From contig JBLHWZ010000004.1 in NCBI GenBank assembly GCA_047629415.1, forward strand, positions 1 to 61,753: a stretch of DNA of 61,753 nucleotides, in the 5' to 3' direction. This DNA is from Bradymonadia bacterium. GTDB lineage: Bacteria > Myxococcota_A > Bradymonadia > REDH01. Below are positions 1 to 61,753 of the stretch, one piece after another. Each line of letters opens with the position of its first letter. Positions within the stretch are counted from its first letter, which is position 1. The translations under genes were made by a program, and so were the position numbers. Under the pieces are notes generated by a model that was not told where the DNA came from, did no database searches, and was given only the letters and a program-made list of their open reading frames with translations.

Positions 1-1986
1 CGCCGCAAAGCGAGGAATGTCGTGGTTGCCGAGGAATGGGCTCATCCACTCGTAGAAGCGGCCGTAGTTAGTCTCGGAAGCGAGGCGGCCGCCGGAGAGA
101 TCGCGGAAACTACCGTCACGGGCGAAGGCGTTCTGGATCGGGTAGAGCAGGGGGAAATCGAACTGACCGTCGAGCTCACCGTCATTCACGTAATTCATGA
201 TCAGGCCGTGGCCATCACCGCCGGTGAACGTCTCGCCAACCAGATACAGCGGCATCGCTCCGTCGTTCACAAAGCGCTCGTCGATCCGCCGCGTGAGCCG
301 CCGCAGGATAACGTGGTGCATGTGCTTGGCGGCATCAAGGCGCAGCCCGTCTACGTCGAACTCAGTCACCATCCATTCGGTGTCTGCAGTCATCTGGCGG
401 ACGATGTCGTGATTTCTGTAGTCGAGGTCGGGAAGGTAATCGATGAACCAGCACATGAGCTGGCCGCCGTCGACGCCTTGTTGGTCCCAGTTGCATGGGC
501 CTGGATCGGAGGTGCACGGGCAAGGATCTGCGGTAAACCACTCCGGGAACATGCGAGTGTACTCGTGCGACTCGTGCACATGATTGAGTGGAACGTCGAA
601 GAGCACTCGAATGCCGTTGTCATGAGCAGTGTCGATCAGCTCTTTTAGCAGCTCTTCCGAGTCCGCCTCGGCGGTGCCCCAACGCTCCTCGATTTGACGA
701 GCGTGCGTTGGCCAGTAGCCGTGGAATCCACTGAACTGGTGGAAGCGATCAGAGGCGAGCCATTCACCGTCGGGGTTCTCCTGAACCGGACTCAGCCAGA
801 GCAGATTGACGCCGAGGTCTGTGAAGTAGCCCTCCTCAATAGCATCGATGACACCCTGGAAGTCGCCACCCTGGTAGTTGGCGATCTCGGGCACGCCATC
901 GATCGGCCGGTCTGCATCGTCCGAGTCGCGGAAGCGGTCCGTGAAGACGAAGTACATAACCGCGTCTTGCCAAACAAACGGCTCATCTTCGACCCAAAGT
1001 GGGATGTAAGCAGGCTCCTCTTCACTTTGTCGCCCGTCGGTGTCTGCTGCCCAAACATGGATGGAGTGCTTTCCGTTGGGTAAGCCCACCGCATCGATGG
1101 TGATCACGCCGGAGTCGGCATCAACCTCTGCGTCGAACTCCACGCCGCCTACCGTCACGCGCAGCTCGTCGACATCGATTGCAGCGCCATCCTCAGCGCT
1201 CCAAAATCTCACCGTCGCATGGACACCGTCGTCGTCGCTAGACGCCGTGAGCACCTCGAGCGCGGGTACTTGGCAGTCCCCGACGATCAGGCTTCGATTC
1301 TCGTTGTTGCCAACCCACTGTGTGTAGAAGAGCGCGGGCGAAGGCACCTCCTGATAGTCGGCGAAATCCCAAACCCCATCCACGATGAATTTGAATGGAT
1401 GCTCGCCGGCCGGCAGGTCCAACTCGGTAGAGAACCGTCCGCCGCCGAGCGAATCGAGCGTTACGGGCGAGTCGGCCCAACCGGTGAAGGGCCCAGCGAT
1501 TTGCACGGTGGTTGCGCCGCGTGCGAGGTGTTCCAACACTGTCGTGCATGACCGGATGGCTGCTCCCGTCGGCACCTCCGGTTCAACGTCCGACTCAGTG
1601 TCGGCGGCGACGTCAGGCGCGATGTCCGATTCTACGTCCGACTGTGCATCTGTCTCTGTGTCCGCGTCTGCATTGAGATCGGAGTCTTCGACCGCATCAG
1701 TGGCTGAGTCAGGTGCGGCAACTGCATCCTCCTCGATGTCTCCCGCAACATCGTCGATGGGAACATCGCCGCCTGTATCTCCGGTGGCCGCATCGCTTGG
1801 TGGGACCGAGCAAATCGGGTCAGATTCACAGCCTGGGTCATCGCAATCGACGAGGCCGTTGTCGTCGTTGTCATCGCCGTCGCGACATTCACGGGGAATG
1901 TCTCCCTCAGGCGAGGGTTCAACGGCGTCCTCACCACATGCGGCGAGGGCGAGGATAGCGAGCAGGGGTAGTCTTCGATTCAACAT
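1..1986 (-). CDS. Lipoprotein GH13 alpha-amylase-family glycosidase with N-terminal Cys/Asp-rich module and CBM48-like domain (3' end runs off the window)
   Basis: Absent from the ORF track because no stop lies in the window. Manual translation from ATG 1986: MLNRRLPLLAILALAAC (lipobox), ECRDGDDNDDNGLVDCDDPGC, VAGPFTGW...PFKFIVDGVW (CBM48-like), then in frame VMYFVFTDRF, GGDFQG, LGVNLLWLSP, FHGYWP, AHDNGIRVLFDVPLNH (GH13 region I). Confidence 0.88.
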   Translation of the reverse strand, partial: MLNRRLPLLAILALAACGEDAVEPSPEGDIPRECRDGDDNDDNGLVDCDDPGCESDPICSVPPSDAATGDTGGDVPIDDVAGDIEEDAVAAPDSATDAVEDSDLNADADTETDAQSDVESDIAPDVAADTESDVEPEVPTGAAIRSCTTVLEHLARGATTVQIAGPFTGWADSPVTLDSLGGGRFSTELDLPAGEHPFKFIVDGVWDFADYQEVPSPALFYTQWVGNNENRSLIVGDCQVPALEVLTASSDDDGVHATVRFWSAEDGAAIDVDELRVTVGGVEFDAEVDADSGVITIDAVGLPNGKHSIHVWAADTDGRQSEEEPAYIPLWVEDEPFVWQDAVMYFVFTDRFRDSDDADRPIDGVPEIANYQGGDFQGVIDAIEEGYFTDLGVNLLWLSPVQENPDGEWLASDRFHQFSGFHGYWPTHARQIEERWGTAEADSEELLKELIDTAHDNGIRVLFDVPLNHVHESHEYTRMFPEWFTADPCPCTSDPGPCNWDQQGVDGGQLMCWFIDYLPDLDYRNHDIVRQMTADTEWMVTEFDVDGLRLDAAKHMHHVILRRLTRRIDERFVNDGAMPLYLVGETFTGGDGHGLIMNYVNDGELDGQFDFPLLYPIQNAFARDGSFRDLSGGRLASETNYGRFYEWMSPFLGNHDIPRFAA

Positions 1987-2323
1987 GGGCACGGACGAGT
2001 GGGACCAGGGCAGCTTAGTGTCGATCCTCAGTGGGTTCCAGGTACCCGCGGACAGAGTCAGCCGAATTTCCTCCACTCCCTGGAGGAAGCCGATACGCTT
2101 GGGAAGGCCGTCACCTGGCTGAGCGGAGTCAAACGGGTGTGCGAGGGTGGATCTGATTCGGGCTGTTCCCGCCGGAGGAAAACGGCTCAGACGGGACGGG
2201 TCTGCGGATGTATCTGTCAGAAGTGTCTGCGTACTTTCAGCCAAGAGAATCTCGTGCTCTGGTACCTCCATCAACGCATTTGTAAGTCGGGGTACTCGTC
2301 CGCTGAAAAAAGGTTCCGTGACC

Positions 2324-2350
2324 TGTCGATTTCGTAGTCTCTCGTTCGAC
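2324..2350 (+). promoter_or_regulatory. Putative ECF42-dependent promoter, -35 TGTCGA / -10 CGAC
   Basis: TGTCGA at 2324-2329, 17-nt spacer, CGAC at 2347-2350, upstream of the DGPF-ECF42 pair. Matches the known ECF42 consensus TGTCGA...CG(A/T)C. Confidence 0.7.
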
Positions 2351-2434
2351 GTGAATGCGAGGCGGCCAACAGTACTGGCCGTCGAGCGCGTTTCAGCGGA
2401 CACTCATGGCACTCCCAACATCCCGAGAACTCAA

Positions 2435-2818
2435 ATGCAGTACCTACTCCTCCTCTACACGAACGAAGAAACCAACTCGAAGATGTTTGCAGACGAGGAA
2501 GCCCAGCGGGCCTACATGGGCAAATGGGGCGAATACTCGGCTGCGCTCGGAGCAGCCGGCAAACTTCTCGGCGGCGAGGCGTTGCGCGCCACGAGTACCG
2601 CGACGACTGTGAGACTCCGTGATGGCAAGCGCCTGACGACAGACGGGCCGTTCGCGGAAACAAAGGAGCAGCTTGGCGGCTTCTACCTGATCGAAGCCGA
2701 CAACCTCGACGAAGCCATCGAGTGGGCGGCCAAGATTCCCAGTGTTGGGCACGGATCGGTCGAGGTCCGACCCATCATTTCCTTGAAAGCGGGCCAGACG
2801 TGGGAGCCCGGATCTTAA
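2435..2818 (+). CDS. YciI/DGPF family protein
   Basis: MQYLLLLY start at ATG 2435; TDGPFAETKEQLGGFYLIEA...EAIEWA...VEVRP signature. Confidence 0.93.
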   Translation: MQYLLLLYTNEETNSKMFADEEAQRAYMGKWGEYSAALGAAGKLLGGEALRATSTATTVRLRDGKRLTTDGPFAETKEQLGGFYLIEADNLDEAIEWAAKIPSVGHGSVEVRPIISLKAGQTWEPGS

Positions 2819-2828
2819 CGGCCCTCGA

Positions 2829-4076
2829 ATGAGCGCAACAGCCGCTGACATTCTCACGGGCGTCTATCGCGAGGAGTATGGGAAGATACTCGCGACGCTG
2901 ATTCGTGTCGTGCGCGACTTCGAATTGGCGGAGGACGTTCTGCAGGAGGTGGTCGCTGATGCGCTCACCCGGTGGACCAACGAGGGAATCCCTCAGCGGC
3001 CGGCGGCTTGGCTGACCACGGCCGCTCGCAATCGCGCGATCGACGCCGTACGTCGGCGAGCAAACTTCGCGGGCAAGAAAGATGTCATCAAGGCGCTAAA
3101 CGATCTTTTGCCGAGCTATATGGTGTCCGATGACGAGCCGACGGAACTGCAGGATGACCGCTTGCGGCTGATCTTCACATGCTGTCACCCTGCGCTGTCG
3201 TTGGACGCCCAGGTCGCGCTGACACTGCACACCGTCGGCGGTCTCGAAACTCCCGAGATCGCCCGAGCTTTTCTGGTGCCGAACGCGACACTGGCTCAGC
3301 GTTTGGTGCGGGCCAAAAAGAAGATCAAGCAGGCCGGCATTCCTTACCGGGTGCCTCCGGACTCGCTGCTTGCGGAGCGATCGGACGCCGTAAGGGCGGC
3401 CCTCTATCTCATCTTCAATGAGGGCTACTCTGCGTCATCGGGCGAGGAGCCGGTCCGTGTTCGGCTGTGCGATGAGGGCATACGACTCGCCAAATTGCTC
3501 TGTGAGCTAATGCCGGAGGACTCCGAGAACGCAGGCCTGGTCGCGCTAATGATGTTGCATGACGCCAGGAGGAACTCTCGATACAGCGATGAAGGCAAAA
3601 TCATATTGTTGTCAGATCAAGATCGGGCGCTCTGGAATCGAGAGCAGATTGAGCACGGGGCGGCCCTCGTGGAGCACGGCCTGAAACAAGGCCGCGTGGG
3701 GCAGTATCTGATCCAGGCCGCCATCGCCGCCCTCCACTGCGAGGCGGCCACCGCAGAGGACACCGACTGGCAACAGATCGCGGGGCTCTACGCTTTCTTG
3801 ATGCGGCTCCAGTCTTCGCCGGTCATCGAGCTCAACCGTGCGGTCGCGATCGCGATGGCGAACGGTCCGGCGAGTGGCCTTCAGATCATCGATGGCCTGC
3901 AGGCCGATGCATCGATGCAGACCTACCCGTTTTTTCACTCTGCCCGGGCAGATCTGCTCCGGCGGCTAGGTCGAGTGCGCGAAGCCGCCGATGCCTACCG
4001 ATCTGCGCTGGAATTCACAGAGAACACGGGCGACCAAGAGTTCCTGGAGATGCGCCTCAAGGAGGTCGCAGGCTAG
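2829..4076 (+). CDS. ECF RNA polymerase sigma factor, ECF42 group (C-terminal TPR extension)
   Basis: AEDVLQE, WLTTAARNRAID, DDRLRLIFTCCHPAL, LYLIFNEGY, LNRAVA motifs; 415 aa; adjacent to a DGPF gene. Confidence 0.92.
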   Translation: MSATAADILTGVYREEYGKILATLIRVVRDFELAEDVLQEVVADALTRWTNEGIPQRPAAWLTTAARNRAIDAVRRRANFAGKKDVIKALNDLLPSYMVSDDEPTELQDDRLRLIFTCCHPALSLDAQVALTLHTVGGLETPEIARAFLVPNATLAQRLVRAKKKIKQAGIPYRVPPDSLLAERSDAVRAALYLIFNEGYSASSGEEPVRVRLCDEGIRLAKLLCELMPEDSENAGLVALMMLHDARRNSRYSDEGKIILLSDQDRALWNREQIEHGAALVEHGLKQGRVGQYLIQAAIAALHCEAATAEDTDWQQIAGLYAFLMRLQSSPVIELNRAVAIAMANGPASGLQIIDGLQADASMQTYPFFHSARADLLRRLGRVREAADAYRSALEFTENTGDQEFLEMRLKEVAG

Positions 4077-4091
4077 AACTTCCAGGATGTC

Positions 4092-4383
4092 CAAGCTGCA
4101 GCGTCAGCCGCAAGCTGCAGTGTCAGCATCAGCTTCAGAGACAAGCTGCAGCGTCAGCATCAGAGACAAGCTGCAGCGTCAGCATCAGAGGCAAGTTGCA
4201 GCGTCACAGGCAAGCTGCGGCGTCAGAACCAGAGTCAGAGTCAAGCTGCGGCGTCAGCGGCAGCATCAGCGGCGAGCCGTAGCCTCAGAGTCAGAGATAA
4301 GCTGCGGCGTCAGCGGCAGCATCAGCATCAGCGGCGAGCCGTAGCATCAGGGTCAGAGACAAGCAGCAGCATCCGCGGCAGCG
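4092..4383. repeat. Imperfect tandem repeat tract (about 11 units) between convergent genes
   Basis: Recurrent core (C/T)AAGCTGC(A/G)GCG followed by a variable number of TCAGCA/TCAGAG-like hexamers; unit lengths 19-37 nt. Confidence 0.85.
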
Positions 4384-4389
4384 CTCTGC

Positions 4390-5298
4390 CTAGGCCGGGA
4401 TCGGTGCTTCGGCCACCTCCTTTCGGAGTTCCTCCAGCCACAGGGCGACGGCCCGACACATCTCGAACGCCTCCTCCATTCGCTCTGGCGCAGTACCAAG
4501 TCGAGCAGCCGTGCCAGGATCGCGTGGCGAGATGAGGTCGTCGGTTTGACCGAACGGTAGCTTCTTCCAGTCCGGCTTGTCAGCGATACGCTCCAGTTCC
4601 GGCCAATCGTGAGCGATTTCGCTCAAATCGGCTAGAGCGTCCCGGACGGCGACCCTGGCCATCTCTACCCGCGTAGAAGCCAGCGCGCGCTCATCCGAAT
4701 AGGGCAGCTCTTCTGCAGGGGCGGCGCCGATCGTCGCAACGCCCTCAGACACGGTGCGCATGATCGAGGCCGCGTTGGCGACGTAACTGCGGGCGTCCGC
4801 CACTCGCTCCGCTACTCGCTTGAGTCCGCCCCGGCGCTCTCGAATCAACTCCGCGAGCTTGCCCTGGAACGGTTTGATGTCCGCCTTCGGCACGGTCGGG
4901 TCATGGTGCATATCCATCACGAGCGTGTGCAGAGTCTTGCGGAGGCGCGCTTGCAGACCCCGAGGCCGAGCAGCGAGCGCGGCCGCGTCTAGCACGTCGT
5001 TTTCGAGTGCGCTTGAGCGAAGCTTGTTCATCTTCTGACGGAGGTTCTTCAGTTTGGCTTCGAGCGATGCCCGCTCGGTCACAAAGAACGTCTCTTCGGC
5101 TGGCGTCGCGTCGGTGCTGTCGATCGCGAGGACCTTTCGCTCCAATTTCAGCTCGGCTTCCTCGAGCCGATTGAGCTGATTCTCGATGTGTACGTCCCGC
5201 TTGTCGGCCGCGTCGACTTTGCGCTCGTGCTCGTCCGCTCGCGCCATAAGCGAGGTCAGGACAGCGATGTCATCGAGTAGTTCGCGCCGTGTCGGCAT
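4390..5298 (-). CDS. Hypothetical coiled-coil protein
   Basis: Likely start MPTRRELL at ATG 5298, since the longer ORF overlaps the divergent gene; helical E/K/R/L-rich heptads. Confidence 0.7.
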   Translation of the reverse strand: MPTRRELLDDIAVLTSLMARADEHERKVDAADKRDVHIENQLNRLEEAELKLERKVLAIDSTDATPAEETFFVTERASLEAKLKNLRQKMNKLRSSALENDVLDAAALAARPRGLQARLRKTLHTLVMDMHHDPTVPKADIKPFQGKLAELIRERRGGLKRVAERVADARSYVANAASIMRTVSEGVATIGAAPAEELPYSDERALASTRVEMARVAVRDALADLSEIAHDWPELERIADKPDWKKLPFGQTDDLISPRDPGTAARLGTAPERMEEAFEMCRAVALWLEELRKEVAEAPIPA

Positions 5299-5386
5299 GG
5301 AATTCGCGCCAAGAAGGGGGTTCAGAGCTTCCACTATCTGGTTTAGATAGTTCCGTGCCAAGCCCTTACTTGTTCTCTGGTATTCC

Positions 5387-6742
5387 ATGCAGTCTATCAA
5401 CCCCACCACCGAGACCGTTATAGAGGTCGCGCCGATGGACCTCGCGGAGGGGCTTGAGGACAAGCTTCAGCGGGCAGCGAATGGCTTTGAGCGTTGGCGG
5501 ATGACGAGCTTCGCGGAGCGTAGCGCTCGGGTCATCCGACTCGGTCAGTGTCTCGCAGAACGAAGCGAGGAGCTGGCGCACATGATGATCCTCGAGATGG
5601 GAAAGCCGATCACTGAAGCCCGCAGTGAGGTGGCGAAATGCGTCGCGTGTTGTGAGTATTTCGCCGAGGGCGCGGAGCGCTTCCTGCAACCGGAGGAGAT
5701 CGAATCGGACGCCGGTCACAGCTACGTTGCCTACGCTCCGATCGGTCCGGTGCTTGCGATCATGCCTTGGAACTTTCCCATCTGGCAGGCCGTGCGCTTC
5801 GCTGCCCCGACTCTGATGGCCGGCAACACCGCGCTGCTCAAGCACGCGCCTAGCGTGCCCGGCTGCGCGCGTTTGCTCACGCAGTGCTTCGTCGACGCCC
5901 AGTTTCCCGACGGGGTGTTCATGAATCTGCTCATTTCCCATGAGGCTGTTCCGTGCGTCATCGCCGATGAGCGGGTCGCTGCTGTGACGCTGACTGGCTC
6001 CGTTCGGGCCGGCAGAGCGGTGGGCGCGCTCGCTGGCCGCGCGATCAAGCGCAGTGTGTTGGAGCTTGGGGGATCGGATCCCTTTATCGTCTTGGCCGAC
6101 GCAGACATCGACGCAGCGGTGGCAGGCGCGGTCTTCAGCCGATTCCTCAACGCAGGACAGTCCTGCATCGCTGCGAAACGTCTGATCATCGAGGCGCCTG
6201 TCTACGATGAGTTTGTCGGCAAACTGCTGCAGAAGGTTCAAGCCCTCCGCGTCGGAGACCCGCTGGCGGAGGACACTCAGATAGGGCCGATGGCGCGCGA
6301 GGACCTTCGCGCTGAGCTCGAGTCACAAGTGTGTCGCTCGGTCGTAGCAGGGGCGGAGCTGCTGACAGGTGGGGTGGTGCCAGAGGGCCCCGGTTGGTTC
6401 TATCCGCCAACAGTCCTCGCCGGCGTCTTGCCCGGTATGCCGGCTTTCGACGAAGAGCTCTTTGGGCCTGTCGCAGTTCTGATCCGGGCCGATGATCCGG
6501 AGCAGGCGATTCAACTCGCGGGCCAAACAAAGTTTGGTTTGGGCGCGGCGATCTGGACCACTACCAAACGAGGTCTCGCCTACGTTCCGCGCTTGAATGC
6601 GGGCTGCGTAGCGATCAACGGAGTCGTCAAATCGGACTCCCGACTGCCGTTCGGCGGTACTAAGGAGTCCGGCTACGGCCGCGAACTCTCCCGTGCCGGA
6701 ATCCTCGAGTTCGTCAACGCGAAGACGGTGTGGGTGAAGTAG
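5387..6742 (+). CDS. NAD(P)-dependent succinate-semialdehyde dehydrogenase family aldehyde dehydrogenase
   Basis: IMPWNFP, TLTGS, LELGGSDP, NAGQSCIAAKR (catalytic Cys), EELFGPV, PFGGTKESGYGRELS. Confidence 0.92.
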   Translation: MQSINPTTETVIEVAPMDLAEGLEDKLQRAANGFERWRMTSFAERSARVIRLGQCLAERSEELAHMMILEMGKPITEARSEVAKCVACCEYFAEGAERFLQPEEIESDAGHSYVAYAPIGPVLAIMPWNFPIWQAVRFAAPTLMAGNTALLKHAPSVPGCARLLTQCFVDAQFPDGVFMNLLISHEAVPCVIADERVAAVTLTGSVRAGRAVGALAGRAIKRSVLELGGSDPFIVLADADIDAAVAGAVFSRFLNAGQSCIAAKRLIIEAPVYDEFVGKLLQKVQALRVGDPLAEDTQIGPMAREDLRAELESQVCRSVVAGAELLTGGVVPEGPGWFYPPTVLAGVLPGMPAFDEELFGPVAVLIRADDPEQAIQLAGQTKFGLGAAIWTTTKRGLAYVPRLNAGCVAINGVVKSDSRLPFGGTKESGYGRELSRAGILEFVNAKTVWVK

Positions 6743-6858
6743 CCACCAACTGTCGCCTACCGACGCGCTCACCCATCACCCGCGGGTCCGCGAACGCCTA
6801 CGACCACCAAGAAGACACGACGCGTTGAGACGCGAGCCTCAGCGAGCGCCGAACCCTG

Positions 6859-6950
6859 TCCACGCCTCATACTCACTCGCATCCACGCCTCATACTCACT
6901 CGCATCCACGCCTCATACTCACTCGCATCCACGCCTCATACTCACTCGCA
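6859..6950. repeat. Perfect 23-bp tandem repeat, 4 copies (TCCACGCCTCATACTCACTCGCA)
   Basis: Copies at 6859, 6882, 6905 and 6928 with no spacers; lies between convergent genes. Confidence 0.95.
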
Positions 6951-6976
6951 TCCGCAGCGCATCCGCATCCCGGCGT

Positions 6977-7612
6977 CTACCCGCTCAGCGAGAACGTCGC
7001 AGGCTCGATCGGGCCGGTGCGTCCCTCCCGAATCGTCTCCAACAATCGGTCCACGACACCCGGCTCCCGAAAGTCCACGTCGGTGGTGTCGACGGACAAA
7101 ATGTTCCCGTCGTGGCGTGCAAACATCTCGTTGTACTGGGCGTGAAGCGACGCGAGATAGTCCGGGTCCATATCCTGTTCATAGTCGCGGCCGCGGCTGC
7201 GGATTCGCTCCATCAAGGCGTCGATCGGCGCGTGCAGATGAATAACGAGGTCAGGAGTTGGCACTTGGCGCCGAAGGATTTCATACACCCGGTCAAAGAG
7301 CGTCATCTCTGCCTCTGAGAGCGTAACGCTTGAGAAGAGTCGGGACTTTTCAAACAAGTAGTCGCTGACCGCGTACTGCTGAAGCAGGTCCTCCTGAGCA
7401 AACACTTCCTGCTGGTTGAATCGGCTCAGTAGGAAGAACATCTCCGTAGGGAACGCATAGCGTGCTCGGTCCGTATAGAACTGTTCGAGGAAAGGGTTTT
7501 CCTCAAACACCTCGTAAACGGTTCGCGCATTGAGTCGCTCGGCGAGAGCCGAGACCAGCGTGGTTTTTCCGACGCCGATGACACCTTCGACGACGATGTA
7601 GCGAGGTATCAT
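6977..7612 (-). CDS. Deoxynucleoside kinase
   Basis: IVVEGVIGVGKTT P-loop, ENPFLEQFY, FFLLSRF, PDLVIHL, RIRSRGRDYE. Confidence 0.92.
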   Translation of the reverse strand: MIPRYIVVEGVIGVGKTTLVSALAERLNARTVYEVFEENPFLEQFYTDRARYAFPTEMFFLLSRFNQQEVFAQEDLLQQYAVSDYLFEKSRLFSSVTLSEAEMTLFDRVYEILRRQVPTPDLVIHLHAPIDALMERIRSRGRDYEQDMDPDYLASLHAQYNEMFARHDGNILSVDTTDVDFREPGVVDRLLETIREGRTGPIEPATFSLSG

Positions 7613-7615
7613 CGA

Positions 7616-9829
7616 CTAAGACTTCTTGGACTTGCGACGCTTCTTTCCAGCGGCGGTTCGGGTTTCTCGCAGCGCGCGTTCGTAGGGGATCGACTTCTGG
7701 CCCGCTTCGCGAGCCAGCTCGATGAATCGGCTCTGAGAACGCATAGGCTCTTCGCCCGCCGGCGGCTCTCGCTTCTCGTACGAGCCGTCTTGAAGCATCT
7801 TCCAACTGCTGGCGGTGTCTTCAAAGCCCAGCGGGATGATCTCCCCGAGGATTCGTGCCTTCAGGTCTGGGTCCATGATCGGGAACATCTGCTCGACGCG
7901 ACGGAAGAGATTGCGCGGCATCCAGTCGGCCGAGGAGAGGTAGACGAGATCGGCTCCACCGTGGCGGAAGTGGTAGATGCGCGGATGCTCCAAGAACCGG
8001 TCAACGATACTGGTGACCTCGATGTTCTCCGAGACACCCGGGATACCCGGCTTGAGCGAGCAGATACCTCGCACGATCAGACGAATCTTCACGCCAGCGC
8101 AGGACGCCGCGTAGAGGGCCCGGATTATGCTGGGCTCCTGCAGCGCGTTGACCTTCGCTTGAATGAGCCCCTTGCCGGTCTTCTCGTGATGTTTGACCTC
8201 GTCTTCGATCAGCTCGAGGAAGCGCCCGACGAGCTCGAACGGTGCGACGAAGAGGTGATGGAACTTCGGGCGCGGAATCCGTCCGTCGAGTATGGAATGG
8301 ATGTTCCGAGCGCTGTACCCCGTAAGGATATTGAAGAGCTGACTGACATCTTCGCCCATCTTCGGGTCAGCTGTCATCAACGCCAGATCCGTGTAGACCT
8401 TGGCCGTGATCGAGTTGTAGTTGCCGGTGGACAGGTGCACGTACCGGCGGGTCTTGTTCCGCTCCCGACGCACGATGAGTGCGGCCTTGCAGTGCGTCTT
8501 TAGCCCCACGATTCCATACACAACGTGCACGCCGGCAGCCTCGAGCTCCCGAGCCCATCGAATGTTGTTAGTTTCGTCAAACCGCGCCTTCAACTCAACG
8601 AGCGCGGTGACTGACTTGTTCTCTTCCGCCGCGCGTTTGAGCGCCTCGATGATGACGGAGTCGCCAGAGGTCCGGTAGAGCGTCAGCTTGATGGCTAGCA
8701 CGTCCTTGTCGACGGCTGCCTCCCGCAGCAGCTCCGCGACGGTCGAAAACGACTCGTACGGGTGGTGAAGCAGGATGTCCTTCTCGCGGATGATCGAGAA
8801 GATGCTGTTATGCTCCGCCATTCGAGGGGAGAGGCGCGGATTGAAAGGAGGATCCTTCAGATGGCCGTAACCTCGCACTCCATATAGGCCACGCAGTGAT
8901 CCGAGGTTGAAAGGCACCGGAAGGCGGTAGACTTCACGCTCGTCGATCCCGATCGAGGCGACGAGCTGTGCGAGCAAGTCAGCGGCGATGCTATCTTCGA
9001 CTTCGAGTCGAACCACCCGACGAAAAGTCCTGGCCGTTAGCTCACGCTCGACATCGCTGAGCAGGTTCTCGAGTTCGGGTTCTCGGAGATCGAGATCGGC
9101 GTCGCGAGTGAGACGGAATTGCCAGGTGCCGCGAACGGGTAATCCCTGGAATAGCTCGTTTGCGAAGTGGTGGATCACGTCCGCGAGAAGCACGTACTCG
9201 TTGCGGCCGCCCTTGCGGGTCGGTTCGACTTTGATCAGCTGTTCAAGCACCGACGGAATCTCGACGATCGCAAACTCCTGCTTGTCGTGTTCTTCCGCGT
9301 CATCGAAACAAACAACGATATTGTGGGAGAGGTTCGGCAGGTTCGGGAACGGGTGACTCGGATCGACCGTCTTTGGAGTCAGGACCGGAAACACGCACTC
9401 GTGGAAATGCGTTCGGACGCGCTCCAAGTTCGTCGGCGTGAGGTCGTGGACCGGCACAATGAAGAGCCCCTCTTTCTCCAGGCCGGGGAGGATGTCCTTC
9501 TGTAGCGTCTCGCACGCCAGGTTCATCAGCTCGTGCGTCTGCACGGAGAGTTGCTCTAGCTGCTCGGCTGGCGTGAGGTTATCGGGTCCTCGCTTGTCGA
9601 GCCCTGCCTCGTCCGCTTCGAGCAAGTTCGCGACTCGAATCATCACGAACTCGTCCAGATTCGAGGCGAAATACGTGAGAAAGCGGAGCCGCTCTAAAAG
9701 TGGGGTCTTGCTTCGGGTCGCCCCGGACAGAACGCGCCCGTTGTACCGAAGCCAGCTGAACTCCCGGTTCACGAAAAGTGCTGGGTCGTCGAATGGCTGC
9801 TTCGATTTCCTTGCGCCTTCAATCGCCAT
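7616..9829 (-). CDS. ppk1: Polyphosphate kinase 1
   Basis: NREFSWL, SNLDEF, HPFP, LLHHPYESF, ELKARFDE, KTHCK, TGNYN, DRFLEH, SSADWMPRN. Confidence 0.97.
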   Translation of the reverse strand: MAIEGARKSKQPFDDPALFVNREFSWLRYNGRVLSGATRSKTPLLERLRFLTYFASNLDEFVMIRVANLLEADEAGLDKRGPDNLTPAEQLEQLSVQTHELMNLACETLQKDILPGLEKEGLFIVPVHDLTPTNLERVRTHFHECVFPVLTPKTVDPSHPFPNLPNLSHNIVVCFDDAEEHDKQEFAIVEIPSVLEQLIKVEPTRKGGRNEYVLLADVIHHFANELFQGLPVRGTWQFRLTRDADLDLREPELENLLSDVERELTARTFRRVVRLEVEDSIAADLLAQLVASIGIDEREVYRLPVPFNLGSLRGLYGVRGYGHLKDPPFNPRLSPRMAEHNSIFSIIREKDILLHHPYESFSTVAELLREAAVDKDVLAIKLTLYRTSGDSVIIEALKRAAEENKSVTALVELKARFDETNNIRWARELEAAGVHVVYGIVGLKTHCKAALIVRRERNKTRRYVHLSTGNYNSITAKVYTDLALMTADPKMGEDVSQLFNILTGYSARNIHSILDGRIPRPKFHHLFVAPFELVGRFLELIEDEVKHHEKTGKGLIQAKVNALQEPSIIRALYAASCAGVKIRLIVRGICSLKPGIPGVSENIEVTSIVDRFLEHPRIYHFRHGGADLVYLSSADWMPRNLFRRVEQMFPIMDPDLKARILGEIIPLGFEDTASSWKMLQDGSYEKREPPAGEEPMRSQSRFIELAREAGQKSIPYERALRETRTAAGKKRRKSKKS

Positions 9830-9968
9830 GGTTCTCGCTCACGTAACTCGGTCTGAAGTGGGGCGGATTTCATAGCGCGTGCCGCACAATTCGGCCACTG
9901 CGGTGCAGCCGTAGAAGGATCGAAAACCAGCGCTCGGCATTTTGAAGGAGCCGAGCTATGCACGCCCC

Positions 9969-11840
9969 ATGACCGACTCCCTGCGCGAAGCGCTCCAAGA
10001 ACACTTTGGGTTCGACGACTTCCAGCCCGGACAGCGACCGATCATCGAATCCGTCGTCTCAGGCAAGCCGACCCTAGCGATCATGCCGACCGGCGCGGGA
10101 AAGAGCCTCTGCTACCAGCTCCCGGCCCTGATGTTCGAGGGCCTCACCATTGTGGTGTCTCCGCTCATCGCGCTGATGAAGGATCAGGTTGATGCTCTTA
10201 ATGCGAGGGGCATTCGGGCAGATCTCATCAACAGCAGTCGCACGCCAAACGAGCGCGACGCCGTGCTCGCTGCCGCCCTCAGCGGAAGCCTCGACTTGCT
10301 CTACGTGGCGCCCGAAAGGTTCGGAAACACCTTCTTCCGAGAGCGGATCAACGGAGCCAAGATCGCGCTCCTCGCGATCGATGAAGCCCACTGTATCTCC
10401 CGATGGGGACACGACTTCCGCCCGGACTATCGGCGTCTCGGGCCGGTGATCGAGAGCTGCAAGCCCGAGCGCGTCCTCGCCTGCACGGCGACCGCCACTC
10501 CGGAGGTCCGCGAGGATATCGCGCGCTCGCTGAACCTCGACGATCCAGCGATCTTCGTTTCCGGATTCCTCCGGACGAACCTGATGATCGACATTCGGTT
10601 CTGCGGGACCGAAGCAGCCAAGCGGGAACTGCTCATCGATTTCCTCACTCAGGGACCGGGTGCTAAGGACGCCGCAGATCCCGGCGGCGTCATCATCTAC
10701 GCACCCAGCCGCAAGCTCGTGGAGTCTCTCTCTGCGCTACTCACCAAGCAGCTCGGAGAGCCGGTGCTCGGCTACCACGCTGGGATGGAAGCGAGCGTAA
10801 GAGACGATGCGCAAGATCGCTTCATCGGCGGCGAGGTGCGGGTCGTCGTCGCAACGAACGCGTTCGGAATGGGCGTCGATCGGAGCGATGTTCGAGGCGT
10901 AGTTCACGTCAGCATGCCGCGCACCGTTGAGGGATTCTACCAAGAGATTGGTCGCGGAGGTCGCGACCGGAAGCCGGCATGGTGTCTGATGCTGACCAAT
11001 GCCAACGACACACGAATTCACGAGTTCCTGATCGAGCAGGGTGAGAGTCCGGAGCACCGAGAAGCGGAACTCGATAAGCTCGCCAGAATGAAGCGGTTCG
11101 TGCACTCGTCGGACTGTCGTCACAAGTATCTGCTTACTTACTTTGGCGAAGAGATCGACGTCCCCTGTCCGGGCTGCACTCGCTGCCAGCGCGCGCCGCG
11201 CTTTGGAACGACGGTCGTGCCTGTGAACGACGGCGACACAGACACGATTCGGAAGGCACTCGCAGGCGTCGCGAGGGCGAAGGAGAGGTATGGGCTGAAG
11301 CGAGTCGCTGGAATGTTGGCCGGCTCCAAGGATCAAACCGTCGTTCGCTCATCGCTCGTGGACCTCACCACCTACGGGTTGCTTGCACATCTCGGGGTCG
11401 CGGGCTGCGAAGCGGTGTTGAGGCTCCTAACCGACGAAGGCCTGTGTGCACTGCAGGGCGGAGAATACCCGTTGCTAGGCCTCACCGCGCTGGGCTCTGA
11501 TATTATGCTCGGGAACGAAGAGCCCGACTTTGGGCTGCCGAATCGTCTAGGAAAAGCCGCCAAGCGTCGCACCTCGTCCAGCTCGCGTCGGTCTGCCCCC
11601 GCTGAGCCGCCACCGGAATGCGATCAACGAATCGTGACGGCGCTCCGGGCGTTCCGCACAGAGAAGGCCGGCGGTAAGCCCGCCTACACCGTGTTCACCA
11701 ATGCGACGCTCTACCAAATCGCGGCAGCTCCCCCCGAGGACGAGCAGAGCTTCTTGGCGCTACCCGGGCTCGGGAAGGCCAAGTGGAAACGCTTCGGTCA
11801 CGCACTCATCGAAGCTGTGCAAGAGGCCCAGCAACTCTAG
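9969..11840 (+). CDS. recQ: ATP-dependent DNA helicase RecQ family (with RQC and HRDC domains)
   Basis: MPTGAGKSLCYQ, DEAHCIS.WGHDFRP, TATA, ATNAFGMG, QEIGRGGRD, Zn-binding Cys, C-terminal HRDC (AYTVFTNATL). Confidence 0.93.
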   Translation: MTDSLREALQEHFGFDDFQPGQRPIIESVVSGKPTLAIMPTGAGKSLCYQLPALMFEGLTIVVSPLIALMKDQVDALNARGIRADLINSSRTPNERDAVLAAALSGSLDLLYVAPERFGNTFFRERINGAKIALLAIDEAHCISRWGHDFRPDYRRLGPVIESCKPERVLACTATATPEVREDIARSLNLDDPAIFVSGFLRTNLMIDIRFCGTEAAKRELLIDFLTQGPGAKDAADPGGVIIYAPSRKLVESLSALLTKQLGEPVLGYHAGMEASVRDDAQDRFIGGEVRVVVATNAFGMGVDRSDVRGVVHVSMPRTVEGFYQEIGRGGRDRKPAWCLMLTNANDTRIHEFLIEQGESPEHREAELDKLARMKRFVHSSDCRHKYLLTYFGEEIDVPCPGCTRCQRAPRFGTTVVPVNDGDTDTIRKALAGVARAKERYGLKRVAGMLAGSKDQTVVRSSLVDLTTYGLLAHLGVAGCEAVLRLLTDEGLCALQGGEYPLLGLTALGSDIMLGNEEPDFGLPNRLGKAAKRRTSSSSRRSAPAEPPPECDQRIVTALRAFRTEKAGGKPAYTVFTNATLYQIAAAPPEDEQSFLALPGLGKAKWKRFGHALIEAVQEAQQL

Positions 11841-11944
11841 AGCGAACCACCGCACTGGCGGCTTCATGCGGAAGACGAGTACGCAGAAATCCACGTTCGC
11901 GGCCAGTTCGCGAGTCAGGCCCGAATGAGCCAAGCTAGCCGCAT

Positions 11945-12367
11945 CTAGGATGCCCGCGCCGGCCTCGTCGCCCGCCAGAAGTCCTCAAGCGCCCGCAGCT
12001 TCGTCACGAGATCCGACACGTTGGCTGGCTTTACTAGGAACGCGTTCGCGCCTTCTTCTAAGCAACCGCGAACGTCGTCCTCGGAGTTGGAGGTCGACAT
12101 CATGATGACCGGCAGATGCCGAGTCTCCGCTTTTGCGCGAATGCGCTCCAACGTTCCCTTCCCATCGAGTCGCGGCATGTTGAGGTCGAGCACTACCAAG
12201 TACGGACGGGTATTCGCGTCCGAAGAGAGGTATTCGACGACCTCGACTCCGTCCCGAACGATCCGCAACTCACTTGCCAGATTGGCCCGGCGTGCAGCGG
12301 TCTGAAGCAGAAGCACGTCGGCTTCGTCGTCCTCTGCGACGAGAATAAGTGGGGCTCTTTCAAGCAT
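11945..12367 (-). CDS. Single-domain response regulator (Rcp1-like)
   Basis: AEDDEAD, LDLNMP, MSTS, KP receiver motifs; overlaps the kinase stop. Confidence 0.92.
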   Translation of the reverse strand: MLERAPLILVAEDDEADVLLLQTAARRANLASELRIVRDGVEVVEYLSSDANTRPYLVVLDLNMPRLDGKGTLERIRAKAETRHLPVIMMSTSNSEDDVRGCLEEGANAFLVKPANVSDLVTKLRALEDFWRATRPARAS

Positions 12368-14378
12368 CGGAGGGGGCTACCTGTCGGCTGCTAAGGGGCA
12401 GTTTGATGGTGAACTTGGCTCCCTGGCCGGGGGCACCGTCCGCAACGACCGTTCCGCCATGACCGTGAACGATTTTTCGGCAGATCGCCAGACCGATCCC
12501 TGTACCGTCCCTTGAGTTGGAACGCTGCAGGCGTTTGAACGGTACGAATATATGGTCGGCGTACTGTGGGTCGAACCCAATTCCGGTGTCGCAAACCTCG
12601 ATCACCGCGAAACCCTCGAGGTCTTCTCGCGAGAGATGAATCTGTGGCGCCTCATCGTGTTTCGCATAACGAATCCCGTTAGAGATCAGGTTCTGGAAGA
12701 CCCGCCGCAGTTGATTCGAATCGGCGCAGACCTCGCCGAGAGAGTCGAACGTGAAGGTCGCTCCCGACTCAGAGATCGCCACCTCAAGATCGTCCATGAC
12801 GTACCCGACCAGGTCGTCGAGCGATACGAGCTCAAAGTGCAACGTACTGCGGCCAGCCTGAGCGTATTCGACGAGATCGTCGACAAGGTGGGTGAGCCGC
12901 CCCGCAGCGTCGTCCATGTAGTGCATGTACTGAAGCGTGGCGTCACTGAGGTCGTCGTCGCTCTCGCCCAGCAATCCGGCAAACGCGCGGATCTTACGCA
13001 AGGGCTCCTTCATGTCGTGGGAGGCCGCGGCTGTGAAGGTCTTGAGGTCGGCGTTCGTACTCGCGAGCGCGTTGTTGCGTTCCTCAAGGCGCTGCCGGTT
13101 CTCCGTACGTTCGGAGATGTCGCGGATGACCAGTACGAGGACGGGTTTCCCGAAGATGCCAGCGGTGCGCCCCGTCGAGATCTCCACGGGGACGTTCGAG
13201 CCGTCGCTTCTGCGTCCTACGCGTTCTTGCACCTCCGATCCGGCGGGCGGCGCCCAACTCCCGTCTGCGAAAAGAAGTGAGGCGTTCTCTCGCGTGAGGG
13301 TGATTGGATCGTGGCCGAAGATGATGCCACACGCCTTGTTCGCCTGCAGGATAGCGCCGTCCGCTTGCACGAGAATTACCGCGTCCATCGCGGCGCCGAC
13401 GATCGCCTCGAGCCGCTCAGCGTTCTCCTCGACGTCCCTGACGGCCTCGCCGATGCGTACTTCCATGGAGGCCATCACCTCCTTCAGCGCGGCATCAGCG
13501 GCTCGTCTATCCGTGATGTCGATAATGCAGCCGACCATGAGGCCGGTCTCTTCATCGGGGGCGCGAACCTCGTCGCGGATCCAGCGGTAGTCGCCCCGCA
13601 CGGTCATCACGCGGTACTCATGCACATGCCGGCCTCGCTGCTGCGCGACGATCAGTCCTCTTTCGGCGTTGCTCTCATCATCGGGGTGGGCCCAACTCCG
13701 TCGGCCGTTCTCCTGTGTTAGCTCCTCCGGTCGCAGCCCAAAAATACGGGCGACATTCGGCGACACGAAGGCGTAGTCGTAAGGCTCCCGGCAGCGCGCG
13801 GTGTAGAGCATCGCTGGACTGGAAGCCGCTAGGTAGTCCATTTGCTGTGTGAGGGCGTTGGCTCTCAGGATCGCCCTTCCGGCGACGCCTTCGTTGGAGA
13901 ATCCCCGGCCAAAGAGGATGACGATCAAGCCCGCGGCGATGACGATGATGGCGACGATCCAGTTCAGGCGGTCGATGTGCGCACCGAGGGCTACGGAGAT
14001 TGTCGCGTTCTCTGAGCGAATCTGGTCGACGATGGCGCCGGCGGCGGCGAGCGCACGATCGGGGTCGTCGGCCATCTCACGAATAGCCTCGATCGCGTTC
14101 GCAAGTTCGGGATCGGCAACTCGCACCGACTCAGCCAGCCGGTGCGCAGCAGCAGCAGCTTCATCAGGTTGCGCGGGGATGCCCTCGTCAGTGTCTCCAA
14201 GGATCGAGCGCTCGATTCCGCGGACCTCGATCAACCATCCGACGCGAACGCTGATCTCGTCGCGCAACTCGTGCACTTCGACAGCAAACTTGACGGACCA
14301 AATGGTCGCAACGATTACCAACGCCGAGACGAGGAAGGAGAGGACTCTGAGCTGCGCCGATTTGGTGCGAGGAGTCAG
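12360..14378 (-). CDS. Membrane PAS-PAS sensor histidine kinase (start codon uncertain)
   Basis: Two TM segments, PAS-PAC (HPDD, YRWIRD), second PAS, H-box SHDMKEPLRKI, NLISNG, DTGIG, GTGIGLAIC. The track ORF to 14678 overlaps dnaK, so the real start is probably near 14380. Confidence 0.88.
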   Translation of the reverse strand: MTPRTKSAQLRVLSFLVSALVIVATIWSVKFAVEVHELRDEISVRVGWLIEVRGIERSILGDTDEGIPAQPDEAAAAAHRLAESVRVADPELANAIEAIREMADDPDRALAAAGAIVDQIRSENATISVALGAHIDRLNWIVAIIVIAAGLIVILFGRGFSNEGVAGRAILRANALTQQMDYLAASSPAMLYTARCREPYDYAFVSPNVARIFGLRPEELTQENGRRSWAHPDDESNAERGLIVAQQRGRHVHEYRVMTVRGDYRWIRDEVRAPDEETGLMVGCIIDITDRRAADAALKEVMASMEVRIGEAVRDVEENAERLEAIVGAAMDAVILVQADGAILQANKACGIIFGHDPITLTRENASLLFADGSWAPPAGSEVQERVGRRSDGSNVPVEISTGRTAGIFGKPVLVLVIRDISERTENRQRLEERNNALASTNADLKTFTAAASHDMKEPLRKIRAFAGLLGESDDDLSDATLQYMHYMDDAAGRLTHLVDDLVEYAQAGRSTLHFELVSLDDLVGYVMDDLEVAISESGATFTFDSLGEVCADSNQLRRVFQNLISNGIRYAKHDEAPQIHLSREDLEGFAVIEVCDTGIGFDPQYADHIFVPFKRLQRSNSRDGTGIGLAICRKIVHGHGGTVVADGAPGQGAKFTIKLPLSSRQVAPSDA

Positions 14379-14574
14379 CGGCCGAAGGGATCGAGAGTAG
14401 TGAATCGTTGGAGCATAGCTGACGGAAGTGCCCGGATCCACGATCGGGCAGTGGGAGACCGCAAAAACAGAGGTTTGGGGCGAGTGGTCGCCCCCTGTCG
14501 TGTTTGACAGCCGCGGCCCGTATCTTGTAGGTCTGGCCGCCTCTAACCCCTTACGTACACCCCAGACTCTAGGG

Positions 14575-16140
14575 ATGGCTAAGATCATCGGGATCGACCT
14601 CGGAACATCGAATAGCTGTGTTGCAATTCTCGAATCCGGCCAAGCGACCGTTCTTCCAAACGCTGAGGGCTCGCGCACGACTCCTTCCGTGGTGGCATTC
14701 CCGGAAAGCGGGGAGCGGCTCGTGGGGCAACAGGCGAAGCGTCAAGCGATCGTAAATCCGTCTCGAACGGTTTTCGGCGTTAAGCGTTTGTTGGGCCGTC
14801 GATTCCGCTCCGAGGCCGTCGACGACCTCGGAGAGTTGTTACCCTTCAATCTCGTTGAGAATCTCAATGGCGACGTCTGGGTCGACATTGAAGGCGAGAG
14901 CTTCTCGCCGCAGGAGATCTCCGCGGCGATTCTCGCGAAGATGAAGTCCAGCGCTGAAGACTACTTTGGCGAAGAGGTGAAGGAAGCCGTGATTACGGTT
15001 CCAGCCTACTTCGACGACGCGCAGCGACAGGCGACGAAAGACGCCGGACGTATCGCTGGCCTCGAAGTACGACGCATCATCAACGAGCCCACCGCGGCCG
15101 CGCTCGCCTACGGACTCCGCCAAAAGGAGCTCTCTCATATCGCGGTCTTCGATCTCGGCGGCGGCACTTTCGACATCTCGATCGTCCGGGTTGAGGACAA
15201 CGTCTTCGAGGTGCTCGCAACGTCGGGGAACAACTTGCTCGGCGGAGACGACTTCGACCGCGCGGTGCTTGGCCAACTGTTGAGCGTCTTCGAGGAAGAG
15301 CACGGAATTGATCTGCGCGGCGAGCCCGTTGCGCTGCAGCGACTCCGAGAGGCGGCCGAGACAGCCAAGTGCGAGCTCTCCTCGCTCTCCGAAACGAACA
15401 TCAACCTCCCATTCTTGGCGGTCGATGCAAGCGGGCCGAAGCACCTCAATCTGGTCCTCAGCCGGGTTGAGCTGAACGACATTTGCGCTTCTCTTGTCGC
15501 GAAGCTGCACGAGCCGTGCAAATCAGCCATCGCTGATGCGGGACTCACCACCGCCGAACTCAACGAGGTCCTCCTCGTCGGCGGTATGACGCGCATGCCC
15601 TTGGTCCAACAGCAGGTGGAGGATATCTTCGGTAGGACGCCCCGCAAGGGCGTGAACCCCGACGAAGTCGTCGCATGCGGCGCAGCCGTCCAGTCTGGCA
15701 TCCTCGGCGGAGAACTCCGCGAGGTCATCCTCATGGACGTGACACCGCTGTCCCTGGGAATCCGTTCCATCGGCGACCGCATGTCGATCGTGGTGCCAAA
15801 GAACACGCCGATCCCCACCGAGAAGACGAAGGTCTTTACGACGACAGACGACAATCAGGACGTCGTGACCATCTCGGTGGTGCAGGGTGAGGACCCGAAA
15901 GCCTCGAAGAACCGGATGCTTGGTCGATTCCACCTCTCGGGGATTCCGGCTCTGCCGGCCGGCAAGGCGCGAGTTGAGGTGCAGTTCAACATCGATACCG
16001 ATGGCATCGTGCACGTCACCGCCGAGGATGTAGAGACCAGTCGCGGCACCTCGATCCACATCACCGATCATGGTGGCCTCTCCAAGGAGAACGTCGCGAG
16101 GGCGACGACCCGAACGGATCACCAGATCATCGAGTCATGA
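14575..16140 (+). CDS. dnaK: Hsp70/DnaK paralog lacking the C-terminal helical lid (521 aa)
   Basis: MAKIIGIDLGTSNS, TPSVVAF, TVPAYFDDAQRQAT, INEPTAAA, DLGGGTFD, LVGGMTR, NPDEVVA, DVTPLSLG; ends about 20 aa after the SBD-beta subdomain. Confidence 0.9.
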   Translation: MAKIIGIDLGTSNSCVAILESGQATVLPNAEGSRTTPSVVAFPESGERLVGQQAKRQAIVNPSRTVFGVKRLLGRRFRSEAVDDLGELLPFNLVENLNGDVWVDIEGESFSPQEISAAILAKMKSSAEDYFGEEVKEAVITVPAYFDDAQRQATKDAGRIAGLEVRRIINEPTAAALAYGLRQKELSHIAVFDLGGGTFDISIVRVEDNVFEVLATSGNNLLGGDDFDRAVLGQLLSVFEEEHGIDLRGEPVALQRLREAAETAKCELSSLSETNINLPFLAVDASGPKHLNLVLSRVELNDICASLVAKLHEPCKSAIADAGLTTAELNEVLLVGGMTRMPLVQQQVEDIFGRTPRKGVNPDEVVACGAAVQSGILGGELREVILMDVTPLSLGIRSIGDRMSIVVPKNTPIPTEKTKVFTTTDDNQDVVTISVVQGEDPKASKNRMLGRFHLSGIPALPAGKARVEVQFNIDTDGIVHVTAEDVETSRGTSIHITDHGGLSKENVARATTRTDHQIIES

Positions 16141-16565
16141 GTTCGAAGCGCGCCGCGACGATCCTGCTCGCTGACGACGATGAGGCCGATCGGATCATGA
16201 CTCGGCGCGCGTTGCGCAGCGCCGGACTCGGGAACGAAGTTCTCGAGGTGGCCAACGGAGAGTCCTTGCTTCGAGCCATGCGGGGGGAGGGGGAGTACGC
16301 GAATCGCGGAGACGTGCACTTCGTGCTGCTGGATCTGAAGATGCCTGGGATGCACGGCATCGAAGTTCTCAATTCGATCCGGGAGGATCCCAAGCTCAGC
16401 GGAGTGCCGGTGGTCGTGCTAACGGGGTCTGAGGAGGCCAACGACATCCGGTCCGCGTACCTCGCTGGCGCTGCCTCCTACCTCGCCAAGCCTGTCACTT
16501 TCGACGGCATCCTTCGCGCCGTTCGACAGCTCGAGGGCTACTCCTTGGCGATCGTTAAAGAGTAG
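16137..16565 (+). CDS. Single-domain response regulator (Rcp1-like)
   Basis: LADDDEAD, LLDLKMP, LTGS, YLAKP; ATGA overlap with dnaK. Confidence 0.92.
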   Translation: MSSKRAATILLADDDEADRIMTRRALRSAGLGNEVLEVANGESLLRAMRGEGEYANRGDVHFVLLDLKMPGMHGIEVLNSIREDPKLSGVPVVVLTGSEEANDIRSAYLAGAASYLAKPVTFDGILRAVRQLEGYSLAIVKE

Positions 16566-16652
16566 CGTTACGTTAGAAGCGGGGGGTCGACGGTTGATAG
16601 TGGCCGCGCCGACGCGTACACTATTACAACCCTGTTGTTTCTGGAGTGCGTA

Positions 16653-17036
16653 ATGTCCGCCAAAGTCCTGGTCGTCGATGACAGCGCTACGGTCCGAGAT
16701 CTCCTTGAGCGCAGATTGGCCCGGAAGGGGTTCCGAGTCGTGACCGCCGCGGACGGAGTCGAAGGTGTGGAGTTCTGCACACGCGAACTCCCGGACGTGG
16801 TGCTCATGGACTTACACATGCCGGTGATGGACGGATGGGCTGCGACAAGGGCTATCCGGGCGAATGAAGCGACCGCCCAGATTCCGGTCCTGATCCTCAC
16901 CGCCTACAACTCTTCGAGGGATCGCTCTGCGGCGATGGATGCCGGCGCAAGCGATTTTGACTCAAAGCCCATCTCGATGCCGCGCTTGATCGCCAAGATG
17001 GAGCGATTGCTCGGGCTTGAGCCTAGCGAAGAGTAG
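16653..17036 (+). CDS. Single-domain response regulator (DivK/CheY-like)
   Basis: VLVVDD, LMDLHMPVMDGW, LTA, DFDSKP; GGAG ribosome-binding site before ATG 16653. Confidence 0.92.
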   Translation: MSAKVLVVDDSATVRDLLERRLARKGFRVVTAADGVEGVEFCTRELPDVVLMDLHMPVMDGWAATRAIRANEATAQIPVLILTAYNSSRDRSAAMDAGASDFDSKPISMPRLIAKMERLLGLEPSEE

Positions 17037-17041
17037 ACGCG

Positions 17042-18103
17042 TTGGGACACTCCCCGGACCTACCTCAACCGCCTCACTACGCGGGTGAAGAGCTCTCGCT
17101 GCCGGTCCTTGAGCAGTGGATCGGTTCGGAGCGCGATGTCCAACGCGAGAGGGTCAACGAACTCAATACTATCCGAGCGCAGAACGAGAGCCTCCAAACC
17201 TCGCTGGCAGAGGAGCTTAACAAGCTGCGCGAGTTTTCGGAGACGGACAGCTCTGCGGCTGGAGGTCTGTTCGCGAAGCTGCTCAGTGTGATTCGACCGA
17301 ACTCCGGGCGGCCGCAGACCACACATTCCGTAGAAGCGCTCCTACGACAACAATACGAATTGAGCGTGAAACGACTGCGAGAGGCAGCGGACCATGCGGA
17401 CCGATTGGAGGCGTCGGAGGCCGACCTGCATGATGAGATTGAGCGGCTCAATCGCCGGATTATCGATTCAGCAGATAACCACGGCCGCGCGTCTCGCTAT
17501 GTGTTCGAACTTAAACAAGTAGCCGCCGAACTGCAGAATACGAAAGCAAACACTGCGCTCGAAGATGCCAAGCTCGAAGCATCAAACGATCGAGTGAGGC
17601 GACTACTGATCACGCACGGAACTCGGCAGAAACTCTACGGAACCGCTCGCGAGCGCCTCTCGCGTTTGCGCGACAACGCGCGCGCGCTAGCCAGCACAAT
17701 TGGCCGGCTTCGTGCGGACATTACTTCCTACGTTCAGGTGGCCGGCCAGAAGCTCGACATGACGGCCGGCCAGGTCCAGGCGCTCGGTGCAGCTGCTGAC
17801 GCATCGGTCGTGGTTCTTGAGCTTGAGGCGTCGCTGGAGGCGCTCAGCGAATCGATGAATCACGCTGCACGCTTTGTCGCGGACACCCAAGTGTACTTCC
17901 GAGAGAACGTAGACAGCATGATCGACCAGATGCAGATCTACGACACAGAGACCGCGGCTTTGCTCGAGGCGAACGCCGAACTCGACCGGCTCGGCGACTC
18001 GTACGTACTCTCAGAGATTCTGGCCGAACTCGACAACGTGTCGGAGCTCGACGAATTCGAACGGAAGCTCGAAGCGGCGATCCAGGAGGTATCGGCCGAG
18101 TGA
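17042..18103 (+). CDS. Hypothetical coiled-coil protein, possibly TelA (toxic anion resistance)-like
   Basis: 353-aa all-helical ORF with amphipathic GGLFAKLLSV followed by SVEALLRQQY. The family call is only a resemblance. Confidence 0.7.
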   Translation: MGHSPDLPQPPHYAGEELSLPVLEQWIGSERDVQRERVNELNTIRAQNESLQTSLAEELNKLREFSETDSSAAGGLFAKLLSVIRPNSGRPQTTHSVEALLRQQYELSVKRLREAADHADRLEASEADLHDEIERLNRRIIDSADNHGRASRYVFELKQVAAELQNTKANTALEDAKLEASNDRVRRLLITHGTRQKLYGTARERLSRLRDNARALASTIGRLRADITSYVQVAGQKLDMTAGQVQALGAAADASVVVLELEASLEALSESMNHAARFVADTQVYFRENVDSMIDQMQIYDTETAALLEANAELDRLGDSYVLSEILAELDNVSELDEFERKLEAAIQEVSAE

Positions 18104-19086
18104 GCGCGCTTACTACGCTTGCGCTTAGCGCCGATGACGCGAATCCGTTGTTGAAGCGGTGGGCGCGCGCACTCCACGCCGGTCGTCTCAACCACAAGTA
18201 TACTGACGGTCGTAGCCTCCGGGCGTCCATGTTGGCGCTCAACGACCCGGCCCGCCGCGCTCTCTATGACGACATCGAGTTCGATGCGCGCACTCTCTTG
18301 CCCACTTATCGAGAGTGGACGCGTCTCCTTGCTGACTCCGAGGGGGCAGAAGCCCAATTGCAGAGCTTCGGCCCCCGCCTGCCCTTGGAGCGAAAAGCGC
18401 AGCGCCGTGGGCGTGAGGTCGACCATCGACTGCTGGCTAAGTGGGACTACTACGAGCGGCTGCAGGCGTTGGAGATGCCTGGCCTGGATACGATCTCCAT
18501 CCAGCTTCGGCGGCACGACCTGAGCACTGAGACTCTCTACGCGACCATCGTGTTCGACAAACACGATTCATCAGGGGTGTTCGTTCGCTACACGATCGCG
18601 ATGGCGCAACGAGACAGCGCCTGGGGAAAGCCGCTTGTATCGCTGGACGACCGCGAGAACGCAGACCACAGCGATGTGCTGCGCGGGTTGGTCTATCGGT
18701 ACGCGTCTACGAACGCGGAGATGACCTTCCTCAAGCTCAGCGAACATCCGGACGTATACGTCGAGTGGGTCCACCGCGGGACGATTGGGCCGGCGTATGG
18801 CGAACTGAACGATGAGCTCGCGCTGCCCGGAATGCACGAGATCGCCAAGTCTGGGGGATGGATCGCCAGCTTTGGCCTAGAGATGGCGGACCGCACGATC
18901 GAGCGGTCAACAAACAACGATCCGCTCGCTGGTGGACAGGTTCTTGGGCCTTTGCTGCAGGCACGTCGCACGCTGGGATACAACGTGCATCGTGACCGAA
19001 AATTCGTAGTATCACGTGGATATCAGGACGAGCTTGCGAAGTTCGTAACAATCAGGGGCTGTCAGAATGTCGTCTATGGAATCTAG
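18100..19086 (+). CDS. Hypothetical protein (328 aa)
   Basis: GTGA overlap with the upstream gene; GGAGG ribosome-binding site; globular composition. Confidence 0.75.
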   Translation: MSALTTLALSADDANPLLKRWARALHAGRLNHKYTDGRSLRASMLALNDPARRALYDDIEFDARTLLPTYREWTRLLADSEGAEAQLQSFGPRLPLERKAQRRGREVDHRLLAKWDYYERLQALEMPGLDTISIQLRRHDLSTETLYATIVFDKHDSSGVFVRYTIAMAQRDSAWGKPLVSLDDRENADHSDVLRGLVYRYASTNAEMTFLKLSEHPDVYVEWVHRGTIGPAYGELNDELALPGMHEIAKSGGWIASFGLEMADRTIERSTNNDPLAGGQVLGPLLQARRTLGYNVHRDRKFVVSRGYQDELAKFVTIRGCQNVVYGI

Positions 19087-20926
19087 CAGCGATGGGTCGG
19101 CTCGAGAGATGGAACTCGCTGCGGCAATGGTCGAGAACCTCGCTACGCAGTTCAAGTCCGCGCTCGACTTCTATCGAGAGCTGGTCCAAAATTCGATCGA
19201 TGCAGGAAGTCCGCGGATCGATGTCTGGTTGGAGTATCAGCCAGGAGAGGGCGGCGAGGGCGCGATCGTGATCCATGTCGACGACTTCGGTGACGGCATG
19301 AACGAAGCGATCATCGACAACGAGTTGACTCAACTTTTTGCGTCATCAAAGGACAACGATCTTACGAAGATTGGAAAGTTCGGGATTGGGTTCGTGTCAG
19401 TCTTTGCGCTGCGCCCCAAGGCCGTAATGGTCACGACCGGACGAGCCGGAGAGTATTGGCAAGTAATCTTTGGGGAGGACCGCTCCTTTGTGAAGACTCG
19501 AATCGACGAGCCTGTCGAGGGCACCCAGGTCGCGCTCTTTCTGGCCGGCGACTATCAACGCTACACGACTCTCTCTCGCGATTCGTTGGCGAGCCTGAAG
19601 AAGTGGTGCGTGCACTCCGAGACCGAGATCACTTTTGAGGATCGGTCGTCGGAGCTGCGCGGTGCGCGGCCTGAACTCATCACGATCAACGAGCCGTTTG
19701 GCGTTACCGGGCGGTTCGCGACGACCTACGAGGAGCCCGGCACAGTGATCGCGGTCGCCTTCTCTCCTGAGCCTGAGTGGGGTTTCTACAACCGCGGGCT
19801 CACTCTCTTACAGACCGGTGTGTACGAAGAGGCTTTTCCGGCTGAGCACCGAGAAGAACTGGGAATTGTCTCCCTAAAGCTGAAGTCGAGGTTCCTTGAG
19901 CACACCCTCACGCGAGAGACGGTTCTCCGAGATGAGAACTATGAAAAGGCTCTGGCGCGCGTGCTGGCGGTCGTTCGAGGTGAGCTGAGGGAAGCCGTGA
20001 TCGCGTCGATGGAGGAAGTCGCCGCGCTCCCGAGTTTGGAGATCGCCGACCTGGCGGATTACGCGATCGCCGCAGGTTTCGTCTCGCGCTGGCCGGCGAA
20101 GGTCTACGAAGAGTGGGCCGACCGAAAGATTCTCCGGCAACACGGCGGAGCCCCACTGTCTCTTCGAGAAGTCACCGAATCCGCTTGGACCCGGGGTCGC
20201 GTGTGCCTATCGGAGCGGTTCGACGAGTCGGTGCGACTGCTGACGGAGGGGGGCGAACGAGTGGTCTTCTCCTTCGCGCCGAACGCCTCGAGCTTGCCGG
20301 CTGCGGGAGCAGACGGGGCACCTCTGCTCGCACCCGTGTATCGAATCCTCGTAAACTGGATGCAACATGTCGAGCGCAAGCCGGCGACATTTCGAGGATG
20401 GGGCGCGATCGCGCGCGAAGTATCCGACTACGCTGGCGCAATCGTGAAGGGTTTGGGTGCCTGGGACTTCTCAACGCTCGACTCGGAGAGTTGGAGCCGC
20501 CGGCGCGCCCTCTCGTCGTTTGCCGCGGCGGACCGTGTACTGATCAGGGTGGAGCATGAAGCGCTGAGTACGGAGGCAGCGGCTCTAATCCAGGGCGCCG
20601 GGGCGGTGCTTGAGCGCGCTGATGCGGGTTACGGAACGCTCGAGGCGTGCAGTATCAGCGGCGGGTCCACTCCGCTCTTCGTGCTCGCGCAGAAGTTTGA
20701 GGACTCGATGTTGCTCCCTCCTGACCACTCGCTGCCTGGTCGCCGACCGGACGTCGCCGTGAACATTCGACACCCTCATTTCGAGCACGCGTTGTCCCTG
20801 CATGCGGCCCACCCAGCGTTGGCGCTCTACATCTTGTCGAAGGCGCTGCTCCTGAAAGAGGACCGTCTCCTGGGCCTGGATCCATCGCTGCTATCGGCGG
20901 CGCTGTCGGCGGGAGGTGCAGAATGA
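19067..20926 (+). CDS. GHKL (Hsp90/HtpG-like) ATPase
   Basis: FYRELVQNSIDA (N-box), DDFGDGM (G1), IGKFGIGFVS (G2), GTQV; middle-domain-like LEHTLTRETVLRDENY. Start could be 19109. Confidence 0.88.
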   Translation: MSSMESSSDGSAREMELAAAMVENLATQFKSALDFYRELVQNSIDAGSPRIDVWLEYQPGEGGEGAIVIHVDDFGDGMNEAIIDNELTQLFASSKDNDLTKIGKFGIGFVSVFALRPKAVMVTTGRAGEYWQVIFGEDRSFVKTRIDEPVEGTQVALFLAGDYQRYTTLSRDSLASLKKWCVHSETEITFEDRSSELRGARPELITINEPFGVTGRFATTYEEPGTVIAVAFSPEPEWGFYNRGLTLLQTGVYEEAFPAEHREELGIVSLKLKSRFLEHTLTRETVLRDENYEKALARVLAVVRGELREAVIASMEEVAALPSLEIADLADYAIAAGFVSRWPAKVYEEWADRKILRQHGGAPLSLREVTESAWTRGRVCLSERFDESVRLLTEGGERVVFSFAPNASSLPAAGADGAPLLAPVYRILVNWMQHVERKPATFRGWGAIAREVSDYAGAIVKGLGAWDFSTLDSESWSRRRALSSFAAADRVLIRVEHEALSTEAAALIQGAGAVLERADAGYGTLEACSISGGSTPLFVLAQKFEDSMLLPPDHSLPGRRPDVAVNIRHPHFEHALSLHAAHPALALYILSKALLLKEDRLLGLDPSLLSAALSAGGAE

Positions 20927-23900
20927 GCGCACTCGAGGCGCTGATTTCTGATCGGAAGAAGGCTGGGGCTTCTTCCGGAAGAAAGCGATTCAAGCTGGCT
21001 CGCCAACGCGCGGTCGCGAAGATGCGGAAGTTTGCTCTGGCGGACCCATCGTTCTTTGTTCTGGAGCTGATCCAGAGCGCTATCGCGCATGGCGCAGCGA
21101 TGGTGCACATCGGTTCAGATGAAGAGGAGTTTTCCAGGACGGGCGGCAAATTCTCGATGATTTACGGTCGCCAACACTACCGTCGGGAAGAGTTGGGGCA
21201 GCTCTTCGACTTCCTCTTCACGGCGAAAGGCGATCTCGAGAACGCGCATCTGCGGGACCTCGCGATCGGTCTCAACGCGCTGCTGAGTTTCAACCCCAAG
21301 GAGGTCCAGGTTCTTACAGGCGACGGAACGCTCAAGGGCAGCACCCTTATGAGCGTGGAAGACGGGGGGAATATCGTCGAACTCGGGCGGCCCGACGAGC
21401 CGGTACGCGGGGTACATGTGAGGGCGACGGGTATTCGTCACCCGTCGGTCCAGGGCGCGGGTCTCTCGCTTCGAAGGGCGGCAAAGGCCGCGACCATCGT
21501 CTCCGTCGTTCAAGAGCGGTGCATGCTCACGCCGGTGCCCGTCGTTGTGAATGGGGAGTCGCTCTCTGGCTACTCCTCGGACCGGTCGCTCCCACTTTTT
21601 GGCTACAGGAACAGAACGGCGCTCGACGAAGGGGACCTCTATGGGACCATCGGCATGACTGGCAGCTACCCGCTGCGCGGCATTCGCATCATGGTGCGCG
21701 GAGTTTGGATTGAGACCATCCCTCATCCTAGTGACACACAGGGCAAGAAGGGGGAGTGGAAGGACAAGGAAGGCGGCTACCTCGGGGGCGCCGTTTCGTT
21801 CGATCGCTTGCGCAAGACCGCCGACCACGCCGGGATTGTGCGGGACGAGCGCTTTCGTGAACTCCTGGCTCGGCTCGACCCCTATGTGGCGAGAGCTCGA
21901 GGTGTAAAAGGCGCGGTCCAAGCTGCGAGCTATCAGTCGCTCGAAGGACCACTCTCGCTCCGCGAGACGCGAGAACTTGTTCTCGCCAGCGAGAGCGTGG
22001 TGTGTCTGGTCGATAGGTTGGAGGCGTTGAGTAGTGACCGTTTTACTTCGGGGTTGACTCGGACTGGCTATGGCCCGTCGTTGAGAACGAATGCCACGAC
22101 GGTGGAACATCTGACGAGCCTCTCTGGGGGGCGGGTCGATATTGTCGAGGTGAGACCCGGCGAGCAAACAAGTGTCGCCGTGCACCTCAGCCTCGGACGC
22201 TCACCCCTGCCGCCGAAGCCATGGCTCGTTGAGTCGATCGCGGTTGCCTCGATGGGCTTCGCGGAGTTTGCTGCGTCCATGCCGAGTGCCGGTGACCGAG
22301 TGCGGGACGCCGCGGAGGGAAGGTCTGAGTCGCCCGTGCGAATGAGGCTCTTCACGCCCGTCGCGCCTGAAGAGCCGGACTTCGTTTTGCCCGTGCAGAT
22401 CCGTATCGCGGAACGGACGATCGCGACCCATCGAATACCTGCGGCGCATCCGGGCCATGTCCTTGTGGTCGATCTTCCCGGCTTCAGTCCGGACCGTCTT
22501 TGGGAACCAAGGGCTGCCCAAACAGATAAAAATCGTGCGTTCGCTGCGATCGCGGAACGAGCTGCGTCCTTGTCCCAAGGTGCGCTTGAAGCCGCTGCAC
22601 AGGGCGCCATTCGCACGTTGGTCGCTGGTACGATCGAGCCGAAATCTACAGCCGCCTATAAGGCTCTCTCTGTGATATCGAACAATGGCGTCTTGCGTTG
22701 GGAGTTCGACTCGGAGGGCGTCGCGTTCTGGGTTTCCGTTCCGGAACAATGGGAGCCGCTGCTCGCAGCAAAGTTGCTAAGGGCCGTCTCTGGCGAGACG
22801 AGAAGTCTGCAAGAGCTCGGCCAAACAATGAGCAACAACCGCGGCCAGATCCGGTGGGTCGAGGACGACGGCCGAACTTGCTCGGAGCCGAAGACCCTGC
22901 GGCTTAACTCGCTGGAGCTGCACTCGCTCACGGCCCTGCTGGGGGCGAACGTCCTAGATCGCTATCTCCCCACTCACGAGCCCGACCCAGAGGACGCATA
23001 CCGTGAGTTCGTGCCAGGGAAAACCTCGGCTGACGCACGGTATCAGAGTGTTCGAGCTGCTCAACTGAAGATGGTGGCGCAGCGCGCCACGGGTCGGCCG
23101 ACCGATGGCGGGTTCGTGCAAATAACCGATGGTGTCTGGCTGACGATCGACGACATCCTCGGCGATGGGAACAGGTCAGGCGATCGCTCACCGAACCGAT
23201 GCGAGGTCGGTCGGAGAGCAGACCGCATTCTGAAGATACCTGACTCCGCGGCGACATCTCAGCCACTCTTTGCAGGCCCGGGGGCACACGTACTGCGGTG
23301 CACGCCGTTCGAAATGGCCCTGCTTAGCGAACTCGGGCTCTGGGGCGATCCAGATGGAGCCTCGGCAGGTGCGGTCTATGATGCGGAGCTTCTGTGTCCG
23401 TCGGAGCTCGACGAACCCGGACTGGTCGGGGCGATCGGCATCGCCTACGACGCGGACGTCCCCAAGCTGGTGGTGGTCGACGATAGCGCGGGCACCGCTC
23501 GGATCGGTTCGCCGGCGCGTAAGTTTGGAATTTGCGGTCGATTGCGGGTCACAAGCGCAGCGGGGCTCGAAGGCCGCGTGGTTGAGGAGTGCCGCAGGGT
23601 GCTAGAGCGAGCGATCGTGCAAGTCGCGAACGGGACGGATTCAACGGGTCGACTTGGTGAGACGCTCCTCGCGTTCACGGCTCGGCATATGTCGATCAAC
23701 GACGACGGCGGCCACGCGAGTCCGGCGGTTTCGGACCCCATCGCACTCAGAGTGCTGAGACTTCCGCTCTTCCCGGCGGCCGTCGGGCTTCCTGAGACCG
23801 CGTTGGATTTGATCGCGAGGATGCGGGTCGGAAAGGACGCTCCACGCGACGAAAGGTGGTCTCCCGATCGTAGAAGATTCGCGCAGAGGCTGCAGTCGCT

Positions 23901-24357
23901 ACTCGACGAGTCAATGCGCTTCGAGCCTACCGACGTCAGCCTGGGCTCGGCGTCAGACGATCCCCTAGAAGCCGCGCGGGAAAGGCTGGGACTGGCCCAG
24001 CCAGACTTTCACACGGTTCTCGCGGGCTGGGCCACAGACGTGAATGACGTGATCAGCAGGTATCGTCCAGACCCCGATGGAGTTTCGATCAGATTGCGTT
24101 GGCTCCCCTCCGGACTCTTTCACGTATTTATGGGTAGTCGCTCGAGCTCACTCTTTGATCCGGAGTCGAGCTTCCCAGTCCCCGCATGCTTGGCCCCGTC
24201 GTCCATGACCGATCCGCGGAGCGGAGAGCAGATCGCTACGGTCAGTCTGCTCGTGTACGCTAAAGCGAACGAGCTATTGGAGGCGGTCACCAATGAGCAC
24301 GAGCGGATCTTCCAACAACGCGTGACGACTGCGTTGTTGAAAGGGGAGTTGGGGTAG
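20923..24357 (+). CDS. Large protein with degenerate N-terminal Hsp90-like (GHKL) domain
   Basis: FVLELIQSAIAHGA (N-box without Asn/Asp), LAIGLNAL (degenerate G2), LRKTADHAGIVRDERF; ATGA overlap and GGGAGG ribosome-binding site. Confidence 0.78.
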   Translation: MSALEALISDRKKAGASSGRKRFKLARQRAVAKMRKFALADPSFFVLELIQSAIAHGAAMVHIGSDEEEFSRTGGKFSMIYGRQHYRREELGQLFDFLFTAKGDLENAHLRDLAIGLNALLSFNPKEVQVLTGDGTLKGSTLMSVEDGGNIVELGRPDEPVRGVHVRATGIRHPSVQGAGLSLRRAAKAATIVSVVQERCMLTPVPVVVNGESLSGYSSDRSLPLFGYRNRTALDEGDLYGTIGMTGSYPLRGIRIMVRGVWIETIPHPSDTQGKKGEWKDKEGGYLGGAVSFDRLRKTADHAGIVRDERFRELLARLDPYVARARGVKGAVQAASYQSLEGPLSLRETRELVLASESVVCLVDRLEALSSDRFTSGLTRTGYGPSLRTNATTVEHLTSLSGGRVDIVEVRPGEQTSVAVHLSLGRSPLPPKPWLVESIAVASMGFAEFAASMPSAGDRVRDAAEGRSESPVRMRLFTPVAPEEPDFVLPVQIRIAERTIATHRIPAAHPGHVLVVDLPGFSPDRLWEPRAAQTDKNRAFAAIAERAASLSQGALEAAAQGAIRTLVAGTIEPKSTAAYKALSVISNNGVLRWEFDSEGVAFWVSVPEQWEPLLAAKLLRAVSGETRSLQELGQTMSNNRGQIRWVEDDGRTCSEPKTLRLNSLELHSLTALLGANVLDRYLPTHEPDPEDAYREFVPGKTSADARYQSVRAAQLKMVAQRATGRPTDGGFVQITDGVWLTIDDILGDGNRSGDRSPNRCEVGRRADRILKIPDSAATSQPLFAGPGAHVLRCTPFEMALLSELGLWGDPDGASAGAVYDAELLCPSELDEPGLVGAIGIAYDADVPKLVVVDDSAGTARIGSPARKFGICGRLRVTSAAGLEGRVVEECRRVLERAIVQVANGTDSTGRLGETLLAFTARHMSINDDGGHASPAVSDPIALRVLRLPLFPAAVGLPETALDLIARMRVGKDAPRDERWSPDRRRFAQRLQSLLDESMRFEPTDVSLGSASDDPLEAARERLGLAQPDFHTVLAGWATDVNDVISRYRPDPDGVSIRLRWLPSGLFHVFMGSRSSSLFDPESSFPVPACLAPSSMTDPRSGEQIATVSLLVYAKANELLEAVTNEHERIFQQRVTTALLKGELG

Positions 24358-24371
24358 CGCTGAGAGCTCGC

Positions 24372-24395
24372 CGCGGCCGCTTTTCATCGGCCGCG
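24372..24395 (+). terminator. GC-rich hairpin after the last operon gene (no U-tract)
   Basis: CGCGGCCG-cttttcat-CGGCCGCG, 14 nt after the stop. Confidence 0.4.
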
Positions 24396-24670
24396 CGTCG
24401 CTCCGCGGGTGCCGTAGACCAGTCGCAGTTCCCGTCGCAGCAGTTCTCCGCGTCGCATGCATCAGCGGTTACTCGCCGCGTGTTGTACGAAGGCAAGACC
24501 AGCGATTTCGACTTCTTACTGAGCTCGTACAGCCCCGATGCGGGCTGTCGGGCGACATGTCCGTCGCGGGCCGCAGCGAAGTCTGGTTCACTGAACCTGA
24601 TCGCCTCGGTGGCGCATTCGTTCCTGCAGCAAGTAACTGCAAACATCTACTCATCCCCCAACCTCAGCAA

Positions 24671-25318
24671 ATGTCGGAAGGCCGCCCGAGCCTGGCTCAG
24701 CTTCCAGTTTTCCCGCTCCCCGGGGCGTTCGTGTTTCCGCATCTCGTAAGCCCGCTGCACATTTTCGAGCCGCGGTATTGCCGGATGGTGGAAGATGCGC
24801 TCGCGGGAGACCGGTTGATCGCCATCGTACAGCCAGACCAGACACGCCCAGCAAACGGACCGGATGCCCCGGCCGTGTACCAACATGGAGGGGTTGGACG
24901 TATAGGAAGACACGAGCGCCTTGCCGACGGTCGCTTCAATATCCTGCTGGAGGGTGTTGGTCGAATGCGCATCGTCGAGGAACATCAGAACGGCCTGCTC
25001 TACCGGACGGTAGAGGCCGAGTGGTTCGACGATGAGCGCAACGAGCCCGAAGAGGATGAGCTCGCGGCTACCGCGCGTAGCCTAGCGAGCTCAATGGCAC
25101 GATATGCGGAGCCTAGCCGCGCCGCGTTGTGGCTACAGATCGCGTCCCCAGCGATCAACGCCGAAGTGCTCAGCAACGTGTTCCCGCGCGTGGTCTACAC
25201 GGAGCCGGGGCCGAAGCAGGCGATGCTTGAGCTGCCCTCCGTTCCCGGACGACTGAAGCGCCTGGTAGAGGACCTACAGATGATGTTGCTGGCGCACGCA
25301 GTGCCCGGGCAGGCGTAA
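24671..25318 (+). CDS. LON peptidase N-terminal substrate-binding domain protein
   Basis: LPVFPLPGAFVFP, LHIFEPRY..MVEDAL, DGRFNILLEG..R; no protease domain. Confidence 0.88.
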   Translation: MSEGRPSLAQLPVFPLPGAFVFPHLVSPLHIFEPRYCRMVEDALAGDRLIAIVQPDQTRPANGPDAPAVYQHGGVGRIGRHERLADGRFNILLEGVGRMRIVEEHQNGLLYRTVEAEWFDDERNEPEEDELAATARSLASSMARYAEPSRAALWLQIASPAINAEVLSNVFPRVVYTEPGPKQAMLELPSVPGRLKRLVEDLQMMLLAHAVPGQA

Positions 25319-25521
25319 CGCAGAGGAACGCGACGAGCGCGGCGGCGGCAGAGTCTGTGATGCTGGCGCATGAGCTCATGCTGACCAAGCGCAAGAGGAA
25401 CGCGACAAGCCATCGCCAGCCTCTTCCTCGCGGTCGTCTTCGGGCGCGCCCCTTGTTTGTCTCAGCTCGGCCTCAGCTGGGGTGGCGTGCCGTGACACGC
25501 TGCCCCGCCACCCAGGAATCG

Positions 25522-28500
25522 TTACCCCCGGCGGCGGCGCCGAAGCGCGACCAAGCCAAGTAGGATCGAGGCGAAGCCGAGGTTCCCACCGCTGGCCGTT
25601 GCGCATCCGCCATCATCCGCGGTCGCGCCTGGGCCTGTGTCGACTGGAGTTACGCCTGTGTCGCCTCCACCGCCGCCGCCAAGATCCGGAATGGCGTCTG
25701 GTGCGGCATCGGCTCCAGTGTCGTCTCCGGCGTCGACTCCAGCGTCCTCCTCGACGTCGGATCCGACGTGCTCTCCCGTGTCGACGCCGGTATCCGCTCC
25801 GACGTCGTCGCCGACATCGGGTCCAGCGTCCTGACCAACATCACCGGTGTCCGGCTCGGGGTCAGCGGTGCCGCCAAAGATGACGATCTCATAGCGCTCG
25901 GTCGGTGCCTCGCTCGGTGCGGCGACCTCGTTGGCTGCTCGCGATCCATCGATCGCGAGTACGTAGTAGGTCAGCGCGTTTCCGATCACGGCTTCTGCGG
26001 GGATTTCACCAACAAACATGTCGGCGCCAGCCTGTGTGAGCGCTGCTTCCTCGAATGTGTCGGAGTCGGCCGCCGCGTAGAACACTGAGACGTATGCCAC
26101 GCCACTAGCGTCGGTCGCGATCGCCTGAATCGACACTGCCGTGCCATCTTCGGCGGTGGTGACCGGGCTGTGCAGCAGCGTCGGCGGGTCGAGGTCGGCG
26201 GCCTCGGCCGCTTCGACCACGATGATCTCTTCGCCCATCGCAGGCTCTGCGCTCGAGTTCCCGAGCGTGTCGTCCGCAGTGACGTAGTAGCCGAGTTCTC
26301 CTTCAGTGACGTCCTCTCCCGGAATGGTGACCGTGTAGCTGTCGCCAGCGACGACCGTCATCTCGAGGGTCATCCATTCACCGCCATCGGTGATGTAGCT
26401 GAGCTCCACCAGCGCAACGCCAGCGTCATCCGTGACGGTCGCCGTCAGAGGGATCGGAGTGCCCACAACGAATGGTCCAATCGGTGCGTCCAGCTCGATC
26501 GTGAGCCCGGCGGTGTCTGGCACCGCAACGCTAACGTTGTGCCAGGCTCCTGGCGCTCCCGCGGGGCTTGTCGATGCGTTTCCGGCGTCCGCGGAGTCGG
26601 TGGCGCGCAGGTAATACTGGAGGCCCGTCGCCGAGACGGCAAACGACGGAATGCTCGCTGAAAAAGTGCCGCCAGACTCGGCCATCGCGGCCGACAGCCA
26701 GGAGGTGTCGCCCTGCGCGCGGAAGTAGAGGGTAGCGCCCTCGACACCCGATGCGTCGGTGATGGTTGCGGTGATGAGTAGCTCTGCGCCGGCAATGCCG
26801 GTCGTGACCGCCGTGTGCACGATGCTGGGGCCGGCCTCGTCGGAGTCTGCGACGCTGAACTAATGGGGTACTGCAGGTGCGGTCGACGGCTCTGTCGTTG
26901 TGTTGTCTGAGCCATCGAGAGCGGCGATGTAGTACTCGGCTCCCGGAGGTGAGACGGCGAACGAGGGGATGCTCGCGGACCAAACATCTCCGGCTGCGCT
27001 CATTGACGAGGTGAGCCATGAGGCCTCGCCTTGCGGCCGGAAGTAGAGCGTGGCCGAGGCGATGCCGGCATCATCCGTGATCGTCGCGCTGACAGTCACA
27101 GACGCGCTCTCAGGCTGGCCATCGGGGACGGGCGTGTGCGCAATGCTCGGGGCGGTGGTATCCGGCGTCGAGACCGCGAACGAGTAGTAGGACGCTGGCG
27201 CATCCGTTGGCGCAGACGCCATGTTGGCCGCGTCTGAGGCGTCCGTTGCGATCAAGTAGTACTCGACGCCTGGCTCAACGACCGCGAGAGGCGAAATCTC
27301 GCCGCTCCAAGTGGTGCCGCCGGCGTTGGTAAGGCTGGTAGAGATCCATCCGCCGCCTGCGCCAGTGACGCGGAAGTAAGCCGTCACGGAGGCGACCCCG
27401 GAAGCGTCTACAGCGACCGCTGAGATCGCGACGCTCGTCCCAGTGACCTGCTCCGCCGTAACCGGCGTGTGTGCGATCGCGGACGGTTCGTTGTCGACTG
27501 GTTCGAGCCCGACGGAGAACGAGTACAGGGCGATTGGAGCGGTCGCCGGGCTGTTCGCAGAGTTCGAGGGGTCAGCAGCGTCGGTCGCACTCAAGTAGTA
27601 CTCGAGGCCTGGCTCAGCGACGGCAGCGCCCGAAAGGACCACAGCGAATGCGTCTCCACCTGCGCCAGTCATCGAGAGCTCCGTGAAGGAGCCACCACCG
27701 ATCGTGCGATAGAAGAGCGAGACCTCCGCGATGCCTGAGGCGTCCGTCGAGGGCGTACCACCGCTGACCCAGACGCCAGCGTTCGAACAGTCGTGGATCG
27801 TGGAGCCCGCTACGATGTGGTCGTTCGAGTAGAGCGAGACGCCTCGATACGCATCCGAGAGGTCGACCTGCGAGACGTTGAACGCCTCGGTTTCCGCTAG
27901 AACGACGATGCCGTACCAGTCTCCGCGGGCTGGTGAGGCCGCGGCTGACTGGAGGATGACCGGACGGCTGATCGTACCATCGGCTTCGAGAGTACCTTCG
28001 ATGCGAATCTCGACGCCGTCGTCGTCCAAGCCGCCTTGCATCGCGTCCGTGGTCGCCATGTTAAAGCGAGAGTCGGGCAAGAACGTCATGGTGACGCCGG
28101 GCGCGATGACCATGTCTCCCGTGACCTCGGTGACCGACGAAACGGCGAACGTGTGGTCGGTTTACCAGAACCCGTGAACGCCAGCTGGAGACGCGGCCCC
28201 TGCGTGCGCAACGGCACCGAGGGTCATCGCCGGGTTCGCGGGGGAGAAGTAGCGCGCCGGCGAACGCTCCGTCGGCTCGAAGTCTCCACCATCTGGATCC
28301 GCCAGCAACCCGTTGTAGTTCAGGTTATCGAGGTTCGAGGTTGGTCCGTTTACGTTGGTGAACTGGTTGTCACCCCACCAAACGTTGCGCTGGAAGACGT
28401 CAAAAGCTGCGCGGTAGCTGGTGTACGCTGCCAGATCCCGCACGATGTATGTGTTGTTGCCGAAGACAGAGTTCGTGATGTCGAGTTTCACCCGGCGGGA

Positions 28501-29295
28501 GGAACTCGACGTGCCACGAGTCACCTGAATCGCGTCAGCGTTTGCGTAAAAGGTGCTGTAAGCGACCTGGAGGTCCCACGTGCCATTCAGCGACGCGACG
28601 AAGCTGATCCCGTCAGTAGTGTTGGAGTCGAAGATGGTGTGGTCGACGACCAGATCAATATTGGTCGCATGGATGCCGACGGCACATCCGGTGAACGATG
28701 ACTCGGTCACGCTCACGGTGGCGGAGCCGGCGCTGAAGAACATCCCGTAAGTACTGGCGCCGCCACCTGAACAGTCGATGTCGACGTCGGTGAGGGTCAA
28801 TGTTTGTGAGCTGGTCACCGCGCTGCTGATGCCGCGGGCACGCGGTGCGACGATGTCGACGCCGGTGATGCTAAAGTCAGCGTCGTCGCCGTTGCCCAGG
28901 TCGAGCGGGTAGTCGGCGTAACGAATCTCGACATTGGAGAGCGTTGCGCTCGCCCCGTTGTCGAAGCGTAGGCCCTCCCAGGATCCTGCGGTGGTTGAAC
29001 CGTCGGCCGTGAAGAGGATCTCGGCACCCGCACTCGCGTCAGCGATCAGGACTCCGCCATTGCTGACGAACAACTCCGTGTCGCCACCACTCGTCGAGGC
29101 GCGCACTTCAACACCTGGCTCAATCGTCAGCGTCGCTCCGGACTGAACGACGACGTCTGAAGTCAGCAGATATGGGCTGGCCGCGGCGGTCCAAGTTGTG
29201 TCGCTGTTGATGCCGCCAGCGACATCGGTTGCGTGTGCCGAGGAGGCAATCGCAGTGAGCGTAAGTGCGGAGAGAACAAAGGATCTTGCGTGTAT
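25522..29295 (-). pseudogene. Single-frame MYXO-CTERM surface protein (beta-helix plus 6 Ig-like repeats) broken by two in-frame stops and an ATA start
   Basis: Three track ORFs share one frame, separated only by TAA 28162-28164 and TAG 26860-26862. Signal peptide (I)HARSFVLSALTLTAIASSAHA starts at ATA 29295. C-terminus GGCATASGGNLGFASILLGLVALRRRRRG. Confidence 0.88.
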
Positions 29296-29424
29296 ATCAA
29301 GTCAGGGTTTCGTGCGTCGCACTGATGTAGCGAGGGGTAGGGCGCCGTGCAACGCAAAACCCAGACCCCACCGGGACTATCGGGCAAAACGGGGCCCCTC
29401 CGGCCTACTCCGACCGCCTCCGAC

Positions 29425-30330
29425 CTACTCCGGGCAGGTCCGCTCGCGCCACGCACACACGCCGACCTCATCGCGCTCGCAAAGCGGGCCGCCCAGACTG
29501 GCGTCAGAGCAACGAACGTTGATGCCGGGCGATGTGCCGCACTCTTCGTTGGAGCAGGCCGTTGCGGGGTCGACGCACCATCCGAAGCAGACGTCGCAGG
29601 CCGGGCACTCCGGATCGGAGACGCAGAGATCGCCTGCGTTACAGGCCATCTCCTCGGGGCAGTCGCCCGAGCCATAACAACTCAGGATTTCCTGCGGGCA
29701 CTCTCGAATAAACCACTCGCACATGTCGGGGCTGGTCCGGACGCAGACCTCGCCGGCGGACGAGCCGTCGGGGCAACGCCAGGGTGCAACGGCCCCGTCT
29801 TCGATTCCACACTCGGACTCCTCGCAGAGAGAAGGCTCCCAGTCGGCGTCAACATCTCCAACATCGTCCGCGTCGTCGTCTACGACATCGGGCTCGTCGG
29901 GTTCTACGTCTGTTACGACGGGGTCCTCGGTCGGATCAGAGTCGACGTCGGATGCGGCGTCTCCAAGCCCGATGTCCTGCGGCGTTGTCGCCGAGGCGAT
30001 GCAGGTTCCGTTGATGCAGGCGCTTGTCTCATCGCACTCGCTGGAGTCGTCGCAAAGCATGCCGCAGATCGCGGCCTCAGGCGACTCGCAGCTACTCGCC
30101 GTCGCCGGATTGAAGCAGAGCGCGTCACCGCACTGCGACGTCGAGTCACAGGGACGCGTGCAGAAGCCGCACTCGCAAAGAAGTGAGCCGCACTCGGAGT
30201 CTGACTCGCAGGCGACGAGCCAGTGCGAACCGCTGTCGAGGTACGGGTCGTCTGCTCCGCCGCTCGAGCATGCGGCGAGCAAGAGCGCGGCGAACGCCAC
30301 TGCGATTGTGAGGGGTTGTGACATACTCAT
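29425..30330 (-). CDS. Cys-rich lipoprotein
   Basis: LLLAAC lipobox; CESDSECG-type modules; Asp-rich linker; ATGA overlap with the upstream gene. Confidence 0.85.
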   Translation of the reverse strand: MSMSQPLTIAVAFAALLLAACSSGGADDPYLDSGSHWLVACESDSECGSLLCECGFCTRPCDSTSQCGDALCFNPATASSCESPEAAICGMLCDDSSECDETSACINGTCIASATTPQDIGLGDAASDVDSDPTEDPVVTDVEPDEPDVVDDDADDVGDVDADWEPSLCEESECGIEDGAVAPWRCPDGSSAGEVCVRTSPDMCEWFIRECPQEILSCYGSGDCPEEMACNAGDLCVSDPECPACDVCFGWCVDPATACSNEECGTSPGINVRCSDASLGGPLCERDEVGVCAWRERTCPE

Positions 30331-31298
30331 TCCTCTGTCATCTCCTCGTTCGTCGACTGTCCGAAGTAGAAGCTGACTCGGGTAAACTCATCCGGTCGCT
30401 GGTGGGTCTCGTTGAATCGGTGCACTTCTTCAAGAAACTGATCGGTTTCTGTGCGCTGCTCCCTCAATAGGCCTCGAGCGCGCTCCTCGTACGGGTGGCC
30501 CGGCCAAACATCAAAGGAGTAGGTGCTGCCGCCAGTTTCATCGGCCCGGCGCGCGGTCGTCTCACCTGCCTGGAGCTTGCTCGCAATGGCGCGAACCACG
30601 GCCTGATAGTGGTCGAAGAGGGCGGCTTCCCAGCCGTTCGGCTCGTCGTATGCAGTGAAGAACGCGTTGCACTCGTACGACGAGTTGGCCCCTTCGCCTA
30701 GCATCCTTATCCGGCCGTCGGCGACCAGTACCTCGAGGGCGAGGTCGATCTCGAGCGATTCCAGGCGGAGTTGCTTGTTGAGTTCATCGCGGTTGAGGGG
30801 GCCTTCGCGGTAAACGCAGACCCAGACGAGCGCCGTCGCGTCGCCGCTGCTCTCATTCTCGTCGTCCTGAGAAGCACGGTAGGCGGTCGTGTCTTTTCGG
30901 CCACGTTTGTAGAGCAGGCCAGAGCCCACCAAGTCGTCGAGCACTCCGCGAACAGTGCTCTCGTCGTCGTAGCGGAACCGTCGCAGGACCTCCGCTCTCG
31001 GAACGACCTGTTGCTCTTGTACGAACGAGAGAACTGCCTCCCAGAGCGATCGTCCGTGCTCGGTTCGGCTCTCTGCCAGCCGCTGCACCTTACGCTGGTA
31101 AGATCGGAGCGCGAGGCCAAACATGTCTGCGATGACCCGTTGTCTAACGCCTTGGGACTCCAGCTCGGTGACGAGGTCGAGGAACACGTCGTTTGCCACA
31201 TGCGCAAGCGGCGCGCGCAAGCCCGCCGTCGTCGAGAGCTGCGCGACCAACACCATGTTCTGACGCACAATCGCGTCGATAAGGACTTTAACATTCAC
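30327..31298 (-). CDS. Putative HTH/winged-helix transcriptional regulator of unknown family
   Basis: GTG start 31298; HTH-like QRVIADMFGLALRSYQRKVQRL and two wHTH-like segments (VLDDLVGSGLLYKRG, ALEVLVADGRI). Confidence 0.7.
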   Translation of the reverse strand: MNVKVLIDAIVRQNMVLVAQLSTTAGLRAPLAHVANDVFLDLVTELESQGVRQRVIADMFGLALRSYQRKVQRLAESRTEHGRSLWEAVLSFVQEQQVVPRAEVLRRFRYDDESTVRGVLDDLVGSGLLYKRGRKDTTAYRASQDDENESSGDATALVWVCVYREGPLNRDELNKQLRLESLEIDLALEVLVADGRIRMLGEGANSSYECNAFFTAYDEPNGWEAALFDHYQAVVRAIASKLQAGETTARRADETGGSTYSFDVWPGHPYEERARGLLREQRTETDQFLEEVHRFNETHQRPDEFTRVSFYFGQSTNEEMTEE

Positions 31299-31334
31299 GC
31301 TGACGACACTAATCGAGCTCGCTGGCGGAAGGGA

Positions 31335-31430
31335 GCGACAAAATTGCCGCACCCTGTTTTCACAGCATTGGGCCGCGGATCTCAAATTTCTGAGACATGA
31401 TCGCGATCTTGGGTGCGACGTTTTTGTCGC
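31335..31430. promoter_or_regulatory. Pair of 16-bp palindromic operator-like sites
   Basis: GCGACAAAATTGCCGC (31335-31350) and GCGACGTTTTTGTCGC (31415-31430), 80 bp apart in a divergent intergenic region. Confidence 0.6.
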
Positions 31431-31503
31431 TGGATAGGCTTTCCCGTACGTGTCAGCATCTCGACCGTAACCAATGTGTCCACCCACTCCCGGGAACTTC
31501 GTC

Positions 31504-33912
31504 ATGAAACGCTCGCCTATTAAACGCTTCGCTCTCTGTCTTGTCTCTATGGCCGGATGGATGGTCCTCGCCGGTGCCGATGGCGATGGGTGCAACTCAG
31601 ACTACACGCCGCCAGAGGGCTGCCCCGAGATCTACTCGCCCGTTTGTGGCGCAGACGAGGTCACGTACGGCAATGCATGCGAAGCCGGCCTCGCCGGAAC
31701 GACGGTCGCCGCCGAAGGCGAATGCGAGATCGTGACGTGCGACTGCCCGGCGGTCTTCGATCCAGTCTGTGGCGTTGATGGCAACGACTACGGCAACTCC
31801 TGCGAGGCGGGCTGCGCAGGCGTCGAGATCGACTACTCCGGCGAGTGCAGCGAAATCTGCATCTGCCCCGCGATCGATGCGCCAGTGTGCGGTACCGACG
31901 GTGAAACGTACGGCAACAGCTGCGAGGCAGCATGCATCTCGGTCGAGGTCGCCTACGATGGACCTTGTGACTCAGACTGCCTCTGCCCAGACATCTGGGC
32001 TCCCGTCTGTGGAGCCGATGGTGAGACCTACGCCAACGGCTGCGAAGCTGACTGCGCGGAAGTCGCCGTCGTCTCCGACGGTGAGTGTAGCGAGGCCTGT
32101 GAATGCCCTGAGATTTATGCGCCCGTCTGTGGCGACGATGGCTTGACCTACGGCAACGGCTGCGAGGCAGCATGTGTCGCGGTCGAGGTTGCATACGAAG
32201 GTGAGTGCGAGGAAATCTGTGGATGCCCGGAGAACTGGGACCCGGTCTGCGGAACGGACGGCAACACCTACGGCAACGAGTGCGAAGCTCGTTGCGCTGA
32301 CGTTGGCGTGGAGTTCCCCGGCGAGTGCGGTGAGACCTGCGCTTGCCCCGCGGTCTTCGACCCGGTCTGCTCGGTCGACGGCATCACCTACGGCAACGCC
32401 TGTGAGGCTGGCTGCGCGGGTTCTGATATCGCTCACGAGGGCCCCTGCGACGACCCGTGCCTCTGCCCCGACGTGTGGGATCCGGTCTGCTCGGTGGACG
32501 GAGTCACCTATGGCAACGCCTGCGAAGCGGGCTGTGAGGGAGCGGATATCGCTAGTGATGGCGCATGCGGCGATGAGTGCACGTGCCCCGATGTGTGGGC
32601 CCCGGTCTGTGGTAGCGACGGCGAAACCTATGGGAACCGCTGCGAAGCTTCCTGCGCCGATGCCGATGTCGATTACACAGGCGAGTGCCGCTCGCCCTGC
32701 GACTGCCCCGACATCTACGCGCCCGTCTGCGCCGCTGGTGTCGATGGCCCGGTTACTTTGGGGAACGCTTGCGAAGCTGGCTGTGAGGAACTGCGGGTCC
32801 TCTATGAGGGCGAGTGTGAGGAGCGCTCATGCGCCAGCTCAGAGGACTGCCCGGATGGCGAAGTATGTGACCCAATCGACTTCGAGTGCCGCCCATACTG
32901 CGCGGTCGACTGCCTGGTCCCGGAACCGGTTTGCGGAATCGACGGAACTACCTACTGGTGCGGCGAAGAAGACGCCCGCTGTGCAGGCGTTCTTGTTGCC
33001 TACGGCGGTGAGTGCCGTGAAGAGTGTGACTGCCCTCGCGAGTGGGCGCCCGTGTGCGGTGAGGATGGCAATACGTATAGCAATCCGTGTGAAGCTGATT
33101 GCGCTGACGTCAGAGTCATTTACGAGGGCGAGTGCGAGCTCGATTGCGCATGCGACGACAGCTACGACCCGGTCTGTGCCGCTGACGGAACCACTTACTC
33201 CAACGCCTGTGAGGCACGCTGCGACGGCGCTGAGATTCTCTACCGTGGAGAGTGCGGGCCCGCGTGCGACGACACCGGTCGCTGCCCGGATGGCGAACTT
33301 TGTGACCCGATCACCGGAAGCTGTGAGCCGGGATGTGAGATCGCTTGCCTTGTCCCAGACCCAGTCTGCGGTACCGATGGAGTGACCTACTGGTGTGGCG
33401 CGCCTGACGCTGCCTGCCATGGTGTTGAAGTGGCCTACGACGGCGAGTGCCGCGAGGACTGCGTTTGTACCGAAATCTATGCTCCTGTGTGCGGTGTCGA
33501 TGGCGTCACGTACGGTAACGCCTGCGAGGCCGAGTGCGCCGAAGCGCGAGTCGCGTACGAAGGTGAGTGTTCTGAGGACTGCTTCTGTACGGCCGTATTC
33601 GACCCGGTTTGCGGCGAAGATGGGGTCACCTATGGAAACGGGTGCGAGGCTGCCTGTGCTAGTGTCGCCATCGCTTATGACGGCCCGTGCTTCGGCCCGC
33701 CGCATGAGTGCGAATCGAACTCGGACTGCGGCCGCGACGAGTACTGCGACCGCGACGAGTTCTTTTGCGCGCCAATCTGCGTAGTGAGCTGCTTGGTCCC
33801 CGACCCGGTCTGCGGCGACGACGACGTCACTTACTGGTGCGGCGAGGTCGACGCGGAGTGTCACGGCGCCTTGATCGCCTATGACGGACCGTGTGAGGAG
33901 CCGGCTCCGTAG
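31504..33912 (+). CDS. Secreted multi-Kazal serine protease inhibitor domain protein (17 Kazal-like domains)
   Basis: Signal peptide ending LAGADGDGC; repeated CxCPxxxxPVCGxDGxTYxNxCEAxC...GxC. Confidence 0.93.
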   Translation: MKRSPIKRFALCLVSMAGWMVLAGADGDGCNSDYTPPEGCPEIYSPVCGADEVTYGNACEAGLAGTTVAAEGECEIVTCDCPAVFDPVCGVDGNDYGNSCEAGCAGVEIDYSGECSEICICPAIDAPVCGTDGETYGNSCEAACISVEVAYDGPCDSDCLCPDIWAPVCGADGETYANGCEADCAEVAVVSDGECSEACECPEIYAPVCGDDGLTYGNGCEAACVAVEVAYEGECEEICGCPENWDPVCGTDGNTYGNECEARCADVGVEFPGECGETCACPAVFDPVCSVDGITYGNACEAGCAGSDIAHEGPCDDPCLCPDVWDPVCSVDGVTYGNACEAGCEGADIASDGACGDECTCPDVWAPVCGSDGETYGNRCEASCADADVDYTGECRSPCDCPDIYAPVCAAGVDGPVTLGNACEAGCEELRVLYEGECEERSCASSEDCPDGEVCDPIDFECRPYCAVDCLVPEPVCGIDGTTYWCGEEDARCAGVLVAYGGECREECDCPREWAPVCGEDGNTYSNPCEADCADVRVIYEGECELDCACDDSYDPVCAADGTTYSNACEARCDGAEILYRGECGPACDDTGRCPDGELCDPITGSCEPGCEIACLVPDPVCGTDGVTYWCGAPDAACHGVEVAYDGECREDCVCTEIYAPVCGVDGVTYGNACEAECAEARVAYEGECSEDCFCTAVFDPVCGEDGVTYGNGCEAACASVAIAYDGPCFGPPHECESNSDCGRDEYCDRDEFFCAPICVVSCLVPDPVCGDDDVTYWCGEVDAECHGALIAYDGPCEEPAP

Positions 33913-33931
33913 GCCTGCCTCAACGAACGCC

Positions 33932-33978
33932 AAAACGAAGAACGCCGAGTATGAAAATGCTCGGCGTTCTTCGTTTTT
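33932..33978. terminator. Bidirectional intrinsic terminator
   Basis: AAAACGAAGAACGCCGAGTAT-GAAA-ATGCTCGGCGTTCTTCGTTTTT: 21-bp stem (one G-U pair), GAAA loop, A and T tracts, between convergent genes. Confidence 0.9.
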
Positions 33979-34008
33979 AGTTTGACCTTCAAGCGACCGT
34001 CGCTGGTA

Positions 34009-34326
34009 TCAGCCCGCGCACCCGAACGCGCAGCTAGTCATGATGCCCGAACTGACCAACACCGCCGTGATCAGGGCCACAATGGTGTAGACGTGGTTCA
34101 TCGAACGGAAGTTCACGGTCCAGCCCGAACCGTGGGTCTTCGGGACCCAGCCACGTGGGTCAGCGGGGTTCACGTAGAACGCTCTCCAAACTAGGTGCCG
34201 CTTCATCTCCTGCTTCGAGAGAGCGGGACCGGAGCGCCCGAGGGAGCCAACGCAGAGGATGTGTAGGACCAAGAGCAAGGGAAAGACGATCGATGCGATG
34301 AGCGACGGAAACACGAGAGACCTCAC
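34009..34326 (-). CDS. DUF5808-like small membrane protein
   Basis: FYVNPADPRGWVPKTHGSGWTVNF motif between two hydrophobic helices. Confidence 0.7.
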   Translation of the reverse strand: MRSLVFPSLIASIVFPLLLVLHILCVGSLGRSGPALSKQEMKRHLVWRAFYVNPADPRGWVPKTHGSGWTVNFRSMNHVYTIVALITAVLVSSGIMTSCAFGCAG

Positions 34327-34380
34327 GTAGACGAGACGCCCTAGAAAGTGGGCGCCTTGGCCCCGCCGTCAAACCGATTC

Positions 34381-35114
34381 CTATTCGACGCAGACCGGGT
34401 CGAAGTCGAATGCGCTCTCGGAGTGGAAGAAGAAGAGGCAGTCGGAGCCAGCCGAGCATGCGGTCGCGTGCGCCGAACCAGCGGGGACGGACCAGTATCT
34501 GATGAGGCGCCTCCAGTTCGATGCCCTCCGCGAGCGCGCCTGTCTCGTCGACGAGTGGGGCGAAGTCGAACGCGTCGTCGGCGTAGAAGCAGAACCAGCA
34601 AACTTCCGGACCCACGCAGGTGGTACTGTGCTGTGACCCGCCGGGAACGTGCCACATTGAGCCTGGCCTGAGCACGATCTCGCAGTGTTTGTTCGACGCA
34701 TCGTCGTCGAAGAACACCTCGAGATCGGTTCCGAACGGATTGGTCAGTTGGCCCTGGATGACGATCCCATAGTAGCCGTTGGAGTGGGTATGGGGCGGCG
34801 CCGAGAACCCTGGAGGGAACGCGCCGATTGTTCCGTGTGCGCCCGACGTCGGTCGCCCCAGGCGTCGTGCATGATCGGACCCGACTCGGCGCCTCCCGAG
34901 GGTCGTAGACGGCGGCGGCGGTGGGATCGAAGGCGTTGTGGAGCTCCCCGTCGTCGATACGCAACGCCGAGCTGTTGAGGCTGAAGTCCGCGCCGTGAAG
35001 ACACTCGGACTCGGCTTCGGCTTCGGTCGCGCCGTCGCTGGCCTCTCCGCAGGCCGCGATCGAGAGGATTCCGAGTGCGAGGAGGAGGGATGTTTGTGGT
35101 TCTGATGAACGCAT
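34381..35114 (-). pseudogene. Frameshifted DUF4437-like cupin lipoprotein
   Basis: Lipobox SIAAC. Pieces in different frames: AWGDR / GAHGTIGAFPPGFSAPPHTHSNGYYGIVIQG...PGSMWHVPGGSQHSTTC / YWSVPAGSAHATAC..FFFHSESAFDF. Confidence 0.78.
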
Positions 35115-35223
35115 CGTGTGTGCTCCGTGTGGGTTGAGTTTCACAAACAAATTACGTCGGGCTGTTTGCCTCGGCCATGCGCGAAACGCCGGAGAAACTG
35201 CCCGGTCGTCCAGTCGGTTTTGG

Positions 35224-36136
35224 TTAGGCCGCGTAGCGCCGCCGAACGGCTCCTGGGCCCTCGTCGAACACTCGCTTGAAGGCTTTCGAAAAGGAAAACT
35301 CCGACTCGTAGCCAACCGTCTCCGCGATGTCCGGGATGTGCTGCCTTGACGAAATGATCAGTTCGCGCGCCCGGTGCATGCGCCAGACCGTAACGTACTG
35401 CATCGGGGACGTTCCCATCAGCCGCTGGAACGTTGCCGCGAAAGTCGAACGAGACATCGCAGCCGTGCACGCGAGGGATTCGACGGTTCAGTTGGCGCCT
35501 GGCCCGGTGTGCACGGCGGCGAGCGCTCGCGCGATCGACTCGTTGGCGAGCGCCGCGACGAACCCATCCGCCAGGTCCTTTTCAAGTGCGTAGGCGCGCA
35601 CGATCTGGATGAGCAGAATCTCGGCCAGCCGCTCGACGACCGCGGTTGTGCCAGGGTCGGTGCTCGCAGCGGCGGCGACCGTCATCTTGGTCGCCGAAGC
35701 AACGAGGGAGTCCGGGGCTTCGCGGACGACGAGGCAGTCGGGAAGCGCGCTCCACAGTGGGTGTGCGCCAGCGCGATCATACTCGAAGTGGCCGCAGATC
35801 ATCGTCGTGCGCGTTCCATCGCCGCCATACACGACCCCTGCGTCCGTATCGCGTCGAGTTCCGGTCATCAGCTCGCGCGCAGGCAGGGCATCCACGCTCC
35901 GGTCGTTCACCAGTTCGTGGGCGCTGCCCCGTGGGAGCAAACAAAGAGACCCGGTGTTAGCTCGACCGGACTCGCCAGAGAGGCATGTCGGAGCCAGCAC
36001 GCCCCCCCGTCACGATGTGAAAATTCGAGACATGTGAGTCGCCAAACTTCATGCCCCACGGTGCCGCGAAGTCAGCTTGGAAGTATGCAGTGCCTTCGAG
36101 GCGGACCGCGCGCAATACGTCAGAGAGGATATCCAT
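35224..36136 (-). pseudogene. AraC-family regulator (cupin_6 plus HTH) with a frameshift and an in-frame TGA
   Basis: MDILSDVLRAVRL..APWG..FHIV; frameshift near 36000; TGA at 35488-35490 at the conserved Trp of W-TVESLA; then MSRSTFA...VGYESEFSFSKAFKR. Confidence 0.88.
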
Positions 36137-36310
36137 CTCAGGAGTGTACGAGGGGGATACCGAGGGCGCCATGCCTCAGACGCCGAGTTTTCTGTCGGTT
36201 CGTCCGTCGGGCGGGGCCGAACTACCGGAGGTCGGTGACGAGTATGGGCGCCGTTCCTCGGCCCGGCCCCGCAAGGTCGCCAACCCGTCGCCGTCGGGCT
36301 AGGATGCCTA

Positions 36311-37315
36311 ATGGCAGTCGCGACCGTAGTACGCCCTGTGTTCGAGGCGAAATGTCGCGAATGGCAGGTCGATCCCTGGACCACCGAATTTGCAGTAGAA
36401 CTCGCGTTCTATGGGGAGGGCGTTCGGGCACGTCCCGGGGGTCTCTTTGTTTGGCCTGACCGAATTGAGCACATTTCCTACGACTCGGCCTCGAGCCTAC
36501 TTGCGAGAGGGGAGGGTGGGCAAACGGTCGACCTCGCGATGAGCGAGATTTCCGTCTTCGCACAGGTTCCCCTGCGTGACCGACATCGCGCGATGGCAGG
36601 CAACGTCGAGCGCATCTTCAGCCTTCTGGTCAGCGGAGAGCGGCGCATGTTCACGTTGGTTGACCACAGCCTCCGGTTCGAAGCGGTCGTCCGCTCCCTG
36701 ATGGCTGGCCCGACTCGAATCCGACCCGCCGCCATTCAATCCCCGACGCCCGCGGAAACCTCAAGGAATCCGAGGGCGTCGGTGAACAGGCTTCTGAGGT
36801 GCGCCTACGAGTGGTCGCGCCTGACTCAACTCGACGTGCAGTGCCAGGAAGAGATTCGTAGCTTCGGGCCGGACGCGGCCGATCGTGTCGTCGCCTCCCT
36901 CGTGCGCGCGACCCGGTCCGAATTCAAACATCTCGATACGCTCACCGAGATCGTCGGAGTCTACGTCCGTAGCCACCCGGATTCCGCCCGCGCTGCCTTG
37001 CTAGGCGCGGTGGACCCGAATTGTGTGCCACACGTTCTGGACGCGCTATCGGCCGTGCCCAACCTGGAGACGACTCGCGCTGTTCTGGAACGAGTTCCGT
37101 TCGCGTCCGCGAGACCCGCCGTTAAGATCGCGTTGGTGCAATACGTTGGCGACGCCAGGGACCCCGCTGCTCGCGAGGCCCTCGAGCAACTTGAGAACTC
37201 GGAGCTGGATGCCGCGGTGCGGAGCGAATGGGTGATCGCGCTGCACAACTGTTCGCTGCCGGTCCCGAGCGGGCTCACTCGCAGCTCACTCCGAACTCGA
37301 GACGCCAATCGTTGA
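36311..37315 (+). CDS. Hypothetical protein with HEAT-like helical C-terminus
   Basis: 334-aa ORF; ALVQYVGDARDPAAREALEQL. Confidence 0.55.
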   Translation: MAVATVVRPVFEAKCREWQVDPWTTEFAVELAFYGEGVRARPGGLFVWPDRIEHISYDSASSLLARGEGGQTVDLAMSEISVFAQVPLRDRHRAMAGNVERIFSLLVSGERRMFTLVDHSLRFEAVVRSLMAGPTRIRPAAIQSPTPAETSRNPRASVNRLLRCAYEWSRLTQLDVQCQEEIRSFGPDAADRVVASLVRATRSEFKHLDTLTEIVGVYVRSHPDSARAALLGAVDPNCVPHVLDALSAVPNLETTRAVLERVPFASARPAVKIALVQYVGDARDPAAREALEQLENSELDAAVRSEWVIALHNCSLPVPSGLTRSSLRTRDANR

Positions 37316-37466
37316 GTGTCCCGATGTTGCCGCCGATCGTATCCGCGATCTCGATCGTCCAGCTGCCGGTCGTGCTCTGGCAATCGAACGCGCGAAGCGA
37401 GTTTACATGCGGGTCCGTGTCGTCACAGTCGTGGCCGGACACGCTAGGGTGTCGTTCTCGTAGCAT
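37275..37466 (-). pseudogene. Remnant of a proprotein convertase P-domain
   Basis: SLRAFDCQSTTGSWTIEIADTIGGNIGTLNDWRLEF matches the P-domain C-terminus; N-terminal part is missing. Confidence 0.6.
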
Positions 37467-37551
37467 TCGGAAAACTGAATTTTAATCACCGATTGATTAG
37501 AATGCGATGAACTATCCGCCGGACTTCGTGCGCCGAACCGATCGAAGCGGG

Positions 37552-38520
37552 TTAGAAGCAGCGAACCCCGAAGAAGCCCTCATCCTCGCAGCCTTCATAG
37601 CCGTAGGATTGGCAGTCGAACTCCGCGATCTCACCGAAGAGACAGAGTGAAATCCTCGTTCCTTCGCAGGCGAATCCTTCTGCGAACGCGGGCGTGCAGA
37701 CGGCCTCGCTGCTCAGGCAAGAGGGGCCAGGGAACTCACCTCCGATGGGGACATCGAAGCAGGTGCCATCGCGCACCAGCTCGCCACACTCAATGCGGAC
37801 CTCTGATGCAGGAGCATCGCCGGAACCTTGCAGGCAACGAACGATTGCGTCGCCGTCGCAGCGGCCAAACGGATCGCAGAAGTCGAGCGAATCCTCGACC
37901 TCACAGGTGGCCCACGGCGTACAGTTTGCGCCGACGCAGCCCTCCTCGACGCAGGCCCCGTCTATGCGAGCGCACTCTATCACATCAATCCACTGGAACT
38001 GATCTTCGACCCATAGGCACTCTTGCATGAGGTTGCCGTCGCAGCGCCGTCCGGATCCTCCGCACTCGCCTGATGTGCGTTCCGTCTCGCAGACTCGGGC
38101 GTCTTCGCAGTTGTCGGCGTTGGAGAGACAAACGAGGAACTCACACCCTCCATAGGTCGCCGGTGCATATCCGTAGGTCAGCAGCTCCCCTGGCACGAAC
38201 CCGCGCGAGGCGTCGTCCATGACCCCTGCGATTGGGACCGCTAAACAAGCTGCTGCGCGAAGCCCGGCCTTCACTAGGTGGCCGTTCTGCAGGCCGCAGT
38301 AGAGCGCGTCGAGTTCCTCAGACCGCCGTGGTGTGTCAATCTCAGGTGCGGGTTCCAGGGCCGACTCTGTGGGTTCAACGTCGACAACCGTCGGCGCATC
38401 TGGCGCATCTAATCCGACGTCCGTTTCGACCGGCTCGTTCGGTGTCTCGAGCCAAAGCTGGGAGTCGGTACGTCCGCAGCCGGTGACCAGTGCGAATGCG
38501 AGGATGAACGTGCGAATCAT
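37552..38520 (-). CDS. Cys-rich lipoprotein
   Basis: MIRTFILAFALVTGC lipobox; repeated RCDGxxxxxC modules. Confidence 0.85.
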   Translation of the reverse strand: MIRTFILAFALVTGCGRTDSQLWLETPNEPVETDVGLDAPDAPTVVDVEPTESALEPAPEIDTPRRSEELDALYCGLQNGHLVKAGLRAAACLAVPIAGVMDDASRGFVPGELLTYGYAPATYGGCEFLVCLSNADNCEDARVCETERTSGECGGSGRRCDGNLMQECLWVEDQFQWIDVIECARIDGACVEEGCVGANCTPWATCEVEDSLDFCDPFGRCDGDAIVRCLQGSGDAPASEVRIECGELVRDGTCFDVPIGGEFPGPSCLSSEAVCTPAFAEGFACEGTRISLCLFGEIAEFDCQSYGYEGCEDEGFFGVRCF

Positions 38521-38740
38521 GTCGGACGGGATGCGAGGGAGCGCGTTCAACTCTAGCGGATTGTACCGGCCTAACCAACGATAGGGCCACGTCGACTCAC
38601 GCAGGATGAATCAGCGTATCAAGACGGCCACGGACCGAATGTCGCGACGCGCGTTTCGAGCGCCCGGTGCGCGGTGTAAGACGGTGACTCGAGCCGAAGC
38701 TGAGTTTTGGCGGGGGCTTGGACTCGTACGACGATGGCGC

Positions 38741-39386
38741 ATGGCCGACGATCGAGAGACAACGCCCGAGGAGATCAGCGCTTGGGTGGACAGCAGGAAG
38801 CTCGCGACCGTGCGAATCACCGAGGAGCGGGCGGGGCGCCGAAATGATGGGCATCGCGTGCGCGCGACTTCATTTGTGCCATCGGTTTCCAGCGGAAGTT
38901 GGTCCGATTGGGGCTCTCGAACGCCCGCGGCGATTGGGAAGAGCACGCGGCATAATCTCGAGTTCAAGGGCTATGGTTGGACGCACAGGTAGTGGCGAGC
39001 GCCTCGTTTTTTGACGATGCGGGCCATGATTGACGAGATCGACAGTGGACCGTTCCTTCGATCTGCAGAGCGCCTGAACGAGGCGCTCGCAGCATCGGAC
39101 GCACCCGATATGTTCACCAGAGGGCTTGCCGTGGCGGCGCGAGGTCACGCCCAGGCGACTACAGACGTCGATGCCTGCCGTGGAGGATCTGATCGTCCTT
39201 AAGGCGGCGGCGTTTCGGAACGTCGATCACGTCGCCCTGGCGCAGGCTCAGCATAATCCTGGGCTCGACATCGAACTGGTGCTGAGTAGGCTCCGCCAAA
39301 TCGTGGAAATTCGAGGCGATCTGGATCGCCTCGAAGAAACGCGGAAGCTGCTAGGCGGGAGCTTGTCCTACTTAGTGAGGCGGTAG
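38741..39386 (+). pseudogene. Degraded toxin-antitoxin-like pair (small ORF plus nucleotidyltransferase remnant)
   Basis: GLAVAARGHAQATTDVD (GGxA...RxTxDxD-like) is joined directly, out of frame, to VEDLIVLKAAAFR, implying an internal deletion. Small upstream ORF MADDRETTPEEISAWV. Confidence 0.55.
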
Positions 39387-39455
39387 CATCGGTCAGGCCA
39401 GAGCCTCAAGCAGGGTCTGGAGCCCCGAAGACGCGGCCCGAGACCAGCCGGAGCT

Positions 39456-39767
39456 TCAGCCCCCGACGTAGGCCTGTGCACACTCTGCGAAGCGCTCAAA
39501 CTCACAGGCGGATGCGGCTGGCACCGCCACCCACTCCTTCATCGAACGACCCTTCCCTGAGGGATCCCAGAGTTTCGCGCCTTCCGCTGCGAGCGCCTCG
39601 CCGTGTGCCGGAGTGGCGGGCTTGAAAACCACCGTTTCCAGATGCTGGGCGGCGAACGCCTTTCCGTCCACCTTCAGGCAGCGTTTGCCGAAGAGCTTAC
39701 CGGCGGTCACCGCTTCGGCGGTGCAGAGCGCAGATTTTACCGAGTCGAATCGTTCGATTGCGTTCAT
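39456..39767 (-). CDS. TfoX-N/YjbR-like small protein
   Basis: GKLFGKRCLKVDGKAFA...WDPSGKGRSMKEWVAVP. Confidence 0.7.
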   Translation of the reverse strand: MNAIERFDSVKSALCTAEAVTAGKLFGKRCLKVDGKAFAAQHLETVVFKPATPAHGEALAAEGAKLWDPSGKGRSMKEWVAVPAASACEFERFAECAQAYVGG

Positions 39768-39866
39768 TGGCACCTACAGGGCGGCCGCCAACAGAGCTCG
39801 CGCACCGATCGAGACGCTTGGAGCGCGTCCATTGGCCATCGGCCTTTGGACGCGCCGTCTTAAGAC

Positions 39867-42863
39867 CTAGGCCTCGTTCGCGAGCTTCTCACCAATCTTG
39901 TTCGCGAGCGCCATCAGCGGCAGCATCGGGTTTCCACCCGGCGAGATCGGCATCAGCCCTGTGTCGGCAACGTAGAGGTTCTCGACGCCGTAGACCGCAC
40001 CGTCGGAATCACAAACGTGGCGGTCACGGTCTGCACCCATCGGCGTCGTGCCGAACGCATGCTGTGAGCCGGTAGTGAAGTCGGCAGGGCCGAGCTCCTC
40101 GGCGCGCAGCGCCTCGACGTCGTCGAGGTCGTAGAGGGTCTGGAACGAGCTGTTCATGCCCGTGTAGACCGTGTGCGCTCCCGAGTGGAAGAGCAGCTCG
40201 GCAGTCAGCGCCGTGGCTTCCTTCATACGCCGCGCGTCGCCCTGACCCAGGTTGTACGTGACGTCTTTGCCACCGCCGGGCAGCGCGCGAACGGAGCCGA
40301 CAGAGTCGTCTCCGCTGACCCACGCATCGAAGACCGACATGTTGCGGTAGTTGGCTAGGTGCTCCTTGTAGCGCGCCCCGATGCCCGGGAACTTCGCCGC
40401 GATGATTGGCGCGTTCACCCAGAGGGTCTCGAGCTTGATGCCCTGCTCTTCAAGGAAGTGGGTGGAGTGATAGCCCTGCGTGGCGCCCATCCAGGGATTC
40501 ACTACCTCGTCGTACTCGCCTAAGGTGTAGATTCCGGGGTGCACGCGCAGGTTCTTGCCGATCAGTTTGTTCTTGAGGCGGCTGCGCTGCATGATCACCG
40601 GAGTGCTCAAGCAACCTGCGGCGATGACCGTGGTCTTCGCTGTAATGCGGACCTTGTGCAGCTTCTTGCCCGTCTCGGGGCAGGTGGTCCAACCGACCGC
40701 ACCAGCGCAGCGATTCTCGCGCATGATGAGCTTGTGGATGTGCACCGAGGTCATGACGCGGCCGCCGTTCTCGATGAACTCCGGCACGATCGCGAAGTCG
40801 GGGCTATTCTTCGCGCCGTTCGGGCAACCTACGATGCAACGCGCCGAGCCTTTGCAGCCGGTAACCGCTCGGCGAATGGGTTCGGCGTCGATGCCCATGG
40901 CGTCTGCGCCAATCTTGAACAGCGCGTTCCGGCGACCCTGAATCTCGGGAGGCGTTGGCTCCACGCGGAAGACCTCCTCGACTTCCTCGTAGTGCCGAAG
41001 CATGTCCTCGGACGTCATCTCGACGCCGTGTTCGCGGTTCCATCGTCTCACCTGATAGTCAGGCATTCGGAGGCAGATCTGACAGTTGAAGACCGCGCCT
41101 CCGCCAAGGACCTTCGTGGTCAGCGTGGGCATGATGATGTTGCCGCGCGTTGTGCGCAGCCCGCTGTCCCAGAAGTGCTTATTGAACGTGTCGAAGATGT
41201 CCTCGGAGAACTCCGAGGGGTCGGCGACATCGCCCGCGTCGACCATGATGACGCGCTTGCCACTCTTCGCGAGCTGCCGAGCCGCCACCGCTCCACCAGG
41301 TCCGGAGCCGATGACGAGGAAGTCACAGTGCTCGTTGATGTCGCGGTCGTAGTCTGACGCCCGCTCGATACCCGGGTGATGCTTCGAGGAGGGCTCTACC
41401 TCGTCAGCGTTTTTTTTTTCGGGATTGAACGCGCTGGTCAGAACCGGCGGGAGGAACCCAGCGGGCACCGCAGCTTCCAGTTTCTTGAGCGCGCTCTTCA
41501 CGAAGCCCTTTGTCACCGAAGCGATCGGGGCGCGCTCGGCGTAGTAGCTCGCGATGACGTCCTCGAAAGACTCGAGGAAGTACTCCACCTCTTCGTCCGA
41601 CAGAACCACCGGCGGAAGGATCTTGATCGCATTGAGCGTTGCACCGGGCACCTGCACGATGATGCGCTTTTCGCGGTACAAGTCGACGTTCACGGCGGCG
41701 CCGAAGGCGGCCGGATCGGCAGCGCGCATTAGCGACTGCTGCAGTTTGAGACCCAGGTTCGCGGAGTCGCGGAAGTAGATCACCTGAAGCAGGCCTTGGC
41801 CTTCGATGCGATCGATGACGTCGTACTTCTCAGCGATGGCTTCGAGGCCGTCGCGGATGACGTGGCCGAGCTGCGTGGCGCGCGCCGGAGCATCCATCTC
41901 CTTGAGGAGGTCGATGTTCGCGAGGCCTGCAGCCATCGCCAAGTTGTTCTCGGCGAAGGTCGAAAAGTAGACAGGCCCGCTCGTGAAACCGGAGTAGATC
42001 TTGTTGTAGAGTTCCTCGGTCAGCATGAGCGCTGAGACCGGAACCGTGCCGCCCGAGAGAATCTTGGAGACCCAGAGCATGTGCGGGCGGATGCCTTTGT
42101 CGAGCGAGGCGAACCATGGACCCGTTCGGCAGAGACCAGTCTGCACTTCGTCAGCGCAGAGCAGCGTTCCGTGCTCTTCGCAGAGCCGCTCGGCTGCCTT
42201 GAGGTACTCTTCGGTCATGACGACGCCGCTCATTCCCTGAACAGGCTCAAAGAAGAAGCCAGCGACGTCGCCCTTGCTGAGCTCACGCTCCAGCTGCTCG
42301 ATGTCGTTCGGACGAATCGGCGTACACACCGGCATCAACGGCTCCATATTCTCGCGGAGCTCGGGAGAGCCGCAGATGGAGACGCCAGCGTAGGTGCGGC
42401 CGTGGAACGCGCCCTCAAGATAGAGCATACGCCGGCGGCCCGTGGCGAATCGCGCGAAGCGAATCGCGAGGTCGGTCGCCTCGGAGCCCGTGTTCGAGAA
42501 CAGGCACTTCGTGTAGCTCGGGCCGGCAATCTCAAGGAGCTGCTCGGCAAGGAGACCACTAAGAACCGGCGCGTTGACGATCGTCAGGTTCGGGATGTCC
42601 ATCTCGAGGACATCTTTCAGCGCTTGATGGATGCGCGGGTTGTTACGGCCGGTCAAAAATACGCCGCCGCCCGACAAAAGGTCGAGGTACTCGTCGCCGT
42701 CCTCGGCGACGAGGCTCGACCCTGTCGCAGACTTGTACACCGAGTTGAAGCCGCCCAGCTCGAGCAGGCTTAGCATCTTCGGGTGGACGTGCTTCTTGGC
42801 GAGGTGGTCGCTCGAAGAGATGTGCTCTTCGATGACTTGCTTCATGGACTTGCGTTCGGTCAC
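39867..42863 (-). CDS. Fusion of class III PLP aminotransferase (HpnO-like) and GMC oxidoreductase
   Basis: N-half: YLDLLSGGGVF..GRN, NTGSEA, AFHGRT, EPVQG, DEVQTG, SKILSGG (PLP Lys). C-half: VIGSGPGG, LGGGAVFN, CKGSARCIVGCPNGAK, HAFGTTPMG, NLYVAD, NPML. Confidence 0.9.
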   Translation of the reverse strand: MTERKSMKQVIEEHISSSDHLAKKHVHPKMLSLLELGGFNSVYKSATGSSLVAEDGDEYLDLLSGGGVFLTGRNNPRIHQALKDVLEMDIPNLTIVNAPVLSGLLAEQLLEIAGPSYTKCLFSNTGSEATDLAIRFARFATGRRRMLYLEGAFHGRTYAGVSICGSPELRENMEPLMPVCTPIRPNDIEQLERELSKGDVAGFFFEPVQGMSGVVMTEEYLKAAERLCEEHGTLLCADEVQTGLCRTGPWFASLDKGIRPHMLWVSKILSGGTVPVSALMLTEELYNKIYSGFTSGPVYFSTFAENNLAMAAGLANIDLLKEMDAPARATQLGHVIRDGLEAIAEKYDVIDRIEGQGLLQVIYFRDSANLGLKLQQSLMRAADPAAFGAAVNVDLYREKRIIVQVPGATLNAIKILPPVVLSDEEVEYFLESFEDVIASYYAERAPIASVTKGFVKSALKKLEAAVPAGFLPPVLTSAFNPEKKNADEVEPSSKHHPGIERASDYDRDINEHCDFLVIGSGPGGAVAARQLAKSGKRVIMVDAGDVADPSEFSEDIFDTFNKHFWDSGLRTTRGNIIMPTLTTKVLGGGAVFNCQICLRMPDYQVRRWNREHGVEMTSEDMLRHYEEVEEVFRVEPTPPEIQGRRNALFKIGADAMGIDAEPIRRAVTGCKGSARCIVGCPNGAKNSPDFAIVPEFIENGGRVMTSVHIHKLIMRENRCAGAVGWTTCPETGKKLHKVRITAKTTVIAAGCLSTPVIMQRSRLKNKLIGKNLRVHPGIYTLGEYDEVVNPWMGATQGYHSTHFLEEQGIKLETLWVNAPIIAAKFPGIGARYKEHLANYRNMSVFDAWVSGDDSVGSVRALPGGGKDVTYNLGQGDARRMKEATALTAELLFHSGAHTVYTGMNSSFQTLYDLDDVEALRAEELGPADFTTGSQHAFGTTPMGADRDRHVCDSDGAVYGVENLYVADTGLMPISPGGNPMLPLMALANKIGEKLANEA
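41409..41419 (-). other. A10 homopolymer and A_AAA_AAC slippery site at the domain junction
   Basis: mRNA CCC GAA AAA AAA AAC GCT GAC; T run at 41410-41419 on the + strand. Confidence 0.6.
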
Positions 42864-44038
42864 GCTTGGCCTTCCGTAACGGGTGGGATTCGGGGCGCGG
42901 GGTATTCCCGCTGGTATCCGTAAGGGGTGAAGGCATTTTGCCAGCGCTCCCAGACGAAGTCTTTCAAGTCTTGGTCAATCGTCAGCTTGTTCCGCTTGTA
43001 GCCCTTCAGGGACTCCACGTACTCGCCGATGACTTCGTAGTATTTCTCTTTGTCCGGCAGATCGAACTTCTCGTAGATGTCCTTCATGACGGACATCTCG
43101 TTACCGCAGAGGTCCTCGTACGCGATCTCGTAGTAGTTCTCTGGCGGGATGAGGTGCTTGTCCTCGTTCATACGTTCAAAGATGCGCTCGCCGAGCATCG
43201 CGGTCTGCTCTTGCCGCTCGCCTTCCCAGTTCTCTTCGGGAAGGTGGAAGAAGTTCTCCCAGTCCGTATGCGAGCGCATGTGCAACGTGGAAGCGAAGCA
43301 CTCGTACGGGTTGCGGTGGATGTGCACGAACTTGGCGTTCGGGTACATCTCAAGAATCATGCGGATTCTGGCTGCATGGGTGCATGACTTGATGACGACA
43401 CGCTTGCCGCCAGTCGAGATCATGACCTTTTTGATCAGGTACTCAAGTCCATCTTTCCATCGTTGGCGCTCCTTGTCGGTGCACTCGATGAAGTCGATGT
43501 ACTTGGAGTACTTCGCCATGTTGTCGGGGAACATGAACGAGACGTAGGGCGAGAGCCCGTGCAGCTTCGTCAGCGCGATTTCATCTTCAGCGGCTTCGAA
43601 CCACCCGTGTGCGACGTTGTCGTAGGTGCGCGTCTCAGTGAGCAGGCCACCGGTCAGCTTCGGAACGAACTTCTCGCCCGTTAGGAACGAGGTGGGGAAG
43701 ACGCACTGGTAGACGGTTGTGAACGTGTGGTTGGGGTCGCGGCCCAACAGATTGTGCATGTGGGTCGTGCCCGAGCGCCAGTGGCCCAGGATGAAGAGCG
43801 GCGTTGGATCCACATCCATTGCAGCGAGCTGGCGTGCGTAACGCGCGTCCTCGAAGCGGCCGAGCAACATGGACGGAAGGCTCCAGGCGCTGATCCAGGC
43901 GAAACGGTGGAAATACGTAGCGTCGATCTTCCACTTGTTGTCGTTCAGCATCTTGAGCCAGTCTTGCAGCTCGATGCCTGTGATCAACTGGTCGGTGGAC
44001 CAGCGATTTTCGACTTCCGTAACTCGGCGTTTTTCCAT
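42860..44038 (-). CDS. PAPS-dependent sulfotransferase (Sulfotransfer_3, Stf3-like)
   Basis: FILGHWRSGTTHMHNLL (5'-PSB loop), AKFVHIHRNPYECFAS (3'-PB); GTGA overlap with the downstream gene. Confidence 0.9.
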   Translation of the reverse strand: MEKRRVTEVENRWSTDQLITGIELQDWLKMLNDNKWKIDATYFHRFAWISAWSLPSMLLGRFEDARYARQLAAMDVDPTPLFILGHWRSGTTHMHNLLGRDPNHTFTTVYQCVFPTSFLTGEKFVPKLTGGLLTETRTYDNVAHGWFEAAEDEIALTKLHGLSPYVSFMFPDNMAKYSKYIDFIECTDKERQRWKDGLEYLIKKVMISTGGKRVVIKSCTHAARIRMILEMYPNAKFVHIHRNPYECFASTLHMRSHTDWENFFHLPEENWEGERQEQTAMLGERIFERMNEDKHLIPPENYYEIAYEDLCGNEMSVMKDIYEKFDLPDKEKYYEVIGEYVESLKGYKRNKLTIDQDLKDFVWERWQNAFTPYGYQREYPAPRIPPVTEGQA

Positions 44039-44107
44039 GATCTATCTCGCGCCCGTGAGGGCCGAATAGGCAGGTCCGGACTGACTCCGTGCCGCCAAGT
44101 GATGCCG

Positions 44108-44572
44108 CTAGCTGACGTCCTTAAGGGGCGACCTAAGAAGGTCCGCGTACTTCGCCAGCTCTTTCATGTGCTGCTCTGGCGTCTTCCGATCGTCAATTCC
44201 GATGCTGTGCCGAACGCCGGTGTGCTCCATATACGCGATCGAGATGATCTGCCGGAGCCCCTGAAAGGCCAGTCGCCGCGCGTACATGTCGCTCTGCTCC
44301 CAGGTCGACATGTACATCGACTGCTGGTCCTTCGTCGCTTTCACGAAGGTTGAGAAGGGGTTGAACGAGTGCACTGCGTACCACCTATCGAAGAGGTGGA
44401 AGAGGCCACGCATCTTCAGGCGTTCAGCTTGATTCAGGCTGAGCATCCATCTGTCGATTCGATGGACGACACCTGCATCAACAGCGTCTTCAGCGACCGC
44501 TCCCCCCCGGCTCAACAAGCACAGGGACAGCGCCCGGATGACCTTCTCGTCTCGTTGGGTAAGGACTCGCAT
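44108..44572 (-). CDS. Small GMC-partner protein (gluconate 2-dehydrogenase subunit 3-like)
   Basis: DAGVVHRIDRW...W EQS....RRLAFQGLRQIISIAY...IG pattern, typical of proteins preceding GMC oxidoreductases. Confidence 0.65.
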   Translation of the reverse strand: MRVLTQRDEKVIRALSLCLLSRGGAVAEDAVDAGVVHRIDRWMLSLNQAERLKMRGLFHLFDRWYAVHSFNPFSTFVKATKDQQSMYMSTWEQSDMYARRLAFQGLRQIISIAYMEHTGVRHSIGIDDRKTPEQHMKELAKYADLLRSPLKDVS

Positions 44573-44818
44573 TTGACGTCTCGCGGGGTCGGGGCAGTTG
44601 GCCCTTACACCCGATGATTGGGGTCGGCAAGCGGGGGTTTTGCGGTAAAACAGGTTCCGATATGCCGACTGATCAGTCGGTTCTGCGTGGCCGCTACGAC
44701 ACACCTCGACGAACCTTGGGGACACGGCCGAGCCCCGCTGTTCAACCTGCCTGACAAGAGGTTCCCAACACGGTCGCGTTGGCAGCCCATCTCGCGCAGA
44801 TTGGCTACAGGACAGGAA

Positions 44819-46117
44819 TCAGTCCCAGGCGTTCTGGAAACAACTTTGCTGCCTTCGTGACGCCAGCGCACCTCGGCCGCAGCTGACACTTCGCGCAGGC
44901 ATCCAAAAAGAAGAACTCCCGGTTTTCGCCGTCGCCCACGGCCACCACGTTAATGGTTTACCCTCGGGAACCCAGCATACGGGAATTCGACTTGCGGAAG
45001 TGTCTCTGAGATCCGACGCATCTAGCCGGCTCAGCGACTCTCGAAACGCGGACCCAGAAACGATTAGTGGCGAGAGAACGAGCGTTTTCCAATCGTCGAG
45101 GTAACTTTTGCTGCCTTCGGGATGGTAGAGCGTCAGCCAGGTCGACTGTCTGCCAGACCAATGGCGGATCAGCGCCGGAAGTTCTCCGACGTTGGCAGGC
45201 AAGACGACGACGGAGATGGTCACCCGGACCTCCAAGTCCTCAAACGCTTCGATCGCGGCCACGTTTTCCGCGTGGGCACCACGCAGACCGACAATGTCGT
45301 CGTGCACATCAGCGTTCTGCGACAGCAGGGTAAGCTCCACCGCCAGCGGGTTTGGAAGGGTCCGCAGCCGCTCGAGGATCGCGGGTCGCGTGGTCGCGGT
45401 CATCGGCCCACGGAATCCGACCGGCAAATCCGGTCGCGTAGCGAGGAGATCGAGGATGCGCCAAACAGTCCGGGCCTTCGAGCAGCACCTTTGTGGACGC
45501 TCCCTGGCTACCGTTCGCCTCGAGCAAGTCCGGCAAAGCGTCGACGAACGAATTCTTCGGTTTCTCCGCCAAGCCCGAAGCTCGCACCGAGGGAAACACG
45601 CAAAATGCGCAGCTCTGGTCGCACGATGCTGAGAGCCACAGGCGCACTTCGAGAGGACCTTCGACTAGGGCCAGTCGCGATTCGCCTCGGCAATCCATCG
45701 GCCCGGTCGCCCCCGTTTCGCGTCGGACTCGTAAAGATAGAGGACACTCGAAGGCTCCTCAGGTTTGTCAGAAAATGTCTCAACCTGGGGTGGTTGCGCC
45801 AGGATATGGAGGGCTTCGCTTAGCCGTCGCCCAACACGTTTGGCGAGATGCGGCTCGACGGCTCGGCAGAGCGTCGCATGGGTCGCGGCCCCCTCTGGCA
45901 GACCCGCCGGAAAGGAGAACGCCAAACCTCTCGCCCGAAATCCGGCAGGGGCGCCATCATCGAGAGCGATAAGCAGTTCGCGTCGAGTCCCTCCAGGGTC
46001 TGTGTACTTCAACCGAATCGCGGGCCGCTCACTTCGTGTCACCAGGGTTTTGGAGCCGGTCCGATAGCTTGGGGGCAACTCAAGCGGCAACCACGAAAGA
46101 TCGAGTTTGCTCGACAT
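44819..46117 (-). pseudogene. Radical SAM protein split by several frameshifts
   Basis: CDQSCAFC (CxxxCxxC) in one frame, VHDDIVGLRGAH...VVLPANVGELP...IPVC in another, CAKCQLRPRC in a third. Confidence 0.7.
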
Positions 46118-46234
46118 GACCTCACGATCCAACACTCGGCGGCACAGAGCAACGGCTGCTACGGCTCCGAACTCTCGTTGCTCTCCGCGTGTCCGTGGGC
46201 TACGAGCTTGGGACACTAACAGCCCCCTTCTAAG

Positions 46235-46495
46235 ATGCCTCGCGAACGACTGATCCAACTGCTGGACGAAGTGCAAGAAGAGCTCGACGCCGTAGACGAC
46301 AGCGAGCTTGATGCAGAGACTGCTACCAAGCTCCGCGAGGTTGGCGGCGACATCCGTGAGTGGCTCGACAACGACGAGGACAAGCGGGAGCCGAAGACGT
46401 TCCAAGACCGGCTTGGTCTCTTCGAGGCCCAGCACCCAACTCTCACGCAGATCGTCGCTTCCGTAGCGGATACGCTGGGCAAGATGGGAATCTAG
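46235..46495 (+). CDS. DUF4404 family protein
   Basis: FEAQHPTLTQIVASVADTLGKMGI C-terminal signature. Confidence 0.85.
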   Translation: MPRERLIQLLDEVQEELDAVDDSELDAETATKLREVGGDIREWLDNDEDKREPKTFQDRLGLFEAQHPTLTQIVASVADTLGKMGI

Positions 46496-46674
46496 ACGTG
46501 CTCGGTAGGGACACTCGCCTGTTCGCAGGTGCCCTCCGAATGTCGTCGTCGCCTCCGAAACGGCCGAGCGGCAATCAGCTCGCCTCCGAAACGGGCAAGC
46601 GGGGACTAGGGCCGCTTTAGCAACGCTCGACCGAGCCCATTAGTTCATCGCGCCTAACGGGAAGCTCAGGGCGC

Positions 46675-47304
46675 CTACCCGGTGAGGGTCACCAAGTGCT
46701 CCCAGTCCTCGTCCGCCAGATCGAGCTCGTTTAGAGCGTCCTCGTCGGTGCCGGGCATGACGAACGCCGCCTCGGCTTCCACGTGGTTGAAGTCGAACTG
46801 ACCAATGGCCGCGACCAGCTCCTTGAACGTGCCGCGGCGCCAGCTTGCGTCATCCTCTTCGTCGTACTCGTCGGCAATCGGGATGGGGAAGCGAGTCAGG
46901 AAGACCATCGTCACGCAAACATAGGTTTTTTCTAGCACCACGCGCTCGGCGTCGTACTCGTCCTCGACCGTATCGCCCCATGCCTCCATTCCGGTCTCGA
47001 GGTCTTGGAGCCATTCGTGGAAGCCCTCGACCGCCTTCTTTTCGCGAGTCTCGTACTCCCAGAACCCGTAGTCGATGAAGGGGCTAGCCTTTGTGAGCAG
47101 CAGTGAGAGCTTCTTATAGGTCAGCTGCCGCTCGGCCGGTGATGGTGACCCTGTGGACCCAATATGGCCGGCGATGGCGTCGTGCATCTTGCGGCGGAAA
47201 TCAGGCATGGCGTGCTCACGCACGACAACCTGCACTGCATAAAGCGCGCGGGTGACCTTCTCGTCACCACCGAACATACGCTTGAGGAATCCTCGGCGCT
47301 TCAC
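46675..47304 (-). CDS. Hypothetical protein, DUF1517-like
   Basis: N-terminal GFLKRMFGG, YVCVTMVF, acidic C-terminus; last gene of the GSP-synthase operon. The family call is tentative. Confidence 0.65.
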   Translation of the reverse strand: MKRRGFLKRMFGGDEKVTRALYAVQVVVREHAMPDFRRKMHDAIAGHIGSTGSPSPAERQLTYKKLSLLLTKASPFIDYGFWEYETREKKAVEGFHEWLQDLETGMEAWGDTVEDEYDAERVVLEKTYVCVTMVFLTRFPIPIADEYDEEDDASWRRGTFKELVAAIGQFDFNHVEAEAAFVMPGTDEDALNELDLADEDWEHLVTLTG

Positions 47305-47340
47305 GTGTTACTCCGATTCAGGGCGTTCGCGGCGAGTGAC

Positions 47341-48597
47341 TCAGCCAGAGACGCCGCTGGAGTAGCGGCCGTAGGAGCCGGATCTCATGTTCGCGACGCC
47401 GCCACCGCGTGAGGTCCCATGCGTGATACGGCCAAAGCCTGTCGGCCGGGTTCGGCCCACGCCGCTCGCGGCGCTGCCAGTGGTGCGACTGCTGAACATC
47501 GTCTGCCGCGCTCGGGGCGTGTAGCCACTGGGCCGCGCACGTCCCGGCGAGGAGCCTGTTCGAGGCATCCGGTAGCGTCCGCCCGGGATGAACAGGAAAA
47601 ACATGTGGTGTCGGTAGAAGTGGCCGTGAGAGCTGCTGCTTCCGCCGTAGTAGTAGCCACCACCCTTATCGTCGTCTTCTTCGGGGTCCTGTGCGAACTG
47701 GTCCAGACTCACGTTCGCGACTTCCATGCCCTTCGAGTAGTCTACGAAGGCGTCGTTGAGATCGTCGGCCTCGGCGGATGAGTCGCTCGCCGTCACGTAG
47801 ATCACTTTGGTGATCCCCAGCGCGCGGGCTTGTTCGGCTGAGGGGACTTCGGCCATGTAGCGGTTGTCGAACTCGGTGGTCGCGTCCCGATAAGGGGTGA
47901 GCCGGGTCGAATCCAAGACGATGACCTTAGCCTTCGCGGCCTCGCGTGCGGTCTGAGCGGCCTCGAGTTCAGCCGCGTAGTAGAGAGTCGAGGCCAGGGC
48001 GAGCTCGGACTTCACGACGCCGCGGGGGTGCGGCCAATTGTCCATCCAGAACACTGGCTCGGCGAAGTTGGCGAGCCCTGCTGCGCAGGCGACAGCGTCC
48101 TTGCCCGGCAGATCGATGATCAGCAAGGCCTGCTCTGGGTTCTCCGCCGAGTCGATCAGTTCGCCAAGCGCCCGGCCGATGCCATAGGCTCGGGTCATCT
48201 CGTCGTCGCTGATCGGCTGAATCCCGTCAGCGAGCGTCGGCTGCGCGAGCGCCTGGTAGAGCGCTGGCGACTCGTGACTGCGCCACGCCTCTGTGGTCGG
48301 GCGCACCGCCGCGAGCATTGCCTCGGGAGTTTTCCGTTCCGCCCAGTCGGTATTGCCGAGGCTATCCTCCGACACGGTTGGAGCCACCGAGATGGTCTCG
48401 GCGTCGTAGCCGACATTCCATCCGTGCTGTTCCTGAAGCTGCCGAGCATCCGACTCGACGTCACTGTCCGACTTGTCGCAGGACGCAGACGCGATCGCGC
48501 CGCCAGCTGCTGCGACGGTCAATGCTGTTACTGCGGTTCGCTGGTTCGCCTCACGGCGATTCAGCATATCCTTCCACCACGATGCGCTCTTACTCAT
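47341..48597 (-). CDS. Exported (Tat/lipoprotein-like) protein with Gly/Arg/Ser-rich tail
   Basis: LNRREAN, hydrophobic stretch, ASASC; C-terminal ...GFGR...RGGG...RSGSYGRYSSGVSG. Confidence 0.75.
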   Translation of the reverse strand: MSKSASWWKDMLNRREANQRTAVTALTVAAAGGAIASASCDKSDSDVESDARQLQEQHGWNVGYDAETISVAPTVSEDSLGNTDWAERKTPEAMLAAVRPTTEAWRSHESPALYQALAQPTLADGIQPISDDEMTRAYGIGRALGELIDSAENPEQALLIIDLPGKDAVACAAGLANFAEPVFWMDNWPHPRGVVKSELALASTLYYAAELEAAQTAREAAKAKVIVLDSTRLTPYRDATTEFDNRYMAEVPSAEQARALGITKVIYVTASDSSAEADDLNDAFVDYSKGMEVANVSLDQFAQDPEEDDDKGGGYYYGGSSSSHGHFYRHHMFFLFIPGGRYRMPRTGSSPGRARPSGYTPRARQTMFSSRTTGSAASGVGRTRPTGFGRITHGTSRGGGVANMRSGSYGRYSSGVSG

Positions 48598-48729
48598 ATC
48601 TCGGTTCGTCCATTGGGGTCGGGGTTGAATAAGCTGCCCAAGCGTCGCTGACAACGCAAGTCATTCCTGGAAGAATGATTCGGCTTGGTGCGAAGTGACG
48701 CAAAGAGGCTAGCGGTGGGCCTCCACGGC

Positions 48730-50019
48730 CTATTCGCGTGTCACGAATGGAGTCGCGACCACGGCGCCGTGTCCGGTGGGCTCATCCGCAGGCGCCAACC
48801 GGACGTAGAGACCGGCGGGCTCCCCACCGATCAAGTACACACCGTAGTTTGCGACGCCTCGGCCTTCGACATCTTTAGGCATAAAACGTCGCTGCAGAAT
48901 CCATCGATCTTCGATGGCGCCATCGATCTCGCCCGCCCAATCGGCTTCACTCACGTGAGCACCGACGAACACTTCTTCGCCTTCACAGCCGAAGTCGCTC
49001 TTCAGCACCCATTCCGACTGCTGTGATTTTGCTGCCTCTTTCCCGACCGTGCGTAAGAGGCGAGTCTCTGGAACGAAGCGCCGAATGGACTCCTGGCTCT
49101 CGACGGAGAATCGGTCAAACTCCTCCCAGAAGAACGCCATCGAGCGCTTGTCTTGGGCCATCATCGAGCCGAACGGGTTGATGACGAGCAGCTTGCCCGC
49201 GCGTTCTGCATCCATCAGCCAGATCGCCTCGTCCAGCGGGTCTGGATCGAGGTACGGCCCTTCGTCAGTTCGGCCCTGAATGCGTTCGCCCCACCAGTCG
49301 GTTTTGTAGTGGCGCATGACGACATCGACGGGGGCGCCCATTAGGCTGATCCCGCCGTCGCGGCGCCGCTCCACGTTGTAGGGAGAGCCGAGCACAACGT
49401 CCCACCCGCGTGCGCGGAACCACTCTGAGTAGAGCTGTATGAGGGCCATGTCCTCGGGCAAGTCGGTTGGGTAGATGATGCCGACACGCCTCGGCGGTCG
49501 GTCCTCCACTTGAGCTGCGAACCACTTCTCGATGAGGTCGCAGAGCATCGTCCCGTACTCACCGTTTGGGTCGGACGCGCAGTCTACCTTTGGGGCGAGG
49601 ACGCGGCTGCAAGCGACGATGTCGCTCTGCCCGCTGGGGGTGTCAGCGTTGATTTCGCACATCACGAAACCGCCGTCACAATCGAAAACATCGAGCCGCG
49701 CGAAGCCGTGCCACATGCCGGCCGAACCGAGCCACATCGCCCGCTGAAACCGGGTCAGCGCGTAGAACGAATCGAGTACCTCGGGCGCGTCCCACACAAC
49801 CTGGGCGAGCTCATCGTAGAGGGCTCCAATACGGCGAGACACGTCGTACATTTCGGCAACGAACAGCTTCGGAAAGATGAGGGGCTCTGCGAGAAATCGG
49901 GGGCGGCCGTAAACAAAAGGATCGCAGACCAAGCAAGTGTCCTGAAGCCGATCTCCCATCTCTCGAGCCGGCATGACGGCTGAGACGAAGGTAGGGCCTG
50001 TGTTCGCGCGCTTCGTCAT
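48730..50019 (-). CDS. Glutathionylspermidine synthase-family ATP-grasp ligase
   Basis: FARLD, CEINADTPSG, QDKRSMA, WVLKSDFGCEGEEV, ILQR, YGVYLIGGEPAG. Confidence 0.85.
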   Translation of the reverse strand: MTKRANTGPTFVSAVMPAREMGDRLQDTCLVCDPFVYGRPRFLAEPLIFPKLFVAEMYDVSRRIGALYDELAQVVWDAPEVLDSFYALTRFQRAMWLGSAGMWHGFARLDVFDCDGGFVMCEINADTPSGQSDIVACSRVLAPKVDCASDPNGEYGTMLCDLIEKWFAAQVEDRPPRRVGIIYPTDLPEDMALIQLYSEWFRARGWDVVLGSPYNVERRRDGGISLMGAPVDVVMRHYKTDWWGERIQGRTDEGPYLDPDPLDEAIWLMDAERAGKLLVINPFGSMMAQDKRSMAFFWEEFDRFSVESQESIRRFVPETRLLRTVGKEAAKSQQSEWVLKSDFGCEGEEVFVGAHVSEADWAGEIDGAIEDRWILQRRFMPKDVEGRGVANYGVYLIGGEPAGLYVRLAPADEPTGHGAVVATPFVTRE

Positions 50020-50131
50020 ATCCTCTCTGGAATTCAACACACAGGTCCGAGAAACGGGGTGGATTGCTTTGCGTTGAGTAGCCTGTGCGCTAAGCTACAG
50101 CGTCTATGTCTGCCTTGTCATCCGTCACCGA

Positions 50132-53754
<3,623 letters not shown>

Positions 53755-53758
<4 letters not shown>

Positions 53759-54897
53759 TTCGCAGCGCCGCGGTCGCGGCACTTCTTGTCCTGACTTTCG
53801 CCGCGCCTGCGCGGAGCGCGGAGACCACGTTCTCCGGGTCTGTGTTCGTCGACATGACGGCTGTGCCTGCCGCGGCGGGCAACGCTGCTCTCATGCTCGC
53901 GCTCGACGTAGAAGGGCTGGCGAGGGACTCAAAGTTCGCCGCCGTGTTGGATACCGACACGCTCCGCCTCTCCTACGAGAACCTCCGTCTCGCCGAGCGG
54001 GTTTGGTTCGGTGTCTACGGGGAGGGCGAGGTCATCTTCGCAGCGTTACTTCCCAACTACTTCCAGAACGGCGAACTGATCCCCGAGCGGGGCTTCTCCG
54101 CGGCGTATCTCGGGGGTGGCCTCGACCTGACCCTGTCCCCACACCCCGAACATTGGATCCGCGTCGGTGTCGCGGCGCGCAATTGGTTCTTCAGTGAAAA
54201 CGCGAACACGTCCGATGCGCTGACGCTGCCGCCAAACCAGCTCATCACGACGCCCTCGCTTGGCTACACGTACTGGGGCTTCCGCGAAGCGTCGGACTTC
54301 AGCGAGCGTCAACGCGTCTTTCCCAGGGTTCTTGGTGCAGCGTTCGGACTTCAAGCCAGCGTGCTGCTCCGGGGCGATGACTCCGCTTGGGGCGCGACGG
54401 ATAGCAGCTTCGAGCCGGTTGACACCCGCAACGACCCTGATGGGCAGAGCATCCGCCTGCGCGCCTGGTTTCTGGGGGGCACGTGGATCACGAACGGGAT
54501 CCGCTGGCAGTTCGACCATCGGGCCGCATTCGGGATCGGAGAAGACGACCTCTCGCGGGATCCAGTCGGCGCCACGAACCGCTACGTCACGCCGATCGCA
54601 GGTATGCCCTGGGCTGCGCTTCTGTCGGAACGCTACGTGAGCGGCCAGTGGAGCTGGCACGCGCCATTCACGCGGTCGCATGAGGCAGGCGTAATGCTCG
54701 GCGGTGCGTACGTGGATGACCTTGAGCGAACAGGCGATTCCAGCTCCGGTGCCGTGTTCGGGGGAGGCGGGTTCGTCGACCTCCGTTTCGGAGATTGGCA
54801 AGTCGACGCCCGCGTCGGATGGACACCAACGCTGAGCACCGGAGAGGACAGCGCAAACGGCGTCTCGTTCGCATTCGGCGCTGGTTGGGGCGGCTAG
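53755..54897 (+). CDS. Putative outer-membrane beta-barrel protein
   Basis: Signal peptide (PARS-A), alternating aromatic/Gly strands, C-terminal FAFGAGW; ATGA overlap. Confidence 0.7.
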
Positions 54898-54973
54898 CCG
54901 GACTCCGCGCCGCGGACTCTCTCTGTTGGCGTAATCTCGGTGGTCCGACGTCTTGAGCTGCGGACTTGTCGCG

Positions 54974-56038
54974 TCAGTAGCCCTCTCCAATCCAAACGTC
55001 GGAGCCGTACTGATCGCGAAGCGTTCCGACTCGGACCAAGAGCAGCTTCCGTCGACCCCAGAATTCATCGAAGAGCGCCTTTTCCTCCGGATGGCGCTCA
55101 GTCGGGGGGAAGAGTTCGGCGAAAGTCGCGTCGGCGTCCAACTCACGGACAGCGTGGATCGTCTCGAAGGAGAAACGCTCGATCTGGTCGAAGTTTCGTT
55201 GCACAGTACGGTTTGGGGAGGTGCGGTTCACTGTGAATCCAGCTCCGTTGTCGATGGAGATGAAGTGCCCGTCGTTCCATTGGCAATTTACCCCCGGGTA
55301 AACTCTCGAATACCGGTCCCAGTTGTTGGAGAGGTAGTCGAACACGTGCAGATCGGAGATCTGAGTAGCGAGCTGGTCTGAGGTCAGCGAGGCGTCGCCG
55401 GGGCTCAGTTGGTCGCGAGGAATGTCGATCAGATCGGAGATGAGTTGGGCGATGTCTGCAGGCTGGGTGGCTCCGACCGTGACTAGCGGTGTCCAAGCGC
55501 TCCGGGTCTCAATCTCGAACTCGTCGAACTCGGGTACCCAGTCATTTGCCGTCCCGTAGACGTAGATCTCGCCTTCTTCTTGTGAGTATACGAGCTCGCT
55601 GCGGACCGAGTCGAACGTGTCGGCACCGAGCATCCGGCGCATGTCGTCCGCAAGAATGCGGACCTCGCGATTGCGTGGAATCTCGAAGGCACAACCGATG
55701 AGATCGCAGAGTCGGTCGCCGGCGATTTCGCCCCGGTAGCTGGTCTGCATTCGCGTCTGCGCGGGTTTGAAGGCCGCGATCGTCTGGTCGAGTTCGATGA
55801 ACCGAAAGACGAGAGACGAGCCTCCGCCAAGTCTGCGTACATCATCGACTCGCAGTCGCTCATTCACCGTGAGTGGGCCTCGGGGCACCGTTGGAACGAA
55901 CTCCAGGCCCATACTCTCGTAGTGCTCAATCGTGGGGGCAACGACGGCCAGGAGTGAATCATCTGCCTGGGCGGCTCGCGACAAACCGCAGAGTACTGAG
56001 AGCAGGGAGAGAAGGGCGACCGGAGCGTGGCGGAACAT
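54974..56038 (-). CDS. Secreted atypical kinase-like protein (four-jointed/Fam20/FAM198-like)
   Basis: Signal peptide ending AAQA; GGGSS loop, AAFKP, GEIA, FDYLSNNWDR, FISIDNGAGF. Confidence 0.7.
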   Translation of the reverse strand: MFRHAPVALLSLLSVLCGLSRAAQADDSLLAVVAPTIEHYESMGLEFVPTVPRGPLTVNERLRVDDVRRLGGGSSLVFRFIELDQTIAAFKPAQTRMQTSYRGEIAGDRLCDLIGCAFEIPRNREVRILADDMRRMLGADTFDSVRSELVYSQEEGEIYVYGTANDWVPEFDEFEIETRSAWTPLVTVGATQPADIAQLISDLIDIPRDQLSPGDASLTSDQLATQISDLHVFDYLSNNWDRYSRVYPGVNCQWNDGHFISIDNGAGFTVNRTSPNRTVQRNFDQIERFSFETIHAVRELDADATFAELFPPTERHPEEKALFDEFWGRRKLLLVRVGTLRDQYGSDVWIGEGY

Positions 56039-56207
56039 AACGAGTACCTCGTGCTTATGGGTGACGAGGAGCAGTGTGGTGGCCAGCGGTGCATGTCGTA
56101 GGGAGGCCTCGCGCGTATTGTGTGCAAAGCGTGTGCAATGATGCGGAGGCTGAGGGAACGGGGAGTCTTTGATGGCCTCCAACGCCGCGCTTTGTTAGTG
56201 GAACCTC

Positions 56208-57257
56208 ATGCCGATTCGACCGCCATTTCTCAGCCTCTCCATCGCGGAGACCGAGCAGGTTTTGGTGGAGCTCGGGACCTCGCCAAGACACGCCAAACCT
56301 CTGCGCCGTGCGCTGCTCTTCGGCGAATCGCTGCGGGAGACGCGGGCACCTGATTGGGTTGTCGATGCGCTCGCCGAGCGAGTCCGATGGATCAGCTGTG
56401 AGAGCGTGGAGCAGCTGACGTCCGAGGACGGATCGGTGAAACACGTCGTCCAGCTGGAGGACGGCAGAATGGTTGAGACCGTTCATCTACCCGGGGCGTT
56501 GGCCGGGGCTCCGTCGGCTTGCATCTCGTCGCAGGTCGGCTGCGCGATGGCGTGTCGATTCTGTGCGACAGGGCTCGATAAAGTCGCGCGCAACCTCGCT
56601 GCACACGAGATCCTGGAACAGGTGGTTCTTGTTCGTCGACTGGCGCCCGTGCGCCGTCTCGTGTTCATGGGAGCGGGCGAGCCGACTCAGAACCTGCGGA
56701 ACGTCGCGGCGGCGTTGGAGGTGCTTCGCGACGAGGCCGAGATTGGTCCAAAGAAGATCATGATCAGCACGGTCGGTCCTGCCTCTGCAGTTGATCGGCT
56801 GACCTCGTTAGGGCTGCGTTTCACACTCGCTCTCTCTCTGCATACGGCCAACCATGCCAAGCGCGCTGCACTGATCCCCACGCAGAAAAAGGTCGATCCG
56901 ATCGAGCTGCTGGACGCCGCTGATCGATTCAGCAGGCAGACTCGCCGCGCTTATCAGGTCGAGTATGTCCTGCTCGGCGGCGTCAACGACTCACCCGAGG
57001 ACGCGAAAGAGCTCGCGGCAGCACTGAAAGGGCGACGCCTTCATGTCTCTGTCATTCGCTGGAACCCGGTCGACGGCATGGAGTTCCGGACGCCTTCGAT
57101 GGAGGCTGCCCGGGTCTTTGTTACGGTGCTTCACGCTGCCGATATCTCCGCTCAGTTGCGGCGTACCGTTGGCCAGGAGTCGGCGGCGGCCTGTGGGCAG
57201 CTGCGAGCGAATCGGGTCAGTCGAGACGATGAGGAGCTGGGTCGCGAGCGGGTTTAG
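56208..57257 (+). CDS. RlmN/Cfr-family radical SAM RNA methyltransferase (probable paralog)
   Basis: VETV, CISSQVGCAMACRFC, FMGAGEP, ISTVG, LSLH, EYVLL.GVND, AACGQL. Confidence 0.88.
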   Translation: MPIRPPFLSLSIAETEQVLVELGTSPRHAKPLRRALLFGESLRETRAPDWVVDALAERVRWISCESVEQLTSEDGSVKHVVQLEDGRMVETVHLPGALAGAPSACISSQVGCAMACRFCATGLDKVARNLAAHEILEQVVLVRRLAPVRRLVFMGAGEPTQNLRNVAAALEVLRDEAEIGPKKIMISTVGPASAVDRLTSLGLRFTLALSLHTANHAKRAALIPTQKKVDPIELLDAADRFSRQTRRAYQVEYVLLGGVNDSPEDAKELAAALKGRRLHVSVIRWNPVDGMEFRTPSMEAARVFVTVLHAADISAQLRRTVGQESAAACGQLRANRVSRDDEELGRERV

Positions 57258-57275
57258 CGTCGGCGCTGCCGGCGT

Positions 57276-57968
57276 CTAGTAACCCCGCGTCGCGAACACG
57301 AGCTCTGCAGCGGCCACCGAGGATACCTCCTCGATAGCCGTGTAGACTCTGGCTCGGAGCTCACCGTCGGGCATTGTGGCAAGCGTCGCAAGGTTGATGG
57401 CGCGAGCGCTCATGAGGTCGTCCAGGTTGTTCGGGTCCCAGGGCTCAACCAGCTCGTCGAGGTAGAGCAGCGGTACCTCGTGGTCGGTGTATTCGCGATA
57501 GATCAACGTCCCGTCGCCGACATAGACTCCTTCTACCTTCACGTTGGCCTGCATCAGCGGCCAACCCCAGTCGTCGATCGTGATTTCGATGTCGTTCACG
57601 TCGATGGTGAACGCGGCGTCGTGGTAGGCGCCAACATTCGCGACGGTCCACCCGAGGGCTCGCGCTGCTTCGGCCTGGAAGACGTCGACCGAGGTGAGGC
57701 CCATTTCACTCTCCACGATACGCGAGCCGATTCTCTCCGCGAAGCGCTGGATCAGTACGTCCTGGGTCGGGTCGATGACCGGCATAAGCTCGCCGTTTAC
57801 TCCGACTGCCATCGGCTCAGCGACTGCAATTTCGATGTCGCCCGTGACGGTCGCCTCCATGTGCACCGTCATGATCGACGAAGCGTACATCGGCATGTGA
57901 TTCACCTCGCATGCGCCAAGAAGGAGCATGGGGAGGAGGGCGAGCATTGGGAGGCGGTTGGAGGTCAT
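57276..57968 (-). CDS. Hypothetical lipoprotein
   Basis: MLLLGAC lipobox; 230 aa. Confidence 0.75.
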   Translation of the reverse strand: MTSNRLPMLALLPMLLLGACEVNHMPMYASSIMTVHMEATVTGDIEIAVAEPMAVGVNGELMPVIDPTQDVLIQRFAERIGSRIVESEMGLTSVDVFQAEAARALGWTVANVGAYHDAAFTIDVNDIEITIDDWGWPLMQANVKVEGVYVGDGTLIYREYTDHEVPLLYLDELVEPWDPNNLDDLMSARAINLATLATMPDGELRARVYTAIEEVSSVAAAELVFATRGY

Positions 57969-58126
57969 CGTACGTCGTGTGCGTTGGCGGTGTGTAAGAG
58001 ACGGTGGAGAGGCAGTGTTATTCAGGCTCGGAGGGATCTTCTTGCGAGAAAGTGCGCGCCCTCTCTGTTGGAGCAGTGTGCGAACAACACTTGCCTCCGA
58101 TTCGGCACCCTGCTGAGACGATACCT

Positions 58127-59251
58127 ATGAAGAAAGCACCCCTGATTTTCTCGGCCCTGAGCCTCGTCCTCTTCGCGTGTGGCACCAGCCCTGGAGAGGA
58201 CGAAGACGTCGAACTCGACGCCGACGTGGCCACTGATGGCGAGCTCGACACGGTCGAGGACGTTGTCGCTGAGGACGTTGTCGTCGAGGATGCTGTCGTC
58301 GAGGACGCTGAGCCCGAGATTGGTCCTGCGGACGTCTCGCTCGCAGACACCGCGCCCAGCGACGTGGAGCCTGCCGATACTAGGGATACGAGCGATGTCG
58401 GGTGCCCGGATGGGCCTGAGTGGCAATACGAGTCCGACGAACCGGCTAGTTGCGCGGAGATTGGTCTCACCTGCGAATTCCCCGGCAACAACTTCGCGAA
58501 TGAGTGCGGGTGCGGCTGCTTCTTCCCCCGCACGCCTGACTGCTCCTTCGACGAGCTCGGACCGCTCTACCAAGAAGCGGGGTCGAGCCCGGCGGATTGT
58601 GCCGCGATCTTCTTCGTCTGCGAGGACGGCGGAGAAGCTGTGCAGGACGACTGCGGTTGTGGCTGCGTCTACGGGCCCCCGATCTGCCTGGACCCGGACG
58701 CGGTGGGCGTGAGCTACGTCGGCCAGTCGCCTCAGGAGTGCGAGCTGATCGATTTCGAGTGTGGCTCCGCTCGCTACTTCAACAATCCATGCGGCTGCGG
58801 TTGCATTGTTGAGGCCTGCCCCACCGGTCCGGCGGTCGACTACGCGGCGACGTCGGCCGATGACTGTGCGGAAATCGACTTCGGTTGTCCGGATGGCTGG
58901 ACCGGTTTTGACGCAGGCGAGTGCGGCTGCGGCTGCGAGATCGCCTCCTGCGAGACGGGAGAGTTCCTTCCGCCTTCTGGGCTCGCGAGCAACATTGAGC
59001 TTGGCGGGTTCTGCGATTTCCTCGTCGCTTGCTCTCAGTTCTCGCTGGGAGACGGGGGCATGTCTGACCCCTTCAACTCCTTCTACCCCGATGCCCGTTG
59101 CCGCGAAGGAACGTCGTCTGGGTGCCCGGCGGGTACCGAGTCGGTCTGTGAGATTCCGCTAATGGAGCTTGGTCCCGATGACTTAGCGAACGCCTGCGCG
59201 ATCACTCAGGGAGAAGCGACCACCGGCATGCTCTGCTCGGGGGATCGGTGA
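58127..59251 (+). CDS. Cys-rich lipoprotein with four CxxIxxxC...CGCGC modules
   Basis: MKKAPLIFSALSLVLFAC lipobox; acidic linker; four CGCGC motifs. Confidence 0.85.
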   Translation: MKKAPLIFSALSLVLFACGTSPGEDEDVELDADVATDGELDTVEDVVAEDVVVEDAVVEDAEPEIGPADVSLADTAPSDVEPADTRDTSDVGCPDGPEWQYESDEPASCAEIGLTCEFPGNNFANECGCGCFFPRTPDCSFDELGPLYQEAGSSPADCAAIFFVCEDGGEAVQDDCGCGCVYGPPICLDPDAVGVSYVGQSPQECELIDFECGSARYFNNPCGCGCIVEACPTGPAVDYAATSADDCAEIDFGCPDGWTGFDAGECGCGCEIASCETGEFLPPSGLASNIELGGFCDFLVACSQFSLGDGGMSDPFNSFYPDARCREGTSSGCPAGTESVCEIPLMELGPDDLANACAITQGEATTGMLCSGDR

Positions 59252-59258
59252 CGCACCA

Positions 59259-59940
59259 ATGAGGAGCCACTCTTGGCCTTGGTCTTAGCCGCTCACCTGC
59301 GGGACCGACCCCGCGGTCGAGGCTGGCTCCGCCGCCGCCACGCTTCGCGATCTCGCTGATACGGCCGAGCACATTCCGGTCGCGCCAGACACTACGATTG
59401 AGGTCGGAGAGCCTGACGTTCCTCCTGAGTTGGAGTGTCGAGCAGGTTCCGCGACGACCGGCTTCGGTGTCGAGCTCGCTATCGAGCGGAAGCGTTGTGT
59501 GTTTTCGATGACCGAGTTGGCGGAGGTGGTCTCACTCCCGTACACGATTCGAATCGAGGCCAGCGACATCCCACTATGGAGCCGCTCACTCGATGCAGGT
59601 GGCTGCGATGCAGGTGGCTGCGATGCAGGTGGCTGCGAGCGGTCTCAAAACGCTAGAACGCGTGCGGGGTGCCGATCAGTTTTGGTGCATCTGCGACGAG
59701 GGACTGTGTTTCGAAACTCCGCCTGAGTTCGTGCTGATCGAGCCCGGCGTCTTTGAAGAGTCGATCGAGCGGAAATGCCGCAACTGGTTCGGTCCGTCCG
59801 ACTTCGGGCATCTCGTTTGTGATCCGTTTTCACTGGGAGAGTATCTCTTCACGGTTCAGGCCGCCGGGCAGTACCCGGAAGGAGACCGTGCGCTTGATTG
59901 GGATCTCACCACGACCGCCCCGATCTACGTGATCCAGTAG
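59259..59940 (+). pseudogene. Frameshifted secreted protein with an internal 15-bp triplication
   Basis: Signal-like LLALVLAA, then CGTDP...DAGGC x3, then FWCICDEGLC...RNWFGPSD, each in a different frame. Confidence 0.6.
59591..59635. repeat. 15-bp tandem repeat, 3 copies (CGATGCAGGTGGCTG)
   Basis: Perfect copies at 59591, 59606 and 59621. Confidence 0.92.
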
Positions 59941-59946
59941 GCTCCG

Positions 59947-61589
59947 CTAGAAAGCGATATCGCACTCGGCGAGGCCGTCGTTGCAGGCGCCGGCCTTCAT
60001 CTGCGGGAGCACGCACTCGAGCAGTGTTGAGAACTCGTCCTTGCAGCTCGACGTGTTGCAACCGTACTCGTCGTCGCAGTTATCATCACACTCGATGAAT
60101 GGCACCGCGGCATCGATGCAGTGGTTGCGAACGCAGGGCTCGATCTCGTCGAACACGCAGCTGATGCAATCAAATCCGCCGGTGAACGCGCAGGTCATGA
60201 AGCAGGCCGCGTCATCGTCCTCGCACTCCTGGACACACGTCTCGAACCCACCGCAGAGTCCACCATTGGAGGGGTGGGCGGGGACAGAAACCAACATGAA
60301 AATGATGCACATCTCGTCGAAGGTGCCCTCGCCCCACTGAACGTCTCGCGGCTCCAGGATCTCCCCATTTACGACCGCCTGATTCGCTGCACTGTTGTCG
60401 TAAATGCACTCGATACGGAACTGCTCGCCAGCGCTCACGGGCATCGTGTCTGCCTCGTGGAACCAGTAGAATTGCTGCCAGTTGAAGTCCCACTTGGGGA
60501 TTTCGAAGATCTGCATGTCTGAGACGGTTTCTGTCGTCAGGAACCCGCGGATCTCGTGTCCGAGCGTGTGCATATGCGGTACGACACCGATGACATCGGC
60601 GTCGAAGGGAATCGCAGCCGGCTGTCCCTCGACGATGCGCGATTCGCCGGCGGCGATGTTGAGGCTGAAATCGTAGAAGGGCACGACAAGAATGAGGCGT
60701 TCGGGCTGCTCATCGGTCGTCCATAGCGCGACCTGAGTAGTGTCCGGCGGTGGCGTCCCGGTTGTCTGCGACGTGTTGTAGTGAACCTGCATCACGAGGC
60801 GCGCGCCGGCCGGAATTCGCATCGCCATGCCGTCCGGGAACTGCTCGGGGTTTGCGCCTGGCACCCAAGCGGCGATCATCTGATCCTGTCCAACTCGCGA
60901 GCCGCCGTAGCAGGTGTAGCCGGGGCCTTCCTCTTGAGCTTCGAGAGACTCCATCTGCGCGATGTCGCCCTCGGGCACGAGGTAGAGGATGACGTGATGA
61001 ACGACGTCTCGAGCGCCAGGAATCACGTCGTATCCAGTGACCAACGTCTCCTCTTCGAAGACCATGGGGAAACTGAGGCAACGGTAGTCGTCCGGGCGCT
61101 CCGGGTCGGCCACATAGGGTACTTCCGGCTCCAGGAAGATATCGGGCGCCCGTAGCTCGGTGCCGTCGTCGACGGGCGGGGTATAAGCGCTCGGGTCGCC
61201 GAGCTCGAATCCGTTGGCCGCCCACGCCTCGAATGTGGCCACGTCGGAGTCGTTCAACCGGCGCGACCGGAGGATCTCAAGGCCATTTTCTGATGGCATC
61301 CAAGGTGGCATGCGCCGGTAGCTGACGGAATCGACGATCGCTCCGGACCAGTCTGAGATTGTGTCGGGATCGTCGAGCGGGAATGGACCAATTCCCCCGG
61401 CACTATGACAGCCGAGGCAGTTCTCATCGATCAACGAGCGGATCTCCCCGTAGTAGGTGGCACCGTCGGTCGTGGGAGTGTCTGGCCACTATCTACGCCG
61501 CCATCGGGAGTCACCGTCGGGGTGGGCGTATCGGTACCACAGGCTGCGAGTAGAGCCAGAGCGACAGCACTTAGAAAGACGCGGTTCAT
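59947..61589 (-). CDS. Lipoprotein copper type II (PHM/DBH-like) monooxygenase with N-terminal heme c motif; 1-nt frameshift near 61485
   Basis: MNRVFLSAVALALLAAC at ATG 61589 is one base out of frame with TYYGEIRSLIDENCLGCH. Cu ligands VVHHVIL, MQVHY, PHMH, DEMC; Cys-rich tail. Confidence 0.82.
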
Positions 61590-61753
61590 TGGCCTCGAGT
61601 GGGCAAAAGAGCGAGCTGATAGCTATCAGAAAGGGGTGGGCGACGCGATATCAGTCGGTCTGGTACGCCTGTTTTGTGCGGAGCGGCGCGTTCTCGACAG
61701 ATGGAGTGCGGCGACCACTCTCGACGGCGATCCTGGGCCACCTTCGACCGTGG

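Follow-up and report, generated by a model that had tools for sequence, protein, structure and literature searches.

Seven co-oriented genes lie on the forward strand at positions 14575-24357 of the window (the whole 61,753-nucleotide stretch of DNA that was analysed), as given by the list of open reading frames and their translations (Table 1). We refer to the first three as unit A (14575-17036) and to the last four as unit B (17042-24357). A sequence-only reading of this DNA had described the same seven genes with the same overlaps and gaps, and the ORF coordinates agree. Likewise, the Pfam matches of the two genes upstream bear out its observation that a PAS kinase and a receiver are divergent from the cluster. 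As the longest ORF of the kinase overlaps the start of the Hsp70 gene, its true start probably lies further in. The reading had also ended the cluster with a hairpin, but the stability of this GC-rich element (−31.5 kcal/mol) lies within that of 200 shuffled sequences (z −0.65) and no T run follows it.

Table 1. Features of the locus (window positions).
Feature	Unit or context	Position	Strand	Description
Receiver	unit A surroundings, divergent	11945..12367	-	PF00072, E 6.7e-20; single-domain
Sensor histidine kinase		12360..14678	-	Pfam PAS_3, HisKA, HATPase_c; limits are those of the longest ORF
Hsp70	A	14575..16140	+	DnaK-type, 521 aa, without helical lid
RR1	A	16137..16565	+	ATGA overlap with Hsp70; CheY-like single-domain receiver
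Gap RR1-RR2		16566..16652	+	87 nt, intergenic
RR2	A	16653..17036	+	single-domain receiver; ATG at 16653
CC353	B	17042..18103	+	5-nt gap after RR2; helical/coiled-coil
U328	B	18100..19086	+	GTGA overlap with CC353; predicted alpha+beta protein
GHKL619	B	19067..20926	+	20-nt overlap with U328; predicted GHL ATPase
U1144	B	20923..24357	+	ATGA overlap with GHKL619; degenerate GHL paralogue
GC-rich hairpin	after U1144	24358..24407	+	no better than chance

The gap between RR1 and RR2 holds the sole sigma-70-like site of the region (16594-16622), which is a lead only, as promoter-like sites here are at chance level (1 found versus 1.9 expected). A contig from another run (X4, 16463-17792) spans the junction between RR1 and CC353, the gap and RR2 included, and shows no difference from it, so that this junction is not an assembly artefact.

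The Hsp70 of unit A matches PF00012 over residues 4-512 (Pfam, E 4.6e-208) and scores 768.4 against NCBIfam NF001413 (cut-off 648; positions 1-510 of 625). According to these two models, the actin-like nucleotide-binding domain and the beta-sandwich substrate-binding domain are both present; against TIGR02350 the score is 747.7, under the cut-off of 822.55. The PF00012 match runs from profile position 1 to 512 (of 599), and the protein stops at residue 521, so that the helical lid (profile positions ~510-599) is missing, in agreement with the earlier description of the protein as lid-less. The absence of dnaJ and grpE nearby was likewise confirmed, in that no DnaJ (PF00226) or GrpE (PF01025) domain was matched on contig C4. 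The canonical grpE-dnaK-dnaJ genes of the same genome are on contig C236 and its HtpG is on C2. A J-protein adjoins the Hsp70 paralogues on C149, C126, and C236 but not the Hsp70 of unit A.

RR1 (E 1.7e-21, 76.9 bits) and RR2 (E 6.7e-28, 97.5 bits) are well above the PF00072 cut-off of 30.2, and their translations, that of RR2 beginning MSAKVLVVDD from the ATG at 16653, contain the acidic pocket (DDD and DD, respectively), the phospho-acceptor (LLDLKMP and LMDLHMP), the threonine (LTG and LTA), and the lysine (AKP and SKP). Orthologs of the Hsp70 (~519-521 aa), each with a receiver beside it, were found in genomes G001 (77% identity) and G008 (72%). In G001, an RR1 homolog (47% identity) directly follows the Hsp70 gene and the ortholog of the divergent receiver is kept beside it, while the histidine kinase is missing from this colinear locus; in G008, it is an RR2 homolog (66% identity) that follows. 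RR2 is thus native to unit A. The unit would then comprise a lid-less DnaK paralogue and two phospho-acceptor receivers, with neither a J-protein nor a GrpE of its own.

By analogy, this Hsp70 may be of the signalling type known from Myxococcus StkA. StkA, a DnaK homologue of 540 aa, is not induced by heat shock (PMC4319316). The Hsp70 of unit A resembles it in being short (~520-540 aa), in lying apart from grpE and dnaJ, and in belonging to a phylum rich in Hsp70 paralogues; however, the genes that follow StkA encode an SCP2-like and a small PhaE-like protein (PMC4319316), whereas the Hsp70 of unit A is followed by receivers. Moreover, StkA-type systems act in type IV pilus and exopolysaccharide signalling, but the top NCBIfam match of RR1, EpsW, scores only 61.8 bits, far under the cut-off of 200. 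Cyanobacterial DnaK proteins are reportedly tied to a response regulator and pili.

Turning to unit B, we found that GHKL619, judged by its motifs, is probably a GHL ATPase of the Hsp90/sacsin type whose ATP site is intact. It matches HATPase_c_3 (Pfam, E 3.8e-10), its best PDB sequence matches are Hsp90 N-domains and sacsin (E about 2e-4), and 23 of 23 sequences keep every residue of the Bergerat motifs (E38, N42, D45, D73xGxG77, G103KFGIG108, and G152-T153). U1144, by contrast, retains intact motifs in 0 of 27 sequences: the asparagine position is occupied by A in 17, S in 8, and G in 2, and the aspartate of DxGxG by Y in 23 and W in 4. A profile-profile comparison (hhalign) nonetheless aligned U1144 with the GHKL619 family over 118 columns with the motifs in register (E 7e-4). 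Residues 24-333 match TRAP1 (Foldseek, E 1.4e-12) and GRP94 (VIA, Z 16.8, rmsd 4.3, 264 aligned), followed by TRAP1 (Z 15.8), MORC2 (15.4), topoisomerase II (15.3), and MutL (14.6), such that the lead of Hsp90 over the other GHL folds is about 1 Z. U1144 is a degenerate GHL paralogue, nearest in fold to Hsp90 by this small lead, whose ATP site has been lost, and the proposal of an active/inactive Hsp90-like (GHL) pair therefore stands. The extension of ~800 aa in U1144 beyond the GHL region has no family match above the Pfam cut-off.

Both proteins resemble the Hsp90 family (HtpG, TRAP1, and GRP94) in having a Bergerat ATPase domain and a first middle/transducer subdomain. They differ in that neither matches the Hsp90 middle and C-terminal model PF00183 at E <= 0.01 (in the whole genome, it matches on C2 and C58 only) or reaches the NCBIfam HtpG cut-off (NF003555; 30.7 versus 371 for GHKL619), in that a canonical HtpG is encoded elsewhere in the genome, and in forming a two-gene live/dead pair, not a homodimer.

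The other two proteins of unit B, like U1144, have nothing above cut-off in Pfam. CC353, a helical/coiled-coil protein, is conserved (mean identity 50% in the family alignment) but belongs to no described family. Its earlier label, "TelA-like," had no HMM support, and TelA was rejected as an assignment, with 0 of 11 family members matching PF05816 at E <= 1. TelA had been hinted at only by an Atlas neighbour cluster, 10% of whose members carry it. U328, with 250 representative relatives at E <= 1e-3, matches 0 families in Pfam, NCBIfam, PADLOC, and PHROGs. Its predicted model (pLDDT 95.3, pTM 0.91) is that of an alpha+beta protein, and searches against solved folds returned nothing above noise (best Foldseek PDB E-value, 0.14; best VIA Z, 5.9), which makes U328 a good target for structure determination.

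Of 301 Myxococcota genomes, 58 contain a relative of U328 and 66 a relative of U1144, and every genome with the former also has the latter. In the 8 genomes with U1144 relatives alone, the matches are weak (1e-9 to 1e-17) and cover only ~100 residues at the N-terminus of 1800-2300-aa frames. In a nearer sample of 41 genomes, the 9 that carry one family are also the 9 that carry the other. Of 75 U1144 loci, 62 leave room of 1.9 kb or more, and in 55 of these the gene immediately upstream of U1144 is a GHKL619 homolog; of 61 U328 loci, 59 leave room, and in 50 of these CC353 immediately precedes U328. The two pairs form cassettes that travel together but vary in arrangement: in 28 of 61 cases, the fetched U328 locus also contains U1144, 16 of them co-directional and 12 on opposite strands (convergently in L101 and L102, for example), and the cassettes can also lie far apart. 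Unit B is therefore a real, conserved four-gene module of Myxococcota, to which, as far as seen, it is confined (Bradymonadales included), and the claim of an undescribed multigene system is sustained for these four genes.

To model the GHKL619-U1144 pair, we used GHKL619 residues 1-619 and U1144 residues 1-340. The predicted complex reached an ipSAE of 0.62, versus 0.00 for the best of three controls, although this pass may reflect likeness to known dimers, since solved GHL N-terminal dimers exist; of 80 solved complexes, 58 reach the mark of the test, as do 2 of 110 mismatched pairs. The runs shared no fewer than 87% of their contacts, and the partner pLDDT was at least 77. In the modelled interface, a U1144 strap (residues 2-41) lies on the ATPase domain of GHKL619, as in the N-terminal strap exchange of Hsp90. 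A catalytically competent GHKL619 and a U1144 with a dead ATP site would, we propose, form an asymmetric GHL dimer that closes by N-terminal strap exchange when ATP binds the single live site, with the ~800-aa extension of U1144 as its putative working surface. The CC353-U328 pair would be an obligate partner of this clamp, as either client or adaptor.

Eukaryotic MutL-alpha is a heterodimeric GHL ATPase in which two paralogous subunits with unequal ATP sites form one clamp. Unit B likewise pairs GHL paralogues whose ATP sites are unequal, in a proposed clamp role, but it lacks the MutL C-terminal endonuclease or dimerisation domain, one of its sites is entirely dead, and the MutL N-terminal domain is only the fourth-best kind of fold match. 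In the literature searched, we did not find a bacterial two-gene GHL form that combines a catalytic and a dead protomer with two undescribed obligate accessory proteins.

Because Hsp90 leads MORC2, topoisomerase II, and MutL only narrowly as a fold match of U1144 residues 24-333, a nucleic-acid substrate is as open as a protein one. This narrow margin is also consistent with the idea that unit B is a conflict or defence system of the Tiamat/MORC-like GHL type that acts on foreign nucleic acid, with an effector that has escaped recognition in U1144 or U328. A preprint describes Tiamat as a sacsin-related ATPase and DNase (10.64898/2026.09.30.754977); the words Myxococc, Bradymonad, Hsp70, and heterodimer are absent from it. 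PADLOC TmtA models match GHKL619 (E 1.7e-6), as do sacsin-type N-terminal ATP-binding models, which are among its best matches. The distribution of the module is patchy, the source genome being the sole carrier among 13 genomes of its family; the GHKL619-U1144 pair is tandemly duplicated in six loci (L005, L010, L016, L040, L051, and L068); and giant paralogues of 2167 and 2976 aa exist. However, the TmtA match is restricted to residues 32-114, and GHKL619 remains under both sacsin-type cut-offs (PF25794, 28.7 versus 32.8; NF047352, 45.9 versus 50), although its homolog in L102 passes the first (36.7). Neither GHKL619 nor U1144 has a DUF3684 core or a C-terminal effector domain by Pfam at E <= 0.01, and a nuclease, protease, or helicase domain is lacking; unit B is, moreover, split over two genes with two accessory genes. 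PADLOC models match neither U328 nor U1144, CC353 has only a coiled-coil match to LmuB (E 4e-4), and PHROGs and BFVD searches gave no match, such that support for the defence machine proposed earlier is limited to the generic ATPase motif region. The flanking genes, which are mostly lineage specific, are of housekeeping type (RCC1-like, Ser/Thr kinase, ABC transporter, SDR, and RNase D), and in one family 21 of 26 sampled genomes carry the module, which looks vertically inherited. We therefore regard a defence role as unlikely.

The sequence-only reading took all seven genes for one system, and this would be a phosphorelay-linked machine in which Hsp70 and the Hsp90-like pair remodel proteins, with CC353 and U328 as clients or cofactors, at least in this lineage. 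The spacing is tight (overlaps of 4, 4, 20, and 4 nt and the 5-nt gap), X4 bridges RR1, RR2, and CC353, and the Hsp70 of unit A lacks the adjoining J-protein of its paralogues. Hsp70 and Hsp90 are known to cooperate, and in sacsin a J domain links the Hsp90-like modules to Hsp70 (PMC3710099), so that a coupling to Hsp70 would not be far-fetched. Yet Hsp70 is present in 0 of 75 U1144-anchored loci and in only 1 of 61 U328-anchored loci, where it is HscA following IscU-HscB in an isc operon. The genes upstream of CC353 are heterogeneous (33 scanned), being alike in only three same-lineage pairs among 44. G001, which is of the same genus and 95% complete, is colinear from window position 7500 to RR1 and then diverges, with none of CC353, U328, GHKL619, and U1144; it and G008 retain the Hsp70 and a receiver but not the module, for which a search of the 12 further genomes in the source family was also negative. 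The only gap of 87 nt and the only promoter-like site both fall between RR1 and RR2. What persists of the one-system claim is the four-gene unit B.

An association of dnaK and the receivers with the module in this genome alone, which the sequence-only reading had itself named as counting against it, is nearly what we found. Two metagenomic contigs (79,508 and 266,089 nt), however, each combine a close Hsp70 ortholog (90% and 85% identity) with relatives of both U328 and U1144; they show presence on the same contig, not adjacency. The linkage may therefore persist across a small clade, where it could be functional. Taken together, these data make a single seven-gene machine rather improbable.

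A further possibility is that the pair is a live/dead Hsp90-like heterodimeric chaperone with CC353 and U328 as its cofactor/client pair, for which this lineage recruited the Hsp70 and receivers, and that phosphorylation would gate the hand-over of clients from Hsp70 to the clamp. We consider this a long shot; if true, it would be a bacterial counterpart of the Hsp70-coupled Hsp90-like modules of sacsin. That the genes are neighbours by chance and form no system would fit the lineage-to-lineage variation of the flanking genes, but it is scarcely credible, being already contradicted by the co-occurrence counts (58 of 58 for U328 with U1144), by adjacency that survives rearrangement, by the paralogy of GHKL619 and U1144, and by a complex model that passes its controls.

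We conclude that the locus probably consists of two juxtaposed units, a signalling-type Hsp70 with receivers and a conserved four-gene asymmetric GHL module. As unit B begins only 5 nt behind RR2, it is probably cotranscribed with the phosphorelay, which in the narrow lineage of the source may control the module. A recurrent link between the module and two-component genes may exist but is weak: in 4 of 61 loci a receiver or kinase gene lies no more than 300 bp from a module gene, and in 10 of 61 one occurs anywhere in the locus.

The neighbourhood of Hsp70 and an Hsp90-like pair would then be a lineage-specific juxtaposition and not what defines the system, which corrects the first reading. 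GHL ATPases (gyrase, Hsp90, MutL, MORC, and sacsin/Tiamat) are central machines, and the module is present in about a fifth of the Myxococcota genomes sampled. Because its carriers include cultured, non-pathogenic species (Plesiocystis pacifica SIR-1, Enhygromyxa salina, and Paraliomyxa miuraensis), it is open to genetic tests.

Open reading frames and domain matches bear out the gene cluster described in the sequence-only reading: seven genes point in the same direction on the plus strand, overlapping or nearly abutting, and Pfam searches placed a PAS histidine kinase and a receiver upstream and divergent from them. We divide the cluster into unit A, comprising a short Hsp70 and the receivers RR1 and RR2, and a four-gene module encoding CC353, U328, GHKL619 and U1144. 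The RR1/RR2/CC353 junction is real, since the interval 16463-17792 is also spanned, with no mismatch, by a contig of a separate run. For U328, the database form is a 285-residue protein starting at residue 44, where the Atlas record also begins (omitting 18100-18228). Residues 1 to 43 align with conserved positions in homologs, such as R29 and L30, which makes the GTG at 18100, overlapping the CC353 stop codon, the likelier start. Two candidate signals were discarded. The hairpin noted after U1144 was no more stable than shuffled sequences (z -0.65) and was rejected as a terminator, and promoter-like sites of the kind seen in the RR1-RR2 gap occur at chance frequency. Sampled words of the interval 14500-24400 were recovered at 84-99% in four ice metagenome runs, from one of which the DNA may derive, and at 22% in a marine-sediment run.

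Features of the cluster and its flanks
Feature	Position	Strand	Remarks
PAS histidine kinase	12360-14678	-	Pfam
Hsp70	14575-16140	+	ORF
RR1	16137-16565	+	ATGA overlap with Hsp70
RR1/RR2 gap	16566-16652		87 nt
RR2	16653-17036	+	ORF; ATG at 16653
CC353	17042-18103	+	5 nt after RR2
U328	18100-19086	+	GTGA overlap with CC353
GHKL619	19067-20926	+	20-nt overlap with U328
U1144	20923-24357	+	ATGA overlap with GHKL619
Stand-alone Lon substrate-binding (LON_substr_bdg) protein	24557-25318	+	3' of the module; PF02190, E 3.5e-31

Pfam and NCBIfam agree that the Hsp70 is of the DnaK type. The match covers the profile up to position 512 of 599, and the chain stops at residue 521, so that the helical lid is missing, as had been proposed; both receivers proved to be single-domain proteins. 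Neither a J domain nor GrpE was found on the contig, in line with the earlier remark that no dnaJ or grpE is in the window. Elsewhere in this draft genome (494 contigs, 84.6% complete) there is a grpE-dnaK-dnaJ group on contig C236, an HtpG on C2 and several more Hsp70 paralogues. Those on C149 and C126 each adjoin a J-domain gene, unlike the Hsp70 of the window, and one on C85, whose match also ends early (profile position 510), has one TAA within the matched frame and only a weak J-like match upstream. Unit A is, judging by sequence, a short DnaK paralogue that has receivers on its flanks and lacks a lid, a J-protein and GrpE. In kind it may be similar to cyanobacterial DnaK proteins that are reportedly connected with pili and with a response regulator (PMC13710413, PMC9239167). 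It also appears alike in kind to StkA of Myxococcus xanthus, a short DnaK of 540 residues characterized as non-heat-shock (PMC4319316).

The last two genes of the module encode a contrasting pair of ATPases. GHKL619 matched HATPase_c_3 (E 3.8e-10), with sacsin-type models of Pfam and NCBIfam slightly below cut-off, and the solved structures closest to it in sequence are those of Hsp90 N-domains and sacsin (E about 2e-4). All 23 family members keep the Bergerat motifs (E38, N42, D45, D73xGxG77, G103KFGIG108 and G152-T153). In an hhalign comparison with the GHKL619 family, U1144 aligned with the motifs in register (E 7e-4, 118 columns, probability 26%), yet in all 27 members of its own family the Mg-binding Asn is replaced by A, S or G and the Asp of DxGxG by Y or W. 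With its AlphaFold model (pLDDT 77.1), Foldseek retrieved TRAP1 and other Hsp90 chains at E-values down to 1.4e-12, and VIA-align comparison of residues 24-333 gave Z-scores of 16.8 for GRP94 (rmsd 4.3, 264 aligned), 15.8 for TRAP1, 15.4 for MORC2, 15.3 for topoisomerase II and 14.6 for MutL. The modeled fold identifies these residues as the ATPase and transducer module of the GHL class (gyrase, Hsp90, MutL, MORC and sacsin/Tiamat), with Hsp90 nominally the top match. Residues 334-1144 gave only weak fold matches, such as YicC (Z 6.7, residues 823-903), and a PDB profile search with the U1144 alignment found no match at an E-value of 10 or below. The motifs and the fold matches support the proposed active/inactive Hsp90-like pair. 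Neither protein matches the Pfam HSP90 model or reaches the HtpG cut-off, and the two, Hsp90-like in the ATPase module, lie outside the Hsp90 family.

A complex model of GHKL619 (1-619) with U1144 (1-340) gave an ipSAE of 0.62, versus 0.00 for the best of three controls; 58 of 80 solved complexes, but 2 of 110 mismatched pairs, attain that value. The result supports binding of the two proteins, with the reservation that it may mean likeness rather than affinity, since closed GHL dimers have already been solved. Runs shared at least 87% of contacts, with partner pLDDT of at least 77, and the predicted interface places the N-terminal strap of U1144 on the GHKL619 ATPase domain, an arrangement known from closed GHL dimers. 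Giant paralogues of 2976 and 2167 residues that start with a degenerate GHL N-domain were seen at L099:1471-10401(-) and L100:2690-9193(-), and further ones at G035:C11 and G026:C170; some genomes carry three in tandem. They match no Pfam domain at all and so give no effector hint. Tandem extra U1144-like genes or GHKL/U1144-like pairs also occur within single loci (L005, L010, L016, L040, L051 and L068).

None of CC353, U328 and U1144 matched a Pfam or NCBIfam family, and U328 stands as the unknown protein it was taken for. Its model, of very high confidence (pLDDT 95.3, pTM 0.91), shows helices in the N-terminal half as well as an antiparallel sheet with helices packed against it. The best matches had E-values of 0.14 (PDB, Foldseek) and 0.038 (BFVD); the wide VIA search gave at best Z 5.9 (T-fold enzymes, 97 residues), below the stated noise of Z 7-8, and a PDB profile search with the U328 alignment gave none at an E-value of 10 or below. 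The Atlas model is poor (pLDDT 0.31, TM at most 0.32). On these matches U328 is assigned to no fold, which is not proof that its fold is new. The helical protein CC353 is well conserved (mean identity 50%) and had only chance-level PDB profile matches, and its earlier label, TelA-like, had to be dropped, as 0 of 11 members matched at an E-value of 1 or below in HMM searches. PHROGs returned no match for U328 or U1144 and motif-level matches only for the others.

We used the two orphan proteins, U1144 and U328, as anchors for tracing the module. A word-indexed search found 27 relatives of U1144 and 11 of U328, for which an exhaustive profile search found 250 cluster representatives. A scan of one genome per species yielded 75 loci with a U1144 relative, whose titles name Myxococcota (Nannocystaceae, Enhygromyxa, Plesiocystis, Paraliomyxa, Polyangia), Bradymonadales or unclassified MAGs. 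Cultured carriers include Plesiocystis pacifica SIR-1, Enhygromyxa salina and strains of Lujinxingia or Bradymonas. Among 41 near relatives, U328 and U1144 relatives occur in the same 9 genomes; a sample of 301 genomes from the phylum contains 58 with a U328 relative and 66 with a U1144 relative, and all 58 lie within the 66. The 8 extra genomes have weak matches only (1e-9 to 1e-17), over about 100 N-terminal residues in frames of 1800-2300 residues, which we read as distant paralogues. A metagenome scan for CC353 found two short loci only (45-49% identity). As far as these sequences reach, the module appears restricted to Myxococcota.

This distribution is patchy, as might be expected of a defense system, yet in one family the module is present in 21 of the 26 genomes sampled. 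The pair is tandem-duplicated in several loci, and Tiamat, a group of prokaryotic sacsin relatives, comprises defense ATPase-nucleases according to a preprint (10.64898/2026.09.30.754977), in whose text the words Myxococcota, Hsp70 and heterodimers are all absent; the module, however, has housekeeping-type neighbors and no effector domain in Pfam, and PADLOC and PHROGs show only the ATPase motif. We regard a defense role as unlikely.

The arrangement of the genes was followed by tblastn of the window proteins against the 75 U1144 loci and by profiles of the four families in 61 U328 loci from 58 genomes. Of the 62 loci that extend at least 1.9 kb beyond the start of U1144, 55 have a GHKL619 homolog as the gene immediately before it; CC353 likewise immediately precedes U328 in 50 of the 59 loci long enough to show it. 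The U1144 loci contain CC353 (>100 bits) in 13 of 75 cases and U328 in 16, and 28 of the 61 U328 loci contain a U1144 relative, which has the same orientation in 16 and the reverse one in 12. In two loci (L101 and L102), CC353 and then U328 are convergent to U1144 and GHKL619, and in other genomes, such as the complete genome G172, the cassettes lie more than 1 megabase apart. These adjacency and strand patterns resolve the four genes into two cassettes, CC353-U328 and GHKL619-U1144, whose constant presence in the same genomes and linkage through rearrangements are the signature of a functional module. The genes immediately 5' of CC353 are heterogeneous (33 of 44 candidates scanned with Pfam); the 44 show mutual likeness only in three pairs from closely related genomes, and no conserved fifth gene was found there. 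An AAA ATPase gene (~562 residues; PF00004, E 4.5e-6) separates U328 from GHKL619 in L054 and L067 and is otherwise close to the module only in L010 and L032; it may be a fifth component that is present occasionally. Homologs of the Lon substrate-binding protein were found in 0 of the 75 U1144 loci.

Unit A does not share this linkage. Hsp70 was found in 0 of the 75 U1144 loci and a receiver or kinase in 8; among the 61 U328 loci, receivers or kinases occur in 10 (in 4 of them no more than 300 bp from a module gene), and one has an Hsp70 within about 9 kb, a full-length HscA following IscU and HscB in a housekeeping isc operon. In that locus (L112:1553-9181), HscA is followed by a 246-residue protein with a weak receiver-like N-terminus (PF00072, 21.9 bits, below cut-off), a 247-residue unknown protein and the CC353 and U328 homologs, at which stops and starts overlap. 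Conversely, a genome of the same genus (G001, 95% complete) keeps the gene order of the window: starting at about 7500, it has the upstream receiver, Hsp70 (77% identity, likewise ~519 residues) and RR1, after which it diverges, with no RR2 or any of the four module genes; the PAS kinase is also absent from this colinear locus, so the break after RR1 is not the sole difference. In G008, of the same family, Hsp70 (72% identity) is followed by an RR2 homolog (66%), and U328 is absent from each of the other 12 family genomes. The near-absence of Hsp70 from module loci, together with this pattern, suggests that the lid-less Hsp70 and receiver form a unit of their own, beside which the module arrived.

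A single seven-gene machine in this lineage is, on these grounds, an improbable alternative, even with two metagenomic contigs (79,508 and 266,089 nt) whose protein clusters contain U328 and U1144 relatives together with an Hsp70 ortholog that is close to the one here (90% and 85% identity); from these contigs, the juxtaposition may be common to a small clade. A mere chance neighborhood is very hard to credit, given the co-occurrence and recurrent adjacency of the module genes. Thus, of the undescribed system first envisaged, the active/inactive pair and the co-occurrence of its four genes stand, and the Hsp70 and receivers appear as lineage-specific neighbors, linked to the module only in this lineage among the loci seen, rather than as conserved components.

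We favor, with moderate confidence, two units, the second built on an asymmetric GHL clamp. Of the two ATP sites in this clamp, one would be live and the other dead; binding of ATP by GHKL619 would bring about closure through an exchange of N-terminal straps, and the long C-terminal part of U1144 would be a platform holding the substrate, which might be a protein, on the model of Hsp90, or a nucleic acid, on that of MORC, MutL and Tiamat. CC353-U328, a pair never found without GHKL619-U1144, would be the partner, as client or as adaptor. RR2 ends 5 nt before CC353, and the module is therefore probably transcribed together with RR2, from the gap before RR2 or by read-through from Hsp70, which would put it under the same regulation as RR2. 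Literature searches found no description of the module, which is, as far as seen from sequence, a split, asymmetric GHL-ATPase pair accompanied by two accessory proteins that are obligate and belong to undescribed families.

Follow-up and report, generated by a model that had tools for sequence, protein, structure and literature searches.

The closest described system to the site analysed here is the dnaX gene of Thermus thermophilus (tau/gamma, A9), in which a run of nine A lies in one long open reading frame of a GC-rich bacterium; the long product comes from standard decoding, and a short product with a defined end comes from slipped mRNAs (PMC5009743, PMC1088944). Polymerase slippage is described as efficient when the run equals the 9–10 bp length of the RNA-DNA hybrid (PMC5009743, PMC1088944); the stops of Thermus dnaX stand close behind the run in both other frames, and the presence of two tRNA-Lys genes in Thermus is tied to polymerase slippage rather than to ribosomal shifting (PMC5009743). 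A related group consists of the two-ORF dnaX and magnesium chelatase genes of the GeneTack clusters, which carry a poly-A of 7–11 at the junction, have ORF2 in the -1 frame and have fused single-ORF homologs in other species (PMC3711429). Shifting in a reporter climbed with the run length, being 10%, 40% and 63% for 7, 9 and 11 A (Antonov et al. 2013, PMC3711429). The insertion sequences of the IS1, IS3 and IS630 groups use an A-run or A_AAA_AAC/G to make the upstream ORF alone (OrfA) or a trans-frame fusion (OrfAB), and either ribosomal or transcriptional slippage is described for them (PMC5009743, PMC3711429, PMC1088944). Among cellular genes, homopolymer slippage joins two ORFs or yields two length variants in Shigella mxiE/spa13 and Citrobacter tssM, which are reported as cases of transcriptional frameshifting (PMC5009743, PMC1088944, PMC4256274). 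We found no literature report of slippage in an aminotransferase/GMC gene; the main text of PMC3711429 gives no match for "GMC" and has "aminotran" in other clusters only, and its supplementary tables, with 146 candidate clusters, could hold such a pair.

Here we surveyed the window, which is the whole stretch of 61,753 bases that was analysed (62% GC), along with the relatives of one of its genes, in which a run of ten A lies between a class-III aminotransferase and a GMC oxidoreductase. Judged from the sequence comparisons, this A10 run is probably a programmed slippage site, that is, a selected recoding signal at the module boundary with slippage of the RNA polymerase as the favoured mechanism, and through it the one gene most likely yields both a free aminotransferase and the fused enzyme. 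The window resembles Thermus dnaX in its A9–10 run within one long ORF of a GC-rich bacterium, in the expected long product of standard decoding and defined short product of slipped mRNAs, and in the two tRNA-Lys genes of its genome (UUU and CUU). It differs in being a metabolic two-enzyme fusion instead of a replicase subunit and in its short product, which would be a complete enzyme and not a truncated subunit; for the window, slippage is a deduction and not a measurement. The poly-A junction, the -1 position of ORF2 and the fused homologs of the GeneTack genes recur in the aminotransferase/GMC family, which differs from them by having both polarities in one family and conserved +1-frame stops. 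The site also recalls that of the insertion sequences, but the locus is no mobile element; it is a probable chromosomal operon with a sulfotransferase gene, and the fusion is the default product in the window. The mxiE/spa13 and tssM sites belong to secretion-system genes of pathogens and to single lineages, whereas the aminotransferase/GMC site is kept across relatives.

The fusion gene (39867–42863, minus strand) encodes 998 aa from a GTG at 42863, and the public gene call gives 992 aa with the start at an ATG six codons in. Its Aminotran_3 domain (PF00202; residues 42–437, 41553–42740, minus strand, E 6.8e-70) scores 236 bits against a Pfam gathering cut-off of 30.5, which assigns it to class III, and the nearest solved chains of this half are 4ppm_A and putrescine aminotransferases. 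The lysine of the conserved SK motif (K267), which we take to be the PLP lysine, is invariant in 21 fused homologs. A conserved C-terminal extension follows (residues 438–483, 41420–41552, minus strand; ...PIASVTKGFVKSALKKLE..PP.L) and is found in the fused, split and stand-alone forms, the last of which end shortly after it. The GMC oxidoreductase module (residues 514–987, 39903–41324, minus strand) has GMC_oxred_N and GMC_oxred_C and carries the FAD-binding Rossmann motif GSGPGG, which is invariant in the alignment of fused homologs; PF00732 and PF05199 score 127 and 72 bits, both above the gathering score and thus within their families, and among solved chains the module has only weak matches, to pyranose oxidase and cellobiose dehydrogenase. 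The sulfotransferase gene (Sulfotransfer_3; 42860–44038, minus strand) ends in a stop that overlaps the fusion gene's GTG (GTGA). It adjoins the aminotransferase directly on the upstream side in nearly all related loci, and because of this placement the two genes are probably in one operon.

The A10 run (41410–41419, minus strand; T10 on the plus strand) is read as GAA AAA AAA AAC, for E484 K485 K486 N487, and holds the in-phase heptamers A_AAA_AAA and A_AAA_AAC. It is located in the linker inside the single 998-aa ORF, and domain matches on its two sides, to Aminotran_3 and to GMC_oxred_N/C, bear out the first-pass annotation, which had placed it at the aminotransferase/GMC junction. The mRNA reading given there, CCC GAA AAA AAA AAC GCT GAC GAG GTA G, was recovered on the minus strand together with both alternative frames. 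In the -1 frame (AAA CGC TGA) the TGA at 41404–41406 (minus strand) comes two codons past the run, and there, at 488 aa from the GTG and with the tail EKKKR, would end the protein made from an mRNA that has gained one A or by ribosomes that have shifted by -1. The +1 frame (ACG CTG ACG AGG TAG) has its TAG at 41396–41398 (minus strand), four codons past the run, which would terminate the product of an mRNA with one A fewer or two more at 490 aa with the tail EKKTLTR; both tails had been predicted correctly.

The run is the sole homopolymer longer than 7 in the window, in line with the earlier remark that no other this long had been noticed, and nowhere else in the 5.95-Mb genome does an A/T run reach 9; runs of 8 number three, and there are none of 9. 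The earlier remark that the gene mostly uses AAG for lysine also holds, with 38 AAG against 8 AAA outside the run. In contigs from four public DNA runs, of which two may be from the source sample, the sequence continues across the run without gaps, which shows that A10 did not arise as an assembly slip in this record; these contigs are consensus sequences in which minority run lengths are hidden. The search of public sequencing runs for the locus matched 13 DNA runs and no RNA run; the DNA occurs in sea-ice and brine habitats. A candidate stem, CGAGG-N9-CCTCG (41385–41403, minus strand; arms 41399–41403 and 41385–41389), had also been proposed downstream. Its arms are present, but it is unsupported as a stimulator: the 70 nt downstream of the run fold with a z of -0.64, 56 of 200 dinucleotide shuffles fold at least as well, and the stem is not conserved across loci. 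No conserved structure was found beside the A9 or A10 runs of 17 loci (mean z -0.5 downstream and -0.2 upstream), and a conserved stimulatory structure, including this stem, was rejected on the fold z-scores. Such a lack of conserved RNA structure is what is expected if the run alone suffices.

Among the orthologs, 19 distinct loci (51–70% GC), counted after taking out two exact duplicates, carry a run of A7–A10 at this junction, and in 17 of them it is A9 or A10. Fused orthologs of the family have A9 or A10 at the same place in four of four cases. A metagenome scan, which queried aminotransferase peptide motifs and was blind to the run, gave A7–A10 at the junction in 16 of 19 loci (A9 or A10 in 14), and one further run-bearing locus was found in G415, from another family. 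An initial contig scan with full-length alignment had used general aminotransferase motifs, and its 80 loci were essentially unrelated class-III aminotransferases, with only L031 useful. The DNA-level counts leave out the fusion proteins P0010–P0017, which carry the KK motif. The first-pass annotation had named mixed AAG codons at this place in orthologs as evidence against its idea, and the idea came through this check. Elsewhere in the orthologous genes AAG makes up 90% of the lysine codons and AAA 73 of 757 (9.6%). The residues beside the run vary (E/Q/G/P/A/S/D/I before and N/S/K/T/E/P after) while the run itself is kept, and the site persists among relatives down to about 50% protein identity. 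Three related genomes share with that of the window the lack of any other A/T run of 9 or more; in each of the four whole assemblies G000, G001, G002 and G008 (4.5–6.4 Mb) the single A9+ run is the one at the junction. In the tree, run-bearing loci are scattered through the whole ingroup with the no-run forms nested among them. The loci are related, and the counts therefore overstate their independence, roughly 10–12 deep lineages being represented. Relatives without the run are fused (L115, L116, L147), stand-alone (L005, L031) or split (L142); making two products from one gene is thus something that a lineage can do without.

The two halves are in one frame in 6 distinct loci, the window included, the GMC half is in the -1 frame in 13 distinct loci, and it is in the +1 frame in none. 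In the 13 split loci the 0 frame stops 2–17 codons past the run, and in 12 of them (L153 left out) the GMC frame has no stop before the end of the locus, over 131–490 codons. Both frames other than that of the GMC half stop within 1–14 codons (median 6) in all 20 tabulated loci, duplicates included, against a background in which the median distance to a stop is 50 codons and a distance of 17 codons or less is reached at only 25% of positions. The split loci were searched, from the run up to the Rossmann motif, for a start codon that the GMC half could call its own, and in most of them no plausible one was found. This interval has no ATG, GTG or TTG in the GMC frame in L134/L135 and L140; most other split loci have only GTGs within the VVGSG strand or at most about 20 codons from it, some with an SD-like word, and in L138 and L139 an ATG that lacks an SD lies about 17 codons ahead of the motif. 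An offset of exactly -1 between the halves, located at the run, is the mark that programmed frameshifting or transcriptional slippage leaves in sequence comparisons, and its presence in 13 distinct loci supports the earlier proposal that recoding gives both a free aminotransferase and the fusion.

In the favoured mechanism the RNA polymerase most likely slips on the T10 template, so that some mRNAs would gain one or more A's and others lose some. An rA:dT run of 9–10 equals the length of the RNA-DNA hybrid, and the site has the long A run, the conservation against codon bias and the defined alternative-frame products that mark slippage sites of the Thermus dnaX type. In the window, the 998-aa fusion would come from unslipped mRNAs and from those lengthened by 3n A's, and other slipped mRNAs would meet the TGA or the TAG and give an aminotransferase-only protein of about 488–490 aa. 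In most other lineages the polarity would be reversed, with standard decoding giving the aminotransferase alone and one extra A, which is equivalent to the -1 frame, giving the fusion. A -1 ribosomal shift on A_AAA_AAA or A_AAA_AAC would give the same two proteins; it may contribute, and at runs of only 7–8 A it may predominate. The two mechanisms are inseparable from sequence alone. What the sequences show directly is the run, the stops, their conservation and the two frame arrangements; that slippage takes place, how efficient it is and whether the cell uses both proteins are deductions from them.

A purely translational origin, in which the mRNA is faithful and ribosomes shift by -1 on A_AAA_AAA/A_AAA_AAC or slide on the AAA codons, as ribosomes can on poly-A, to make the same products, appears unlikely to us. 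Every run-bearing locus has A_AAA_AAA in phase, including the A7 of L140 and the A8 of L137, which lie in the phase that a ribosomal shift requires, and the split loci are invariably -1. In L137 a strong hairpin, the only clear one, starts 5 nt downstream of the run (z -2.17, equalled by 4 of 200 shuffles), and L142, which has lost the A-run, has an in-phase G_GGA_AAA at the junction and its GMC half in the -1 frame. The heptamers A_AAA_AAG, A_AAA_AAA and A_AAA_AAC are among the known shift sites (PMC3711429). Against this, 17 of the 19 runs are A9 or A10, which is 2–3 bases beyond what a heptamer needs and equal to the 9–10 bp hybrid, the in-phase heptamer comes without a conserved stimulator, and a conserved nearby +1-frame stop would have no role in a pure -1 shift; such a stop would matter only if mRNAs of several lengths are made.

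The length of the run could instead be the mark of a hypermutable tract which toggles between a fused (GMC on) and a split (GMC off) state by replication slippage, as poly-A tracts are slippery for the DNA polymerase too (PMC3711429, PMC1088944). Relatives do show both states, and on the tree the in-frame one has at least two origins. We consider this phase variation, which the first-pass annotation had offered as an alternative, improbable, and it gained no support here: run lengths are equal within three close strain pairs (99.7%, 91% and 86% identical) and in the contigs of the four DNA runs, an argument that is weak as contigs hide minority variants; only the 0 and -1 arrangements are seen and never +1; and the enzyme is cytoplasmic and metabolic and no surface structure. 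Moreover, 9–10 A would cause polymerase slippage in any state of the DNA (PMC5009743). It is still more improbable that there is no recoding at all, with a Lys-Lys(-Lys) linker motif kept for the protein, the run as its by-product and the split loci as separate genes or assembly errors. The motif [EQ]KK or KKK is indeed common to 15 of 21 fused homologs in a linker that is otherwise variable, but AAA is rare for lysine elsewhere in the genes, and the run reaches into non-Lys codons (GAA, CAA, GGA, AAC, AGC, ACG) of variable residues. This reading also leaves the sole A9+ run of four whole genomes to be accounted for; errors would produce +1 as well as -1 splits and would come without conserved stops, and the GMC halves lack plausible start codons.

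Beyond polymerase-favoured slippage at the run, a wider reading can be offered tentatively, and taken as a whole it is possible but doubtful. The site may set subunit stoichiometry, which is conjecture: in a sulfotransferase-aminotransferase-GMC operon a fixed fraction of the mRNA would give free aminotransferase and the rest the fusion, and the obligate aminotransferase dimer would bear zero, one or two oxidase arms, by which the reactive aldehyde formed in alcohol oxidation would be channelled into the amination step. Single-base changes in the run would have flipped the default product between fusion and free enzyme with neither protein lost, and some lineages would have exchanged polymerase slippage for a ribosomal -1 shift (short run with hairpin, or G_GGA_AAA), as in dnaX. 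It would be the first case of this kind in a metabolic enzyme pair.

To our knowledge, programmed slippage outside mobile elements and phages concerns a handful of bacterial genes, namely dnaX, magnesium chelatase and a few secretion-system genes, and the aminotransferase/GMC site, if true, would extend this list to ordinary metabolism with a deeply conserved case. The family provides natural controls (in-frame, -1, fused without the run, stand-alone) and may be very helpful in asking why cells want a free enzyme together with a fusion, and how polymerase and ribosomal slippage interchange in evolution. Annotation pipelines would report either a fusion or an aminotransferase with an apparently start-less or mis-started GMC gene, and in both cases one product would be missed. 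A GMC oxidase followed by an omega-transaminase would form a natural alcohol-to-amine cascade of interest for biocatalysis, a function suggested by the enzyme families only. The expected end of the free aminotransferase has parallels among the relatives: the natural stand-alone aminotransferases L031 and G004 end at the same point, and 14 of 24 short homologs end at most 16 residues after the KK motif.

The aminotransferase/GMC junction reads, in the mRNA sense of the minus strand, CCC GAA AAA AAA AAC GCT GAC GAG GTA G, and its A10 run was placed by direct reading at 41410-41419 (minus strand; T10 on the plus strand). The run is contained in a single open frame of 998 aa (39867-42863, minus strand), in which a class-III aminotransferase (Aminotran_3, residues 42-437, E 6.8e-70) is followed by a GMC oxidoreductase with domain matches to GMC_oxred_N and GMC_oxred_C (residues 514-987), and it encodes E484-K485-K486-N487 of the linker. 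The -1 frame meets a TGA two codons past the run (41404-41406, minus strand) and the +1 frame a TAG four codons past it (41396-41398, minus strand). The window sequence thus confirms the first-pass annotation, which had described the run with close stops in both other frames, and the short-product tails predicted there, EKKKR and EKKTLTR, were correctly read because of the positions of these two stops. The run had also been called exceptional for GC-rich DNA, and indeed no other homopolymer of the window (62% GC) exceeds 7; in the 5.95-Mb assembly A/T runs of 8 occur three times and runs of 9 never, and this is the single run of 10. Contigs from four public DNA runs, of which two may be from the source sample, bridge it without a gap; a search for the locus among public sequencing runs found it in no RNA run. 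Many C/G homopolymers of 10-17 are found in the same assembly (contigs C24, C27, C81, C157, C239, C377, C389, C405 and C470), several at contig extremities (C27, 32087-32096 of 32097; C389, 1-17), and these may have arisen as artefacts of sequencing or assembly, or may be tracts at which assemblies break.

Conservation of the run in orthologous linkers, on which the earlier reading had hung, was borne out. In a search of 61 related genomes, full-length orthologs of the fusion were found in G001 (75% identity), G008 (73%) and G002 (64-67%, two matches within one open frame), and all three have A9 or A10 at the identical linker position. By pattern search, the junction run is the sole A/T run of at least 9 in each of these assemblies and in that of the window; G415, a genome of another family, carries 17 of them, including an A10 at the aminotransferase/GMC junction, so that the families differ in how well they tolerate such runs. 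Metagenome contigs were scanned with peptide motifs of the aminotransferase C-terminal region (alignment A2), which avoids ascertainment by the run itself, and 16 of 19 loci have a run of A7-A10 directly after the aminotransferase module: six carry A10 and eight A9, L137 has A8 and L140 has A7. GC content is 51% in L140 and 59-70% in the remaining loci. After removal of duplicates (the L131 and G008 loci are identical, as are L134 and L135 over their overlap) 19 distinct run-bearing loci were retained. In the protein database there are 21 fused homologs, with identity down to about 47%, and 15 of them have an [EQ]KK or KKK motif in a linker that is otherwise unalignable.

As judged from the sequences compared, the frame arrangement is the decisive result. 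The two halves share a frame in six distinct loci (the window, L002, L003/L131, L004, L130 and L136) and the GMC half is in the -1 frame in thirteen (L132, L133, L134/135, L137-L141, L143-L146 and L153); it is in the +1 frame in none of the 19 distinct run-bearing loci. In the split loci the 0 frame closes 2-17 codons past the run, and in the 12 tabulated ones (without L153) the -1 frame reads through the run and on to the locus end without a stop, over 131-490 codons. In the stretch of the split loci that leads from the run to the Rossmann motif, no plausible GMC start codon was found: L134/135 and L140 offer none at all there, the ATG present in L138 and in L139 lacks a Shine-Dalgarno match, and for most others the sole candidates are GTGs that lie in the VVGSG strand or no more than about 20 codons from it, some with an SD-like word. 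By frame reading, the halves of every split locus would be joined by a -1 ribosomal shift or by a transcript with one additional A; in each of the in-frame loci the same event would lead to a stop within 2-8 codons. Across the 20 tabulated loci (duplicates included, L153 left out) all 40 frames not leading to GMC close within 1-14 codons (median 6), against a background median of 50 codons for off-frames elsewhere in the same genes, of which only 25% close within 17.

Forms without the run are also present. Stand-alone aminotransferases with 55-58% identity are found in G004 and in an Oligoflexia MAG (L031), ending a few to about 50 residues past the shared conserved C-terminal extension, and G120/G256 and L147 are fused without KK motif or run. 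These relatives thus indicate that a free aminotransferase ending here and the fusion would both be natural, functional architectures. The split form can be taken as widespread, because 14 of 24 short database homologs terminate at most 16 residues past a KK motif. L142 is a -1 split without an A-run, having G_GGA_AAA in phase at the junction (1804-1815), and may represent a switch to ribosomal -1 frameshifting; four short proteins related to it (P0072-P0075) terminate soon after a conserved G-K pair. In P0067, a 354-aa relative of L140, the aminotransferase tail leads directly into the GMC start (…TSSKYSDYSGP…GSGPGG) and the protein is then non-GMC-like, so it may be a stop-less variant or come from a poor contig.

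The predicted target of selection is the nucleotides of the run. The preference for AAG reported earlier holds for the window gene (AAA in 8 of 46 Lys codons outside the run) and these genes together (73 of 757, 9.6%). The codons lending A's are GAA, CAA, GGA or GCA upstream and AAC, AGC, ACG or AGT downstream, with residues varying by locus; the codon usage, the variable flanking residues and the fact that the run is unique in its genome speak strongly against a purely protein-level KK motif. The uniform -1 direction and the conserved stops speak against sequencing error. Phase variation would also account for both frame states, but we consider it improbable, as run length is equal in locus pairs 99.7%, 91% and 86% identical and in the contigs of the four DNA runs (which can hide minority variants), the +1 state is never observed, and the enzyme is not a surface structure. 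In a maximum-likelihood phylogeny built on the aminotransferase parts (25 rows, with five dropped as short or duplicate) run-bearing loci are scattered through the whole ingroup with run-less forms nested among them, and the in-frame state needs two changes, in the clade of the window's family and in L136; the tree does not fix the order of events, since many deep forks lack resolution.

For the mechanism we favour polymerase slippage over a ribosomal shift, on features of the runs and their flanks. According to PMC5009743 and PMC1088944, 9 A or T give efficient slippage of bacterial RNA polymerase and the hybrid of the elongation complex is 9-10 bp; 17 of the 19 distinct runs are A9 or A10, when the A_AAA_AAA heptamer would need only 7. 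The +1 frame also closes nearby in all loci, and such a stop would matter only with transcripts of several lengths. Moreover, no conserved structure flanks the runs in 17 loci (mean z -0.5 downstream, -0.2 upstream), and in the window the 70 nt downstream have z -0.64, 56 of 200 shuffles folding as well. The genome has tRNA-Lys(UUU) and tRNA-Lys(CUU), a situation shared with Thermus (PMC5009743). A -1 ribosomal shift may nevertheless be an alternative or additional route in some lineages, as every run contains an in-phase A_AAA_AAA, both short runs (A7 and A8) retain the phase required by the ribosome, and L142 has a classical heptamer in place of the run. The A8 locus, L137, also has a strong hairpin (1826-1880) that starts 5 nt past its run (z -2.17, matched by 4 of 200 shuffles), which sets it apart from the A9/A10 loci. 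Both routes may thus be used in different lineages of the family, a likeness to dnaX, in which both occur across lineages.

The proposed mechanism is of a kind already known in Thermus dnaX, two-ORF dnaX, magnesium chelatase and IS elements. Thermus thermophilus dnaX, as described in PMC5009743 and PMC1088944, has exactly the same anatomy as the window gene, with an A9 run within the tau ORF and stops close behind in both other frames, and gamma is made at about 1:1 by slippage. What is unusual here is the depth of conservation, the presence of both polarities and run-free forms within one family, and a predicted short product that would be a complete enzyme. The recoding literature covered, which for PMC3711429 is the main text, makes no mention of an aminotransferase/GMC pair.

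A sulfotransferase gene (Sulfotransfer_3, 42860-44038, minus strand), whose end overlaps the fusion gene by GTGA, lies next to the aminotransferase on its upstream side in almost every related locus that reaches that far (among L002, L003, L031 and L130-L147), which suggests a conserved three-enzyme pathway. It is present even with the stand-alone aminotransferase of L031; in L033, a cyanobacterial outgroup, a distant sulfotransferase (28% identity) is downstream. Among solved chains, the aminotransferase is closest to 4ppm_A (861 aa, named 'Aminotransferase') and to putrescine aminotransferases; for the GMC half there are only weak matches, to pyranose oxidase and cellobiose dehydrogenase. 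It is a reasonable guess that the GMC oxidase yields an aldehyde from which the omega-type transaminase yields an amine. Elsewhere in the window, the plus strand encodes an 812-aa protein with 13 Kazal-type inhibitor repeats (31474-33912) and a 1208-aa protein with 10 MopE-type metal-binding repeats (50132-53758).
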